Origin: Candidatus Omnitrophota bacterium
GTDB lineage: Bacteria > Omnitrophota > Gorgyraeia > Gygaellales > JBFMHM01
Assembly (NCBI GenBank): GCA_040753015.1
Contig: JBFMHM010000001.1
Location: 8,193 to 72,192, forward strand
Direction: 5' to 3'
DNA: 64,000 nucleotides
Part shown: piece by piece, positions 1 through 64,000 of the stretch
Layout of the letters: every line of letters starts with the position of its first letter
How positions within the stretch are numbered: the stretch's first letter is position 1
Notes under the pieces: generated by a model
What the model saw: the letters and a program-made list of their open reading frames with translations, nothing else
The model's database searches: none
What the model was told of the DNA's origin: nothing
Made by a program: the position numbers and the translations under genes

Positions 1-44
1 TAGAAGCCTTAACAACGTTTACATTAAAAATAGTTAGCTTACAA

Positions 45-608
45 ATGATTATATTTGGAATAATACTTATTTCTGTGTATTTTTTCTGTCGACATTGCAT
101 AAAAAAACAACTCAAAGAAATAAAATTAGAAAGTAACTATCGGAAAGAAAAAATATTAGTTACTTTGTCATCTATAAGCGTTGCCATATTAACATTGTTT
201 TTTTTACTTAATAAACCGGATTATTATTCAGAGCACTTCTATTTTAATCGCAATGCACCTACTCAGGAAATGATTAAATTTATGGATTACAAGATTCTAA
301 AAGAATTTAATAAAAATAAAGTCGTTGATGTAATAGTTACTTATAATTCAGACATTATAACTGCTATTACGAAACGCAAATCAAATATAAACGATGATAA
401 AGACATAAAAGAAGCTATAAAAAGAAAGTTTATAGATGATTACTTTGTTCTCTCGTTAGGAAAAGATAATATAACTAAAGTTAGCCTATGTACTTACTAT
501 AGCGATTCTTTTACTGCTAAATTGACAAAAATTGGTTACAAGAAATTAAAGAAAAATAAATATATTCGATCAATAGAATTACAAGATACCAATCTTTACG
601 ACAAATAA
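45..608 (+). CDS. hypothetical membrane-anchored protein (N-terminal transmembrane segments, Lys-rich C-terminal part)
   Basis: ORF of 187 aa with a hydrophobic N-terminus (IIFGIILISVYFF, AILTLFFLL). I recognise no family motif. Confidence 0.35.
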   Translation: MIIFGIILISVYFFCRHCIKKQLKEIKLESNYRKEKILVTLSSISVAILTLFFLLNKPDYYSEHFYFNRNAPTQEMIKFMDYKILKEFNKNKVVDVIVTYNSDIITAITKRKSNINDDKDIKEAIKRKFIDDYFVLSLGKDNITKVSLCTYYSDSFTAKLTKIGYKKLKKNKYIRSIELQDTNLYDK

Positions 609-622
609 AATAATTTAAAAAT

Positions 623-2017
623 ATGTACGAGACAGTAATCGGGCTTGAAGTCCACGTGCAACTAAAAACAAATACGAAGAATTTTTGCTCTTGTTCTGCT
701 GAATTTGGTGCACCAGCAAATTCTCACTGCTGCCCAGTTTGTTTAGGCTTACCAGGAAGCTTGCCTGTCTTAAACAGCAAAGCTATACAACTTGGAATTA
801 AGGTTGGCCTTGCATTAAATTGCAAAGTTGCAAACTATATTAAATTTGATCGGAAAAATTATTTTTATCCTGACCTACCTAAAAATTATCAAATATCACA
901 ATTCGATATGCCTATTGCCGAAAACGGAAAATTAGGCGAAATTGGCGTGAAACGAGTACACCTAGAAGAAGATGCCGGAAAATTAATACATGAAGGGAAT
1001 TCAAGTTTAGTAGACTTAAATAGAGCTGGAATGCCGCTTTTAGAAATTGTAAGTGAACCAGATATTAATTCACCAGAAATTGCTTATGAATATTTAACTA
1101 ACCTAAAAGCTATATTACGATATTTAGAAGTTTCTGATTGTGATATGGAAAAAGGTACGCTTCGTTGTGACGCAAATATTTCTATAAGAAAAATTGGCGA
1201 AAAAGAACTTGGCACAAAGACTGAGATTAAAAATTTAAATTCGTTTAAAGCTGTACGCCAGGCATTAGACTACGAAGCAAAACGGCAAATTAAAGAAATT
1301 GAAACAGGCAATAGGATTGTGCAAGAGACACGGCTTTGGGATGACGCAAGAGAAATCACTGTCTCAATGCGTTCAAAAGAAGAAGCGCACGATTACAGGT
1401 ATTTTCCTGAGCCAGACCTCCCGCCATTTATTTTTGACGACAATCAAATCCAAGCAATTAAGAATAGCATACCCGAATTGCCAAAAGAGAAAAAAAATAG
1501 ATTTATTCAAGGCTTCGGACTCTCTGAAAAAGATGCTGAGGTTTTAACCAGTGATAAAAAAATAGCTGATTTTTTTGAAGAAACACTAAAAACATACAAT
1601 AAACCAAAGAATATTTGCAATTGGATTATCGGACCGCTTCTAAGCGAGCTAAACACAAGAAATTTAACAATTGAAACGCTAGGAATTACAAGTCAAGCGT
1701 TAATTGAGCTAATCGAATTTGTCGAAAGCGGAAAAATCAGCAATCTAAAAGGAAAAGAAGCGTTAACCAAAATGCTTGACACAAAAAAATCTGCAAAAGA
1801 AATTATTTCCGAGCTTGGACTCGAACAAATTTCTGATACAGGACAATTACAAACAATTGTTGAAGCAATCATAGCACAAAATGCAAAAAGCGTTTCTGAT
1901 TATAAAAATGGTAACGAAAATGCAATTATGTTTTTAGTTGGCCAGGTAATGAGGCAATCAAAAGGTAAAGCCAACCCAATTGTTGTTAAGGAATTATTAA
2001 AAAATACGCTGAATTGA
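623..2017 (+). CDS. gatB: Asp-tRNA(Asn)/Glu-tRNA(Gln) amidotransferase subunit B
   Basis: The N-terminus MYETVIGLEVHVQLKT...FCSCSAEFG is the canonical GatB start. The length of 464 aa fits GatB and a GatB/YqeY-like C-terminal tail is present. Confidence 0.93.
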   Translation: MYETVIGLEVHVQLKTNTKNFCSCSAEFGAPANSHCCPVCLGLPGSLPVLNSKAIQLGIKVGLALNCKVANYIKFDRKNYFYPDLPKNYQISQFDMPIAENGKLGEIGVKRVHLEEDAGKLIHEGNSSLVDLNRAGMPLLEIVSEPDINSPEIAYEYLTNLKAILRYLEVSDCDMEKGTLRCDANISIRKIGEKELGTKTEIKNLNSFKAVRQALDYEAKRQIKEIETGNRIVQETRLWDDAREITVSMRSKEEAHDYRYFPEPDLPPFIFDDNQIQAIKNSIPELPKEKKNRFIQGFGLSEKDAEVLTSDKKIADFFEETLKTYNKPKNICNWIIGPLLSELNTRNLTIETLGITSQALIELIEFVESGKISNLKGKEALTKMLDTKKSAKEIISELGLEQISDTGQLQTIVEAIIAQNAKSVSDYKNGNENAIMFLVGQVMRQSKGKANPIVVKELLKNTLN

Positions 2018-2022
2018 GCGTC

Positions 2023-2051
2023 TTGACAATACAACTATTTAGTTGTATAAT
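2023..2051 (+). promoter_or_regulatory. sigma70-type promoter (TTGACA-17-TATAAT) with embedded palindrome CAACTATTTAGTTG (2032-2045), putative HigA operator
   Basis: A perfect -35 (2023-2028) and -10 (2046-2051) are separated by a 17-nt spacer. The spacer contains a 6+2+6 inverted repeat. The site lies immediately upstream of the toxin-antitoxin pair. Confidence 0.5.
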
Positions 2052-2077
2052 TTAATTGAGCATAAAAGGAAAATACT

Positions 2078-2428
2078 TTGAGCAATATTAGCTGTTTTTA
2101 CTATCTGACTGAATCTGGTAGATCTCAAGTAAAAGATTTTATTGATTCGCTAGACCAAAGAACTCAAAGAAAATTTTTCTTTATAAAAGGCCTACTGGAA
2201 GAATTTGGTAGGAGCTTGCCAGAACCACACGCAAAACATATAGGCAACGAGATATTTGAATTACGGTTTAGAGGCCAAAAAGGCAACGTTAGAATAATGT
2301 ATTTCTTTTTTCATCACGACAAAGTAATATTTACTAACGGCTTTATTAAAAAAACCAATAAAGCCCCTAAAAAAGAGATAAATACGGCAATTGAACGCAA
2401 AAAGTCATTTTTAGAAAGGCATAAATAA
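2078..2428 (+). CDS. higB: type II toxin, RelE/HigB superfamily (phage Gp49-like / DUF891-type)
   Basis: The motif IMYFFFHHDKVIFTNGFIKKTNKAPKKEI is typical of Gp49-like HigB toxins. The gene is 116 aa, has a TTG start in the ORF track, and is followed by an XRE-type antitoxin. Confidence 0.7.
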   Translation: MSNISCFYYLTESGRSQVKDFIDSLDQRTQRKFFFIKGLLEEFGRSLPEPHAKHIGNEIFELRFRGQKGNVRIMYFFFHHDKVIFTNGFIKKTNKAPKKEINTAIERKKSFLERHK

Positions 2429-2439
2429 AGAGGTGCAAG

Positions 2440-2784
2440 ATGGATATAGAAAAAGTGGATGAACATCTTAAAGAAAAATTAAAGAATCCTTACTTTAAAG
2501 AACTTCATGAGCTCGAAGAACAAAAACTAGGTATTGTTAAAAGAATAATTAGCTACAGGATTAAAAACAATCTTAGCCAAAAGGAATTGGCAAGAAAAAT
2601 AAAGATTACTCAGCAACACATTTCTAAGATCGAAAATGGAGATTTTAGTAGTATAATTACTCTTGAAAAAGTTCTATTAGCCGTTGGTTACACGGTTAGG
2701 ATTAGCGCTGTACCTCTTAACCAAAAAATACGAGACAATATTGAGCACATAATAGCTCAAAATAAATTACAATTCGCTTCATAA
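2440..2784 (+). CDS. higA: HTH XRE-family antitoxin (HigA-like)
   Basis: The helix-turn-helix LSQKELARKIKITQQHISKIENGDF is XRE-type. The 114-aa gene lies downstream of and tightly linked to the RelE-like toxin gene, with 11 nt between them. Confidence 0.7.
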   Translation: MDIEKVDEHLKEKLKNPYFKELHELEEQKLGIVKRIISYRIKNNLSQKELARKIKITQQHISKIENGDFSSIITLEKVLLAVGYTVRISAVPLNQKIRDNIEHIIAQNKLQFAS

Positions 2785-2789
2785 TATAA

Positions 2790-2812
2790 TTGTCGTATCA
2801 GCGATACGACAA
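2790..2812 (+). terminator. perfect 10-bp-arm hairpin TTGTCGTATC-AGC-GATACGACAA followed by TTTAAAAA; possible terminator or operator
   Basis: An inverted repeat is seen directly in the sequence after the higA stop. The T-tract is weak, so the function is uncertain. Confidence 0.35.
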
Positions 2813-2872
2813 TTTAAAAACACAAATAGCATCGTATAACTAGCAAAAGATATTTTAACAAGAGGGGGCTGA

Positions 2873-3589
2873 GTGAAAAGACGGATAGCAATTTTTGGTT
2901 TTATACTCTTATCTATTTTTATTTGTAGAAGTTTTTGTTTTGCGGAAACAGCGTTATCATCAAATGGTAAGCCCGATGATCCAGTATTTCGTGTTGGTTC
3001 CGAAACAATCTACCAAAAAGATATTAATCCATCTGAAGTAGAGATTAAACAAGCTAAAGTTAGGTATACGCAAGAACAATTTAATAATTGGTATTGGTCG
3101 TATAGAACAGGGAAGGCATTTAGCCTAATTAATGATAAAATGATGGAATTATTCTGTCAAAACGCAAATTGCAAATTAGACGAAAAATATGTTACCGAAT
3201 GGCAGACATTTTTGGATAACTCAGTAAAAAACATGGGATTACCTCAAGATGAAAAATCTAGATCAACCCTAGAGATGATGTTCGGAGGAAAACCGTCTAA
3301 TTGGCAAAAAAACAAAGCTCTTTATGAACGTTATGGTGGTAAAATTTATTTTGGCAATCTCGGCTATTACGAGCCAGTAGAAGCACGCTTAAACTTATTT
3401 AACGAAATGGAAAGTAGTGGTAAAATAGAGTTTTACAATCAAGATATTCGTAATAGTATACTGGAGTATTTTAAACGCTCTATGTCAGGTGCTATTGAAA
3501 ACGATAGCGCATTACAAAAACAGACCGGCATGAGTAACCCTTGGGAACGCCCATACTGGAGTAGTGAAGTACAAAAACAGAGCAAATAA
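2873..3589 (+). CDS. secreted hypothetical protein (signal peptide MKRRIAIFGFILLSIFICRSFCFA)
   Basis: GTG start with an RBS-like AGAGGGGG upstream. The N-terminus is a signal peptide. I recognise no catalytic motif. Confidence 0.5.
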   Translation: MKRRIAIFGFILLSIFICRSFCFAETALSSNGKPDDPVFRVGSETIYQKDINPSEVEIKQAKVRYTQEQFNNWYWSYRTGKAFSLINDKMMELFCQNANCKLDEKYVTEWQTFLDNSVKNMGLPQDEKSRSTLEMMFGGKPSNWQKNKALYERYGGKIYFGNLGYYEPVEARLNLFNEMESSGKIEFYNQDIRNSILEYFKRSMSGAIENDSALQKQTGMSNPWERPYWSSEVQKQSK

Positions 3590-3593
3590 TACT

Positions 3594-5600
3594 ATGAATG
3601 AATTTAAAAAAGAAATAGATAAAATTAAACAAGAATTACTAAAATTGACAGCTCGCCTAAATAATTTAGAGGCAACATTTGGCGTTAAGGAACCCGAGAA
3701 ATCACCCTCAAAAACACAGCCTGAAGCTAAAATATTAGCCCCTAAAATAATCCTAGAAGAAGAAGTAGCAACTCACCCAAAAATCGACATTGAGCTAAAA
3801 TTTGGTAAATTCTGGTTAAATAAGATTGGCATTGTAATATTCGCTATGGGAATAGCTTTTCTTATTACCTATACATTCAAATATTTTGGCCCATTTATAA
3901 AGATTCTATTTGGCTATTTAATTGGCGGAGCTTTGTTTTATTTTGGAACAAAAATAGAAAAAAATGAGAAGTTTAAAAACTATGGACACGTGCTTTTAGG
4001 TGGTGGATGGGCTATCATATACTTCACTACTTATGCTATGCATCATTTTGAGGCTTCGCGCATACTAACTAGTAAATTAATTGATATATTTTTTCTTACG
4101 CTTGTAGCATTAGGGATCATTAAATATTCACTAAAATATAAATCCGAAGAACTTACATCAATAACCCTAATTATAGGATATATAACAGCCATATTAGGAA
4201 ATATTGGTTATTTCACACTCGTAAATTCTCTAATTTTAGCAATTATCGCAATAATATTAGTTTATAAATTTAAATGGACGCGAACAATATTTCTAGGAAT
4301 AATCTCGACTTATTTGTTACACGTAATATGGCTACAAGATAAAGTAAATTATTCTTTTATACTTAATGCTGGATTTTTATGTATTTATTGGCTTTTATTT
4401 ACTACGAGTATCCATTTGATTAAATCCAACGAAAAAAATATATTTAATAAATTGGCTATTGCTAACTTTATGAATTTCATTCTTTTCTTTTTTATGTTTT
4501 ATCCTAAATTCATTAAGTTTCATCCAATAAATAAGTTTGATTTTATATTTGCATTAGGCATAATTTACAGCTCCATAGCTTTAATTGTAAGAAAAACTAA
4601 TAACACTAAATTATTTTCAAGTAATATAATTATAGCTGTATCGCTTTTAACATTAGCAATACCATTAAAATTCATGCCGTTTCACGCTAGAATAATTTGG
4701 TCTATAGAATTACCTTTTCTATTGTTATGTGGCATAATATTCAATCTACCTATATTTAGATATTTAGCTTTTGCTTTAATGTTCTTTAATCTATTCGATT
4801 TCTTAAACCAAACATCTTATATTGGTTTTCTTTCATTTTTAGGCTTTGTTTCAACAGCATTATGCTACCTTGTACATAAGAATCAGAGAAACAAGCAGGC
4901 TTTAAGCTTTTCTGAAGTCAAGATAGTACAAAATTTCTACTCAGCTGTATCTATAATTTATCTGATCTTTTTAAGCTGCAAAAACCTTCCACAAGAATGG
5001 GCTACTCTTGGTTTAACTGTAGAATACCTATTTATATTTATATGCGGATACATGTTATTAGACAAATATCTACGGATATATTCACTTATACTACTTGCAA
5101 ACTTAATAATACCACTACTCGAATTCCATGAGCTCTATATGAATAACCCAAAAATTATGTTTTTTCTGTTAAATTCCAATGTACTGACAACAATTCTTGC
5201 AATCATATCCACAAGTATTATCTATTTCTTATATAAACGATTAAATAAACGCGCACTCCTAGATTCTAGAGAGCAGTGGCTGGTAAATAGTGTATTTTTT
5301 ACCGCATTACTTTTATTAATTATCTTGATTTTTCGGTTTGTCATGGATTCGTGGATATCTGTTGTTCTGGGTTTATCAGGTATAATGGCGATTTCAATCG
5401 GGCTTATCTTTAAAGATAAGCTATTTAGACTTGGCGGATTTATTATTTTTTTCATTACATTAACAAGAATTGCCTTTTTTGACTTGGCTGGATTAACCAT
5501 AATCTACAAAATTATTAGTTTTATTATACTTGGCGTAATATTTTTAGCAGTTTCTTTTATTTATACAAAATATAATATTCCAAAATTGGAGAAAAAATGA
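3594..5600 (+). CDS. polytopic integral membrane protein with N-terminal coiled-coil (DUF2339-like architecture)
   Basis: The ORF track starts this gene at 3564, overlapping the upstream gene, but an ATG at 3594 (MNEFKKEIDKIKQELLKLTARLNNLEA) is the more plausible start. More than 15 hydrophobic helices follow. Confidence 0.5.
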   Translation: MNEFKKEIDKIKQELLKLTARLNNLEATFGVKEPEKSPSKTQPEAKILAPKIILEEEVATHPKIDIELKFGKFWLNKIGIVIFAMGIAFLITYTFKYFGPFIKILFGYLIGGALFYFGTKIEKNEKFKNYGHVLLGGGWAIIYFTTYAMHHFEASRILTSKLIDIFFLTLVALGIIKYSLKYKSEELTSITLIIGYITAILGNIGYFTLVNSLILAIIAIILVYKFKWTRTIFLGIISTYLLHVIWLQDKVNYSFILNAGFLCIYWLLFTTSIHLIKSNEKNIFNKLAIANFMNFILFFFMFYPKFIKFHPINKFDFIFALGIIYSSIALIVRKTNNTKLFSSNIIIAVSLLTLAIPLKFMPFHARIIWSIELPFLLLCGIIFNLPIFRYLAFALMFFNLFDFLNQTSYIGFLSFLGFVSTALCYLVHKNQRNKQALSFSEVKIVQNFYSAVSIIYLIFLSCKNLPQEWATLGLTVEYLFIFICGYMLLDKYLRIYSLILLANLIIPLLEFHELYMNNPKIMFFLLNSNVLTTILAIISTSIIYFLYKRLNKRALLDSREQWLVNSVFFTALLLLIILIFRFVMDSWISVVLGLSGIMAISIGLIFKDKLFRLGGFIIFFITLTRIAFFDLAGLTIIYKIISFIILGVIFLAVSFIYTKYNIPKLEKK

Positions 5601-6868
5601 AAAGACGGATAGCAGTAGCGGGATTTATAATTTTATCTATTTTTATTATTTGTAATTTATGCTTTTCTGCTGACATAACAAGGCAATCAAAGGATGAATT
5701 ATATCAAAATATTGAATTATTCTCTGACGCAATTACTTTAATACAGAGTGATTATGTTGATGAAAAAGCGCCAAAAGACCTTATTTATGGCGCATTGCAA
5801 GGAATGCTTTCTTCGCTTGATCCACACAGTCAATTTCTTACGCCAGATGAATTTAAAGATCTTAAAATTGATACATCCGGAAAATTTGGCGGGCTAGGTA
5901 TTGAACTTGGAATAAAAGATGGGCTTCTGACAATAATAACTCCACTCGAGGATGCGCCTGCCTGGCGCGCCGGCGTAAAAGCAGGAGATCGAATCGTAAA
6001 AATTGATGGCCAATCAACAAGGCAACTAACACTTGATGATGCGGTAAAAAAATTGCGCGGTAAACCGGGAACAGAAGTAACAATCACGGTCTTAAGAGAA
6101 AAGGAAGACAAGTTCCTCGATATTAAAATTGTGCGCGATATTATAAAAATAAAAGATATTAAAGATGCGCAAATTTTAGAAGATAATATTGGCTATATTA
6201 GATTAATTGAATTTAGAGAAAATACGGCTAGAGATTTAAATTCAACTCTTGAGCGGCTCACAAAAGAAGGAATGAATGGCCTAATTCTAGATTTACGCAA
6301 TAACCCCGGCGGGCTACTTGACGCGGCAGTAGATGTAACTAGCGAATTTATCGAGCCGCAAAGAATAATTGTTACAACAAAAGGAAGAATTGAAAGACAG
6401 AATTTAGAACTTAAATCTAATTTTTCGAATCCTTACCTTAGTATGCCTATGGTCGTGCTTATAAATCAAGGTTCTGCTTCTGGAAGCGAAATACTTGCTG
6501 GATGCCTACAAGATTATAAACGCGCAATCATCCTAGGAGAACAAAGTTTTGGTAAAGGATCAGTTCAAACAGTCATACCGCTTCCCGATGGATCAGCGCT
6601 TAGACTTACGACTAGTAAATATTTTACTCCTCTCGGACAAACAATCCATGGCAAAGGCATCACTCCTGATATTATCGTAGAATCAACAGAAGTTGTAACT
6701 GAAAAAGAACAAGAAAATGATATAAAAGAGGAAACATTCAGAAAACTTGACAATAAATCTTCAAAAGAAGAAACTCTCAAACCAAGAGAATATAAATCTG
6801 ATTTTCAGATTAGACAGGCAATCGACCTTATAAAAGGAATCCGTATTTATAAAGAACAGGTAAAATGA
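5597..6868 (+). CDS. ctpA: carboxy-terminal processing (tail-specific) protease, S41 family
   Basis: A signal peptide is followed by a PDZ region (GGLGIELGIKDGLLTIITPLEDAPAWRAGVKAGDRIVKIDGQST). The S41 catalytic region follows (LDLRNNPGGLLDAAVDV...SASGSEILAGCLQD...GEQSFGKGSVQT). Confidence 0.9.
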   Translation: MKRRIAVAGFIILSIFIICNLCFSADITRQSKDELYQNIELFSDAITLIQSDYVDEKAPKDLIYGALQGMLSSLDPHSQFLTPDEFKDLKIDTSGKFGGLGIELGIKDGLLTIITPLEDAPAWRAGVKAGDRIVKIDGQSTRQLTLDDAVKKLRGKPGTEVTITVLREKEDKFLDIKIVRDIIKIKDIKDAQILEDNIGYIRLIEFRENTARDLNSTLERLTKEGMNGLILDLRNNPGGLLDAAVDVTSEFIEPQRIIVTTKGRIERQNLELKSNFSNPYLSMPMVVLINQGSASGSEILAGCLQDYKRAIILGEQSFGKGSVQTVIPLPDGSALRLTTSKYFTPLGQTIHGKGITPDIIVESTEVVTEKEQENDIKEETFRKLDNKSSKEETLKPREYKSDFQIRQAIDLIKGIRIYKEQVK

Positions 6869-7692
6869 AAAAAAGAAAACCTAAACATAACAATTCTTTA
6901 TTACTAACGGTAATCGTTATAATTTTAGCTATAATGGCTACAATTATAATTTTAAACAGACCTAAAAAAGTTGTTCCAATAAAAATAATAAAGAAAAAAC
7001 CAGAAATTATGCAAGTGGCACTCGGCCCAAAAATAGCTTTTGTGCTTGACGATTGGGGATACAATTTAAAAAATGAAAAATTTATAAAAGATAAAAATAT
7101 GCCTTTTACACTTGCGATTTTACCTAATTTAAAATATTCAACAACCGTTGCTAAACTTGCATATGCTCATAATAAAGAGATTGTTTTGCATCTTCCGCTC
7201 GAGCCAAAAAATAAACAAGATGGCGCCTTAGAGAATAACACTATTTTAACGACAATGGATAAGGATAAAATTCAATCTATTTTAATTAATGATTTAAAAA
7301 CCGTTCCTCATGCAAAAGGAGCTTCAAATCATCAAGGATCACGTGCAACTGAAGATGAAAAAATAATGGCATATATATTCAATATTATAAAGAAACGAAA
7401 TCTCTATTTTCTTGATAGCCGCTCTACCCAAGATTCTATCTGTCGGGAACTTTCAAAAAAGATGAAAGTAAGGTTTGCCGAACGCGCAGTATTTATAGAT
7501 AATAAAAATGAATTGGATTATATTAAATCGCAAATTAGGCAGTTAATGAGAATTGCAAAAGTAAGAAAAGCAGCTATTGGGATAGGACATGATCGCGAAT
7601 TAACTTTACAAGCAATAAAAGAAATGCTACCTGAAATTAAAAAACAAGGCATCAAATTAGTATTTGTTTCACAGATTCTTAAAAAATGGTAG
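6865..7692 (+). CDS. divergent polysaccharide deacetylase family protein (YibQ-like)
   Basis: An N-terminal transmembrane anchor is followed by IAFVLDDWGYN...MPFTLAILP...HLPLEP...GASNHQGSRAT, as in PF04748-type proteins. Confidence 0.75.
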   Translation: MKKRKPKHNNSLLLTVIVIILAIMATIIILNRPKKVVPIKIIKKKPEIMQVALGPKIAFVLDDWGYNLKNEKFIKDKNMPFTLAILPNLKYSTTVAKLAYAHNKEIVLHLPLEPKNKQDGALENNTILTTMDKDKIQSILINDLKTVPHAKGASNHQGSRATEDEKIMAYIFNIIKKRNLYFLDSRSTQDSICRELSKKMKVRFAERAVFIDNKNELDYIKSQIRQLMRIAKVRKAAIGIGHDRELTLQAIKEMLPEIKKQGIKLVFVSQILKKW

Positions 7693-8648
7693 TCTTAGGC
7701 ATAGAAACATCTTGCGATGAAACCGCAGCAAGCATAGTGAAAAATGGGAAAATCGTTCTTTCAAATAGCGTAAAATCAAGCCTTATTGAACATAAAAAAT
7801 ATGGTGGAGTGATTCCGGAAATTGCATCAAGAATGCATGTAGAAGTTATTGATTACGTGATAAAAGACGCATTAAATATGGCTGGTACAAAATTAGAAGA
7901 TGTTGATTTAATCGCAACGACTTTTGAACCAGGGTTGCCAGGATCGTTGTTAATCGGAACATCATTTGCAAAAGCAATGAGTTTTGCCCTAAATTTAAAA
8001 CTTATTAAGGTAAATCATGTTCATGCGCATCTGTACGCAGCATTTTTAGAAAAACCCAGGCCTAAATTGCCTTCAATAGGGCTTGTAATATCAGGAGGCC
8101 ATTCAAGTATTTTTAAGATTAGCCCTAGTTTTAAATTTCAACTACTTGCTTCAACACAAGACGATGCTATCGGGGAAGCGTTTGATAAAGTGGCAAAAAT
8201 ACTCGGCCTAAGTTATCCCGGTGGGCCGATGATAGAAAAACTTGCAAAATTAGGCGATGAAAATCGCTTTAAATTTATTACATCGAAAAATAGCAATAAA
8301 GATTTTAGCTTCAGCGGAATAAAAACTGCTGTGCTTTATAAAGTAAATGAATTGAAACATAATAAGGTTAATAAAAAATGGCTATGCGATATCGCTGCGT
8401 CTTTCCAAAGAGAAGCTGTTAACATTATCGTAGAAAAAACTATTTTTAATTGCTTATCTAGAAAAATTAACCGTTTAGTTGTTGGCGGCGGCGTAGCAAG
8501 TAATACCTACTTAAGAACAAAATTAAAAGAAAAGGCTGATATGCATAAAATTAAATTACATATCCCTGATAAAAAACTATGCTTAGACAACGCTGCCATG
8601 GTTGCAGGATTAGGTTATCACATATATAAGGAGAGGATAAATAAATGA
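7686..8648 (+). CDS. tsaD: tRNA N6-adenosine threonylcarbamoyltransferase
   Basis: The N-terminus LGIETSCDETAASIV is the Kae1/TsaD signature and metal-binding His residues are present. The gene is 320 aa. Confidence 0.93.
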   Translation: MVVLGIETSCDETAASIVKNGKIVLSNSVKSSLIEHKKYGGVIPEIASRMHVEVIDYVIKDALNMAGTKLEDVDLIATTFEPGLPGSLLIGTSFAKAMSFALNLKLIKVNHVHAHLYAAFLEKPRPKLPSIGLVISGGHSSIFKISPSFKFQLLASTQDDAIGEAFDKVAKILGLSYPGGPMIEKLAKLGDENRFKFITSKNSNKDFSFSGIKTAVLYKVNELKHNKVNKKWLCDIAASFQREAVNIIVEKTIFNCLSRKINRLVVGGGVASNTYLRTKLKEKADMHKIKLHIPDKKLCLDNAAMVAGLGYHIYKERINK

Positions 8649-9070
8649 TGCTGACAGATCAACAAATAATAGTTAGATTAATTGTATCGGTAATACTCAG
8701 CGGGCTAATAGGTTTTGAACGTGAACTCCATAAAAGAACTGCTGGTTTAAGAACACATATGCTGGTATGCGTAGGATCAACACTGATTATGTTGACATCC
8801 CTTTATGTTTTTGATATATATAATGCTACGGTTCCACTAGATCCAACAAGGATTGCCGCAGGCGTTGTTACTGGTATTGGTTTTCTAGGAGCAGGAGCAA
8901 TTTTACGCTCTCGTGAAGGAGCCGTGCAAGGATTAACCACAGCTGCAAGTATATGGGTAGTATCAGGCCTTGGCCTTGCAATAGGATGCGGATTTTATAC
9001 TGCAAGCTTCACTACCTGTGTATTAGTTCTATTTATTTTACATATTTTAAGATACCTAGAGCCTAAATAA
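8645..9070 (+). CDS. MgtC/SapB family membrane protein
   Basis: The motif LIGFERELHKRTAGLRTHMLVCVGSTL is typical of the MgtC N-terminal domain. The gene is 141 aa. Confidence 0.8.
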   Translation: MMLTDQQIIVRLIVSVILSGLIGFERELHKRTAGLRTHMLVCVGSTLIMLTSLYVFDIYNATVPLDPTRIAAGVVTGIGFLGAGAILRSREGAVQGLTTAASIWVVSGLGLAIGCGFYTASFTTCVLVLFILHILRYLEPK

Positions 9071-9081
9071 AGGAGGGTAAA

Positions 9082-9597
9082 ATGGCATTAACCGATATTA
9101 TAAAAAGAAGAAAGGTTGCTGTAGAAAAAATTTTAGATGTTGATGCCAGCATGCAAGGATTACTCTCATTTAAAGACCCAGTAAATTTAAAAATTAACGG
9201 CAAATTCGAAGGAACGCTCGAGACAAAAGGAAATTTGACAATCAGCCAAGGCGCGGAAGTAAAAGCTGATATAAGCGGAGAAAATATCAGTATTGCCGGG
9301 AAAGTAACCGGAAAAATTATTGCGAAAGGTAAATTATTTTTAGCCCGCACCGCTACTGTATCCGGAGATATAAACCCAATAAAATTAGAAATTGAAGAAG
9401 GAGCAATTTTAGAAGGGAATTGTAAGATGTTAAACGAATTATTTAACGCTGATGAACTATCCAGATATCTTGAAATTGAAAAAGATTCTGTCTTGGAATG
9501 GGCAAGGTCTGGAAAAATTCCTGCCATAAAAGATGGCCCAGATTGGAAATTTGAAAGAAGAATAATCGATGACTGGGTCGCCAACGAAAGAACATAG
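9082..9597 (+). CDS. bactofilin-domain protein fused to a C-terminal excisionase-family HTH (HTH_17)
   Basis: The central beta-helical region has the bactofilin (DUF583) pattern: KINGKFEGTLETKGNLTISQGAEVKADISGENISIAGKVTGKIIAKGKL. The C-terminus is LSRYLEIEKDSVLEWARSGKIPAIKDGPDWKFERRIIDDWV. Confidence 0.65.
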   Translation: MALTDIIKRRKVAVEKILDVDASMQGLLSFKDPVNLKINGKFEGTLETKGNLTISQGAEVKADISGENISIAGKVTGKIIAKGKLFLARTATVSGDINPIKLEIEEGAILEGNCKMLNELFNADELSRYLEIEKDSVLEWARSGKIPAIKDGPDWKFERRIIDDWVANERT

Positions 9598-9618
9598 TTT
9601 ATTACTTAAAAAATATTT

Positions 9619-9921
9619 ATGTCTGAAAAATTACTCACAGTTAGAGAAGTAGCTCAAATTTTGCATATAACCGAAAAAGAAGTACTCGATTTGAGCGAAA
9701 ATGGCGCCCTACCAGCTTATAAGATAGCCGGGGTTTACCTAAGATATAAACAGGATCAAGTTGAATCTTATAAAAAAGCACATTTTCTAGAAAATAAACA
9801 TAAGATCCTGCCAAAATTAACTATATCTGATAAATTCAAAGATTTTATATACTTTAATGACTTCTATATTATCTGTGGAGTAGTTATTATAATCATGCTT
9901 TATATTATTTTAAAAGGTTAA
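9619..9921 (+). CDS. excisionase-family HTH DNA-binding protein with C-terminal transmembrane helix
   Basis: The HTH_17 signature LLTVREVAQILHITEKEVLDLSENGALPAYKIAGVYLRYKQDQVESY is present, followed by a hydrophobic C-terminus. Confidence 0.55.
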   Translation: MSEKLLTVREVAQILHITEKEVLDLSENGALPAYKIAGVYLRYKQDQVESYKKAHFLENKHKILPKLTISDKFKDFIYFNDFYIICGVVIIIMLYIILKG

Positions 9922-11259
9922 ATGGGTTTATCTGGATTAGATATATATAAACTTCTGCCAAAAACTAATTGCCGTGAATGTGGGTATTCAAACTGTCTCG
10001 CATTTGCCCTTGCTATCGCAAAAAAGGCGGTTTCCATAGATAAATGCCCCCATATATCAAAAGATGTAAAACAAAAATTACTGGAAGCCGTTCTTCCGGC
10101 AATGAAACTTATCGAGATAGGCATAAATGATAGAAAAAGTTTAACTGGGCAAGAAACGGTATTATTCCGCCATGAAGAAAAATTTCATAATCCCTGCCTT
10201 TTAGGTTACATATTAGATGATAATCTGAATGAAGAAGAATTCGACAAAAGACTGCTAGATATTTCAAACATTAAATTTGAAAGAGTAGGGGAAATAATAA
10301 AACTTGATTTAATAGCACTAAGAAATAAAAGCAATAACTCTGAAAAGTTTAAAAACTGTATTAAAAAAATAGCTTTGCTAAGCAATTTGAACATTGTAAT
10401 AATTACTGATAATTTACAAATTCTAAAAGAATCGATAGATATTATTAAATCAAATAATGCTTTAATTTATTTTACTAAAGATCTGACTGATACCAATGTG
10501 TTAGATCTACTTAAAAAATACAATCCCCCTATAGTTATAAGCGCCGACAGATTAGAGGAATTCGATAATATCATCCCAAAGTTAATTGATATTGGATTAA
10601 ACAATCTCGTTTTAGAGACTAAATCAAAAAATGTACAAAACAAACTCTGGGATTTAACACAAATAAGAAGATTAGCATTAAAGAAAAAAAATAGGGCTTT
10701 CGGATTTCCACAACTTGTCACAGTCAAAAAAGACGATGATTTTAGTGGTGTAATGCAAGCAGCGACTTTTATAACAAAATATGCGAATGTAATCTTATTA
10801 GAAAATTTTGGGCTTGAAGATATTTTTGCCTTATTAACACTACGTCAAAATATATATTCCGACCCTCAAAAACCTCTGCAGGTTGAACCAAAGGCTTATG
10901 CTATAGGACAGGTTACAGATAATTCTCCCGTACTCGTAACTACTAATTTCTCTTTAACCTATTACACTGTCCTTTCAGAAGTAGAAGCCAGCAAAATCCC
11001 ATCATACATAGCAGCAATCAATACTGAAGGAATGTCGGTGCTGACTGCCTGGGCAGCGGAAAAATTTACACCAGAATCAATCACAAAAGGAATTAATGAT
11101 TACGCTATAAAAGATAAAGTCAAGCATAATAAAATAATTATACCCGGATATGTCGCAAACATGAATAAACATTTAGAAGATTTAAGTAAAACAAAAGTAA
11201 TCGTTGGGCCAAAAGAAGCGTCGGGTATCCCCAGTTTACTGAAGAGTTTATATAAATAA
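9922..11259 (+). CDS. acsC: corrinoid iron-sulfur protein large subunit (CO dehydrogenase/acetyl-CoA synthase gamma subunit)
   Basis: The N-terminus LDIYKLLPKTNCRECGYSNCLAFALAIAKKAVSIDKCPH is the AcsC/CdhE [4Fe-4S] motif. The 445-aa length and the following TIM-barrel region fit AcsC. Confidence 0.85.
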   Translation: MGLSGLDIYKLLPKTNCRECGYSNCLAFALAIAKKAVSIDKCPHISKDVKQKLLEAVLPAMKLIEIGINDRKSLTGQETVLFRHEEKFHNPCLLGYILDDNLNEEEFDKRLLDISNIKFERVGEIIKLDLIALRNKSNNSEKFKNCIKKIALLSNLNIVIITDNLQILKESIDIIKSNNALIYFTKDLTDTNVLDLLKKYNPPIVISADRLEEFDNIIPKLIDIGLNNLVLETKSKNVQNKLWDLTQIRRLALKKKNRAFGFPQLVTVKKDDDFSGVMQAATFITKYANVILLENFGLEDIFALLTLRQNIYSDPQKPLQVEPKAYAIGQVTDNSPVLVTTNFSLTYYTVLSEVEASKIPSYIAAINTEGMSVLTAWAAEKFTPESITKGINDYAIKDKVKHNKIIIPGYVANMNKHLEDLSKTKVIVGPKEASGIPSLLKSLYK

Positions 11260-13136
11260 TGATCGAGCGAATTAAAGTAACTTTCTTAGGATATAATAAA
11301 GAAATTTATATAGAAAAAGGCAAATCTATAATGAGTGCGGCTTTATCATGCGGAATTCATCTAAATTCTGTATGCGCAGGAGAAGGAATTTGTGGAAAAT
11401 GTAAAATAAAATTAAGAAGAGGAGAAGTTGATATACAAAATTCTGATGCTATAAGCACTCAAGATTTAAAATACGGCTTTTCCTTAGCCTGCCTAACTTA
11501 CCCAAGAACAAATGTAGTAGTAGAGATACCAAAAAGTTCTCGCATTGAGCCAGTGCTTAGGCAAGAAATTTACTCAAAAGCAAAAACAATAAAACAGGTT
11601 GATTTTAAATCACAAAAGTGCGATTTTAGTTATTTACCAGTTGTAAAAAAAATATATTTAGAACTACCTAAACCAAGCCTAATTGATAATATTAACGACC
11701 TCGACAGAGTATTAAGAGAACTCTCAAAGTATGTAGATATTAATAATATTAAAATTAGCTTAAACAATAGCCGCAATCTATCAAATGTATTGCGTAAAAG
11801 CGATTGGAAAATTACATTAACAATCGGCGAATATAACGAAACATATGAAATATTGAATATCGAACAAGCAGATACGTCAAGTTCAAATTTTGGTTTTGCA
11901 TTTGATATTGGCACAACTACTATTTCGGGAGAACTTATCGATTTAAAAACACAAAAGGTGCTGGGTGCAAAACTAACCTACAATAAACAAGCTAGTTTTG
12001 GTGCGGATGTAATTACAAGAATAGTCCATGCAAAGAATGCTCAGGGGCTTGAAAGATTACATAAAGCAGTAATTGAAGGGATTAATGAAATAATAGAAAA
12101 TTTAATTTCTGAATTTAATATAGATATAAATGATGTTACTTGCTTAACCTGTGCTGGAAATACAACAATGATACATTTACTTATGCGCATTGATCCTAGT
12201 TTTATTAGAAGAGAGCCATATATACCGGCTATAACATTTCTGTCGGCAATAAAAGCTCATGAAATTGGTATACAGATCAGCACGCACGGACTTTTATATA
12301 TTATTGCTGGCATATCAAGTTATCTTGGAGGAGATATCACAAGCGGCATACTTGCAAGCGGCATATACAAAGAACAGAATCCTTGTCTTTTAATCGATAT
12401 TGGAACTAACGGCGAAATTATATTAGGAAATAAAGAATTTTTAATTGGCTGTGCCGCATCTGCTGGGCCTGCATTTGAAGGATCTGGAGTTACATCAGGA
12501 ATGAAAGCAACCAGAGGAGCGATTGAAAAAGTTAAGATTGATAAAAATTTGAATATAACACTTCAAACAATTGATAACGTGAAACCAATTGGTATATGCG
12601 GCTCTGGATACATCAATCTTATAGCAGAAATGCTTAAGGCAAAAATATTGGATAAAAACGGAAAAATATCTATAGTAAAAAATAAACGGGTAAAAAAAAC
12701 AAAGGTGGGATTAGAATTTAAAATCGAAAAAAATATTGTAATTACCGAAGCAGATATAGATAATATTAAACGATCTAAAGCGGCTATTTATGCTGCAATT
12801 ATTACATTACTCGAACATATGCAATTAAATTTTGATTCTATAGATAAAATTTTTATTGCTGGAGGATTTGGTAATTATATCGATATCGAACAAGCGATAA
12901 CTATCGGACTTTTACCTGATATCGACAGAAATAAATTTATATTTATTGGCAACAGTTCTTTGAATGGCGCAAAACAAGCAATCCTATCAAACACAGCATT
13001 TAAAAAAACAAGAGAAATTGCAAAACAAGCAACTTATTTTGAATTATCAACGGATTCTAAGTATATGAATGAATATACCGCTGCTTTGTTTTTTCCGCAT
13101 ACGGATAAAAAACGCTTTCAAACTATAAATATATGA
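11259..13136 (+). CDS. reductive activator of corrinoid Fe-S protein (RACo; 2Fe-2S ferredoxin + ASKHA ATPase, DUF4445)
   Basis: An N-terminal plant-type ferredoxin domain (CGIHLNSVCAGEGICGKCK) is followed by an acetate/sugar kinase-like ATPase fold. At 625 aa it sits between acsC and acsD, as in Wood-Ljungdahl clusters. Confidence 0.8.
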   Translation: MIERIKVTFLGYNKEIYIEKGKSIMSAALSCGIHLNSVCAGEGICGKCKIKLRRGEVDIQNSDAISTQDLKYGFSLACLTYPRTNVVVEIPKSSRIEPVLRQEIYSKAKTIKQVDFKSQKCDFSYLPVVKKIYLELPKPSLIDNINDLDRVLRELSKYVDINNIKISLNNSRNLSNVLRKSDWKITLTIGEYNETYEILNIEQADTSSSNFGFAFDIGTTTISGELIDLKTQKVLGAKLTYNKQASFGADVITRIVHAKNAQGLERLHKAVIEGINEIIENLISEFNIDINDVTCLTCAGNTTMIHLLMRIDPSFIRREPYIPAITFLSAIKAHEIGIQISTHGLLYIIAGISSYLGGDITSGILASGIYKEQNPCLLIDIGTNGEIILGNKEFLIGCAASAGPAFEGSGVTSGMKATRGAIEKVKIDKNLNITLQTIDNVKPIGICGSGYINLIAEMLKAKILDKNGKISIVKNKRVKKTKVGLEFKIEKNIVITEADIDNIKRSKAAIYAAIITLLEHMQLNFDSIDKIFIAGGFGNYIDIEQAITIGLLPDIDRNKFIFIGNSSLNGAKQAILSNTAFKKTREIAKQATYFELSTDSKYMNEYTAALFFPHTDKKRFQTINI

Positions 13137-14026
13137 TATTCGAAACAATTATCGGATCTATTAAAGTTGGCGGAGAGTCAGTTTTACCATTCTTAATTCA
13201 AGAAGGCAAAGTACCTAATAAACCAGTTATTGCTTTCGAAGTATGGGATATGCCTCCTTATGACTTTCCGCAAAGTTTATCTGAACCTTTTGGGAACGCT
13301 TTAAACAACCCATTAGATTGGGCTTTAAAATGCGTTAATGATTATGGAGCAAAATTGCTCTGTATAAAATTACAAAGCATTAATCCTGATACCCTAGATA
13401 AAAATTCTAAAGAAGCAGTCAAATTTATCAATAATCTCATAAAAGCCGTAGATGTGCCATTAATTATTCAAGGATCAGGCAATAAAGAAAAAGATAATTT
13501 AGTTTTGCCAGAGATAGCATCTATTGCAAAAGGAAAAAAATATTTGATTGGATCTGCAACGCAAGACAATTATAAGATATTAGCAAAAACATGTATAGAT
13601 AATAACCACTCAATAATTGCTGAATCGCCCATTGATATAAATATTGCCAAACAACTTAATATTCTTTTAAGCGATGCCGGTGTCGAACCAAGTCGAATCG
13701 TAATCAATCCAACTGTAGGATCTTTAGGGTATGGCCTCGAATACGCGTATTCAATTATGGAAAGGGCGCGATTAGCTGCGCTGGCAGGCGATACCATGCT
13801 TGCACAAAGCTTTATTTGTTTTGCAGGCCAAGAAGCATGGCGGGCAAAAGAAGCAAAGGCAAAAATGTCAGAAATGCCTGCATGGGGTGATGAAAAAAAA
13901 CGTGGCCTCCTATGGGAAATAATTACAGCTATTAGTTTCCTGCAATCTGGTGCTGATATTTTAGTTATGCGCCATCCCAAGGCAATAAAAGCAGTAGAAA
14001 ACTACCTTAACGACCTATTACCGTAA
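13133..14026 (+). CDS. acsD: corrinoid iron-sulfur protein small subunit (CODH/ACS delta subunit)
   Basis: This is a 297-aa TIM-barrel protein in the acsC-RACo-acsD-acsE order. Its sequence (GGESVLPF, EAWRAKEA...WGD) resembles CdhD/AcsD. Confidence 0.7.
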   Translation: MIFETIIGSIKVGGESVLPFLIQEGKVPNKPVIAFEVWDMPPYDFPQSLSEPFGNALNNPLDWALKCVNDYGAKLLCIKLQSINPDTLDKNSKEAVKFINNLIKAVDVPLIIQGSGNKEKDNLVLPEIASIAKGKKYLIGSATQDNYKILAKTCIDNNHSIIAESPIDINIAKQLNILLSDAGVEPSRIVINPTVGSLGYGLEYAYSIMERARLAALAGDTMLAQSFICFAGQEAWRAKEAKAKMSEMPAWGDEKKRGLLWEIITAISFLQSGADILVMRHPKAIKAVENYLNDLLP

Positions 14027-14034
14027 GGAGATTT

Positions 14035-14829
14035 ATGCTTATTATTGGTGAATTAATTAATGGTATGTTTAAAAATGTACGCGAAGCTATTCTTAATAAA
14101 GATAAACAAACTATTATAGATTTAGCAATTAAACAAATCGAGGCGGGAGCAAACGCATTAGATGTCAACGTTGGGCCACTGTCAAAAGAACCTGTTACAG
14201 ATATGGAATGGCTGGTAAACACAATTCAAGAAAAAGTTAATACGCGGTTATGCCTCGATAGCACAAAGCCTGAGCTTATTGAAGCTGGCCTTAAACTTGC
14301 AAAAAATAAAGCTATAATTAATTCAACTACTGCTGATGTAGAAAAATTAAATATTGTCGTGCCACTAGCTTTACGATATAATGCATCTTTAATCGGGCTT
14401 GCTTTAAATAAAAAGGGCGTGCCGCAGGATAAAGACAGAAGGCTAGAACTCGCGGCTGAAATTGTAGGATTTTGCGAAGCAGAAAATTTTCCAATTAAAG
14501 AATTGTATTTAGATCCAATTGTCCTGCCTATAAATGTGGCGCAGGCCCAATCAAATATAATATTTGATAGTATAAAAGAATTTAAATTACTATCGGACCC
14601 GAGCCCAAATACAATTATTGGATTAAGTAATTCTTCTCAAGGGGCAAAAAATAGAAGGATTATCAACAAAACTTATGCAATTATGTCTATGCTTTCAGGA
14701 TTAGATGCGGCAATATTAGACCCGCTAGATAAAGATTTGATTGATTTAATAATAACTAGTGAAATAATTTTAAATAAACAAATCTACTGCGATTCATTCC
14801 TAGAAGCATATAGAAAAAAGGCGGGGTAG
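14035..14829 (+). CDS. acsE: methyltetrahydrofolate:corrinoid/iron-sulfur protein methyltransferase (pterin-binding domain)
   Basis: The sequence MLIIGELINGM...AIKQIEAGANALDVNVGP...RLCLDSTKPELIEAGLKL is the DHPS-like pterin-binding fold typical of AcsE. The gene is 264 aa. Confidence 0.82.
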   Translation: MLIIGELINGMFKNVREAILNKDKQTIIDLAIKQIEAGANALDVNVGPLSKEPVTDMEWLVNTIQEKVNTRLCLDSTKPELIEAGLKLAKNKAIINSTTADVEKLNIVVPLALRYNASLIGLALNKKGVPQDKDRRLELAAEIVGFCEAENFPIKELYLDPIVLPINVAQAQSNIIFDSIKEFKLLSDPSPNTIIGLSNSSQGAKNRRIINKTYAIMSMLSGLDAAILDPLDKDLIDLIITSEIILNKQIYCDSFLEAYRKKAG

Positions 14830-14893
14830 CTCAGCCTGGTAGAGCAAGCGGCTCATACCCGCTCGGCCGGTGGTTCAAATCCACTCCCCGTCA
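14820..14893 (+). tRNA. tRNA with CAT anticodon (elongator Met or lysidine-type Ile2)
   Basis: I folded it by hand. The acceptor stem is GGCGGGG/CCCCGTC, the D arm GCTC...GAGC, the anticodon stem AGCGG/CCGCT with loop CTCATAC, and the T arm GGTGG-TTCAAAT-CCACT. The 1-72 pair is matched and the anticodon stem is not GGG/CCC, so it is not the initiator. Its first base lies within the acsE stop codon. Confidence 0.85.
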
Positions 14894-14912
14894 TTTAAAA
14901 AATCAAAAATAA

Positions 14913-15902
14913 TTGAAATCCCATATTATTGAACAATTTTTAAAAACTTCTTGCCGCGCCGGACTAATTAATAAGAATGATCGTATATTAATTGGTGTCT
15001 CTGGTGGGCCGGATTCAGTTTGTTTACTTTATCTGCTTAACTCAATTAAAAAAAAGTTTAATCTCTATTTGCATATTGCTCATCTTGATCATGGCCTAAG
15101 AAAAGATTCACATAGCGATAGGCTATTCGTTGAACAACTCGTAAAAAAACTAAACTTACCGTGCGCAACCGAAAAAATTCAGGTTAAAAAAATTGCCCGA
15201 AAATCACTTGAAGAAACTGCCAGAGAAATTCGTTATGATTTTTTCTTTAAGATTGCGAAAAAAAAATTAATAACAAAAATTGCCGTGGGACATAACTTAG
15301 ACGATCAAGCAGAAACCGTTTTAATGCGGATTATTCGAGGCAGCGGAATCGAAGGTATGTCAGCAATTTCACCAAAGAAACAAATTAATGGCTTTACAAT
15401 TATTAGGCCTTTAATTGAAACTATGCGATATGATATTGAAAAATATTTAAAACAGAAACGAATCGCACCAAGACAAGATTATACAAATAAAGATGCAAAA
15501 TTTCTAAGAAATAGAATTAGAAAAAATTTACTGCCAATATTAGAACAGTATAATCCAAATATTAAAAAAAATCTTAGTAATCTCGCTCAAATATTAAGCC
15601 AAGATTTTGATTACTTGAACAATCAGGCTTTAGAATTTTTCAATAAAAAAATTAGTAAAAAAAGAGGGCTTGTAAAAATTAATTTAGATGCACTTAAAAA
15701 GCTACACCCGTCATTACAAAATCTCGTTATCAGAAATTCAATTGAATACCTAGCAGGAAATAAGAGGCAATTTAGTTTTGTGCATCTAAAAGAAATTCAA
15801 GAACTTATCAGTTTTCGTCCGAATAAATCTATTGTTGACTTACCCCATAAAATACAAGCTATAAAAACCAAAAAATCTCTTGTCCTCCAAGTCAAAGCAT
15901 AA
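14913..15902 (+). CDS. tilS: tRNA(Ile)-lysidine synthetase
   Basis: The PP-loop LIGVSGGPDSVCLL and HLDHGLR are present. The 329-aa gene lies upstream of ftsH, which is the conserved tilS-ftsH arrangement. Confidence 0.9.
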   Translation: MKSHIIEQFLKTSCRAGLINKNDRILIGVSGGPDSVCLLYLLNSIKKKFNLYLHIAHLDHGLRKDSHSDRLFVEQLVKKLNLPCATEKIQVKKIARKSLEETAREIRYDFFFKIAKKKLITKIAVGHNLDDQAETVLMRIIRGSGIEGMSAISPKKQINGFTIIRPLIETMRYDIEKYLKQKRIAPRQDYTNKDAKFLRNRIRKNLLPILEQYNPNIKKNLSNLAQILSQDFDYLNNQALEFFNKKISKKRGLVKINLDALKKLHPSLQNLVIRNSIEYLAGNKRQFSFVHLKEIQELISFRPNKSIVDLPHKIQAIKTKKSLVLQVKA

Positions 15903-15943
15903 TATAATAAAAATTTAAGTTACTAAATTTCACTGGAGAAAAT

Positions 15944-17857
15944 ATGAATAATCACAAACAGAAAAAAAATAATCATACTATTAACAAAATAAAGCCCGGA
16001 TTCGATAAATCTTTTTTCTTTTGGCTTTTAGTTATTATGGCCATTGTTTATCTTTTTAGAGAAAGTTCCAATATCGCAACACCAGTAAAAAATATTAACT
16101 ACGGCAACTTTTTTCAGATTTTAAAAGATAATGATAAGACGCAAGAAATAAAATCAATAATCAAAATTGAATCTGAGCTAAAAGGTGAGTTTTCAGATGG
16201 AAGCTTATTTAAAGTTGATATTCCTCAAGCGCTTGAAGATAAAGACCTTATTCCAACATTAAGAGAAAATATTAAAGATTTTAAAATTCAACAAAGAAGC
16301 TTATTTTGGTCATTCATCGGATCATTATTTCCATTTATTCTTTTAATTTTATTTTGGTGGATGATGGCATCGCGCGGCCAAGAATTAGGTAACCGAATAT
16401 TAGGATTTGGTAAGTCTAGAGCGCAGTTACTCGATACAAAAGAAAAAAAGAAAAAAATAACCTTTCAAGACGTTGCTGGAGTTGATGAGGCAAAAGAAGA
16501 GCTTCAAGAAGTTATTGAATTTTTAAAAGATCCTAAAAAATTTCAACGGCTTGGCGGAAAAATCCCTAAAGGCGTTCTACTCGTAGGGCCTCCAGGATGC
16601 GGAAAAACTTTGATTGCTAAAGCTGTCGCGGGAGAAGCCGAAGTACCATTTTTTTCAATAAGTGGCAGTGATTTTGTTGAAATGTTTGTAGGAGTAGGGG
16701 CTTCCCGCGTGAGAGATTTATTTGACCAGGCAAAACGCACTGCTAAAATTGCCGGTAACAAAGGATGCATAATTTTTATTGACGAAATCGATGCTGTAGG
16801 ACGGCTAAGATTTTCTGGGCTTGGCGGAGGCCATGACGAACGAGAACAAACACTTAATGCACTTTTAGTTGAAATGGATGGTTTTAATCCTAATGAAGGT
16901 ATAATTTTAGTAGCTGCAACTAATAGGCCAGATACTCTCGATCCAGCCCTTCTTCGCCCAGGTAGGTTCGATCGCCATATCGTCGTTGACAGGCCAGACG
17001 TAAAAGGACGAGAAGCAATTTTAAAAGTCCATACGAAAAACATAAAAGTTGACCCTAATGTCGACTTAAATTCTATAGCAAGGCAAACTCCTGGATTTTC
17101 TGGGGCAGATCTTGCCAATCTTTGTAATGAGGCAGCACTTTTGGCTGCGCGCCACGACAAAGAAACGGTTACAATGAAAGAAATGCAAGATGCGATTGAA
17201 AGAGTCATCGCCGGCCCAGAGAGAAAATCACGTGTGATTTCAAAAAAAGAGAAAGAAATTGTTGCTTATCATGAATCTGGCCATACGCTTGTTTCACTAC
17301 TTGTCCCCGGTGTTGACCCGTTACACAAGGTATCTATTATTCCAAGAGGAATTGCTGCTTTAGGTTATACCATGCAACTTCCTGAGCATGACCGCTATAT
17401 CATTACACGCAACGAATTGATTGGCAGAATAACTGTACTTCTAGGAGGCAGGGCATCGGAAGAAATTACTATAGGCGACAAAACAACAGGTGCAGAAAAT
17501 GACCTCGAAGTTGCAACACAACTCGCTAGAAAAATGGTTTGCGAATTTGGTATGTCTGATAAACTCGGACATTTAACACTTGGCAGAAGAAATGGCCCTG
17601 TGTTTTTAGGTAAAGATTTGGTGGAGGAAAGGAATTATAGCGAAGAAACAGCCGAAAAAATTGATACGGAGATTCATAAAATTATAGATGATGCATATAA
17701 CAATGCAAAGAAGCTTTTAACTGAAAATAAAGATAAACTTATAAAATTAGCTAATACACTCCTTGAAAAAGAAGTAATGGATGAAAAAGAAGTAAGGTTG
17801 GTTACCGGGCTTACAAAACTAGAAGAACAGACGAATAAAGATATAAGTAATGTCTAA
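15944..17857 (+). CDS. ftsH: ATP-dependent zinc metalloprotease FtsH
   Basis: The Walker A motif GPPGCGKT is present. The AAA domain is followed by an M41 zinc protease domain with the His-Glu-x-x-His zinc-binding motif (HESGH). N-terminal transmembrane helices are present. Confidence 0.97.
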
Positions 17858-18704
17858 AGATTTAATTCTGGACTTAGGCCGTTACAAACATAACTGTACC
17901 AAGCGGCCTCTGATTATGGGAATTTTAAATATAACTCCCGATTCTTTTAGTCATGATGGTTTATATGGAAGCCGAATGTCTGCAATAATAAAAAAAGCAA
18001 TGAAGATGGAGGAAGACGGCGCTGATATAATTGATATTGGAGGCGAATCTAGCAGACCTTTCTCAAAACCAATATTAATAAAAGAGGAAATCTTAAGAAT
18101 AATTCCTGTAATAAAAAAAATAATAAAAAAAATCCATATACCAATATCAGTTGATACTTACAAACCTCAAGTTGCAAAAGAAGCTTTAGATAACGGAGCG
18201 GCTATAATTAATGATATAACCGCGCTTAGTTATGATGTAAACATGGCTAAGATTATTAAAGAATTTAATGCGACTGTCATACTTATGCATATGCAAGGGA
18301 ATCCTAAAACGATGCAAAACAAACCAAAATATAAATCAGTAATTAATGATATTTATTTATATCTTCAAAAATCAATCAATATGGCAAATAGTTTTGGCAT
18401 AAAAAGTAAAAAAATTATAATTGATCCTGGTATAGGTTTTGGAAAAACAGTAGTTGATAATTTAAGAATTATAAAAAAATTAGGTACGTTTAAAAAGTTA
18501 AACCAGCCAATTTTAATTGGGATTTCTAGAAAATCATTTATTGGAAAAATTTTAAATATAGATGTAAAAAAACGGCTTGTTGGAACAATCGCAAGCGAAT
18601 GCATTGCTATTATTAATGGTGCAAATATTTTAAGGGTGCATGATGTTAAAGAAACTAAACAAATGATCGATATATGCCAAGCGATATCCAATTCACAAAT
18701 ATAA
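17850..18704 (+). CDS. folP: dihydropteroate synthase
   Basis: The sequence ILNITPDSFSHDGLY...ADIIDIGGESSRP is the DHPS pterin-binding signature. Confidence 0.9.
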   Translation: MSKDLILDLGRYKHNCTKRPLIMGILNITPDSFSHDGLYGSRMSAIIKKAMKMEEDGADIIDIGGESSRPFSKPILIKEEILRIIPVIKKIIKKIHIPISVDTYKPQVAKEALDNGAAIINDITALSYDVNMAKIIKEFNATVILMHMQGNPKTMQNKPKYKSVINDIYLYLQKSINMANSFGIKSKKIIIDPGIGFGKTVVDNLRIIKKLGTFKKLNQPILIGISRKSFIGKILNIDVKKRLVGTIASECIAIINGANILRVHDVKETKQMIDICQAISNSQI

Positions 18705-19471
18705 TTCAACTATTAAATATAAGTAAACCACTGTTTGAAATAATAATTTTGTGGTTTGTATTGTATCAAATTATGCTTTTTTTCGAAGGAACTAGGGCCT
18801 TTCAAGTGCTTAGAGGAATCATAGTTCTAATCCTTGCTTTCATTATTGTTCAATCATTAAAATTCTATACACTTGAATGGCTATTAACAAGGATTTTTGC
18901 AATTTCAATTATTGCATTTTTAATTATATTCCAGCCCGAAATCAGGCAGGGCTTGGCTCGCATCGGAAGAAAACATTTATTTCATACAAGCCTTGGCGAA
19001 GAAGAGCTAGAAGAAATGTTAAGTGAAATAATAAATTCGTCTATTAAGATGGCCCATCGTAAAAATGGAGCATTGATTGTTATCGAAAAAGAAGATACGC
19101 TCAAACAATTCATTGAAACTGGCATAGTTATCGATGGCAAAATCAGCGAAGAAATAATGCAATCAATTTTTAATCCCTTAAGCGTTCTGCATGATGGGGC
19201 AATCATAATACAGGCAGGCAGAATAATTGCTGCTGGATGCGTTCTCCCTTTATCCGAAATCCCAAAACTGGAAAGGCATTTAGGTACGCGCCATCGCGCG
19301 GCAATTGGCTTAACCGAACAAACCGATGCAATCGTTATTGTTGTCTCAGAAGAAAATGGTACAATTTCTCTAGCCGAGGAAGGACGCTTAATGCAAAATT
19401 TAGACAAAGAAGAATTATTTAAGAAACTTAAAAATTCACTCAGATCAAACGATGGCAAAAATAAAAAATAA
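18674..19471 (+). CDS. cdaA: diadenylate cyclase (c-di-AMP synthase), membrane-anchored
   Basis: Three N-terminal transmembrane helices are followed by the DAC domain (DGAIIIQAGRIIAAGCVLPLSE...TRHRAAIGLTEQTDAIVIVVSEENG). Confidence 0.9.
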   Translation: MPSDIQFTNIIQLLNISKPLFEIIILWFVLYQIMLFFEGTRAFQVLRGIIVLILAFIIVQSLKFYTLEWLLTRIFAISIIAFLIIFQPEIRQGLARIGRKHLFHTSLGEEELEEMLSEIINSSIKMAHRKNGALIVIEKEDTLKQFIETGIVIDGKISEEIMQSIFNPLSVLHDGAIIIQAGRIIAAGCVLPLSEIPKLERHLGTRHRAAIGLTEQTDAIVIVVSEENGTISLAEEGRLMQNLDKEELFKKLKNSLRSNDGKNKK

Positions 19472-19584
19472 ATTATTTATTTTCTTCGCTACTCATCCAT
19501 GGCTAAAATTAATTTCATTAATATTAGCTATTTTAATGTGGTTATTTGTTAAAGAAGAAATAAATAAATTCAATCATTAATATT

Positions 19585-20301
19585 ATGACAAAGCTAGGTG
19601 TTAATATTGACCATATTGCTTCGATAAGAAACTTGCGTTCTGGAGTTGAACCAGAGCCCGTTACTGCTAGCTGTATTTGTGAGCTAGCAGGTGCAGATAG
19701 TATTGTTGTGCATCTTAGAGAGGACCGAAGACATATAAAAGACAGGGATCTATTTATTTTAAAACATATAGTGAAAACAAAATTAAATCTTGAAATGAGC
19801 ATATCAAAAGAAATCGTTGATATTGCCTGCCAAGTTAAACCTAACCAAGCTACGTTAGTACCTGAAAGACGGCTTGAAATAACAACTGAAGGCGGATTAG
19901 ATGTAATAAAATACAAAAGTCAAATTAGAAACATTATTAAAAAACTTAAAAAAAATAATATTGAAGTTAGTCTATTTATTGATCCTGACAATAGGCAGAT
20001 AACCGCTTCAAAAGAAATTGGCGTAAAAATAGTTGAATTACATACTGGCAAATATGCAAATTCTTCTAGCGAAAAATTAAAAAATAGATTTTTAGAAGAA
20101 TTGACTAACTCGGTAAATTTTGCAAGAGAATTGGGTTTAACAATAAACGCAGGGCACGGGCTTAATTATTATAATGTAAAACCTATTGCACAAATTCAAG
20201 GAATCGAAGAATTGAATATCGGTTATTCTATTATTTGTCGCGCTGCTATTGTTGGACTAGAAAAAGCCGTAAGAGATATGATAAAAATAATAAATAAATG
20301 A
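19585..20301 (+). CDS. pdxJ: pyridoxine 5'-phosphate synthase
   Basis: The sequence LGVNIDHIASIRNLR...GADSIVVHLREDRRHI is the PdxJ signature. Confidence 0.92.
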   Translation: MTKLGVNIDHIASIRNLRSGVEPEPVTASCICELAGADSIVVHLREDRRHIKDRDLFILKHIVKTKLNLEMSISKEIVDIACQVKPNQATLVPERRLEITTEGGLDVIKYKSQIRNIIKKLKKNNIEVSLFIDPDNRQITASKEIGVKIVELHTGKYANSSSEKLKNRFLEELTNSVNFARELGLTINAGHGLNYYNVKPIAQIQGIEELNIGYSIICRAAIVGLEKAVRDMIKIINK

Positions 20302-20657
20302 TTACAGGATGCGGAATAGATATAGTAGAGGTTAAGAGAATAAAAAACGCTGTTAACAAGTGGGGTAAAGAATTTTTAAAAAGAATTTTTACGGAACGCG
20401 AGCTTGAATGTGCAAAAAATAGAAACTTCAATTTTGAACATCTTGCCGGACGGTTTGCTGTTAAAGAAGCTGTAGTTAAAGCCCTAAATGACGGTAAAAC
20501 CACTTTCCGTGATATAGAGGTTTTAAATAAAAAAGATGGTATGCCTTATTGTATAATAAAAACTATTTCATATAAAAAAGACTCTGATATTTTAATTTCT
20601 ATTTCTCACATAAAAACTCATGCAATTGCCAACGCAATTATTCAAACGAAAAGCTGA
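20298..20657 (+). CDS. acpS: holo-[acyl-carrier-protein] synthase
   Basis: The N-terminus GCGIDIVEVKRI and FAVKEAVVKAL are the AcpS signatures. The gene is 119 aa. Confidence 0.9.
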   Translation: MITGCGIDIVEVKRIKNAVNKWGKEFLKRIFTERELECAKNRNFNFEHLAGRFAVKEAVVKALNDGKTTFRDIEVLNKKDGMPYCIIKTISYKKDSDILISISHIKTHAIANAIIQTKS

Positions 20658-21489
20658 TTCCCATAAGAATAATTTCGGCCATATATTTATTTTAGCTGGC
20701 TCTTATGGTTTAACCGGCGCGGGCATTCTGGCAAGCCAAGCAGCTATGCGCTCAGGCGCCGGGTTGGTTACACTAGGGATACCTAAAAGCTTAAATCAAA
20801 TTATCGCTTCCCGCTTATTAGAAGCGATGACAAAACCCTTTAAAGAAACAGATCGCAAAACACTAAGCATAGAGGCTTATTCAGAAATCATTAAATTTAT
20901 AACAAAAGTTAACGTACTAGTAATTGGCCCCGGGCTCTCACAGAATAAATCTACTGCTAAGTTAATAAGAAAATTATTATCTTCTAGAATTAATATTCCT
21001 ATTGTTATTGATGCAGATGCAATTAATGCTTGTGGAGGGTATTTAAAAATTTTATGCCGAACAAAAAAAAGAATAATTATAACCCCTCATCCGGGTGAAT
21101 TTTCTCGCCTGATTAATAAACCAATAGAATACATACAAAAAAACCGGTTAACGCTCGCTAGAGAATTCGCAAAAAAATATAATTTAACAGTAATTTTAAA
21201 AGGCCATAATACTATTGTTTGTAATCAAAAAGGTGAAATTTATATAAACAAAACGGGGAACCCTGGAATGGCTACAGCTGGATCGGGCGATGTATTAAGT
21301 GGAATCATTGGCGCCCTGCTAAGTCAAGGGCTTAGCGAATTTAATGCCAGCGTATTAGCTGTTTATATTCACGGGCTTAGCGGTGATTTAGCAAAAGAAG
21401 AGATAGGAGAGATTAGCCTAATTGCAAGCGATCTTATAAATTTTCTTCCCAAAGCTTTTAAAAAATTATATAATACACAAACAATATGA
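20620..21489 (+). CDS. nnrD: ADP-dependent (S)-NAD(P)H-hydrate dehydratase (YjeF C-terminal domain)
   Basis: The sequence HKNNFGHIFILAGSYGLTGAGILAS...GSGDVLSGIIGALL is the carbohydrate-kinase-like Nnr2 signature. Confidence 0.85.
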   Translation: MQLPTQLFKRKADSHKNNFGHIFILAGSYGLTGAGILASQAAMRSGAGLVTLGIPKSLNQIIASRLLEAMTKPFKETDRKTLSIEAYSEIIKFITKVNVLVIGPGLSQNKSTAKLIRKLLSSRINIPIVIDADAINACGGYLKILCRTKKRIIITPHPGEFSRLINKPIEYIQKNRLTLAREFAKKYNLTVILKGHNTIVCNQKGEIYINKTGNPGMATAGSGDVLSGIIGALLSQGLSEFNASVLAVYIHGLSGDLAKEEIGEISLIASDLINFLPKAFKKLYNTQTI

Positions 21490-21917
21490 AACATAAAATT
21501 TATTATCTGTTTATAATAGGATTATTTTTGAGTGGCTGTGTATTAGTTGAGCCATTTAAAAAATTTTTAGGAACTTCTACTCAGAGCTTAGAAAAAGCTA
21601 AGTCAAGCGGCGTGTCTAAAATTTATGACTATAAAAAAGAAGTTTGTTTTAATAAAACACTTACAGTATTAAAAAATATGCAGGCGTATATCTTTATCGA
21701 AGATAGGCAAAAAAGTGTTATTGTCGTAATGAACCTAAGGAAAAGCGAGGATTTAAAAAAACAAGATGAGACAGATACAACCGAACTTGGTATTTTCTTT
21801 GAGAAGCAGGAGCTAAACAAAACAAAGATTACCATAACAAGCTTGAGTAAAGTTTTGCTTAGTGAATATTCGCAAAAGATTTTTGATAATTTAGATAAAG
21901 AATTGGCTGGGAAATAA
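21486..21917 (+). CDS. hypothetical lipoprotein
   Basis: A signal peptide with the lipobox LFLSGC is present. There are no other motifs. Confidence 0.5.
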   Translation: MKHKIYYLFIIGLFLSGCVLVEPFKKFLGTSTQSLEKAKSSGVSKIYDYKKEVCFNKTLTVLKNMQAYIFIEDRQKSVIVVMNLRKSEDLKKQDETDTTELGIFFEKQELNKTKITITSLSKVLLSEYSQKIFDNLDKELAGK

Positions 21918-21945
21918 TATAATAACAAAACCGCGTAATATTTAT

Positions 21946-22018
21946 GCTGGCGTAGCTCAGTCGGTAGAGCAGCTGTTTTGTAAACAGCGGGTCGGGGGTT
22001 CGATTCCTCTCGCCAGCT
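21946..22018 (+). tRNA. tRNA-Thr (anticodon TGT)
   Basis: By hand-fold, the acceptor stem is GCTGGCG/CGCCAGC, the anticodon stem GCTGT/ACAGC with loop TTTGTAA, and the T loop TTCGATT. Confidence 0.85.
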
Positions 22019-22039
22019 TACTGATTTATTTGACAATTC

Positions 22040-22122
<83 letters not shown>

Positions 22123-22164
22123 TAGAAAATTGAACAATAGGTTTGATTTAAGAAAGGATGGTTT

Positions 22165-22764
22165 ATGATAAAAATTATTGATCTATTCTATAAAACTATA
22201 ACAAAACCAAACGAAGCTTTTAAAAGAATAAAAGAAGAAAAACCCATTACAGATGCTTTTATAATTTTTTTCATATATGCTTTTGTAAATTATTTTATAT
22301 CTAAGATTTCAATTATGAAAAATCCGGAATTATTCAAAGAATTAGTAGGACCACAAGCAAAACTCATTTTTAATCCTATTATAAGCATAATATCAAGTGC
22401 GATCTGGCTTTTTATTTTTAACGGAATTTTGCTATTTTTTGTAAAAAAGAAAAATAATTCTTTAAAATATTCTGATATACTAACATTAGATTTTTTTACA
22501 CTTACTCCTATTATTTTATTATTTATCCCTCAATTGTTATTATTAAAATTACACTTATTTTCGCTCGTCTATTTTATGAGTTTTATTCAACTAATCTGGT
22601 GTTTAATATTATTAATTATAGGTATTAAAGTATTTATTTCACTTGAGACGAAAGATGCATTAATTATTTATATAAAAAGCTCTCTGATATTTGCTCTGGT
22701 TATATTAATATCTATATTTCTTTCAACAAAACTTATTGGTTCTGGGATTTATCCAATAAAATGA
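22165..22764 (+). CDS. Yip1-family integral membrane protein
   Basis: The N-terminus DLFYKTITKPNEAFKRIKEE is followed by five transmembrane helices, which is the Yip1/DUF1282 architecture. The gene is inserted between tRNA-Tyr and tRNA-Gly. Confidence 0.5.
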   Translation: MIKIIDLFYKTITKPNEAFKRIKEEKPITDAFIIFFIYAFVNYFISKISIMKNPELFKELVGPQAKLIFNPIISIISSAIWLFIFNGILLFFVKKKNNSLKYSDILTLDFFTLTPIILLFIPQLLLLKLHLFSLVYFMSFIQLIWCLILLIIGIKVFISLETKDALIIYIKSSLIFALVILISIFLSTKLIGSGIYPIK

Positions 22765-22769
22765 AAACT

Positions 22770-22840
22770 GCGGGTGTAGTTCAATGGTAGAACAATAGCC
22801 TTCCAAGCTATATATGACGGTTCGATTCCGTTCACCCGCT
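22770..22840 (+). tRNA. tRNA-Gly (anticodon TCC)
   Basis: The acceptor stem is GCGGGTG/CACCCGC, the anticodon stem ATAGC/GCTAT with loop CTTCCAA, and the T loop TTCGATT. Confidence 0.85.
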
Positions 22841-22847
22841 CTAAAAG

Positions 22848-23588
22848 ATGATTGAACAATTCCTAACTCCAGTTTATATCGAAGCCTTTGACCTAAACGA
22901 TGCCTGGTTTCAATGTTTATCGGCAATTTTAGAAAAAGGATATACTTATATAATTAAACAAGGTAGCTACGAAGGCCAACGGCGCCTAGAATTTGATTTT
23001 GTTACTATTAGAGTAAAACGTCCGGCACATCAAATAATCCCAATTATACCGGAAGGAATGCCAATTCCCGCGCCTACTGATATGAATTATATCGAGGGTT
23101 ATCTATCCTATCTTTTAACAGGCGCAAAGACCGAAAGCGAAGATTACACTTACGGAGAAAGATTAGTATCTCCAAAAATAAGACTGCCCGAGAATAACGG
23201 CCTTTACAAAGAAATACCTATCGGCCCTAGCCAAATTGAAGAAGTAATAAAAATGTATAAAGATAAGGGCGAAGGAACAAATCAAGCTGTAATGGAAATT
23301 GGTATGCCCTCTGACATAGTACTTACAGATCCTCCTTGTTTAAGAATTATAGATACGCGCCTTCGCTATGGAAAATTACATTTTATATTATACTTTCGTT
23401 CTTGGGACCTTTGGGGAGGCTTCCCGTCGAATATGGGAGGCCTTGAACTTGTGAAGCAATATATGGCTAGCGAAATCGGCGTAGAGAATGGAGAGATCAT
23501 CGCTGTGAGCAAAGGCCTACACCTATATGAATATGCATGGGAACTTGCAAAACTAAGAACAAATAAGAATGATTTAAAAATAGTTTAA
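22848..23588 (+). CDS. thymidylate synthase-fold protein, short archaeal/methanogen-type ThyA-like
   Basis: The sequence DPPCLRIIDTRLRYGKLHFILYFRSWDLWGGFPSNMGGLELV aligns with the ThyA active-site region (PCH...GKL...RS.D...G.P.N). It is 246 aa, shorter than bacterial ThyA. Confidence 0.55.
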   Translation: MIEQFLTPVYIEAFDLNDAWFQCLSAILEKGYTYIIKQGSYEGQRRLEFDFVTIRVKRPAHQIIPIIPEGMPIPAPTDMNYIEGYLSYLLTGAKTESEDYTYGERLVSPKIRLPENNGLYKEIPIGPSQIEEVIKMYKDKGEGTNQAVMEIGMPSDIVLTDPPCLRIIDTRLRYGKLHFILYFRSWDLWGGFPSNMGGLELVKQYMASEIGVENGEIIAVSKGLHLYEYAWELAKLRTNKNDLKIV

Positions 23589-23589
23589 A

Positions 23590-24597
23590 ATGCAAAAACA
23601 AGTAAAAAAAATCTGTGTTTTAGGAGATGGCGGATGGGGAACAGCGTTAGCGATTATGCTTTCAAATAAAAACTATGACGTTACTATCTGGGGAGCATTT
23701 CCGGATTACTTAGACTACTTAAGAAAAAACAGGAATAATATCCGTTATTTACCGCAAATCAAAATTCCTACAAAAATCAAATTTAATTCTGATATAAATG
23801 AATCTGTTAAAAACTCCGAAATAATAATTTTAGCAATTCCTTCTCAATTTATGCGTAAGGTTATAAAAAAAATTAAAACAGCATGTTTAAAAGAAAAGGT
23901 TTTCGTCAGTCTGACTAAAGGCATAGAAAATAAATCGTTGAAGAGAATGAGCGAGGTTATTTTTGAAGAACTAGGTAGTATTAATTTAGCAGTTCTTTCT
24001 GGTCCAACAATTGCAGATGAAGTTGCAAAACAAATTCCGACAACTGCCGTTATTGCCTCAAGCAATAAAAAGTTATCAAAACTACTACAAGAAGTCTTTA
24101 TGACTAAATTTTTTAGGATTTATACGTCATCTGATATTATTGGCGTAGAACTTGGCGGAAGCCTAAAAAATATAATCGCTATTGCCTGCGGTATTTCCGA
24201 CGGATTAGGTTTTGGTACAAATACAAAAGCTGCTATTCTTTCTAGAGGGCTGGCAGAAATTATACGCCTAGGAAAAAAATTAGGTGCAAAAGAAGAAACC
24301 TTTTCAGGATTAACAGGTTTAGGCGATCTAGTTACAACCTGCATTAATCCAAAGAGTCGGAATCATTATGTAGGCGAAGAAATAGGTAAAGGGAAGAGCT
24401 TAAAAACCATTTTAAAAAATTTTAAAATGGTTGCTGAAGGTGTGCCTACAGCAAAAAGTGCATATATATTAAGCAATAAATTCAATGTTGAGATGCCTAT
24501 CTCGGAACAAGTTTATCTTGTACTTTATAAAAATAAATCTCCAAAGCAAGCTGTATTTGACCTAATGACTCGCGCGAAAAAACATGAAACAGCTTAA
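23590..24597 (+). CDS. gpsA: NAD(P)H-dependent glycerol-3-phosphate dehydrogenase
   Basis: The Rossmann motif KICVLGDGGWGTALA is present and the GpsA C-terminal domain follows. Confidence 0.92.
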   Translation: MQKQVKKICVLGDGGWGTALAIMLSNKNYDVTIWGAFPDYLDYLRKNRNNIRYLPQIKIPTKIKFNSDINESVKNSEIIILAIPSQFMRKVIKKIKTACLKEKVFVSLTKGIENKSLKRMSEVIFEELGSINLAVLSGPTIADEVAKQIPTTAVIASSNKKLSKLLQEVFMTKFFRIYTSSDIIGVELGGSLKNIIAIACGISDGLGFGTNTKAAILSRGLAEIIRLGKKLGAKEETFSGLTGLGDLVTTCINPKSRNHYVGEEIGKGKSLKTILKNFKMVAEGVPTAKSAYILSNKFNVEMPISEQVYLVLYKNKSPKQAVFDLMTRAKKHETA

Positions 24598-24649
24598 ATT
24601 CACCCTTTACAATAATCAAAAAAATAGTTATAATTAATAAAATTTGTAA

Positions 24650-24724
24650 CGGGGAGTGGCTCAGCTTGGCTAGAGCGCTTGAATGGGGTTCAAGAGGTCA
24701 TGAGTTCAAATCTCATCTCCCCGA
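24650..24724 (+). tRNA. tRNA-Pro (anticodon GGG)
   Basis: The acceptor stem is CGGGGAG/CTCCCCG with the C1-G72 pair typical of tRNA-Pro. The anticodon stem is CTTGA/TCAAG with loop ATGGGGT (G37). The T arm is ATGAG-TTCAAAT-CTCAT. Confidence 0.8.
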
Positions 24725-24742
24725 TAGAACTAAAATAATGAG

Positions 24743-25105
24743 GTGCCTATGACATATTCCGGTCCTGATCGAAGAAAACATGAGAGGATTAGTAAAAAAT
24801 TTATCGTAACCTATAAAGTTAGAGACGAAATGAATAATTATGACATCACTCAGACAAAAAATGTTAGTCTCGGCGGCATGCTTATTTCGACAAACAGATC
24901 ATTTAAATCCGGCACAATCCTTTCTCTAGAAACCAGGCTTCCATTCGTACCAGACAAAATTATACTTTATGCTAAAGTTATTGAATCAAAAGAAGTCGTC
25001 GAAGGCCTAATTTATGACACACGATTATGTTTTCAAGAACTAGATAAACAATCTAAGGAATCGTTAGAAAAAGCAGTTAGTTTTTATCTAAAACCTAAGG
25101 ATTAA
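24743..25105 (+). CDS. PilZ-domain (c-di-GMP-binding) protein
   Basis: The RxxxR motif (RRKHER) and the (D/N)xSxGG motif (NVSLGGM) are both present. The gene is 120 aa. Confidence 0.7.
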   Translation: MPMTYSGPDRRKHERISKKFIVTYKVRDEMNNYDITQTKNVSLGGMLISTNRSFKSGTILSLETRLPFVPDKIILYAKVIESKEVVEGLIYDTRLCFQELDKQSKESLEKAVSFYLKPKD

Positions 25106-25109
25106 TATA

Positions 25110-26405
25110 ATGAACAAAATTAACATTGGTTTAATTGGGTGTGGAGAAATAGGCAGCGGCGTTGTAAAAATTTTGAATGAAAGAAAAACTCTATTAAAAC
25201 AAAAAATCGGCGTGGAACTTGTATTAAAAAAAATCTGCGATAAGAATCTAAATTATAAACGCCGTGTAAAAATTAACCTTGGGTTATTAACAAAAAATGT
25301 TCGCGAGATATTAGATGACCCGCAAATAGATATAGTTGTTGAATTAATCGGCGGCATCAATCCTGCAAAAGATTTTATAATAGAAGCGCTTAAAAAATCT
25401 AAATATGTAGTAACTGCAAATAAGGCGCTGCTTGCTACTTTTGGCAAAGAACTTTTCGATGCCGCAAGGACAGCTAATAAGAATATTTATTTTGAGGCAT
25501 CAGTGGCCGGAGGCATACCGGTCATAAAAAGTATAAAAGAAGGGCTAGTTGCAAATAGATTTCTTGGGATTTATGGTATTGTAAACGGGACGTGTAATTA
25601 TATTTTATCAAAAATGTCTCAAGATGGATTATCGTTTGCCGAAAGCTTAAAAGAAGCAAAGAAAAAAGGTTTCGCAGAAAAAAATCCTCGATTAGATTTA
25701 GAAGGCATTGATTCGGCCCATAAATTAATACTTCTTACCTATCTTGCATTTGGCAGATTAATACCGCTAGAACATATTAGAGTAGAAGGCATAACCCATA
25801 TTTCATTATCTGATATAAGATATGCTGATGAACTAAATCTGGCGATAAAATTACTGGCTATTGCCAAAAAAGAAGGCAACAAACTTGATGTCAGAGTACA
25901 CCCAACGCTTATTCATAAGAAACATTTACTTGCCTCTGTAAAATGGGAATATAATGCAATCTATGTTTCTAGCGATCTTGCCGGAAAACAATTATTTTAT
26001 GGAAAGGGTGCTGGGCAATTGCCTACGGCGTCTGCCGTAGTAAGCGACCTGGTTGACTTAGCCAAAGATATAAAAGCCGGGCTTTTCAGGCCTACACTAG
26101 AAATAAATCCTGATACGAGTGTAAAACTCCTACAAGATAAGGACAACATAGAAAGCCGTTATTATATTCGCTTTGTTGCGGTTGATAAACCGGGCGTCCT
26201 TGCTCAAATTGCAGGAATATTAGCTAAGTTTAATATTAGCATAGCTTCTGTAACGCAAAAAGAAAAAGATAGAGCAAAAGTTGTTCCAGTGGTAATGATA
26301 ACCCACGAAGTTAAAGAGGGGCTTATGCGACGTGCACTTGAAAGAATTGATAACCTCGCCCTGGTAAAGGGAAAAACTGTAGCTATAAGAATGGAAGATC
26401 TCTAA
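25110..26405 (+). CDS. hom: homoserine dehydrogenase (with C-terminal ACT domain)
   Basis: The Rossmann motif [13 protein letters not shown] is present, together with the homoserine dehydrogenase catalytic region and an ACT-like C-terminus. Confidence 0.92.
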
Positions 26406-27463
26406 TGTTAGGCTGCGGTATAATATCCAGATATAAAGCTTATCTTCCTGTAAGCTCAAAAACCCCTATAATTACGCTTAACGAAGGCAACACGCCTTTG
26501 ATATTCGCTCCATATTTAAGTAAACTAACTGGCAAAAATTATCAAGTATACCTAAAATACGAAGGATTAAACCCTACTGGCTCTTTTAAAGATCGCGGTA
26601 TGACTATGGCAATATCTAAAGCAAAAGAAGAAGGCGCAAAAGCGGTAATTTGCGCATCTACTGGAAACACATCCGCTTCTGCTGCTGCATATTCAGCAAA
26701 AGCTAATATTAACTGCATTGTCTTAATTCCCGAGGGGGCAATCGCTCTCGGTAAACTTGCTCAAGCTCTAATTCATGGAGCAAACGTAATCGCAATAAAA
26801 GGAAATTTTGACAAAGCTCTAGAACTTGTAAAACAAATATCTATGAATTACCCTGTAAAATTAGTCAATTCTATAAATCCCTACCGCATTGAAGGACAGA
26901 AAACTGCCAGCTTTGAAATATGTGATTTTTTAGGATATGCACCAGATTATCATATATTGCCTGTTGGTAATGCTGGGAATATTACTGCTTATTGGAAGGG
27001 CTATTGTGAATATAGGATGTTTGGGAAAATTAAATCCTTACCAAAAATGCTTGGTTTTCAAGCGAGCAATTCGGCGCCGATTGTAAAAGGGCATGCAATT
27101 AAAAATCCAAAAACAATCGCAACAGCAATAAAAATTGGTAACCCTGCAAGCTGGCTGGGAGCAATCAAAGCAAGAGATGATTCCGGAGGATTAATAGAAG
27201 CGGTAACAGATAAAGAAATAATTAATGCCTATAAAACACTTGCTTCTAATGAAGGAATTTTTGCCGAACCAGCGTCCTGCGCATCAATTGCCGGTTTAAT
27301 CAAATTGATAAAAAATAAATACTTCAAAAAATCTTCAACAATTGTTTGCACCTTAACTGGCCATGGCTTAAAAGACCCTGAGCGAGCAATAAAAAGTGTA
27401 AAAAAACCAAAAATTTTAAAACCTGAAATTAAAAATTTATTAAAAGAATTAAACCTAAAATGA
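26405..27463 (+). CDS. thrC: threonine synthase
   Basis: The PLP-lysine region [32 protein letters not shown] is the ThrC signature. Confidence 0.93.
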
Positions 27464-28686
27464 AATACATAGTCATCATTCCCGACGGTATGGCCGATTA
27501 TCCTCTAGAGAAACTTGGCGGGAAAACTCCCCTTGAAGCTGCCCGTAAACCTAATATGGATAATCTAGCAAAGTTAGGGCAAATAGGTATGACAAAAACT
27601 GTCCCGGAAGGATTAACACCTGCTTCTGATGTTGCAAATCTATCAATTTTCGGCTATGATCCAGATAAATTTTATTCTGGGCGCGGCCCGCTAGAAGCTG
27701 CAAATCTTGGAATTAAACTTGCAATAAACGAAATTGCTTTTAGGTGTAATTTTGTTACTGTTGAAAATGACACTATGGTAGATTATAGCGCAGGCCACAT
27801 AAGCTCTGAAGAAGCAAAGGTGTTAATTGATTTTTTAAATAAAAAATTATCGGATAAACATGTAAAATTCTATCCAGGGATAAGTTATCGCAATATCCTA
27901 GTAATAGATGAAGGGCTAGGCCTCGATTATAAAAACCTAAACTGTACTGCTCCTCATGATATTATGGAAAAAAATGTTATTAAAAATTACCCTAAGGGCA
28001 ATGGTAATAATATACTGATAAATCTAATGGAAAAATCAAAAGAATTGCTTGCTAACCATGACATAAATCATGTCAGGATAGATTTAAAAGAAAACCCGGC
28101 AAATATGATTTGGCTCTGGGGCCAAGGAAAAACTCCGATATTGCCAAAATTTAAAGAAAAATATAATGTTACAGGTGGAGTTATATCTGCTGTAGATTTA
28201 ATAAGAGGAATGGGTAAAATACTCGGATTAAAAAGTGAAAAAGTCAGCGGGGCAACTGGCTATTATGATACAGATTACCAGGCTAAAGCAAAAGCTGCTC
28301 TAGAAATATTAGAAAATAATGATTTTGTTTATATTCATATTGAATCGCCTGATGAAGCAGGGCATAATGGTAATCTACAGGAAAAAATATTAGGTATTGA
28401 AAGGATTGATAAATTTATCTTGGGGCCTATAATCAACGCTTTAAAAAATAAAAATGAGAATTTTCGAATATTGGTTATGCCAGATCATGCAACACCGATT
28501 AAACTTAAAACTCATACTGCAGATGATGTATGTTATTTAATTGCTGGAGAGGGCATTCCTGCTTCAGGCAAAGAAACATTTAACGAGAAAGAAGCAAAAG
28601 AGACTGGATTATATTTTAAACATGCACATAATATAATGAATTATTTAATAAATTTAACTCGGGAAGAACCTGAAAAAAATATTTAA
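27460..28686 (+). CDS. cofactor-independent phosphoglycerate mutase homolog (archaeal ApgM type) embedded in threonine operon; probable non-orthologous homoserine kinase
   Basis: The N-terminus [16 protein letters not shown]...[13 protein letters not shown] and the metalloenzyme domain are ApgM-like. It sits between thrC and lysC, where thrB would be expected. No canonical thrB is present in the operon. Confidence 0.8.
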
Positions 28687-28696
28687 TAATTAATAT

Positions 28697-29923
28697 ATGC
28701 GAAATAAATTAATTGTACAGAAATTTGGAGGTTCCTCTGTAAGTAGCATAGAAAGAATTAAAAACGCTGCTTTAAGGGCTTTGAGTTACGCTAAAAAAGG
28801 TTATAAACTAGTTATTGTTGTTTCTGCAATGGGAGATACAACTGATGAATTAATTGATTTATCGAGCCAAATTACAAAAAATCCTAACCCGCGCGAGATG
28901 GATATGCTACTCTCAACAGGTGAGCAAGTATCAAGCGCACTTCTTGCTATGTCATTGCAAAAGCTGGGCCTTAAAGCAATATCCTTGACTGGCTGGCAAA
29001 GCGGCATAGCAAGTGAAGACGTCCATGGAAAAGCAAGAATTATAAAAATTACACCAAAAAGAATTGAAGAAGAATTAAAACATAATAAAATAGTCGTAGT
29101 AACCGGCTTTCAGGGAATTAATTCAAAAGAAGATATTGCCACATTAGGCCGAGGAGGATCAGATTTATCAGCGGTAGCTCTTGCCTATGCATTAGACGCA
29201 AAAATATGTGAAATTTATACAGACGTAAACGGGATTTATACAACTGACCCGCGTATTGAGCCAAAAGCAAAAAAAATAAAACAGATAACTTACGATGAAA
29301 TGCTTGAGATGGCATCATTAGGCGCTCAAGTAATGCAAGCACGTTCAATTCTATTTGCTAAAAAATTCGGCGTAACAATACATGTTAGGTCATCACTTAA
29401 TAAAAAAGCGGGAACGGTTATTTTGAGGGAGGCAAAAATGCTTGAAGAATCGGTTGTAAGCGCTGTAACCTTAAATCAAAGCGAAGCAAAGATTACGATC
29501 TGCGACGTACCCGATAAGCCCGGAATCGCCGCAACAATATTTAAAGAAATTTCAAAAGAAGGCGTTAATGTTGATATGATTGTACAAAATGTTTCCCGCG
29601 CCTCTACTACTGATTTATCTTTTACGGTATCAAAAGGTGAATTAAAACGAGCCTTACGAACGTCAAGGAAAGCAGCTAATAAAATCGGCGCAGGAAAAGT
29701 ATTTTTTGACTCTGATATTGCAAGAGTCTCTATAGTCGGCGTAGGCATGAGATCACATTCTGGCATTGCCTCAAAAATGTTTGAAATACTAGCAGATAAT
29801 AATATCAACATTGAAATGATCTCTACTTCGGAAATATCAATTAGCTGTATCATTCAAAAGAAATTTGGTAAAAAAGCAGTACAGGTGCTTCATGATAAAT
29901 TTGGCTTAGGAGTCAAACAGTGA
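28697..29923 (+). CDS. lysC: aspartate kinase (with two ACT domains)
   Basis: The N-terminus KLIVQKFGGSSVSS, the kinase domain and C-terminal ACT repeats are present. Confidence 0.93.
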   Translation: MRNKLIVQKFGGSSVSSIERIKNAALRALSYAKKGYKLVIVVSAMGDTTDELIDLSSQITKNPNPREMDMLLSTGEQVSSALLAMSLQKLGLKAISLTGWQSGIASEDVHGKARIIKITPKRIEEELKHNKIVVVTGFQGINSKEDIATLGRGGSDLSAVALAYALDAKICEIYTDVNGIYTTDPRIEPKAKKIKQITYDEMLEMASLGAQVMQARSILFAKKFGVTIHVRSSLNKKAGTVILREAKMLEESVVSAVTLNQSEAKITICDVPDKPGIAATIFKEISKEGVNVDMIVQNVSRASTTDLSFTVSKGELKRALRTSRKAANKIGAGKVFFDSDIARVSIVGVGMRSHSGIASKMFEILADNNINIEMISTSEISISCIIQKKFGKKAVQVLHDKFGLGVKQ

Positions 29924-31485
29924 AAGAAATTTATTTATACGATACAACCTTAAGAGATGGTGCTCAAACGGAAGGTATTTCCTATTCTCTAAACGACAAA
30001 ATAAGGATTGCTAGGAAACTTGATGAGATAGGCATCCATTTTATAGAAGGCGGTTGGCCAGCAAATTCAAAAGATAAAGCTTTTTTTGATGAGTTAATAA
30101 AGAAACCGTTAAAAAAAAGTTGCTTAACAGCTTTCGGTTCAACACGCCGCCCACATATAAATATTACTAAAGATGAAAATCTAAAAGGCCTGCTTACCGC
30201 TCAAACTAAAGTTATTACGGTATTTGGTAAAACCTGGGATCTACATGTAAGAGACGTTTTAAAAACCACTCTTGATGAAAATTTAAAGATGATTTATGAA
30301 ACAGTACATTATCTAAAAACAAAGAAAAAACAAGTTTTTTATGATGCCGAACATTTTTTTGACGCCTATAAAAATAATCCGGAATATACTTTAAAAACTT
30401 TATCAGCAGCAATAAATGCTGGGGCCGATAGAATAATTTTTTGTGATACAAATGGCGGCACTTTAACTGAAGATATTAAACCAATAATCAGCGAAATAAA
30501 CAGAAATTTCAAAAGTGATTTTGGTATTCACTGTCATAATGATTTAGGGTTAGCTATTGCAAATAGCATTACTGCATTAAACTCAGGATGCACTCAAGTC
30601 CAAGGCACGTTTAACGGCTATGGCGAGCGCTGTGGAAACGCTGATCTTGTAGCAATTATTGGAATATTAAAATTAAAAATGGGAATTAACTGTGTCAGCG
30701 ATATTGCAATAAAAGAATTAACAAAGGCTGCGCGCTTTATAAGCGAAGTTTCAAATATGAAGCAAGAAGAAAGACAGCCATTTGTAGGCCATAGCGCCTT
30801 CGCACATAAAGGCGGCGTACATATTAATGCAGTGCTTAAGAATTCTAAAAGCTATGAGCATATTGACCCAAAATTAGTTGGTAACCACAGGCGCGTTTTA
30901 GTATCAGAGCTTGCCGGAAAAAGCCCAATCTTAATTAAAGCAAAAGAAATGGAGTTAGATTTAGATAAAAATTCTCCCCGCACGAAAAAAATACTCGAAT
31001 TATTACAAAACTTAGAACATAAAGGTTACGCCTTTGAAGCAGCTGACGCATCTTTCGAAGTTCTAGTTAAAAAAGGGCTTGGAAAATATAAGAAATTTTT
31101 TGATTTAGATAGTTTCCGCGTAATTATCGAAAAAAGAGAAAACGGTAAGCTTTATAGCGAGGCAACAATTAAAATACGCGTAAATAATATTTTAGAGCAA
31201 ACAGCAGCAGAAGGCGATGGCCCAGTAAATGCCCTTGATAATGCACTAAGAAAAGCCTTGCTTGGATTTTATCCAAGCCTTTCAAAAATGCACCTATCTG
31301 ACTTTAAGGTTAGAGTGCTTGATGAGAAAGCCGGCACTGCAGCTAAAGTACGTGTTTTAATCCAATCGCAAGACCAGGCTGAATCATGGACAACCGTCGG
31401 TGTTTCAGAAAATATTATTGAGGCCTCCTGGCAAGCGCTTGTTGACAGCGTAGAGTATAAACTGCTCAAAGATAAAACAAAATGA
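29920..31485 (+). CDS. cimA: citramalate synthase / LeuA-family 2-alkylmalate synthase (long form with C-terminal regulatory domain)
   Basis: The HMGL-like TIM barrel is shown by LYDTTLRDGAQTEGISYS...HCHNDLGLAIANS. The length is 521 aa and a LeuA-dimer domain is present. Confidence 0.72.
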   Translation: MKEIYLYDTTLRDGAQTEGISYSLNDKIRIARKLDEIGIHFIEGGWPANSKDKAFFDELIKKPLKKSCLTAFGSTRRPHINITKDENLKGLLTAQTKVITVFGKTWDLHVRDVLKTTLDENLKMIYETVHYLKTKKKQVFYDAEHFFDAYKNNPEYTLKTLSAAINAGADRIIFCDTNGGTLTEDIKPIISEINRNFKSDFGIHCHNDLGLAIANSITALNSGCTQVQGTFNGYGERCGNADLVAIIGILKLKMGINCVSDIAIKELTKAARFISEVSNMKQEERQPFVGHSAFAHKGGVHINAVLKNSKSYEHIDPKLVGNHRRVLVSELAGKSPILIKAKEMELDLDKNSPRTKKILELLQNLEHKGYAFEAADASFEVLVKKGLGKYKKFFDLDSFRVIIEKRENGKLYSEATIKIRVNNILEQTAAEGDGPVNALDNALRKALLGFYPSLSKMHLSDFKVRVLDEKAGTAAKVRVLIQSQDQAESWTTVGVSENIIEASWQALVDSVEYKLLKDKTK

Positions 31486-34184
31486 GTCTTGAGCTTTCTA
31501 AACAATACAACCCACGAGAAGTCGAAGACTCTATTTATAATTTTTGGCTTACAAAAAATTATTTTCATGCCGAAGCAGACGCCTCAAAAAAACCATATAC
31601 AATAGTTATCCCTCCGCCCAATGTTACTGGTATTTTACATATGGGCCATGCTTTAAATAATACAATCCAAGACATCTTAATCCGCGCAAAGAGAATGCAG
31701 GGCTTTAATTGCCTCTGGGTACCAGGTACTGACCATGCTGGCATTGCCACGCAAAATGTTGTGGAAAAAAAGATAAAAAAAGAAAAAAATTTAACCCGGC
31801 AAGATTTAGGTAGAGAAAAATTCTTAGAGGAAGTTTGGAATTGGCGAAATGAATATGGCTCTACAATTATAAGCCAATTGAAAAAGCTGGGCTCCTCTTG
31901 CGACTGGCAAAGGCTTTCGTTTACCATGGATGAAGGCTATTCTAAATCCGTCCAAGAGGTATTTATAACACTTTTTAATGCCGGCCTAATTTATCGTGGA
32001 AATTATATTATAAACTGGTGCCCTAGATGCCAAACTGCATTATCAGATGAAGAAGCCCCACATAAAGATTTAGATGGATTCTTATATTATATAAAATATC
32101 CCATTAAAGATACTAAAAATTATATAACTGTTGCAACAACTCGCCCCGAAACAATGCTTGGCGATAAAGCTATTGCAATAAATCCAAAAGATAAACGTTT
32201 TAAACATTTAATTGGTAAAACTGTAATTTTGCCATTAATTGAAAAAGAAATTCCCATAATCGCTGATGAATTAGTTGATATGGAATTTGGCACTGGTTTC
32301 GTTAAAGTAACTCCAGCACATGACCCTAATGACTTCATTATGGGTAAACGCCATAATTTAGAGCCGCTTAAAATTATGACCCCGGATGGGAAAATTAGCG
32401 AAAATTCTGGCGATTACAACGGAATGGATAGGTTTGAAGCAAGAGAAGCAATAATTGAAGATTTAAAAGAACGTAAACTGTTAGAAAAAATTGAACCACA
32501 CAAACATGCAGTTGGCCACTGTTACCGCTGCCACACAATAATAGAACCATACCTATCTTTACAATGGTTTGTTAAAATGAAACCGCTTTCTGAAGAAGCA
32601 GTTAGAGTAGTTAAGTCTGGAAAAATAAAATTTCATCCGGCTCGTTGGAAAAAAATTTATCTTAATTGGTTTAACAATCTACAAGATTGGTGCATTTCAC
32701 GGCAAATTTGGTGGGGACACAGAATTCCTGTCTATTATTGTAAAAAATGTCAAGAGACAGGAATTCTGAATGAAAAAATCAAAAATCAAAATTCAAAAAT
32801 AGAACAAAGAGGTGTGATTGTTTCAAAAACAAAGTCGGATAAGTGCCCGAATTGTGGTTCAAGCGACATCTATCAAGATGAAGATGTTTTAGATACGTGG
32901 TTTTCATCATGGCTTTGGCCGTTTGCCACGCTTAACTGGCCAAAAGAGCAAAGCGAAAAAGAATTAAAATACTTTTACCCCACGAATACATTGGTTACAG
33001 CTCAAGAAATTATATTTTTCTGGGTTGCGCGCATGATTATGGCTGGCATTTATTTTATGAAAGACATTCCGTTTCGTGATGTTTATATCCATGGCACTGT
33101 GCGCGATGACACTGGAAAAAAAATGTCAAAGTCATTAGGAAACATTATTGACCCGCTTGAAATAATAAATAATTTTGGCGCAGATGCGCTACGCTTTTCA
33201 ATCATAAGCTTGACCAGCGCTGGGCAAGACGTCTATTTATCAAACGAAAAATTCCAAGCTGGAAGAAACTTTGCTAATAAAATTTGGAATGCCTCAAGAT
33301 TCGTCTTAATAAATTTAGAGCCGGAAAAAATTAATGTCGATCTATGCATTTACTCAAAAGATAATCTAAAAGAATTAAAAGATAGATGGATTCTAAGTCG
33401 ATTTTATCAAACACTAGCGCAAGTATCAAAGTCAATTGATCAATTTAAAATTAATGAAGCAATAAAGCAAATTTATGAATTTTTCTGGCATGAATTTTGC
33501 GACTGGTATATTGAGCTTTCAAAACAAGACATAAAAAATCCAACTACGCAAGTAATTTTGTACAAAGTATTAGAAAAAACCCTGCGCATTCTACACCCGT
33601 TTATGCCATTTATTACAGAACAAATTTGGCAAAGCCTGTCTGGAGAAAAATCAGAATCAATAATGATAGCTTCGTGGCCGCATTTACAAAAACAATTTAT
33701 TTCAAAAGAAATAGATAGCCAAATGCAAGTTATAATTGACTTAATCGCATCGGTTCGCAACCTTCGCGCAGAGATAAAAATTGACCCTTCTAAAACTATT
33801 GATTTAATTATTTATTCAAAAAATAAGGATATAATTAAACTCTTAAAAGAAAATTCTGGTTACATTCAAAAATTAGGACAGGTTTTAAATATAACTTTTC
33901 AAGAAAAAGAAGCACGTCCAAAAAATGCTGTATCAGCAGTTTCTGGTAAAATTAGTTTCCATATTCCGCTTGAAGGCATTATCGACATCGGGAAAGAACT
34001 CCTACGGGTTAATAAAGAAATAGAGAATATCGAAAATTTCTTAAAGAACTCAAGCACAAAGTTAAATAATAAAGACTTTTTAAAAAACGCGCCTCTTGAG
34101 GTAATCGAAAAAGAAAAACAAAAACGAATTGACCTAAAAGAAAAACTAGAAAAATTAAAAACATACTCAAAGTTTCTTAGCTGA
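31482..34184 (+). CDS. valS: valine--tRNA ligase
   Basis: The HIGH motif (PPPNVTGILHMGHA), the KMSKS motif (KMSKSLGN), an editing domain and a C-terminal coiled coil are present. The gene is 900 aa. Confidence 0.97.
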   Translation: MSLELSKQYNPREVEDSIYNFWLTKNYFHAEADASKKPYTIVIPPPNVTGILHMGHALNNTIQDILIRAKRMQGFNCLWVPGTDHAGIATQNVVEKKIKKEKNLTRQDLGREKFLEEVWNWRNEYGSTIISQLKKLGSSCDWQRLSFTMDEGYSKSVQEVFITLFNAGLIYRGNYIINWCPRCQTALSDEEAPHKDLDGFLYYIKYPIKDTKNYITVATTRPETMLGDKAIAINPKDKRFKHLIGKTVILPLIEKEIPIIADELVDMEFGTGFVKVTPAHDPNDFIMGKRHNLEPLKIMTPDGKISENSGDYNGMDRFEAREAIIEDLKERKLLEKIEPHKHAVGHCYRCHTIIEPYLSLQWFVKMKPLSEEAVRVVKSGKIKFHPARWKKIYLNWFNNLQDWCISRQIWWGHRIPVYYCKKCQETGILNEKIKNQNSKIEQRGVIVSKTKSDKCPNCGSSDIYQDEDVLDTWFSSWLWPFATLNWPKEQSEKELKYFYPTNTLVTAQEIIFFWVARMIMAGIYFMKDIPFRDVYIHGTVRDDTGKKMSKSLGNIIDPLEIINNFGADALRFSIISLTSAGQDVYLSNEKFQAGRNFANKIWNASRFVLINLEPEKINVDLCIYSKDNLKELKDRWILSRFYQTLAQVSKSIDQFKINEAIKQIYEFFWHEFCDWYIELSKQDIKNPTTQVILYKVLEKTLRILHPFMPFITEQIWQSLSGEKSESIMIASWPHLQKQFISKEIDSQMQVIIDLIASVRNLRAEIKIDPSKTIDLIIYSKNKDIIKLLKENSGYIQKLGQVLNITFQEKEARPKNAVSAVSGKISFHIPLEGIIDIGKELLRVNKEIENIENFLKNSSTKLNNKDFLKNAPLEVIEKEKQKRIDLKEKLEKLKTYSKFLS

Positions 34185-34200
34185 TCCATTTCGCACCTCT

Positions 34201-34247
34201 GTAAGCGTCTCGCCGAAAATCAGGCGGATGAAAGCGCTTACATTTTT
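34201..34247 (+). terminator. intrinsic terminator after valS (GTAAGCG...CGCTTAC stem, ATTTTT)
   Basis: An inverted repeat with an inner CGCC/GGCG helix is followed by a T-run. Confidence 0.5.
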
Positions 34248-34297
34248 CGCCCCAAAACCCTTGAAATTGGCCTTTTCTTGTTGCATACTTATTATAT

Positions 34298-37200
34298 ATG
34301 ATTAAACGTATATTTATCTTATTATTGGTAGGGATTTTTTGTTTTAACCACTTATGTTATGGTTTTCAAAACATAAGTGCCTCGAAGCGCGTAACACTTT
34401 CGGGGCCAACATTATTAGGCATTGATTTAAATGGTAGAGACGCGCTGCAGTGCGTCTCTACGGGTATCCAATTCAATCTAAACATCCCCAAAGGCACTAT
34501 TCTTAATCTAGACCAACGTAACAACCTTAAAACCAACATAAACTACTTTCTAACAGCTCTAACCATACAAGACTCTGAATTCTGGGTTAACCTAAACCCA
34601 AACCAGCCTAACAGGCTTACAGGAACAAATATTGCCTACACAGACATGGGCAAGCATCTATTACTCCTAGACCTAAAGCTTAAGAAAGACACAACCTTTG
34701 CATTGTTTCCCGGATTATCACAAGGAGCCACAACATACTGGGAACGTGTGTTTGCTAAAGCTAAAGCTTTAGCAAAATCAAATATCAAATATCAAAAATC
34801 AAATATACAAACTAAAAATCAAAAAGAAGAACAAAACCGAAGAACCGAAGAACTGACGAACAGTCGAACTGTCTCTATCCCCACAACCTTCCGTGTCTGG
34901 ATAGTTCCAGACAAGGCAGAAGTATACGAAGATGGCAAAGGTAGCTGTGTAATAACCAAATCAACATTGAAAGTGTTACTGGAAAGTGAGTATCTACAAC
35001 TCCCCCAGACCCCCTCTTTACCAAAGAGGGGGATAAAGGGGGAGTTTGATAACAACCAAGAGTTACAATCCTACTGTGAATCGCAGCTAAAAGAACTAAT
35101 ACTTCCTAACCTAACACATAAAGTAAACCATGATCCAAGCTACGAGCCACTAAGACAGATATACAATGCAATTATTCTTGCGAAGTGGTTTAAAGCCAAT
35201 GCTTTAAACAGCAAGAATAATAATTACCAATTACCAAATCCCAATGTCAAATCAATTACTAATGACCAATCAACCAATAAAAACCAATTCGAACAGATCA
35301 TTAATTCTAATAATTTAAAGGGGTTAATATCTAAGGATCCAATAACAAAAGAACAAATCTTTGCTGCCTACTTAGACTCAGTAAAACAAGGCGAATACCA
35401 TCTTACCAAGACTAACTACAATGAAGAGCTGAAGGCTAATATTAGGAGAAGTTATGTGAGCGGGGGAGCAGAGTTTACAGCTATAGCTTTAACAGTTGAC
35501 CCAACTGCGACAAGCAAGGCAGGTGCACTTGCAACAGATAATTTAGGAGCAGCAGTTACATTAACAGATAGTCAAAATCAATCAATAAATGTAGCTATAA
35601 AAACTGATTTTGATAGTTCTAACGCAATGGATGTAACTAGTCGAGTAGAGCCGCGATTAATCGCGTCTCTACAAGGTGATATTAAAATATTTGTTTGTCC
35701 ATCTTTAAGTCAATTTGATAACCAAGATAATTTTTCTCTCATTGCTCACGCAGGCAGGGGTGGAGTAAGGGTAGTAGATGGAGTTACCCATAAGCATACC
35801 TTGCGTCAAATATATCTATCCCCTAAACAATTTGAGCTTGTGCAAGGCTTAACCCAAGAAGCCAAAGAACAATTCTGGAAACATGAAATAGCACATCTTG
35901 AACATCCGGAGATGAGCGAAGAAGAGGTGCAAGCGGTTGCGCCGACGGATAAGGTAAGGGAAGAACTCATTGATCCTGATTTAAGAAAATTACTAGAAGC
36001 AGAAAAGGTTCTAAGCATAGAAGAAATAGATCTTTCCGAAGCCTACGTATATGCTGCTGATGACATTGCAGCTATTGCTCAAAACAAACCCGAGCTTGCC
36101 GATAAAGCTCTTGCCGTCTTAGAAAACATCCTAATAAAAACCATCCTAATCCTAAACAGAGAAGAATTAGATCTTTGCGAAGCCTACGTATATGCTGCTA
36201 ATGCCATTGCAGTTATTGCTCAAAACAAACCCGAGCTTATCCGTGAAAGTACCCTCGCTGTTTTAAAAAACATCTTAAACAGCGAAAAATTACATACTTC
36301 CGCCTACGTATATGCTGCTAATGCCATTGCAGCTTACTATGCAAAAGTAAATAAACCTATCCCAGCGGCAGCGCTAAAGGCCCTTCGTCTTCGCTACATA
36401 CGGTTTACCGATCGTGGCATTAGTTTTCATGATGCATCTGCCTTTGCCGAAGGTTTACTTAAAACAGCTTCTCCAGTAACTCTTAAGCCTTTACCCGAGG
36501 CTCTGCCCAAGAAAGAAGCTATAGATTTAAACAGTATCCCTAAACAAGATAACCTCGATGATTTGTTAAAAGATTATACTTTTGTCCGCGCTCAAGGAAG
36601 AACATTAATCTACAAACACAAAACAACAGGTAAATTCTTAGCCTTAAAGCTACTTAAAAAAGATGAAAGTCCAGCAGAACTTACTCATGAAAGCAATATG
36701 TTCGAATACTTTAACAAACATAGGCAAACATTGGGATTACAATCAATCTTTCCTATGTCTATGGTTCTTAACTCTGAGGGTGATAAAGTGTTAAGTGTGG
36801 TTAATTTGCCTCGAGATGCATTAGCTGATTTATCTGTTTCGGTTGAAAAAACAAAGCAATGCTATACAGTTATGGCATATACTACAACTAGCTTTGATTA
36901 CTTTACGTATCTTGATGATCCTGTTTTAAGTAAAGAAGAATTTAATCAAGCAACTGAAAAATCTGTACATGACTTATTTGCTCTCGCAAGTTACGGAATT
37001 ATTCATACTGCATTACTAAGTATTTTTCATACCGTAGAGCAGGATAAAGATAGGCAAGATGCGGGTAAGTATATTTGGATGACAAGTATAATTAGAAAGT
37101 TGACTACAGGTACAGGTAGACTAGAAAATTGGTTAATTGCTGCAAAATACCCTAATTTAAGGCGATCCGGCTTAGCTGATCTAGCTGACATAACTACTCT

Positions 37201-40200
37201 TGATGAATTAATAACTGATCCAAACCATCTTGGAAGCATTCATTTATCCGAAGCAAGAGAATTCTATAATAATCAAGAAGTATTAAAACGCGTATTTCTT
37301 GCAAATTACATAGGAGATTATCTATTGACCTTTGCTTTAATTACAGGTTCGCGATTACATAAACGCAATGAATTTAATTGGCAAGACCCAGAACAATTAG
37401 CCAAGTTTATGCAGGAATTATTTACTCAAGCATTTACTGTAAGTAGATCCCAAGAACAAGCCAATACTGTAGCTAAAGCAATTGACTGGGCTCGTCTTGC
37501 CAGACAAATGAGCTATTTTATGTCAGGGGCGTATGTAGCTGATTTTAGCCCAAAAAACCCACACAGAAATATTCCAGTTGGAATGTTTGAAGGCGAAGAA
37601 ATTTGCTCACTAGGTTCTTTTGACGAAAGTCTTTGGTCAGAAGTTTTTGGTTGGACAAGCCTTGTCCAAGATAATCCTGAAGATAATCCATCAGCGCTTG
37701 GCCCCTTTAACGGCCCTTTTCCATTAACTGAACTGGTTAAAGCATTGTATGTTTATGCAAGCTTACTTGCTACAGATACACAGACTACAGAAGAACAAAC
37801 TGCTGACACCACCATTGCCTCAACAGGCGAGAAGGGTGCAACGCGAGCTGAACACGAGGTATATCATAAACAAGGTAAATTTGAAGAAGTAATTACTGAT
37901 ATTGCTAAAAAAATTGAAGCAGAAAAAAGAGCTGATGGTAAATATGACTTACGCGCTAAAGTTCAAGAAAAAGGTGGTAGTATTCAAAAAATATTTAGCC
38001 AATTACGCATTGAAAATGATGGAATACTTGTAATTATTGACATTCGTTTTCATAGAGACCATGCCGGCAGAAACGAATTCGCGGTCTATGCCCGAAGTGA
38101 AGCTAAAGCTCAACACGAGCTAAGTGAATTACGCGACTGGCGAGATTTTGCAATTGAACAAAACATTGCCACTTTAGAAGATATACAACAAGGCTTACTT
38201 GGAACTAAACTAAGAGAATGGATGAATGATGGAGCCATTCAAGATGCAGAACGCGCCCATCGCAAAAGCTTAATTGAAGAAAAAAGCAAAGCCTTTCATA
38301 GAAAAGCACTTGAGATTGAGGTAAAATCTGATTTCGAAGATATCGAAGAGCCAGGTTACAAAGCTGTTACATTTATCCTTCCAGAAGCGACAGATGGCCA
38401 AGGTGATTTTATGGATTTACTTTCTACGGCAAGGGTATTTCAAAAATCAAATCCTACTAAAAAAGTAAGAATAGCGCTAGAAAGAGCCTCTGCTTATAAA
38501 AAACTTACTAAATTGTTTCCTGATTTTGATCCAGAAAAAATTAGCAATACAGTAGATGACATAGTAGTAATTAATGCTGAACAAGACCCAACTTTTATAG
38601 ATAGCCTTTTGTGTAATAAAGTAAGTATTATTCTTTTATCAGCAGATAAATCACCACCGGCTTTAGGTTTATCAGCAGTTAATATTTATCTGGAAGAACC
38701 TGGTGCTTCAAAAAGAATATATCTGCCGACTAATTTAAAACGCGGAGAAGTTTATAAAGATAAACAAGGGCGCTTACATATTGTTTATACCACTGGTTTT
38801 AGCACAGATTCTTTAGGTATGGTTATAGATAAAACTTTAAAACAAAAGATGCAAACTGCAGGTAACTCAAAGCAAAACCTATTACATTCTTTAGCTCAAG
38901 AAAAACCCGGCCTTCAATTACCAGCTGATACCATAGATTCCAAATGGGGATTTGTTTATTATAATAGTTCTCATGTTGAAGTTGTTTATAGTAGTTTTGG
39001 ATATTTTTCTTTTTTATATCAAGCGTTAAAAAATGGGAATATTGATAAAGGACAAAAAATTACAATATTTGACTTTAGCGATACCGTTGATTCCTGTGAT
39101 GGAGTGCGTAACTATGATGCTTATAAAGCTTTTACCCATATTTTTCCTGACGGCAAGATAATAGTGGGAGAAAAATTTCCTAATGTTAGAGTTGTTCATG
39201 TCTCTATGGCATCACATAATTTATTCTTGAGATTTATGTATATGGCAGAGCTGCCTATATTAGTTACAGGTACAAGAAGTTTAACAGAGGCAATCGAATT
39301 AGGCAAACCCTTTGTTTATGACTTAATGAATTGGAAAGTCGGCCTTGTGCAGGGCATGGTTGAGCAGGCAATTCGTCATATGCCTTTGGACCAAGCATTA
39401 ATAATCGCGGCTTGTTTAAATGGCTACCCTGCAATAGACGAACAAGAAAAATATACGAGATTACTTACATTATACAGACAATTAAGAACGCAAATCCCAC
39501 TTGTAAAGTCACCCGATGATATAGGTTTAGTGCTAAATCAATTTGCAGAAAATAATGGGTTAGATAGGAATAAATTTGGCTATGCATTTTGGGAACCTCT
39601 TAAAAGTGTTACCGGCCCCGAAATAACTGAAGAAGAATTAGTTGCATTAAAAATTTGTTGGATTATGCTAGGTGGTTTAAGAAGCATTCACTTAAAACAT
39701 AGTCCCAGGATTTTATATGATTCTATTTATCAAGAAGCATTTAGAGCTTTGACAGAAGTATTAGCAAATTTACCTGCGTTAGAGGATAATTTAGCGCAGC
39801 AAATAACTACATTAGTTGATGCTTATAACCAAGATGAGCAAGAGGCACTTAGAATTTTACGAACAAATGTTGATGCCGCTGTTGGCCAAAAAGAAGACGA
39901 AATTGACTTTATTATCTCAAGTGATGGAGGCGTAGCTGATAAAGATGTTTCGTTGCTTCCTCCCAAGTACGACGGAGAGCGATTTAGCCCGCAGACTATC
40001 TATGATTTTGGCGCAGGTTTATCTCCTCTAGAAAGACAGCACTTAAGGCGAAGCTTGGTTAGGTTAACGGCTCAACTAAGAAATAAGGATGTAGCCGTGC
40101 GAACTCAAGCAGTAACTGCTTTGATAAATCTTTTCGCCAATGAATTTGGGCTTTTTTCAAGAGGTATTCTTCAACAGGCATATCAGAATCAAGAACAATT

Positions 40201-43200
40201 AACTAATCTTTTTATACTTATGCGCCCTCTTTTAGAAAATACTCTCTTAAATGGAAGCGAAGCAGATGATGCCTATCAAAACTTAGCTAATCAACTTGCT
40301 AATCCAACCACTGGTTCTAGTCAAGAAACTATCCTAAGGACTGCCAATAACCTTGGTTGGAATTTAATCTTTATTAATGATAGGCCAATATTTGTTTTAA
40401 CTGATGAAGCGCATAATTACGCCACATCAACTGCTTCAGATGAGGTGCGCCTTGTTAATCTTTTGCCAGAAGGAATAGTTTTATCAAATGCACGTCCAGT
40501 ACAGGCAAGTGAGGTTACGCAACCTGATGTTAGCGCACCAGTAGTTTCGCAGCCAGTGCAATTACCACAGCCACAGCAGCCAACTACTGCTTTAGTTGTA
40601 CCTAACCAAGTACAAGGAGTACTTGTTAAACCGCGTACAATTGCCGGAGTAATTGCTAAGTTTAAGCCTATAAATTATCAACCAACACTAAACAGGCCGC
40701 TTATTCAAAGAATTGCAATACTTATTAACGAAGGCGATTATAACCAAGCAGCTACGCTTATCCAAAACAACCATACAAGAGCACAAGCGCAGGCACTCTT
40801 AACCGAGCTTTTAATTGCACACCCAGGTCCGCAAACATTCGAGTTACTAGCTTATTTAGATATAGGTCTAGCAACAGATAGTTTTATGCAGGCATTTGCT
40901 ACAACTAATGGCGAACTAAATTTAGAACGCATAAACAATATTATATTTATGCTCTCACTCATACAAAGAGACAGAATTTATCTTTGGCAAGCGCAGTCGG
41001 ATTTACGTTCCGCTGGAACGCTTAGGGAGAGCCTGCCATTTTCTTGTTTTATTCTTGCCAGAATGAGCCAAGAGAGGGAATATCAGCCATTTGTTGCAAG
41101 AATGAGAAGGCTTATTGATGATATTGTGCCACTTGGAACAGTTGCTGGGTTAAACCGCATAGAAACATTACTTAAAATTGTTAATGATTTAGCACCAGAA
41201 GCTCTAGTTGCACAAGAACAAACATATTCCTTCGCAAGAAGCATTGATGAAATTGATGAAATTGTTGCTAGCTTAAATAGCGCAGGAGATGATTTAAGCG
41301 CTGTTTCAGATTATTGTATTCTAGGTCGTTCGCCAACCAATGTACTTCGTGCGGTTAAAAAATATGCAGCAGCCAAGATTCTTCCCTGGCGAGCAGTTTT
41401 AGTTAGATTACTTTCAGCGCAATCACCAGAAGCTATTGCAACATTTATTGCTGTGCTTGACCAGCAGCAAACAGCTTGGTATCGAAATGATTTAGGCGAT
41501 GAATTAGAAAGAGTAGAGTTTTTCTCTACCTTGCTTGCAGAAATTGACAGAGAACTTGCCATAAACACTATAGACGTGCTTGTTACTGACCAAATACTTT
41601 ATCATCAAGACTCACGCAGATTAGCAGAGCGTATTCTTCTTGGCCCGGCAATTGAAGCAATAGATGCAATGGTTGCAATACACACTGAACTTTGCAAAAG
41701 AGATAGCCGTTATAATACAGAGTTTGAATTCCAGCTAACCGGTGTGTTACTTGCTGAAGACTTGACTAAAGGCCAAAGACAGCAAGCAGTTAAAAGATGT
41801 GCTCAAATCATCGAAACTACTGATGATAATTGGCATAAACTAAAAGCTGACTTCCGTGTACTTATTGCAATGCGTACCGACTCAGGTCAAGCCCGCAAAG
41901 ATGCAATCGCTGAGTTGGGGAGGTTAGGCACACCCGATGCTGTGGATGTGTTGCTTGGGCTACTAATACAAAGGAGCATACCTAGATATAGTTTACTAAA
42001 AGCATTGGCTAGGGGTTTAACTGTGGACCGAAAAACAGATGAGGATAAAATTTTTCAAGACGGTCTTAAAACAATTCATTCAGGTAGATATATTAAAGAA
42101 GCTATAAATGCGCTCTCTCAGTTAGCACGAACAGATTTGGATAGTTTTACAGCGCCTCAAGTATTTTTTATTAAATGGCTTGGTATGTATCTGAATTATC
42201 AGAATATAAATGGCGCTTATCTTCCAAATGATTCGGATAGGGTTGGCATTGTTAATATTTATATTATTCTAGGATTCCGCGGGCATAGTTATGCAGTATC
42301 AAAGTTTATTCAAGAGTGTGAGGGATATGATAAACTTCCTGATCTTCCACGAGATGATTTAAGGGGATGGTTTAATCCAGAAATCGAACAATGGGTTGTT
42401 TGGCGAAGAGATTTAATTGAAAAATTAGCTGATCCTAGATTAGATCAAGCTAATTGGCAATTTGAACAAAACCAATTTTTTCTTCTTCTAGAAGCAATTG
42501 GCGTGCCAAAAGAAGTTTCACGTAATATACGTCAACTATGTATTAGTGAAGATAAAAATGAAACAATAGCTGCAATCCAAGCCCTTGGCGAAAGTAAGCA
42601 TTCCGCTTCTGTTGAATTGCTCATCGATTGTTGTTTACCAATTGAACAACGTTCTATGTCTATTACTCACTTGAAATATAGAGATAAAGATGGCCGAAGA
42701 GGTCTTGACAACGATATTTGTCAAGCCGCGATTATAGCATTAGGTAAAATCGCTGACCCTCGCGCAGTTGAGCCTTTGATTGAATGTTTGAAGGATACGA
42801 ACAAATATGTTCGTCGCAACGCTGTCGAAGCTCTTGCTAAAATTGGCATGCCGGCATTGCCTGCATTAGAAGCAACTTTACGCCGTCCAGAGTATAATAA
42901 AGTTATTGCTGAAATACAAAGAATAATTGATCGTATTCGCGCTAAAAATCCTAGCATAACCGAGCATCAATTTTTCGCTCCGGTTTTATCGTCCGCTTTA
43001 AAACAAGAACTTATCGCTAAATTAAATGGCTCGGATTTATTAGATGCCCCTATTGCTGAACGGACAAAGCAAGTAATTAGAATATTAACTAGCGATAAAT
43101 ATTATGATGAGCAATCATTTAACTTGCTCATTGCCGCTTTAAATGAAATTAAAGCTGGAATACGCATTAACTTAGAAGGCCTGCATATTGCCGGTGATTA

Positions 43201-43405
43201 TAAAGAAATATTAGAGCTAGTGCTTAAGCCGCTTACCGATGACCTTGCCGCGGCTAATGCAAGCGATCCAAATACAACATTAGAAGGAATGGAAGTATTA
43301 GCCAAAGCACAATCTGTATCGTCTAAAGGGCAAGGCGCAAAAACCGCGCCTGTTACAACCGGCGGCATTGACCTATCGCAAATACAGATTACGATGATTG
43401 GATAA
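34298..43405 (+). CDS. giant secreted multidomain protein (3035 aa) with HEAT/PBS-lyase-type repeats
   Basis: An uninterrupted 9.1-kb ORF with an N-terminal signal peptide ([22 protein letters not shown]). HEAT_2/PBS-type repeats lie near aa 570-680 ([20 protein letters not shown] x3). More lie in the C-terminal part ([40 protein letters not shown]). A Pro/Gln-rich linker is present. I could not assign the central domains. Confidence 0.8.
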   Translation: [3035 protein letters not shown]

Positions 43406-43463
43406 AAATTATTATTTCTCTGCTAAATTAATATGCTATAATTATGATTATTCAAATTTAATC

Positions 43464-44300
43464 ATGCAAAACTTTTCGCCTAAAAAACTAATTTTATCAG
43501 CACTAAAAGAAGATGCTGCGTTTAACGATATAACTTCTAAAACATTTATCCCAAAAAACTCGAAATCAAAAGCTTATCTAATTAATAAAGAACCCTGCGT
43601 TTTATGCGGCATAAATATTTTTAGACAAACGTTCCAAATGCTCGACAAAAACATCAAATTTACCTCTAAATATAAAGATGGCGCAATCCTAAGTAACAAC
43701 ACAAAAGTTGCTTTCATCTCTGGAAATACGCAAAAAATACTTTCTGCTGAACGCGTCGCCTTAAATTTTTTAACTCACCTATCTGGCGTTGCAACTTTAA
43801 CTAAAAAATTTGTTGACGCCATAAAACCATACAAAACTAAAATTATGGATACACGAAAAACTTTACCCGGGTTGCGTACATTAGAAAAATACGCTGTCCG
43901 ATGTGGCGGCGGATTCAATCATCGCATCAGCCTAAAAGATCAAATGTTAATAAAAGATAACCACCTTGCAGCTATCAATAAAGATTGGCCGACAATCCAT
44001 AAAGTAATTAAAAAAGCTAGGAGTAAGAATATAATTACTGAACTCGAAGTAACAAATTTAAATGATTTTAAAAAAGCCTTAGAAATAAAACCAGATATCA
44101 TCATGCTTGATAATATGAATTTAAAAGATATAAAAACCGCTGTTAAGTTACGCAACTTAAATAATGTTGAACTTGAAGTATCGGGGAACATTAATTTAAA
44201 AAATATAAGAGAAGTCGCTAAAACAGGCGTTGATAGAATCTCCATAGGCGCGTTAACTCATTCAGCGCAAGCCCCTGACTTTTCACTAGAGGTAAATTAA
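43464..44300 (+). CDS. nadC: nicotinate-nucleotide pyrophosphorylase (quinolinate phosphoribosyltransferase)
   Basis: The sequence AERVALNFLTHLSGVAT...DTRKTLPGLR...IKDNH is the NadC signature. The ORF track starts at 43398 inside the giant gene, but an ATG at 43464 (MQNFSPKK) is the likelier start. Confidence 0.88.
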   Translation: MQNFSPKKLILSALKEDAAFNDITSKTFIPKNSKSKAYLINKEPCVLCGINIFRQTFQMLDKNIKFTSKYKDGAILSNNTKVAFISGNTQKILSAERVALNFLTHLSGVATLTKKFVDAIKPYKTKIMDTRKTLPGLRTLEKYAVRCGGGFNHRISLKDQMLIKDNHLAAINKDWPTIHKVIKKARSKNIITELEVTNLNDFKKALEIKPDIIMLDNMNLKDIKTAVKLRNLNNVELEVSGNINLKNIREVAKTGVDRISIGALTHSAQAPDFSLEVN

Positions 44301-44301
44301 C

Positions 44302-44802
44302 ATGAAAAACATAAAAAATAATTTTATTATAGCGATATGTTTGTATTTGATTGATGTGTTTATACTGAACCAAGGAATAATTGCTATTTTTGTAATTTTT
44401 ATAATAATTTTTTTCCTTTTTCCAAGATTATTATTTACTATATTCAAAAAAGACAAAATGATAACTCAAGAAAGAGCAATTATTCTTCTTATATACATTT
44501 TAATGGTTATTGGTATAATCACTTCCAATAAACTAAATAATAAAATTGCGTTTATGCGTGCCAAAAAAATAATTCAGGCATGCGAAGAGTATAAATCAAA
44601 ATATCAAACATATCCAAACAAGCTATATGATCTTGTTCCAGAGTTTATAACTAAAATTCCTGTGGCTAAGCTTACGTTACAATTTAATAAATTCTACTAT
44701 ATTTCAAGTAATAATATGCATGCTATTTATTTCGTAAGCCGCCCGCCTTTTGGCAGGCCTATTTATAATCTAGAAAAAGGTTCTTGGGGATATCTAGACT
44801 AA
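44302..44802 (+). CDS. hypothetical small membrane protein
   Basis: Two or three transmembrane helices. No motifs. Confidence 0.4.
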   Translation: MKNIKNNFIIAICLYLIDVFILNQGIIAIFVIFIIIFFLFPRLLFTIFKKDKMITQERAIILLIYILMVIGIITSNKLNNKIAFMRAKKIIQACEEYKSKYQTYPNKLYDLVPEFITKIPVAKLTLQFNKFYYISSNNMHAIYFVSRPPFGRPIYNLEKGSWGYLD

Positions 44803-44818
44803 ATCGAATATCTAAAAC

Positions 44819-44847
44819 TTGAAAATCATTAAAAAATGTGGTATATT
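44819..44847 (+). promoter_or_regulatory. strong sigma70-type promoter TTGAAA-17-TATATT with extended -10 TG
   Basis: The -35 is at 44819-44824, the spacer is 17 nt, TG lies at -15/-14 and the -10 is at 44842-44847. It would drive the ORF-free region downstream. Confidence 0.5.
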
Positions 44848-44854
44848 TATATTA

Positions 44855-45151
44855 GAAGCAGGGCCGATAAAGGCAAACCACGAGAAATCGTGGGACATCA
44901 TAATGTAACAGTAAACGTCAATTAAACATTATGATCTCGAAATATAGCTTGTAAGTAAAAAATTAAGCTATAATCGAGGCAAAGCCGCAAGCCTAAATTG
45001 TTTAAGGAAGCAAGTCAGGCTTAAACAACAAGGTGGTTGGGTTGCCAAAGAGCGCCAGAACAGATCGAGGTGAGGAGAAGCAAAAATAGCGCCTCCTTAT
45101 CGGCCATTATTTATGATATAATAATCCCGAACATTAATTCGGGATTTTTTT
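44855..45151 (+). ncRNA. candidate structured non-coding RNA of about 295 nt, class unknown
   Basis: No ORF of 60 aa or more exists in 400 bp. The 5' GGCCGATAAAGG pairs with the 3' CCTCCTTATCGGCC. Internal hairpins include CCACGA-gaaa-TCGTGG, ATCATAATGT...ACATTATGAT, TATAGCTT...AAGCTATA and TTGTTTAAG-13nt-CTTAAACAA. The 3' end is a strong intrinsic terminator ATCCCGAA-cattaa-TTCGGGAT plus T7 (45124-45151). Confidence 0.45.
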
Positions 45152-45207
45152 ATTTATGCCACATTTTGGCATAAATAACCCACCAACGGGTTAGTGGCGG
45201 GTAAACA

Positions 45208-47196
45208 ATGTATTTTACGATGAAGAAATTTATTCTAAAAGCTCCGTACAAACCAGCTGGCGATCAACCAAAGGCAATTAAAGAATTAACCGCGGGTATT
45301 TTAGCTAAACAAAAATACCAAACGCTTCTTGGCGTAACCGGCTCCGGTAAAACATTTTGTCTAGCTAATGTTATAAAAAATATTAATAAACCAATCCTTG
45401 TTATATCCCCTAATAAAACTTTGGCGGCGCAGCTTTATTCTGAATTCAAAGAATACTTCCCACAAAATGCTGTTGAATATTTTGTAAGTTACTACGACTA
45501 CTATCAGCCAGAAAGCTACATTCCTCAAACTGATACCTATATTGAAAAAGATGCCTCAATCAATGACCGGCTTGACCGCCTTAGGCTTTCTGCAACCAGC
45601 TCGCTTATATCAAGAAACGATGTAATAATAGTTTCGTCTGTTTCATGTATATACAATTTAGGAGACCCGGCAGAATACAAAGATCAACTTATAGTTTTAA
45701 AAAATAATCAAAATATAGATCGCGACAATCTGCTGCGCCAATTAATTGAAATCCAGTATGAAAGGAATGATTACGAATTCACCAGAGGCAAAATCCGCGT
45801 AAGAGGCAATATCATTGAAGTGCTTCCTGCTTATAAAAAAGAGGCGTTTAGAATTGAGCTGTTTGATGATAAAATACAAAATATTACCGAGTTTGATCCT
45901 ATTAGCGGCAACTCTATCTCTAAATTAGAAAAAATTGCAATTTATCCAGCAAAACATTTTCTTATTTCTAAATCTCAAATTGATAACGCTGAAAAATCGA
46001 TTCAAGAAGAACTAGAAAAACAACTCAAAACTTTAAAGTCAAATGGCAAGCTTCTAGAAGCACAACGCCTCCAGTCGCGCACGAAATACGATCTTGAAAT
46101 GCTGCGTGAAATTGGTTATTGTCACGGCATAGAAAATTATTCTAGGCACTTATCAGCCAGGCCTCCTGGATCACGGCCATACTGTTTAATAGATTATTTT
46201 CCCAGAGATTTTCTTGTTATCATAGATGAATCACACGTAACCATACCTCAAATTCGAGGAATGTACGAAGGAGATAAAGCGCGTAAACAAACGCTTGTAG
46301 AATTTGGGTTTCGCCTGCCAAGCTGCCTTGATAATCGGCCGCTTCGTTTTGATGAGTTTGAAAACATGATAAATCAATCTATCTTTGTTTCGGCTACCCC
46401 GGCAGAATTTGAAATTAATAAATCAAAAAGTAATGTTATTGAACAAATCATAAGGCCTACTGGCCTTGCAGACCCTGAAATAATTATCCGCTCAACAAAT
46501 AATCAAATCGAGGATTTGATAAAAGAGATAAATATCCGTGTTAAAAAAAATGAGCGTGTATTAGTAACCACCTTAACTAAAAGAATGTCGGAAGACCTAA
46601 CAGCTTATCTAAAAGAAAAAGGAATAAAAGTTGAATATTTACATTCGGAAATACAAACAATACATAGATCTAAAATTTTACAAGACTTAAGAAAAAAGAA
46701 ATTCGACTGTGTTGTTGGAATCAACCTTCTAAGGGAGGGGCTTGATTTACCAGAGGTTTCGCTTGTTGCTATCTTAGATGCCGATAAAGAAGGATTCTTA
46801 CGCTCAACTACTTCACTAATCCAAACTGCCGGCCGTGCAGCACGAAACATAAACGGTAAAGTAATTATGTATGCAGATAATTTGACTGGGTCAATTAAAA
46901 GGGCGATTAGCGAAAGTGGACGGCGCCGAAAAATCCAACTAGAATTTAACAAAAAAAATAAGGTTACACCCAAATCAATTCAAAAAGCAATTAAAGAAGG
47001 TATTGAACAATACGATGAGGCAAAAAATTTAGTTTTTGAGGTAACCGAAGAGAGCAAGGATGAATACGAATTAAGGGAGTATATTGCAAGCCTTGAATAT
47101 GAAATGGAGCTAGCTAGCCGTAACCTACAGTTTGAAAAAGCCGCAGAACTAAGGGATAAGATTAAAGAATTGACCAAGCTAAAAAAGAAGGTATAA
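45208..47196 (+). CDS. uvrB: excinuclease ABC subunit B
   Basis: The sequence APYKPAGDQPKAI...LLGVTGSGKTF is the UvrB signature, and helicase motifs plus a C-terminal UvrB/UvrC-interaction coiled coil are present. The true start is probably the MKKFIL codon at 45220. Confidence 0.95.
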   Translation: MYFTMKKFILKAPYKPAGDQPKAIKELTAGILAKQKYQTLLGVTGSGKTFCLANVIKNINKPILVISPNKTLAAQLYSEFKEYFPQNAVEYFVSYYDYYQPESYIPQTDTYIEKDASINDRLDRLRLSATSSLISRNDVIIVSSVSCIYNLGDPAEYKDQLIVLKNNQNIDRDNLLRQLIEIQYERNDYEFTRGKIRVRGNIIEVLPAYKKEAFRIELFDDKIQNITEFDPISGNSISKLEKIAIYPAKHFLISKSQIDNAEKSIQEELEKQLKTLKSNGKLLEAQRLQSRTKYDLEMLREIGYCHGIENYSRHLSARPPGSRPYCLIDYFPRDFLVIIDESHVTIPQIRGMYEGDKARKQTLVEFGFRLPSCLDNRPLRFDEFENMINQSIFVSATPAEFEINKSKSNVIEQIIRPTGLADPEIIIRSTNNQIEDLIKEINIRVKKNERVLVTTLTKRMSEDLTAYLKEKGIKVEYLHSEIQTIHRSKILQDLRKKKFDCVVGINLLREGLDLPEVSLVAILDADKEGFLRSTTSLIQTAGRAARNINGKVIMYADNLTGSIKRAISESGRRRKIQLEFNKKNKVTPKSIQKAIKEGIEQYDEAKNLVFEVTEESKDEYELREYIASLEYEMELASRNLQFEKAAELRDKIKELTKLKKKV

Positions 47197-47205
47197 TTTA
47201 ATAAT

Positions 47206-47946
47206 ATGAGTCTAGTAATCGACATTGGCAACACAACAATTCACTTCGGTATTTTTGGAAAAGATAAATTAATTAAAAATTTCAAAGTAGAGACGCATTG
47301 CAATGCATCTCTACAAATAATAAAGTTAATTAAAAATAATTTTAAAATCCATCCTAACAAAATTATTATTTGCTCTGTAGTCCCAAAAGAAACTATCCGC
47401 CTTAAAAAAAATTTAAAACAAATTTTTAAAATTAATCCAATTATAGTTGGCCGCGATTTAGTTGTACCGATAAAAAATTTATACCTCAAACCAAAACAAG
47501 TTGGTCAGGACCGGCTTGTTAATGCTTATGCCGGTGTGGCATTTTACGGCAGCCCATTAATAGTAGTTGACTTTGGCACCGCGATTACTTTTGACATAAT
47601 CTCCAAGAATAAAGAATATTTAGGTGGAATGATTTTACCCGGCCTAAATATGTCACTAGAAGCACTTGGTCAAAAAACCGCACTTTTACCAAAGGTTAAA
47701 CTAACTAAACCAAAAGAATTTATTGGCCGTGATACAAAACAAAGCATACTTAGCGGAATAGTATATGGCTTTAGCGCAATGACGGATAATTTAACAGAAA
47801 GAATCAAAACAAAAATTGGTAAAAACGCTAAAATAATTGCAACTGGCGGAAATACAGATCTAGTTTCAAAATTCTCTAACAATATTAATGTCGTCGATAA
47901 AAATCTTACCTTAAAAGGATTAAATTTACTTGCACAACTTAGATAA
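47206..47946 (+). CDS. coaX: type III pantothenate kinase
   Basis: The N-terminus LVIDIGNTTIHFGIF and an ASKHA fold are present. The gene is 246 aa. Confidence 0.9.
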   Translation: MSLVIDIGNTTIHFGIFGKDKLIKNFKVETHCNASLQIIKLIKNNFKIHPNKIIICSVVPKETIRLKKNLKQIFKINPIIVGRDLVVPIKNLYLKPKQVGQDRLVNAYAGVAFYGSPLIVVDFGTAITFDIISKNKEYLGGMILPGLNMSLEALGQKTALLPKVKLTKPKEFIGRDTKQSILSGIVYGFSAMTDNLTERIKTKIGKNAKIIATGGNTDLVSKFSNNINVVDKNLTLKGLNLLAQLR

Positions 47947-47990
47947 TTATGATATACTTTTTATAAGTGAATAAAAGATTAGAAAACTAA

Positions 47991-48031
47991 AGGCTGTAAG
48001 GATTAGCAAATCTAACCTTACAGCCTTTTTC
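47991..48031 (+). terminator. intrinsic terminator after coaX (AGGCTGTAAGG...CCTTACAGCCT + TTTTT)
   Basis: An 11-bp perfect stem is followed by a T-run. Confidence 0.6.
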
Positions 48032-48054
48032 TTTATAACCCAAGGAGAACAACA

Positions 48055-48258
48055 ATGCATACTGGAAAAATAAAAAAAATAGTTCGTGACAGAGGCTTTG
48101 GTTTTATCAGTGACACAGACGGCCGAGAAGTATTTTTTCATCAATCAAGTTTAGTAGATGCAACATTTAATGACTTAAACGACGAACAAACTTTAGAATT
48201 TGATGTTGAAAAATCCGCAAAAGGGCCATGTGCAATTAATGTAAAAATCTTAAAATAA
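48055..48258 (+). CDS. cspA: cold-shock protein (CSD, CspA family)
   Basis: The sequence GKIKKIVRDRGFGFISDTDGREVFFHQS carries the RNP1 motif (GFGFI). Confidence 0.92.
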   Translation: MHTGKIKKIVRDRGFGFISDTDGREVFFHQSSLVDATFNDLNDEQTLEFDVEKSAKGPCAINVKILK

Positions 48259-48270
48259 AATATAGCTTAT

Positions 48271-49572
48271 ATGAAAATAGTTTTTATTGAACCTGCTGCC
48301 TCAAAAGCAAATGTTTATAGCAAATTACATATGCCTCTTTTAGGCCCTTTATACTTAGGAACAATTCTTAAAAATCTAGGGCACGAGGTTACAGTTTACA
48401 ATGAAAATATATATAAACCAGACTATTCTAAGATAAACGCTGATATTATAGGAATTTCTATTTTAACCTCAACAGCAAAACGCGGTTACGATATTGCTAC
48501 GTTATTTCCAAAAGAAAAAGTAATAATTGGTGGCGTGCATGCCAGCCTTTTACCTGAAGAAGCATTACGATTTGCCAGACAAGTAGTTATCGGTGAAGCC
48601 GAAAGTATAATTGCTAAAGTAATAGACGGTTCAATCAAAGATAAAGTTGTACAAGGTGTAGCTATCCAAAATTTAGACGAACTGCCATTTCCAGATTTTT
48701 CTTTGATTAAAGGCTATAAACCAAAACCAATCATTATGCCCATATCTAGTTCGCGAGGATGCCCCTTTGATTGCACATTCTGCTCTGTAACAAAAATATT
48801 CGGCAGGGCATACCGTTTTCGCAGCGCTGAAAACATCCTTAAGGAATTAAAATCAAGGGATGCAAAATCGTTCTTTTTTTGTGATGATAATTTTACGGCT
48901 AACCCAGAACGCACACGTATTTTATGTGAACTTATGTTAAAACACAAAACCCCGCGCTGGACAGCTCAAGTTCGTTGCGATGCAACCAAAAATGATTCAC
49001 TTTTAGGCCTTATGGCAAAAAGTGGATGCAGTGTCGTCTGCGTAGGGTTTGAATCAATTAATGTTAAAACTCTTTCTGCCTTCGAGAAAAAACAAAGCGT
49101 TAACGACATAATTAGCGCGATTCGTTCTTTCCATAGAAAAAAAATTAAAATTCACGGAATGTTTGTTTTAGGTAGCGATAGCGATGATGAAAAGACTGTA
49201 TGGGAAACTCTCAAATTTGCAATAAAGGAAAAAATTGACACTATTCAAATGATGATCTTAACGCCTTTTCCGGGAACTAAGGTTCACGAAGAGTTAAATA
49301 AGGAAAAACGGATATTTAACCGCGACTGGAGCTTATACGACGCCCAACATGCTGTATTCAATCCAAAATTAATATCGGCAAAACAATTACAAATAGCATC
49401 GCTTAAGGCACATGCAAAATTTTATTCTTTTTCTTCATCTTTATGTTTACTCCTTAAGCTGAATTTTCGCAATGCATTTTTTCGTTTTATGGGGTATAGA
49501 ATTGTTAAAGAATGGATAAGATGCAATTGTAAAATGCAATGGCTGTTACAAGTTTCACCAAAAATGAGTTAA
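48271..49572 (+). CDS. B12-binding domain radical SAM protein
   Basis: An N-terminal cobalamin-binding-like Rossmann domain is followed by the CxxxCxxC motif (SSRGCPFDCTFCSV) and a radical SAM core. Substrate unknown. Confidence 0.75.
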   Translation: MKIVFIEPAASKANVYSKLHMPLLGPLYLGTILKNLGHEVTVYNENIYKPDYSKINADIIGISILTSTAKRGYDIATLFPKEKVIIGGVHASLLPEEALRFARQVVIGEAESIIAKVIDGSIKDKVVQGVAIQNLDELPFPDFSLIKGYKPKPIIMPISSSRGCPFDCTFCSVTKIFGRAYRFRSAENILKELKSRDAKSFFFCDDNFTANPERTRILCELMLKHKTPRWTAQVRCDATKNDSLLGLMAKSGCSVVCVGFESINVKTLSAFEKKQSVNDIISAIRSFHRKKIKIHGMFVLGSDSDDEKTVWETLKFAIKEKIDTIQMMILTPFPGTKVHEELNKEKRIFNRDWSLYDAQHAVFNPKLISAKQLQIASLKAHAKFYSFSSSLCLLLKLNFRNAFFRFMGYRIVKEWIRCNCKMQWLLQVSPKMS

Positions 49573-49737
49573 AATGAAACATATTAAAGTTTCGCACAAG
49601 GGAAGAAAATGCAGATACCGTAATTGCACAAATATTCTAAGCATTTACAACCACGAAAACTACTGCCATGTCCATATCTCAATAATTAACGATAGAATTC
49701 CCGTTAAAACTCCCAAAACAAAATAAAAATTTTTTTC

Positions 49738-49766
49738 TTGACAAACTTTTTTCCATCATTTATAAT
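49738..49766 (+). promoter_or_regulatory. consensus sigma70-type promoter TTGACA-17-TATAAT for groESL
   Basis: A perfect -35 at 49738-49743 and a perfect -10 at 49761-49766. Confidence 0.6.
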
Positions 49767-49792
49767 TAGCACTCGTTATCGTTGAGTGCTAA
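49766..49792 (+). promoter_or_regulatory. CIRCE element (HrcA operator) TTAGCACTC-N9-GAGTGCTAA
   Basis: A perfect match to the CIRCE consensus inverted repeat, overlapping the -10 and lying upstream of groES. Confidence 0.9.
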
Positions 49793-49824
49793 AAACAACA
49801 ATAAACCATAAAGGAGGTGGATAC

Positions 49825-50115
49825 ATGTCTATACAACCATTGGGTGACAGAGTGCTAATAAAAGCGCTTGAAGCAGAAGAAAAAACAAAAGGCGGCATAG
49901 TTCTTCCTGATACAGCAAAAGAGAAACCACAGGAAGGAAAAGTCGTCGCGGTAGGTAAAGGCAAAACGCTAGATAACGGCTCAATACAAACACTTGAAGT
50001 TAAAGCCGGAGATAAAGTACTTTACGGAAAATATTCTGGCACAGAAATCACAACTAAAGAAGGCGAAGAATATCTAATAATGAAAGAAGAAGATATCTTA
50101 GCTATAGTGAAATAA
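49825..50115 (+). CDS. groES: co-chaperonin GroES
   Basis: The sequence [13 protein letters not shown]...[23 protein letters not shown] is the GroES signature. The RBS AAAGGAGG lies 6 nt upstream of the ATG at 49825. The ORF-track start at 49786 is too early. Confidence 0.93.
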
Positions 50116-50129
50116 GAGGAGGAAACGTA

Positions 50130-51761
50130 ATGTCAAAACAATTGCTGTATAATGAAGAAGCAAGGCGTAAAATCCTTTCCGGTGTTGAGCAATTAGCTGC
50201 GGCAGTAAAGGTAACACTCGGGCCAAAAGGAAGAAATGTCGTAATCGACAAAAAATTTGGTTCACCAACAATCACAAAAGACGGTGTAACCGTTGCAAAA
50301 GAGGTTGAACTCGAATGCCCTTATGAAAATATGGGTGCACAGCTAATCAAAGAAGTTGCAGAAAAAACTTCTGATTTAGCAGGCGATGGTACAACCACAG
50401 CAACAATTTTAGCTGAAGCAATTTATCGCGAAGGCTTAAAAAATGTTACAGCTGGCGCAAACCCAATGGCATTAAAAAGGGGTATTGAGCAAGCAGTAGA
50501 AAAAATTACCGAAGAATTAAAAACATTATCAAAACCAATTAAAGACAAAAAAGAAATTGCACAAGTTGGATCAATTGCCGCAAATGGCGATACCGAAATT
50601 GGCAATTTAATTGCTGAAGCAATGGATAAAGCCGGAAAAGACGGCGTTATTACCGTTGAAGAGGCAAAATCAATTGCAACCACCTTAGATGTTGTTGAGG
50701 GTATGCAATTTGATCAAGGATATTTATCTCCATATTTTTCTACTGATATGGAAAGAATGGAATGCATCCTTGATGAGCCATATATTTTAATCCATGAGAA
50801 AAAAATATCTGCTTTAAAAGATATGCTTCCATTGTTAGAAAAAATTGCGCGTGCTGGCAAACCAATGCTAATTATTGCCGAAGAAGTTGAAGGCGAAGCA
50901 CTTGCAACATTAGTTGTCAATAAACTTCGCGGAACACTAACCTGTGTAGCTGTAAAAGCTCCCGGTTATGGCGACAGGCGCAAAGCAATGCTCGAAGATA
51001 TCGCAATTCTAACCGGCGGTAAAGCTATAACTGAAGATCTTGGCATAAAGCTAGAAAATGTCGATATTTCAGACCTTGGCCGCGCAAAAAGGGTTAAAAT
51101 TGATAAAGAAAATACAACTATCGTTGAAGGCGCAGGAAAAACTGCTGCTATAAACGGCAGAATTAATCAAATCAGAAAACAAATCGAAGAAACAGATTCT
51201 GATTATGATAAAGAAAAGCTACAAGAACGCTTAGCAAAACTTGCTGGCGGAGTTGCCGTAATCAATGTTGGCGCTGCAACTGAAACTGAAATGAAAGAGA
51301 AAAAAGCCCGCGTTGAAGATGCGCTACATGCAACAAGAGCTGCACGCGAAGAAGGTGTTGTACCAGGTGGTGGAGTAGCATTAGTTAGGGCTCTGCCTTG
51401 CCTTGAAAAAATTAAACTTGATGGCGATGAAAAAATCGGTGCGAATATTGTAAGGCGCGCACTGGAAGAGCCTATAAGACAGTTGGCAGAGAATGCCGCT
51501 CTAGAAGGTTCTGTAATCGTACAAAAAGTTAAAGAAGGAAAAGGCAACTTTGGCTTCAATGTCGCAACTGGTGAATATACCGATATGATGGATGCCGGGA
51601 TAATTGACCCAACAAAAGTTACCCGCACAGCACTACAAAATGCATCTAGTATCGCATCATTACTTCTTACAACTGAGTGCGTCATTACCGACAAACCAGA
51701 AGAGAAAAAAGAAGCAGCAATGCCTCCAATGCCTCCAGGCGGCGGCTACGGCGGATATTAA
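50130..51761 (+). CDS. groEL: chaperonin GroEL
   Basis: The ATP-binding motif [15 protein letters not shown]...[10 protein letters not shown] and the C-terminal GGM-like tail ([12 protein letters not shown]) are present. Confidence 0.97.
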
Positions 51762-51793
51762 CCAATTTTTTCTAACGAAAAAATTGCCTAAAA

Positions 51794-51918
51794 GGCTGCA
51801 AGTTTAAATCTGATAAGATTTAAACTGTTATGCAGGTTACACTGAACCGTGATTTTTACGGGGCAGTGTTAAGTCATAGCGAAAATCAACCCCGCCTCTA
51901 AACAGAGGCGGGGTTTTT
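51794..51918 (+). ncRNA. structured RNA element, copy A of a tandem pair, ending in intrinsic terminator (CCCCGCCTCT-aaac-AGAGGCGGGG-TTTTT)
   Basis: It is paralogous to copy B. P1 is CTGCA/TGCAG, the P2 hairpin is GTTTAAATC-tgataa-GATTTAAAC, and the motif GGTTACACTGAACCGT is conserved. Confidence 0.45.
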
Positions 51919-51973
51919 ATTTGCTTGCAATGTCTATTATCCCGAATTTTGCAATAGCAAAATTCGCCCCTGA

Positions 51974-52109
51974 GGGCCGCAAGATTAAATCTCGTCGAGA
52001 TTTAATCTGTTCTGCGGGTTACCCTGGACCGTCAGCGAAGCGCTTTGACTGGTTCGGTGGTTAATACAAAAAAACCAACCCCATCTCTAGAAATAGGGAT
52101 GGGGTTTTT
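51974..52109 (+). ncRNA. structured RNA element, copy B of the tandem pair, ending in intrinsic terminator (CCCCATCTCTAG-aaa-TAGGGATGGGG-TTTTT)
   Basis: P1 is CCGCA/TGCGG and P2 is AGATTAAATCTC-gtcga-GAGATTTAATCT. Both are compensatory relative to copy A. The conserved motif is GGTTACCCTGGACCGT. Confidence 0.45.
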
Positions 52110-52138
52110 CTTTACCAACATTCTACCCAAAAATTTTC

Positions 52139-52167
52139 TTGACACCTGTATAAACATACAGTATTAT
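52139..52167 (+). promoter_or_regulatory. promoter TTGACA-17-TATTAT with LexA (SOS) box CTGTATAAACATACAG in the spacer (52146-52161)
   Basis: This is the gamma-proteobacterial-type CTGT-N8-ACAG palindrome, flanked by A...TA. It overlaps the promoter of the gene encoding a LexA domain, which is the classic autoregulatory layout. Confidence 0.7.
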
Positions 52168-52174
52168 AACGTTC

Positions 52175-53680
52175 ATGATACGCCAAAGAAAAAAAAATAT
52201 AAAACTTACTAAACGTCAGGAACAAATTTTTAATTTTATTGTTAAAAACATAAAAAACTTCGGTTTCCCGCCTTCTATTTCAGAGTTTCAAAAAAAATTC
52301 TCTTTTAAATCACCTAATGCCGTTCAAAGCCATCTCAATAGCCTAGAAAAAAAAGGTTTTATTTCTCGACATCCGCATAAATCACGCGCTATAGAAATTT
52401 TAATTAATCAAAAAACGATGCTAAATAACTCTAATTCTACAATGGATATCCCCATTGTTGGCCGTGTTGCGGCCGGCGCGCCAATCATAGCCGAAGAAAA
52501 TATCGAAGGAACGCTCGCGGTCGATAAAACGCTTGTTAAAGATCCAAATAAAACTTTTGCTTTACAGGTAAGAGGCGACAGTATGATTAATGCAGGAATC
52601 CTGAATAATGACTTTGTAGTTGTCCAACAACAATCTACTGCGGATGAGGGTGAAATCGTCGTTGCTCTTATTGGCGAAGAAGCCACAGTAAAAAGATTTT
52701 ATAAAGAAAAAGATTGCATTAAATTAATTGCCGAAAATGAGAATTTTGCGCCAATAATAATAACGCCAAAAGATAATGATATTCAAATATTGGGAAAAGT
52801 AAAAGGTGTTATAAGGAAATTTAAAACAGATAACACCATCGCACCAATTAAACAAGCTGCACGCTCGCCTAACAAAGAAAAGAGCGATGTCTTTTTTAAA
52901 TCAGAAAACATAAAAATTTTGAATAATGATATACTTAACACTGAAAATATTTTACCATCTAGTGTTGATTTAATAATTACCTCTCCGCCATATAATCTTG
53001 ATATTAAATATGGTGCTCATGACGACAAACTGTCTTATGAAGAATACCTCAAATTTAGTAAAGAGTGGATGGCTAGATGTTTTGAGCTTGCCAAAGACGA
53101 TGGACGCTTTTGTTTAAATATCCCGCTTGATAAAAATAAGAACGGACAACAAAGCGTTTGCGCTGATATTACATCAATTGCAAAACATATAGGCTGGCAT
53201 TATCATTCTACGATAATTTGGAATGAAGGTAATATTTCTAGACGTACAGCATGGGGTTCATGGCTTAGCGCTTCAGCCCCCTATGTCATTGCGCCTGTTG
53301 AAGTAATTGTAGTTTTTTATAAAAAATTTTGGAAAAAACAAAAACCAGGAAAATCTGATATAACAAAAGAAGAATTTATGGAATGGACTAATGGTGTTTG
53401 GTCTTTTAACGGCGAAAGCAAAAAAAGAATAGGGCACCCTGCGCCATTCCCTGTGGAGCTGCCAAAAAGATGTATTAAACTCTTTAGCTATACTACTGAT
53501 ACCATCTTAGATCCATTTCTAGGGAGCGGATCAACTTTACTAGCTTGTATTAAAGAAAAAAGGGGCGGCATAGGCGTAGATATAGATAGACAATATTGTG
53601 ATTTAGCAAAAAGAAGGATAATGAATTATAATGCCCAGTGTAATTTTAACTTTAAGGAGACAGTATGTCAGGAGAAATAG
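52175..53680 (+). CDS. LexA repressor (wHTH + S24 autopeptidase) fused in-frame to a beta-class DNA methyltransferase (N4-cytosine/N6-adenine type)
   Basis: Residues 1-216 are a complete LexA. The DNA-binding domain is FPPSISEFQKKFSFKSPNAVQSHLNSLEKKGFI, the cleavage site is VAA-GAP, and the catalytic Ser and Lys are at GDSM and VKRF with E. coli-like spacing. Residues 260-501 are an MTase with motif IV (SPPY) preceding motif I (DPFLGSGST). There is no stop codon or separate start between the two parts. Confidence 0.8.
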   Translation: MIRQRKKNIKLTKRQEQIFNFIVKNIKNFGFPPSISEFQKKFSFKSPNAVQSHLNSLEKKGFISRHPHKSRAIEILINQKTMLNNSNSTMDIPIVGRVAAGAPIIAEENIEGTLAVDKTLVKDPNKTFALQVRGDSMINAGILNNDFVVVQQQSTADEGEIVVALIGEEATVKRFYKEKDCIKLIAENENFAPIIITPKDNDIQILGKVKGVIRKFKTDNTIAPIKQAARSPNKEKSDVFFKSENIKILNNDILNTENILPSSVDLIITSPPYNLDIKYGAHDDKLSYEEYLKFSKEWMARCFELAKDDGRFCLNIPLDKNKNGQQSVCADITSIAKHIGWHYHSTIIWNEGNISRRTAWGSWLSASAPYVIAPVEVIVVFYKKFWKKQKPGKSDITKEEFMEWTNGVWSFNGESKKRIGHPAPFPVELPKRCIKLFSYTTDTILDPFLGSGSTLLACIKEKRGGIGVDIDRQYCDLAKRRIMNYNAQCNFNFKETVCQEK

Positions 53681-54249
53681 TCCAATCCAATTTGATAATG
53701 GAATATTTTAAAAATCATCCCAACCAAGATATTAAACATCCTGAGATTGTTGATTGGGTAACAGCTGAATACAATAAAAGAACTGGTAAGGTTTTTCGAG
53801 ATCCAGATAGAGCTATTAGAAAGCTATCCCAAGAAGGACAATTAATAAAAATTAAAAAAGGTGTGTATAAGTATGACCCTTCTTTTATTAAAAATCGAAA
53901 ATTAAAAGATTTTACAACTGAACAAAAGAAAGAAATATTTAAACGAGATGCTTATAAATGCGTGGTTTGTGGCCGCGGAATTAATGACGGAGTAGAAATT
54001 CACGCTGATCATATAAAGCCAAGAGATTTAGGCGGTGAATCAAAAATAGAAAATGGTCAAACATTGTGTGCCCAGCATAACTTTCAAAAGAAAAATTATA
54101 AACAGACAGAAACAGGAAAGAAGATGTTTATAAGACTTTGTGAATTAGCAAAAAAATCTAAAGATAAAAAGTTGCAAAAATTTTGTGAAGAAGTATTAAC
54201 AGTCTATGAAAAAAATAATATTAACGGTCACATAAGATGGAATAAATAG
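53665..54249 (+). CDS. HNH endonuclease with N-terminal winged-helix-like domain (putative restriction endonuclease partner of the MTase)
   Basis: The HNH motif is CVVCGRGINDGVEIHADHIKPRDLGGESKIENGQTLCAQHN. The gene overlaps the upstream ORF by 16 nt with a GGAGA RBS, which indicates translational coupling. Confidence 0.7.
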   Translation: MSGEIVQSNLIMEYFKNHPNQDIKHPEIVDWVTAEYNKRTGKVFRDPDRAIRKLSQEGQLIKIKKGVYKYDPSFIKNRKLKDFTTEQKKEIFKRDAYKCVVCGRGINDGVEIHADHIKPRDLGGESKIENGQTLCAQHNFQKKNYKQTETGKKMFIRLCELAKKSKDKKLQKFCEEVLTVYEKNNINGHIRWNK

Positions 54250-54263
54250 AGGAATATAGACAT

Positions 54264-54896
54264 ATGGGTATTTTATATCTTGATTTGTTATTAATAATAA
54301 TCGGGATCTCTGCATTGTTGGGAGAAAATAAGATTGATAAAATTGGAACTTTTTTCTATTTAATGTTTATATTCGGTTTTTTCTTTACTCTCGGGGAAGC
54401 TTTAACAAAAATTGTTACAAGAAAAGACTATAATTTGTGGATGATATTTTTTATTTTTACCTTTTTTATAATTATAAATTTTAGGCAAGTTAAAAACTTT
54501 ACCACTTTCGTTGTTTGTAGTAAGATAATAACGTTAAATTACGATTTAGAAACAGAAGAATTTAAAAATAATAAGAAAATAAAAATAGCTACTCCCGAAG
54601 GCAGGTGTATTATTGCTAAAGAAAATGGACTGTATCGCATATATTTGCCTCGAAAGATTGTAGATGTAAATCTTTTTTATACTTCTTATGATGCTAACGG
54701 AATACACAAAGGTCGTATTTTATGGATTAAGGATGTGGATTTTACATTTAAAGATAGGTATATAGAATCATATCACGTTTTAAACGAAAGTGCTAATAAT
54801 GGAAAAGGAAGGCATCTAATAAAATATTACTATCGGTTGAATATTTTTGAGCTTTTAAAAAAATCCAGTAGTTTTTGGAGAAGCTATTTAGAATAA
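54264..54896 (+). CDS. hypothetical membrane protein (3 N-terminal TM helices + soluble C-terminal domain)
   Basis: Hydrophobicity only. No motifs. Confidence 0.4.
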   Translation: MGILYLDLLLIIIGISALLGENKIDKIGTFFYLMFIFGFFFTLGEALTKIVTRKDYNLWMIFFIFTFFIIINFRQVKNFTTFVVCSKIITLNYDLETEEFKNNKKIKIATPEGRCIIAKENGLYRIYLPRKIVDVNLFYTSYDANGIHKGRILWIKDVDFTFKDRYIESYHVLNESANNGKGRHLIKYYYRLNIFELLKKSSSFWRSYLE

Positions 54897-54948
54897 TCCC
54901 AGACCATAATCAGAATTCCGAAGACACAGCAGTTAATTAACCCTTAAA

Positions 54949-56088
54949 ATGAAAAAGCTCTTGGCAATTTTTGCACTAATCCTCACGATAACAACAAACT
55001 CTTTCGCCTCGGAAATTTGGTATCAGGCTCGGGTAAGAGATGCGAGTGATCGGAGTTATGAGAAAGAAGTTATTGCGCTACTTGATTCTGCCAAACAATC
55101 AATTACAATCTCAATGTACGTCATCAAACCGCATGAAATAAAAAACCACCCAGTAAATCTTCTGCTTAATGATCTTTTAGAGGCTAGAGGCCGAGGGGTT
55201 GAAGTAAATATCTACCTAAATGCCAGGTTTAACAATGTCTTAGAATCTGGCGATATTACGCGTAATCCTATTTATGCCACACTAGAACAAAAAGGCGCAA
55301 AAATATACTTTGTATCAAGCGCAACCATGCTTCACGATAAACTTATTATCATTGACGAGCGCTACATCGTAGAAGGTAGCACAAATTGGAGCGTTGCCGC
55401 TCTAAAAAATAATCTTGAATCAGCAACAATCATAGATTCACCTGAGCTTGCCAAAAGAAAATTATCTAGAATCAGCCAATTACCGTTAGAAGGCCAAGCA
55501 AAGCCAACCACCAAAGAAGAAAAGCCAATAGTTGCCAATTTACCACCAGAAATAGAAATAAAAGCTTGCCTTATTACCGATAAAAACTTTTTCTCTAAAA
55601 TGGTGAGAAACCGAGACGAACATACAATTGATCTATATCTTTATTTAATTGGGTTATCACAAGCCTATAACTCAAATGAATTCTTTATAGATCTTGAAAC
55701 AATACCACTCGATATTTCGCTTCCTAAAAAATGGCCCGAAACTGCTAAACGCCGCCAAATCATAAAATTATTAAAGAAGCTTTCGAAAAACTATCATCTT
55801 ATACAAGTAGAATTTTATCCCGCTAAAGATAGCTGGGTAAAATTAATAAACTTACCTGGCGAATCATTTCTTATCCCCAATACTTATTTTACTGAAGTTT
55901 ATATTAATCGCTTTAGCGCAAAAGCTCAACTGCTCATCCTGACAGATTTTCTTTTAAAGAAAGAGGGAAAAAGTATTTATTCTACATCTCTAGCTGATCT
56001 TAGCCGACTCCTTAACCTTAACCCCAAGATAATCTCCAAGGCGTTGTCAGAAGTAAAAAACTACACAGAGAATCAAAGAATTGACTAA
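54949..56088 (+). CDS. secreted phospholipase-D-superfamily (single HKD motif, Nuc-like) protein with uncharacterised C-terminal domain
   Basis: A signal peptide MKKLLAIFALILTITTNSFA is followed by the HKD motif region LHDKLIIIDERYIVEGSTNWS. Confidence 0.65.
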   Translation: MKKLLAIFALILTITTNSFASEIWYQARVRDASDRSYEKEVIALLDSAKQSITISMYVIKPHEIKNHPVNLLLNDLLEARGRGVEVNIYLNARFNNVLESGDITRNPIYATLEQKGAKIYFVSSATMLHDKLIIIDERYIVEGSTNWSVAALKNNLESATIIDSPELAKRKLSRISQLPLEGQAKPTTKEEKPIVANLPPEIEIKACLITDKNFFSKMVRNRDEHTIDLYLYLIGLSQAYNSNEFFIDLETIPLDISLPKKWPETAKRRQIIKLLKKLSKNYHLIQVEFYPAKDSWVKLINLPGESFLIPNTYFTEVYINRFSAKAQLLILTDFLLKKEGKSIYSTSLADLSRLLNLNPKIISKALSEVKNYTENQRID

Positions 56089-56115
56089 AATTAAAAAAAG
56101 CTTATAATTAAACTA

Positions 56116-56601
56116 ATGTTAGATTATTTAGGCATATTTAAAGAATTAAACAAAAGAAAAATAAAGTATATTGTCGTAGGGGGAATGGCAATAAACCTAT
56201 ATGGCATCCCACGAATGACCTATGACTTAGATTTCATACTTTTACTCGAAAATAACAATATTAAAAAATTTATTACTTTAATGAAAAAATGGGGCTTTAA
56301 ACCAAAAGTGCCCGTAAATATAATGGATTTTTCAAATAAAGACAAAAGAAATGACTGGATAAAGAATAAAAATATGAAGGCCTTCAATCTAGTAAATCTG
56401 AATTGGGGAATTGCAGAAATTGACATAATTATCGATAGCCCAGTTAATTACGAAAAAGCTTATAAGAACATTAAATACATATCCTTACGGAATACACAGA
56501 TTCCAACTATAGGCATAGACGATCTTATCAAAATGAAGCATAAAACCGGAAGAAAACAAGATTTAGCCGATGTCAAAACTTTAATGAAATTGAAAAGATG
56601 A
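56116..56601 (+). CDS. minimal nucleotidyltransferase-fold protein (AbiEii/DUF-type NTase)
   Basis: The sequence YIVVGGMAINLYGIPRMTYDLDFIL has the GG...G..R.T.DLD nucleotidyltransferase signature. Confidence 0.45.
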   Translation: MLDYLGIFKELNKRKIKYIVVGGMAINLYGIPRMTYDLDFILLLENNNIKKFITLMKKWGFKPKVPVNIMDFSNKDKRNDWIKNKNMKAFNLVNLNWGIAEIDIIIDSPVNYEKAYKNIKYISLRNTQIPTIGIDDLIKMKHKTGRKQDLADVKTLMKLKR

Positions 56602-56774
56602 AACCTAAGACTAACGGATTCGAATATTATTTAACTAAAGATCAAATCAAACGATACAGCGCTATGCCTTTAGAAAATAGGTTGGCATGGCTTTATCAGG
56701 CAAACCTCTTAAGAAAATACTATCCTAAAAAAATCATAAGATTGCAAAATTTATTCCGCGAAGGAAAAATTTAA
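56598..56774 (+). CDS. small ORF (58 aa) translationally coupled (ATGA overlap) to the NTase gene; possible partner protein
   Basis: I translate it as MKPKTNGFEYYLTKDQIKRYSAMPLENRLAWLYQANLLRKYYPKKIIRLQNLFREGKI. There is no family assignment. Confidence 0.25.
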   Translation: MKPKTNGFEYYLTKDQIKRYSAMPLENRLAWLYQANLLRKYYPKKIIRLQNLFREGKI

Positions 56775-56918
56775 ACGTATCTTTAACCCCAGAATAATCT
56801 CAAAAAGCTCTACTCAAACTTAACATCAAACTTAAAAAATATTGCTTTTAACAAAAATAAATGCTATATTACTGTTTTGCAAGGAATTATAAAAATTTAT
56901 ATAAAGGGGTGATAAAAA

Positions 56919-57083
56919 ATGCCGCATGTACAAATAAAAAAAGATGAGCCTTTCGAAGCAGCTCTTAGAAGATTTAAAAAACAGATCGAAAGAGAAGGCA
57001 TCTTAAAAGAAGTAAAAGACCGTAAACATTACGAAAAGCCTAGCCAGAGGAAAAGAAAAAGAGCACCGCGCTCATCTAGATAA
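56919..57083 (+). CDS. rpsU: 30S ribosomal protein S21
   Basis: My manual translation gives [54 protein letters not shown]. This matches the S21 consensus (MPxIxVxENEPFDxALRRFKR...G.L.E.R.R.FYEKP). It is absent from the ORF track because it is shorter than 60 aa. Confidence 0.85.
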
Positions 57084-57114
57084 TTTAGTAAAAATTATTT
57101 CAACAGCAAAAAAT

Positions 57115-57927
57115 ATGTTAAGAGAACCTGCTGTAGCCGGAAGATTTTATCCGCAAAGTAAATCTGACCTAATTAAACAAATTACAAGCTTTCTGCCTAA
57201 AAAAATACAAAAAAAAGACGTTGTTGGCGCTATATTACCTCATGCAGGTTACATTTACTCTGGTAAGGTAGCCGTAGAAACTGCTTGTATAATTGAACCC
57301 AAAAAAATATTTATAGTAATCGGGCCAAATCATTCTGGAATTGGTGAAAACTTTAGTATACAAACTAAAGGAAAATGGTTAACTCCTCTAGGAGAGGTGG
57401 CTATTGAAGAATATCTGGCTTCGGAATTATTAAAAAATTCTCTTCTTTTAAAGGAAGATTCCCTGGCCCATAAATTTGAACACTCTATTGAAGTAGAACT
57501 ACCTATTTTACAGTATTTTAATACTAGCTTCAAATTCATACCAATTGCAATAATGTCATCTGACACGGAAAAACTTAAAGAATTCGGCAACGAACTAGCT
57601 ATAAATCTTGAGAAATCGGGAAGAATTAAAGATATAGTTATAATTGCTTCAAGCGATATGACTCATTATGAAAAACACGAAGAAGCTTCTAAAAAAGACA
57701 AAGTTGCTATTGATGCGATCTTAAGTTTAGATGCCGATCTTTTGGTGAAAAACTTAACTAAGTTAAACATAACTATGTGCGGCTGGGGCCCGGCAATAAT
57801 ACTTTTATCTTATGCAAAAAAAATTAAAGCTAATAAAACAAAACTTATCAAATATCAAACAAGCGCTGCCGCAAGCGGTGATTATAATAGCGTTGTTGGA
57901 TATGCCGGTATAATTATAACGAGGTGA
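57115..57927 (+). CDS. MEMO1-family protein (AmmeMemoRadiSam system protein B)
   Basis: The sequence MLREPAVAGRFYP...ILPHAGYIYSGKVA is the Memo-like dioxygenase-fold signature. Confidence 0.85.
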   Translation: MLREPAVAGRFYPQSKSDLIKQITSFLPKKIQKKDVVGAILPHAGYIYSGKVAVETACIIEPKKIFIVIGPNHSGIGENFSIQTKGKWLTPLGEVAIEEYLASELLKNSLLLKEDSLAHKFEHSIEVELPILQYFNTSFKFIPIAIMSSDTEKLKEFGNELAINLEKSGRIKDIVIIASSDMTHYEKHEEASKKDKVAIDAILSLDADLLVKNLTKLNITMCGWGPAIILLSYAKKIKANKTKLIKYQTSAAASGDYNSVVGYAGIIITR

Positions 57928-57930
57928 TTC

Positions 57931-58305
57931 ATGAATGAACAAAAGAAGGTAGACGAAAGCTGGAAAGAAAAAGCAAAAGATAATGAAGAAACAATACAAA
58001 ATAAATCCGGGCAAGATTTTATGCCTGAAGCAACATTTGCAATGTTAATTTCAAGCTTAGCAATACAAGCAACAATTTCTCTTGGTGAAATAGAAAGCCC
58101 CTTAACAAATAAAAAGGAAATTGATCTTAAACAAGCAAAGTATTTGATTGATACATTGGGTATGCTACAAGAAAAAACAAAGAATAATTTAACAAAAGAA
58201 GAAACAACTATGATGGAAAATGTGCTTTTTGAGCTAAGGACGATATTTTTAGAAAAATCAAATTCGCCGCAATTAAATAAAAACGAAGAAGTAAAGGAGA
58301 AATAA
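57931..58305 (+). CDS. DUF1844 domain protein
   Basis: The sequence PEATFAMLISSLAIQATISLGEI...IDTLGMLQEKTKNNL matches the DUF1844 pattern. Confidence 0.6.
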   Translation: MNEQKKVDESWKEKAKDNEETIQNKSGQDFMPEATFAMLISSLAIQATISLGEIESPLTNKKEIDLKQAKYLIDTLGMLQEKTKNNLTKEETTMMENVLFELRTIFLEKSNSPQLNKNEEVKEK

Positions 58306-58306
58306 A

Positions 58307-58477
58307 ATGATTGATAAAGAATTATTGGATATATTAATCTGCCCTGCCTGCCATGGTGAAATAGAACTGAAATCATTCGAGAAGAATATCCAAAAAATAT
58401 GCTGCAAAAAATGCGGCAGGAAATACCCTGTTAGAGACGATATACCAATAATGTTAATTGATGAAGCAGAAATATAA
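58307..58477 (+). CDS. Trm112/YcaR-family small zinc-ribbon protein (UPF0434)
   Basis: My manual translation gives MIDKELLDILICPACHGEIEL...CCKKCGRKYPVRDDIPIMLIDEAEI. The CPxC...C..C motif and DGIP(I/V)ML are the family signature. The gene is 56 aa and absent from the ORF track. Confidence 0.75.
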   Translation: MIDKELLDILICPACHGEIELKSFEKNIQKICCKKCGRKYPVRDDIPIMLIDEAEI

Positions 58478-58503
58478 TAGTTAAAAAATAAAAGGATATA
58501 TAG

Positions 58504-58965
58504 ATGAAAAAAATATTAGTAATTCATGGGCCTAATTTAGATTTATTAGGAATAAGAGAGCCAGAAGTTTATGGCAAGCTTACGCTTAACGAAATTAATT
58601 CTAAGCTCAAATTAATAGCAAAACAAAAAAAAATTGGATTAAAGATTATTCAATCAAACCACGAAGGAGATATTGTTGATTTAATCGGCAAGGCGAAAAA
58701 TACATTTGGTGCAATACTAATAAATCCTGCCGCCTACACACACACATCCGTTGCAATAAGAGATGCGATTGCCGCATGCGGTATTCCTACGGTTGAGGTA
58801 CATCTGTCTAATATCTATGCCAGAGAGGAATTTCGCCATACTTCGCTAATTTCCGCTGTCAGCTCTGGCCAAATATGCGGCTTTGGCTTACTTAGTTACA
58901 CATTAGGCCTCGAAGCTGCTATATCACTTGTAAATTATGAAAGACCTACTAAAAGAAATCCTTAA
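58504..58965 (+). CDS. aroQ: type II 3-dehydroquinate dehydratase
   Basis: The sequence [21 protein letters not shown]...HEGDIVDLI...[12 protein letters not shown] is the AroQ signature. Confidence 0.92.
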
Positions 58966-60004
58966 GCTTTTAGATAAAAATAATATCGATTCTTTAATAA
59001 TAAAACATCCTGCGAACGTTTCTTATTTATCCGGATTTAACGCAAGAGAAGCGGTTATACTTGTATCTCATAAACAATCTTTTTTTATTACTGATTTCCG
59101 TTACTTAGGCGAAGCAAAAATTTATCTTAAAAATAAAAATTTAAAGATTGAATGTGTTACTAAAAATAATTCTCTGGGCTTAGTAACAGATCTAATAAAA
59201 AAATTGAGATTAAAAAGAATAGGGTTTGAAGCACAAAAAATAAATTTTGTAGAATATAAATATTTACTAAAAAACTCTTGTGGTTTTTTTAAAATTATAC
59301 CCACTTTTAATCTTGTTGAAATTCTAAGAGTAAAAAAATCAGAATGTGAAATAAGTAAAATAAAAACTAGTGTATTAAAATTAGTAAATATTTTTAAAGA
59401 TATAAAAAATATTTTACGGCCGCAGATTACAGAAATAGAACTTGCTGCAGAAATTGAAAAAATGATTAGGAATATTTCTACAAGGCCGCCTGCATTCGAG
59501 CCAATTATAGCTTCAGGCCTACAATCAAGCCTTCCGCATGCAATAAGTACAAAAAATAAAATAAATAAAACATCCCCAATATTAGTTGATATCGGCTTAG
59601 ATTTATCAGGTTATAAATCCGACTTGACAAGGGTGTTTTTTTTAAGTAAAATAAGCCGTAAAATTAGTAAAATTTATGATATTGTAAAATTTGCTCAAGA
59701 AAAAGCTATAGAAAACATAAAACCGGGCGTAAGCTGTAATTATATTGATAGAATTGCGCGCAATATTATTGAAAACAAAGGATTTGGAAAATTTTTCGGG
59801 CATTCATTAGGCCATGGCATAGGCCTTGAGGTACATGAAAATCCAAGCATTAATCCAATAAATACGCAACCTCTAGAAGAAGGCATGGTTATAACTATTG
59901 AACCGGCGATATATTTACCGGGTGAATTTGGTATAAGGTTAGAAGACATGGTTCTAGTAACAAAAACAAACTACGAGGTGTTAAGTGGCTCTCTCTCCAA
60001 ATGA
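58937..60004 (+). CDS. pepP: M24-family Xaa-Pro aminopeptidase/dipeptidase
   Basis: The sequence [16 protein letters not shown]...[13 protein letters not shown] shows the pita-bread-fold metal ligands. It lies upstream of efp, as in many bacteria. Confidence 0.85.
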
Positions 60005-60542
60005 ATTAAAAGCAGGATTAACGGTCCTAGTTAATAATATAGTTTATCTTATCTTAAGTGTTGACCACGTAAAACCCGGTAAGGGCGCAGCTTTCTCTCG
60101 GGCTAAACTGCGTGATTTAAAAACCGGCAATGTACTTGAGAAAACATTTAGAAATGAACAAATTCAGGAAGCATTTGTCGAAAAAAAACCTTCTCAATTT
60201 ACTTATAAATCCGGAGACGATTATCACTTTATGGATCAGGAAACCTTTGAAGAAATTATTATATCTAAAGAACAATTAGCTGATAATGTAAAATTCTTAA
60301 AAGATAATCTTGTAATCGATATCTTATGCTACAAAGATGAAATCTTAAATATAAACTTGCCTAATTTTATAGAGTTTAAAGTTATTGCTACTGAACCCGG
60401 AATAAAAGGCGACACTGCAAAATCTTCCGGAAAGCCTGCGACAATTGAAACAGGTGCAGAAATACAAGTACCTTTATTTATAAATATAGGTGATATTATA
60501 AAAATAGACACGAGAACTGGAGAATATTTAGGTAGAGTCTAA
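59985..60542 (+). CDS. efp: elongation factor P
   Basis: The KPGKGAAFSRAKLRDLKTGNVLEKTF loop region is present and the gene is 185 aa. Confidence 0.92.
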   Translation: MALSPNELKAGLTVLVNNIVYLILSVDHVKPGKGAAFSRAKLRDLKTGNVLEKTFRNEQIQEAFVEKKPSQFTYKSGDDYHFMDQETFEEIIISKEQLADNVKFLKDNLVIDILCYKDEILNINLPNFIEFKVIATEPGIKGDTAKSSGKPATIETGAEIQVPLFINIGDIIKIDTRTGEYLGRV

Positions 60543-60557
60543 TAGCGAAAGGGTATT

Positions 60558-61010
60558 ATGAATATAAAAGAAATTAAAGAAATGATAAACCTGATGAATG
60601 AAAATAATCTTAACGAACTTGAAATTGAAAAAGAAGGAACCCGTATAAAGCTAAAACGAGGCAATGCGCAAGAAATACAAAATCCGGCACCGGTTATCAT
60701 TGAAAAAACAACACCGTTAATTAATCAACCAACAACTACACAAAAAACACAAGAAACCCTAAAAACAAATACTGTAGAAATAAAAGCGCCAATGGTAGGG
60801 ACTTTCTATCGCGCGCCCAGCCCAGAAGCGCAACCATTTGTAGAAATTGGACAAGTTGTCTCTCCTAAAGATACAGTATGTATAATTGAAGCAATGAAAT
60901 TGATGAATGAAATCAAAGCTGAAATTAAAGGAAAGATTGTCGAAATATTGATCGAGAATGCACAGCCTATCGAATTTGGCCAACCGTTATTTATAATTGA
61001 ACCTGCCTAA
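60558..61010 (+). CDS. accB: acetyl-CoA carboxylase biotin carboxyl carrier protein
   Basis: The C-terminal biotinyl domain is present, with EAMKLMNEI carrying the biotinylated Lys in the AMKM-type motif. Confidence 0.9.
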
Positions 61011-62379
61011 GATGTTTTCAAAAATTCTAATTGCAAACCGCGGTGAAATAGCAGTCCGTATAATTCGCGCCTGCAAAGAAATGGGAATTAAAACTGTTGT
61101 GGTTTACTCTGAAGCAGACCGAAAAAGTATGCACGTACGGCTTGCCGACGAAGCAATTTGTATCGGACCAGCATCTTCGACAGCAAGTTACTTAAATATA
61201 CCAGCGATAATAAGTGCGGCTGAAATAACTGATGTTGAAGCAATACACCCCGGATATGGATTCTTAGCAGAAAACGCTCACTTTGCAGAAATTTGCGAAT
61301 CTTGCCATATCTTCTTTATCGGGCCAACACCTCAAAATATAAAATTAATGGGTGATAAGATGGCTGCTCGCACGCATATGCAGAAAATAAAAGTCCCTGT
61401 CGTACCAGGAAGCCAAGATATAATAAAAACAAAAGAAGAAGCATTAAAAATTGCAAATAAAATTAAGTTTCCTGTTATCATCAAAGCGGCCGCTGGCGGC
61501 GGAGGTAAAGGAATGCGCATTGCTCACAATGAAATTAGTTTAATAAATTCATTTATGACAGCGCAGGCAGAAGCTGAAGCAAGTTTTAAAAATTCAAATG
61601 TCTATATAGAAAAATATCTCGAGGAACCGCGCCATATAGAAGTACAAATACTCGCTGATAAATTTGGTAATACAATTTATCTTGGTGAAAGAGAATGTTC
61701 AATTCAAAGACGGCATCAAAAATTATTAGAGGAAGCACCATCAAGCACAGTTGACAATAAATTACGAAAAAAATTAGGAGAACTCGCTGTTAAAGCTGCT
61801 AAATCTATCAATTATGTGAGTGCTGGAACAATCGAATTCCTGCTTGAGAAAAACCATAATATTTATTTCATGGAAATGAATACACGTATACAGGTAGAAC
61901 ATCCGGTAACTGAAATGGTTACTGGCATTGACATTTTAAAAGAACAAATTAAAATAGCCGCTGGCTTGAAATTAAAAATCCAACAGCAAGATGTGCGTAT
62001 TCACGGTGCGGCAATTGAGTGCCGTATAAATGCTGAAGATTATGAAAAAGGTTTTTTGCCCTGCCCGGGAAAAATTGATTTTATTAACCTGCCTTCAGGG
62101 CCGGGGATACGAGTAGATACCCACGTATACCAAGGATATGAAATAAGCCCCTATTACGATTCTTTGATTGCAAAAATAATAAGCTATGGCAAGAATCGTC
62201 ATGAAGCAATTGCTATTATGAAAAGGGCATTAGATGAGCTTTTTATTGAGCCAATAAAAACCAGTGCTGGTTTTCATAAAATTATCCTCGAAAATCCTTT
62301 ATTTCTAGAGGGTAAATTTTCTACTTCGTTTGTACAAAAATTACTGGAAAAAACTGAAAATGAGGAAAAAAATAAATGA
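60997..62379 (+). CDS. accC: acetyl-CoA carboxylase biotin carboxylase subunit
   Basis: The N-terminus [18 protein letters not shown], an ATP-grasp domain and [14 protein letters not shown] are present. The gene is 460 aa. Confidence 0.95.
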
Positions 62380-62735
62380 AAGATAAGAATCAAACAGATC
62401 TGGGAGCAATAAAAATTCATAAACAAGTAATCGCATCAGTGGCAAAACATGCCGCCCTTGAAGTAGAAGGCGTAAAAACTGTTGGTAAAAAATTTGAAAT
62501 GTTTATTCACGAAATCTTAGGAATAGAAAAAATATTGTCCGGAATAAAAATAGATATCGAAAAAAACGAAGATGTAAAAATTGAAATCGGCATCATTGTA
62601 AAGTATGGCCACAAGGTTTCAGAAGTCGCCTCAAATGTACAAGATAATATCTTGAAGATGGCAGAAAAAATGCTCGATATAAATTTAAAAGAAGTAAATG
62701 TTAATATTTTGGGTATAGAAAAGGAGGATAAATGA
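62376..62735 (+). CDS. Asp23/Gls24 family (alkaline shock protein)
   Basis: The N-terminus [22 protein letters not shown] is typical of Asp23. Confidence 0.8.
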
Positions 62736-63331
62736 GATTATTTTCTGTTTTAGGCGTAATATTTTATACCACTGTACTTTTAATTTTAGGCAGTTTTATG
62801 ATTATACTGGCACTACAAGTCATTACGCCTTCGGATGTTCTCGTATTTCTACAACAAGTATATCAAAATATTAACTCAAGGTTGATCTTTGGATTAGCTG
62901 GATTATTAATTATGCTTATAAGTATATCTTTTGCTCAAATAATTTTGGGTAAAATGCAAAGAGAAAAAACTATAGGTTTTCCTACACCTTCTGGCAAAGT
63001 TATAATAAGCTTATCGGCAATAGAAGATTTAATTAAAAAAATGCTTGTACGGATTCCTGAAATAAAAGAAAGCCGCCCTGACATTATTGCACATAAAAAA
63101 CGGTTAGATGTAAATTTAAGGCTCGTATTAAATTCTGAAACTAATATAAGCGAACTAACCACAAGACTACAAACTATGATTATAGAAAAAATACAACAAG
63201 TATTAAGCGTGGATGAGGAAATTATGGTAAAAATCCATGTTGCAAAAATTGTTGCCAAGGATTTTAAGCATGGTAAAAAAAATGAAAGCGAAGAAGAACA
63301 AATTCCCTTCCCTGATACTTTTAGAAAATGA
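62732..63331 (+). CDS. membrane anchor protein (AmaP-like) co-operonic with Asp23
   Basis: Two N-terminal transmembrane helices. An Asp23-adjacent position of this kind is typical of AmaP. Confidence 0.5.
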   Translation: MRLFSVLGVIFYTTVLLILGSFMIILALQVITPSDVLVFLQQVYQNINSRLIFGLAGLLIMLISISFAQIILGKMQREKTIGFPTPSGKVIISLSAIEDLIKKMLVRIPEIKESRPDIIAHKKRLDVNLRLVLNSETNISELTTRLQTMIIEKIQQVLSVDEEIMVKIHVAKIVAKDFKHGKKNESEEEQIPFPDTFRK

Positions 63332-63894
63332 AAGATAACATAATAAGAATTTTGGAAGAAAGCATTGAGGTCAAAAAAAAGGTCATTGAAACTCAATTAG
63401 AAAACATAATTAAAGCTGTTAATACTATCAGTGATTGCTTTAAGAATAAAGGTAAAATAATTTTATTCGGTAACGGCGGCTCAGCCGCAGACTGTCAACA
63501 TATAGCTGCAGAATTAGTCGGGCGCTTTAAAAAAGAAAGGCGGGCATATCCAGCAACTGCATTAACAACTGATAGTTCTATTTTAACAGCTATAGGAAAC
63601 GATTATAATTTTAATAATATATTTTCAAGGCAAATCGAGGCCTTAGGCAATAGAGGCGATGTAGCAATAGGAATATCTACGAGTGGCAACTCCCAAAATA
63701 TCATTGAAGCAATTATTACAGCAAATAATAAAGGGTTAAAAACTATCACATTAACCGGTAACGGTGGGGGTAAACTTAAAACATTATCCAATATCTCAAT
63801 TGAGGTTCCTTCAACAAACACACCAAGAATTCAAGAAACCCATATAGCAATTGCCCATATAATCTGCGAATTAGTTGAAAATACGCTAACATAA
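63328..63894 (+). CDS. gmhA: D-sedoheptulose 7-phosphate isomerase (SIS domain)
   Basis: The sequence ILFGNGGSAADCQHIAAEL...ISTSGNSQNI is the GmhA SIS signature. Confidence 0.85.
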   Translation: MKDNIIRILEESIEVKKKVIETQLENIIKAVNTISDCFKNKGKIILFGNGGSAADCQHIAAELVGRFKKERRAYPATALTTDSSILTAIGNDYNFNNIFSRQIEALGNRGDVAIGISTSGNSQNIIEAIITANNKGLKTITLTGNGGGKLKTLSNISIEVPSTNTPRIQETHIAIAHIICELVENTLT

Positions 63895-64000
63895 TTTTCT
63901 TAAAAAATATGATAAATAATAAGATTAAAAGTCTTGGTGCTTTACTAAAAGTTATAAAAAAATTAAAAGCTAATAATTCTGCCAAAATTGTTTTTACTAA

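Follow-up and report, generated by a model that had tools for sequence, protein, structure and literature searches.

A predicted LexA operator fills the promoter spacer of a LexA–methyltransferase fusion operon in Omnitrophota and recurs ahead of restriction-modification genes

Introduction

Known controls of restriction-modification (RM) systems include C proteins, self-repressing methyltransferases, antisense RNA and proteolysis. Leaderless transcripts occur for some C genes, and in the SsoII, EcoRII and CfrBI systems it is the methyltransferase that regulates its own promoter. Elsewhere in bacterial defence, CapH/CapP of CBASS provides a defence-adjacent repressor that is relieved by a DNA-damage or single-stranded-DNA signal. 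The WYL-domain proteins BrxR and CapW of BREX and defence islands are likewise DNA-damage-responsive defence repressors (PMC9122601, PMC9122589). The general scheme of C-protein control has been reviewed (PMC3874152): proteins such as C.PvuII, C.AhdI and C.Esp1396I, of the Xre helix-turn-helix type, are encoded first in their operons, where they activate and repress at C-boxes, palindromic operators in their own promoter, and set the levels of methyltransferase and nuclease. In M.SsoII-type self-repression, as covered by the references gathered in that review, the methyltransferase acts through an N-terminal DNA-binding region (PMC3874152).

LexA proteins of Escherichia coli and other Gammaproteobacteria recognise an SOS box with the consensus CTGT-N8-ACAG (PMC8565304). 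A 2013 review of RM regulation mentions LexA only for toxin-antitoxin systems (PMC3874152), the word LexA is absent from a 2025 review of RM biology (PMC12707154), and the searchable full-text literature contained no description of LexA-led RM operons or of LexA-methyltransferase fusions, an absence that does not amount to proof of novelty.

Here we describe an operon in a 64-kb stretch of an Omnitrophota contig (hereafter the window, meaning the whole stretch of DNA analysed) in which a gene for a LexA-methyltransferase fusion (lexA::M) is followed by an HNH nuclease gene. As judged from sequence, the locus is one of a large set of lexA-led RM operons in Omnitrophota and in relatives labelled as Atribacteria or Elusimicrobiota.

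Results

A SOS-box-like sequence is the promoter spacer

The window contains a single exact CTGT-N8-ACAG, CTGTATAAACATACAG, directly upstream of lexA::M (Table 1). It lies between hexamers that match the promoter consensus at 11 of 12 positions, the top site of the region in a promoter scan. The spacer is 17 nt long and consists entirely of the 16-nt box and a single preceding C at position 52145, so that the consensus SOS box between −35 and −10 reported in the initial annotation is borne out. Its description as a 16-bp palindrome needs correction: the consensus match is perfect, but only the 6-bp arms (CTGTAT/ATACAG) are inverted and the centre, AAAC, is non-palindromic. Scored with a position weight matrix (PWM) for the LexA clade described below, the box reached 19.0 bits, and no other site in the window that lies outside an open reading frame (ORF) scored 12 bits or more. 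The start codon of lexA::M follows 7 nt after the −10 hexamer, the same distance as in two related loci (L030 and L129), and from this distance we infer that the mRNA is probably leaderless.

Shuffled versions of the window held a mean of 0.29 exact CTGT-N8-ACAG matches, with at least one match in 29 of 100 shuffles, and with one mismatch allowed the window contained 13 matches compared with 10.2 expected. Because a single exact match in 64 kb is insignificant alone, we built the case on comparative data.

Table 1 Features of the lexA::M locus (positions in the window)
Feature	Position	Strand	Basis
Terminator-like hairpin, 13-bp stem and T run	52077-52106	+	Terminator scan, RNA fold
−35 hexamer TTGACA	52139-52144	+	Promoter scan; present in every box-bearing relative listed
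Predicted LexA operator CTGTATAAACATACAG	52146-52161	.	Motif, position, conservation
−10 hexamer TATTAT	52162-52167	+	Promoter scan
lexA::M fusion gene, 501 aa (ATG at 52175)	52175-53680	+	Pfam, NCBIfam, PADLOC
LexA DNA-binding domain (LexA_DNA_bind, PF01726), aa 10-72	52202-52390	+	Pfam, E 3e-23
Peptidase_S24 (PF00717), with Ser136 and Lys173, aa 93-209	52451-52801	+	Pfam
Predicted cleavage site Ala100-Gly101	52472-52477	+	Alignment with LexA proteins
Linker of ~45 aa between S24 peptidase and methyltransferase domains			
N6_N4 methyltransferase (PF01555), full length, aa 264-479	52964-53611	+	Pfam, E 2e-47
SPPY motif, aa 270-273	52982-52993	+	Inside the methyltransferase domain
HNH nuclease gene, 194 aa	53665-54249	+	Pfam HNH and HNH_5

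The promoter-operator design recurs across a LexA clade

The closest fusion, P0001 in L030, comes from an independent sample; it is 79% identical to the window protein, has the same 501-aa architecture and the same HNH gene behind it. Among free-standing LexA proteins the closest is P0121 in L129, at 74% identity. The 16-mer is identical in the window and both of these loci, and in a three-way alignment a 30-nt block, CTTGACACCTGTATAAACATACAGTAT-ATA, was invariant. The −35, box and −10 are thus constant among the three, whereas the flanks diverge, as do the 7 nt preceding the ATG, and the sequence 5' of the −35 could not be aligned.

To widen the comparison, we searched metagenomes with a LexA alignment, which gave 80 loci, and added two Omnitrophota-type genome loci. 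Source names on clade members include Omnitrophica, Atribacteria and Elusimicrobiota. The 75 loci with at least 100 nt of upstream sequence served as the denominator for box counts; the metagenomic loci are partly redundant and were picked by similarity to the window LexA. An exact CTGT-N8-ACAG was present in 45 of the 75, lying 37-71 nt ahead of where the LexA match begins and in each case the sole exact match of the locus, and a further 21 carried the variant CTGT-N8-ATAG. The remaining nine either encode the most distant LexA proteins or are without the design. All 66 box-bearing loci have TTGACA-N, the box and then a −10-like hexamer beginning with TA (TATNNT in nearly all), giving a shared design of TTGACA-N-CTGT-N8-A(C/T)AG-TATNNT. 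This recurrence excludes chance and points to the box as the operator for autoregulation in this LexA clade. The clade's recognition helix, SPNAVQSHL, resembles SPNAAEEHL of E. coli LexA, which offers a protein-level reason for the common motif. The motif had initially been considered unexpected for this genome; it instead appears to be the normal operator of a large LexA clade that spans Omnitrophota and Atribacteria- or Elusimicrobiota-labelled proteins.

A scan of viral contigs for TTGACANCTGTN8AYAGTAT returned 38 matches, none of them followed by lexA; these look like chance matches or unrelated phage promoters, and carriage of the cassette by phages is accordingly unsupported.

The fusion joins a complete LexA to a methyltransferase

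The fusion protein scored 229.9 bits against the NCBIfam lexA equivalog TIGR00498 (cutoff 110.95) and 317.8 bits against the PADLOC MTase_II model. Aligned to 23 free-standing LexA proteins, its LexA half reaches their natural C-terminus (...GKVKGVIRKF). The residues A100, G101, S136 and K173 were invariant in 24 clade members and in 93 aligned fusion-length proteins, all of which also keep the SPPY motif. The closest solved relatives of the LexA part are LexA repressors, including DNA-bound entries, with which it has the SPNA..HL helix in common; those of the methyltransferase are N4C and N6A DNA methyltransferases. The SPPY motif is typical of N4-cytosine enzymes. With a winged helix-turn-helix, an S24 domain, the Ala-Gly site and the Ser/Lys dyad, the protein is, by all its sequence features, a genuine LexA, and it has the residues required for RecA-stimulated self-cleavage. 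The LexA-autoregulation layout that had been proposed for the promoter thus gains support from both sides: the design is kept in 66 of 75 related lexA loci, and the protein passes the LexA equivalog with its cleavage and catalytic residues intact.

The HNH gene begins 16 nt before the end of the fusion gene. Its product gave weak matches to PADLOC REase_II (E 4e-6) and is presumed to be the restriction component. The same HNH gene stands behind the methyltransferase gene in L030, in two CPR loci (L031 and L033) and in L128, where the pair is unfused; an HNH gene thus occurs with this methyltransferase family in four independent contexts.

The independent orthologue P0001 shares this architecture, and we therefore rejected the possibility that a frameshift in sequencing had produced the fusion. 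Two promoter-like sites, each matching at 10 of 12 positions, lie near the gene junction, one just before the HNH start (53603-53632, + strand) and one across the methyltransferase/HNH junction (53671-53643, − strand). These could provide LexA-independent or antisense control of the nuclease.

Changing RM genes follow a constant lexA

A tblastn census of the 3 kb following lexA detected a same-strand RM homologue in 59 of 67 clade loci and in none of 20 control lexA loci from other phyla, where unrelated RM genes could be missed because the queries were the clade's own proteins. The genes after lexA encode a D12, N6_N4 or C5 methyltransferase, a RadC-D12 fusion, or a TdeIII, AlwI or Eco57I-type enzyme, and in 35 loci no more than 40 nt separate lexA from its downstream neighbour. 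In L001 and L002, for example, a D12 methyltransferase gene begins 12-15 nt after lexA and is followed by genes for a large nuclease and a second methyltransferase. In L129, lexA overlaps an N6_N4 methyltransferase gene that precedes a BsaWI-like nuclease gene, and both this RM system and the genes upstream differ from those of the window.

The partners change even between close relatives of LexA. Grouped at 95% identity, the LexA proteins formed 54 clusters, which paired with RM types in 42 distinct combinations, and one cluster of 19 loci, at least 95% identical in LexA, included five RM types. LexA pairs of at least 90% identity had similar upstream flanks in only 24 of 60 cases and similar downstream flanks in 50 of 169. 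With lexA and its promoter-operator constant and the RM cassettes and contexts changing, the unit behaves as a conserved leader module.

Several loci had features of their own. The RadC (JAB domain)-D12 adenine methyltransferase fusion lies directly after lexA in L086 (3465-5297) and L078 (1572-3395). In L121 (10001-17886), lexA, D12 and N6_N4 methyltransferase genes and unknown genes precede an AAA_15 ATPase, helix-turn-helix genes, a tyrosine integrase and AbiEii; the cassette adjoins dnaA-dnaN-gyrBA, with an intein within gyrA, and may be situated on an integrative island.

The same methyltransferase was fused to LexA more than once

LexA-methyltransferase fusions are also encoded by CPR/Patescibacteria. 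These have the same three-part LexA-methyltransferase-HNH layout, drawn from the same families, with 65-68% identity in the methyltransferase and 56% in the HNH protein, and with the same invariant catalytic residues, but differ in the recognition helix (SVSTAHFH...) and in a distant LexA half. The window LexA half shares 60-74% identity with free-standing LexA proteins compared with 31-42% with the LexA halves of CPR fusions, and the methyltransferase half shares 72-77% with free-standing enzymes compared with 64-70% with the CPR counterparts. Likewise, the window HNH protein is 80% identical to that of the unfused methyltransferase-HNH pair in L128 and 56% identical to that of L033. A neighbour-joining tree placed the window methyltransferase and P0001 among 26-28 free-standing enzymes, apart from the CPR fusion clade. 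Together, the three sets of identities and the tree indicate that the methyltransferase-HNH system was fused to LexA at least twice, independently. In the lineage of the window, the stop codon that separated lexA from the methyltransferase gene has been lost. Repeated fusion of LexA to the same system argues that the arrangement has been selected.

No CTGT-N8-ACAG was present upstream of the fusions in the CPR loci examined, and a search for a CPR fusion operator in the few loci available gave one candidate palindrome (L031) and no consensus. This palindrome, AGCATGC-N10-GCATGCT at 7965-7990, lies over a −10, and a HinfI-like nuclease fragment is found downstream in the same locus. In L033 (8001-10026), the fusion adjoins nrdD-nrdG. 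CPR/Patescibacteria encode many such fusions (P0002-P0066), which carry no annotation beyond 'LexA', 'transcriptional repressor LexA' or 'methyltransferase'.

Housekeeping repressor or dedicated controller

We consider it likely that the box is a LexA operator through which the lexA::M-HNH operon represses itself and is switched on by RecA-stimulated self-cleavage. That the box serves the RM operon, and that this LexA is perhaps not the housekeeping SOS repressor, is suggested by the sequence context and is the view we tentatively favour.

The strongest competing explanation is ordinary housekeeping SOS autoregulation, in which this would be the sole cellular LexA, controlling a normal repair regulon, and RM cassettes would have been inserted or fused downstream and ride on its promoter. 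The two overlap, as the box would still be a LexA operator and only the meaning of the RM link would differ. A housekeeping role is in keeping with a full-length LexA that exceeds the equivalog cutoff and has its catalytic apparatus intact, with the chromosomal flanks of the window (groESL, rpsU, uvrB and valS), and with L116-L120, where lexA has a uracil-DNA glycosylase gene on one side and a PolX gene on the other, a setting consistent with a lexA native to the chromosome. This last context was shared among the relatives only by L039, of the same contig type.

Against it, as initially noted, uvrB (45208) is without the box: its best upstream PWM score is −10.8 bits, compared with at least 17.8 for real sites, and uvrA in the relative L100 likewise has no box-like site (2.7 bits). 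The PWM scan of 625 kb of relatives' flanks found no other site of at least 12 bits, and the only second site above this threshold in the window was CTGTATAAAATTACAA (13360-13375, 12.1 bits), inside an ORF (13133-14026) and probably due to chance, with 0.36 such matches expected per shuffle. The absence of sites from ~690 kb nevertheless weighs little against a housekeeping role, as we estimate that a small regulon would give about two sites there; a signature-peptide search of the loci (recA, uvrA, ruvB, dinB etc.) found only the L100 uvrA and the recA of one control locus.

The RM linkage also speaks against it. RM genes come after lexA in 59 of 67 loci and in none of the 20 controls, and the flanks that vary among LexA proteins at least 90% identical are unlike those of a fixed housekeeping locus. 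L129 illustrates this, having an identical operator and a 74%-identical LexA, yet a different RM system and different upstream genes. Taking both sides, we regard the housekeeping explanation as possible but rather unlikely.

Far less probable is that the palindrome is a site for something other than LexA, either the RM system's own recognition or regulatory site, acting as a methylation-sensitive switch, or the site of another regulator. Some methyltransferases do control their own promoters by binding or methylation (PMC3874152). However, the box precedes lexA together with unrelated RM types (D12, N6_N4 and C5 methyltransferases; TdeIII, AlwI and BsaWI-like enzymes), so that the only constant partner is LexA, and the CPR fusions, with the same methyltransferase-HNH family and another LexA helix, are without it in the loci examined. 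Finally, a chance AT-rich inverted repeat in an AT-rich intergenic region, conceivable from the 29 of 100 shuffles with a match, can be set aside as wholly improbable for a box that occupies precisely the spacer of the top promoter match, just ahead of lexA, is invariant in close relatives and holds the same position in 66 of 75 related loci.

Discussion

The features of the locus suggest how the LexA operator could control the lexA::M-HNH operon, with binding, repression and RecA-dependent induction modelled on the established LexA mechanism. From the near-consensus sigma-70 promoter, a transcript would be made for the fusion and for the translationally coupled HNH nuclease, the putative restriction enzyme. 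A LexA dimer, formed via the S24 domain, would bind the operator in the spacer and, given its position there, block RNA polymerase. The methyltransferase would thus itself be the repressor of the RM operon, limiting its own synthesis and that of the nuclease: the promoter would be fully active upon entry into a naive cell, and the accumulating fusion would close the operon down to a maintenance level. RecA on single-stranded DNA, produced by DNA damage or perhaps by replicating phage, would promote self-cleavage between Ala100 and Gly101, which would free the DNA-binding domain from the S24-methyltransferase part and derepress both genes.

Autoregulation of lexA in E. coli is the nearest known counterpart. 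The two have in common the consensus, an operator overlapping the lexA promoter, the domains, the Ala-Gly and Ser/Lys residues and a similar recognition helix, and because the operator fits the SOS consensus of E. coli, it may well be recognised by the LexA of that species. The window differs in its Omnitrophota host, in a single operator that exactly fills the spacer, in a probably leaderless mRNA, and in a repressor that is fused to a methyltransferase and predicted to be co-transcribed with a nuclease. It also differs in that no box-bearing repair gene has so far been found in the window or the relatives' loci.

Among RM systems, C-protein control is similar in having the regulator first in the operon and a palindromic operator in its own promoter by which methyltransferase and nuclease levels are set. 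C proteins have an Xre-type helix-turn-helix and both activate and repress, whereas the window LexA has a winged helix-turn-helix and S24 self-cleavage; Pfam found no Xre-type domain in the window operon, and the resemblance is functional, not homologous. Because the regulator is a LexA with a self-cleaving S24 domain, a DNA-damage input via RecA would be added. In M.SsoII/M.Ecl18kI, M.EcoRII and M.ScrFIA, as in the fusion, the methyltransferase polypeptide carries the repressor and repression tracks its concentration. These are C5 enzymes with a short helix-turn-helix and no known cleavage switch, whereas the window protein has a complete, predictedly cleavable LexA on an SPPY beta-class N4/N6 methyltransferase, which makes the two analogous, not homologous. 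CapH/CapP and BrxR/CapW follow a similar logic of a dedicated repressor but differ in protein family and sensing, which here would be by the RecA filament acting on LexA.

A broader proposal, for which we see the case as evenly balanced, is that lexA with its promoter-operator forms a portable cassette that acts as a dedicated, RecA-boosted RM controller and was twice fused to the SPPY-methyltransferase/HNH system, in Omnitrophota and in CPR. If so, RM systems would be held low by LexA and raised by RecA during DNA damage or phage replication, and many 'LexA' genes in these groups would be defence regulators, instead of or besides SOS masters. RM regulation would gain a DNA-damage input through RecA, built on a simple promoter in which the operator is the spacer and which was reused before at least six kinds of RM gene, together with convergent fusion of LexA to one methyltransferase family. 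Predictions of SOS regulons for Omnitrophota, their Atribacteria- and Elusimicrobiota-labelled relatives and CPR may mislead if the 'LexA' genes they start from are RM-linked.

Other features of the window

All substantial ORFs of the 64 kb are on the + strand, and the longer minus-strand ORFs overlap + strand genes. Upstream of lexA::M lie groES-groEL and then two structured elements, built alike and in tandem (51795-51925 and 51966-52112), between the groEL stop and the lexA promoter. Each combines two hairpins, the first of them AT-rich, with a GC-rich intrinsic terminator, and their folding z-scores are −9.8 and −7.5, respectively. In an Rfam search, every match to these elements was far under threshold; they may encode small RNAs or represent a terminator module that was duplicated. 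The terminator-like hairpin in Table 1 is the 3' end of the second element and would insulate the lexA promoter against read-through from groEL.

No + strand terminator was predicted between 52106 and 57200. After the HNH gene, the region 54264-56774 encodes a hydrophobic 210-aa ORF that is not conserved in L030, the orthologous locus. Next come a PLD/DrmC/NucT-like nuclease that is much extended at its C-terminus and a DUF6036/AbiEii-like nucleotidyltransferase, which has a partner ORF of 58 aa; rpsU follows. Together, these genes make up a small defence-like island between groESL and rpsU. When the region around 51.7-57.2 kb was searched for flanking repeats, direct or inverted, and for att-like sequences, only AT-rich chance matches turned up.

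Upstream of uvrB, the segment 44862-45049 matched the c-di-GMP-I riboswitch with 32.9 bits, compared with an Rfam gathering threshold of 35 bits (E 9e-5), and contains a large insertion. A promoter-like TTGAAA...TATATT precedes it and a terminator-like hairpin lies at ~45127-45150, and the element may be a divergent riboswitch or a small RNA ahead of uvrB. Pfam detected only C-terminal HEAT repeats (aa 2806-2872) in a 3035-aa ORF at 34298-43405. Lastly, a B12-binding radical SAM enzyme (48271-49572) is followed 2 nt on by a Cys/His-rich 50-aa ORF without a family match (49574-49726), and the two could be a peptide-modification pair.
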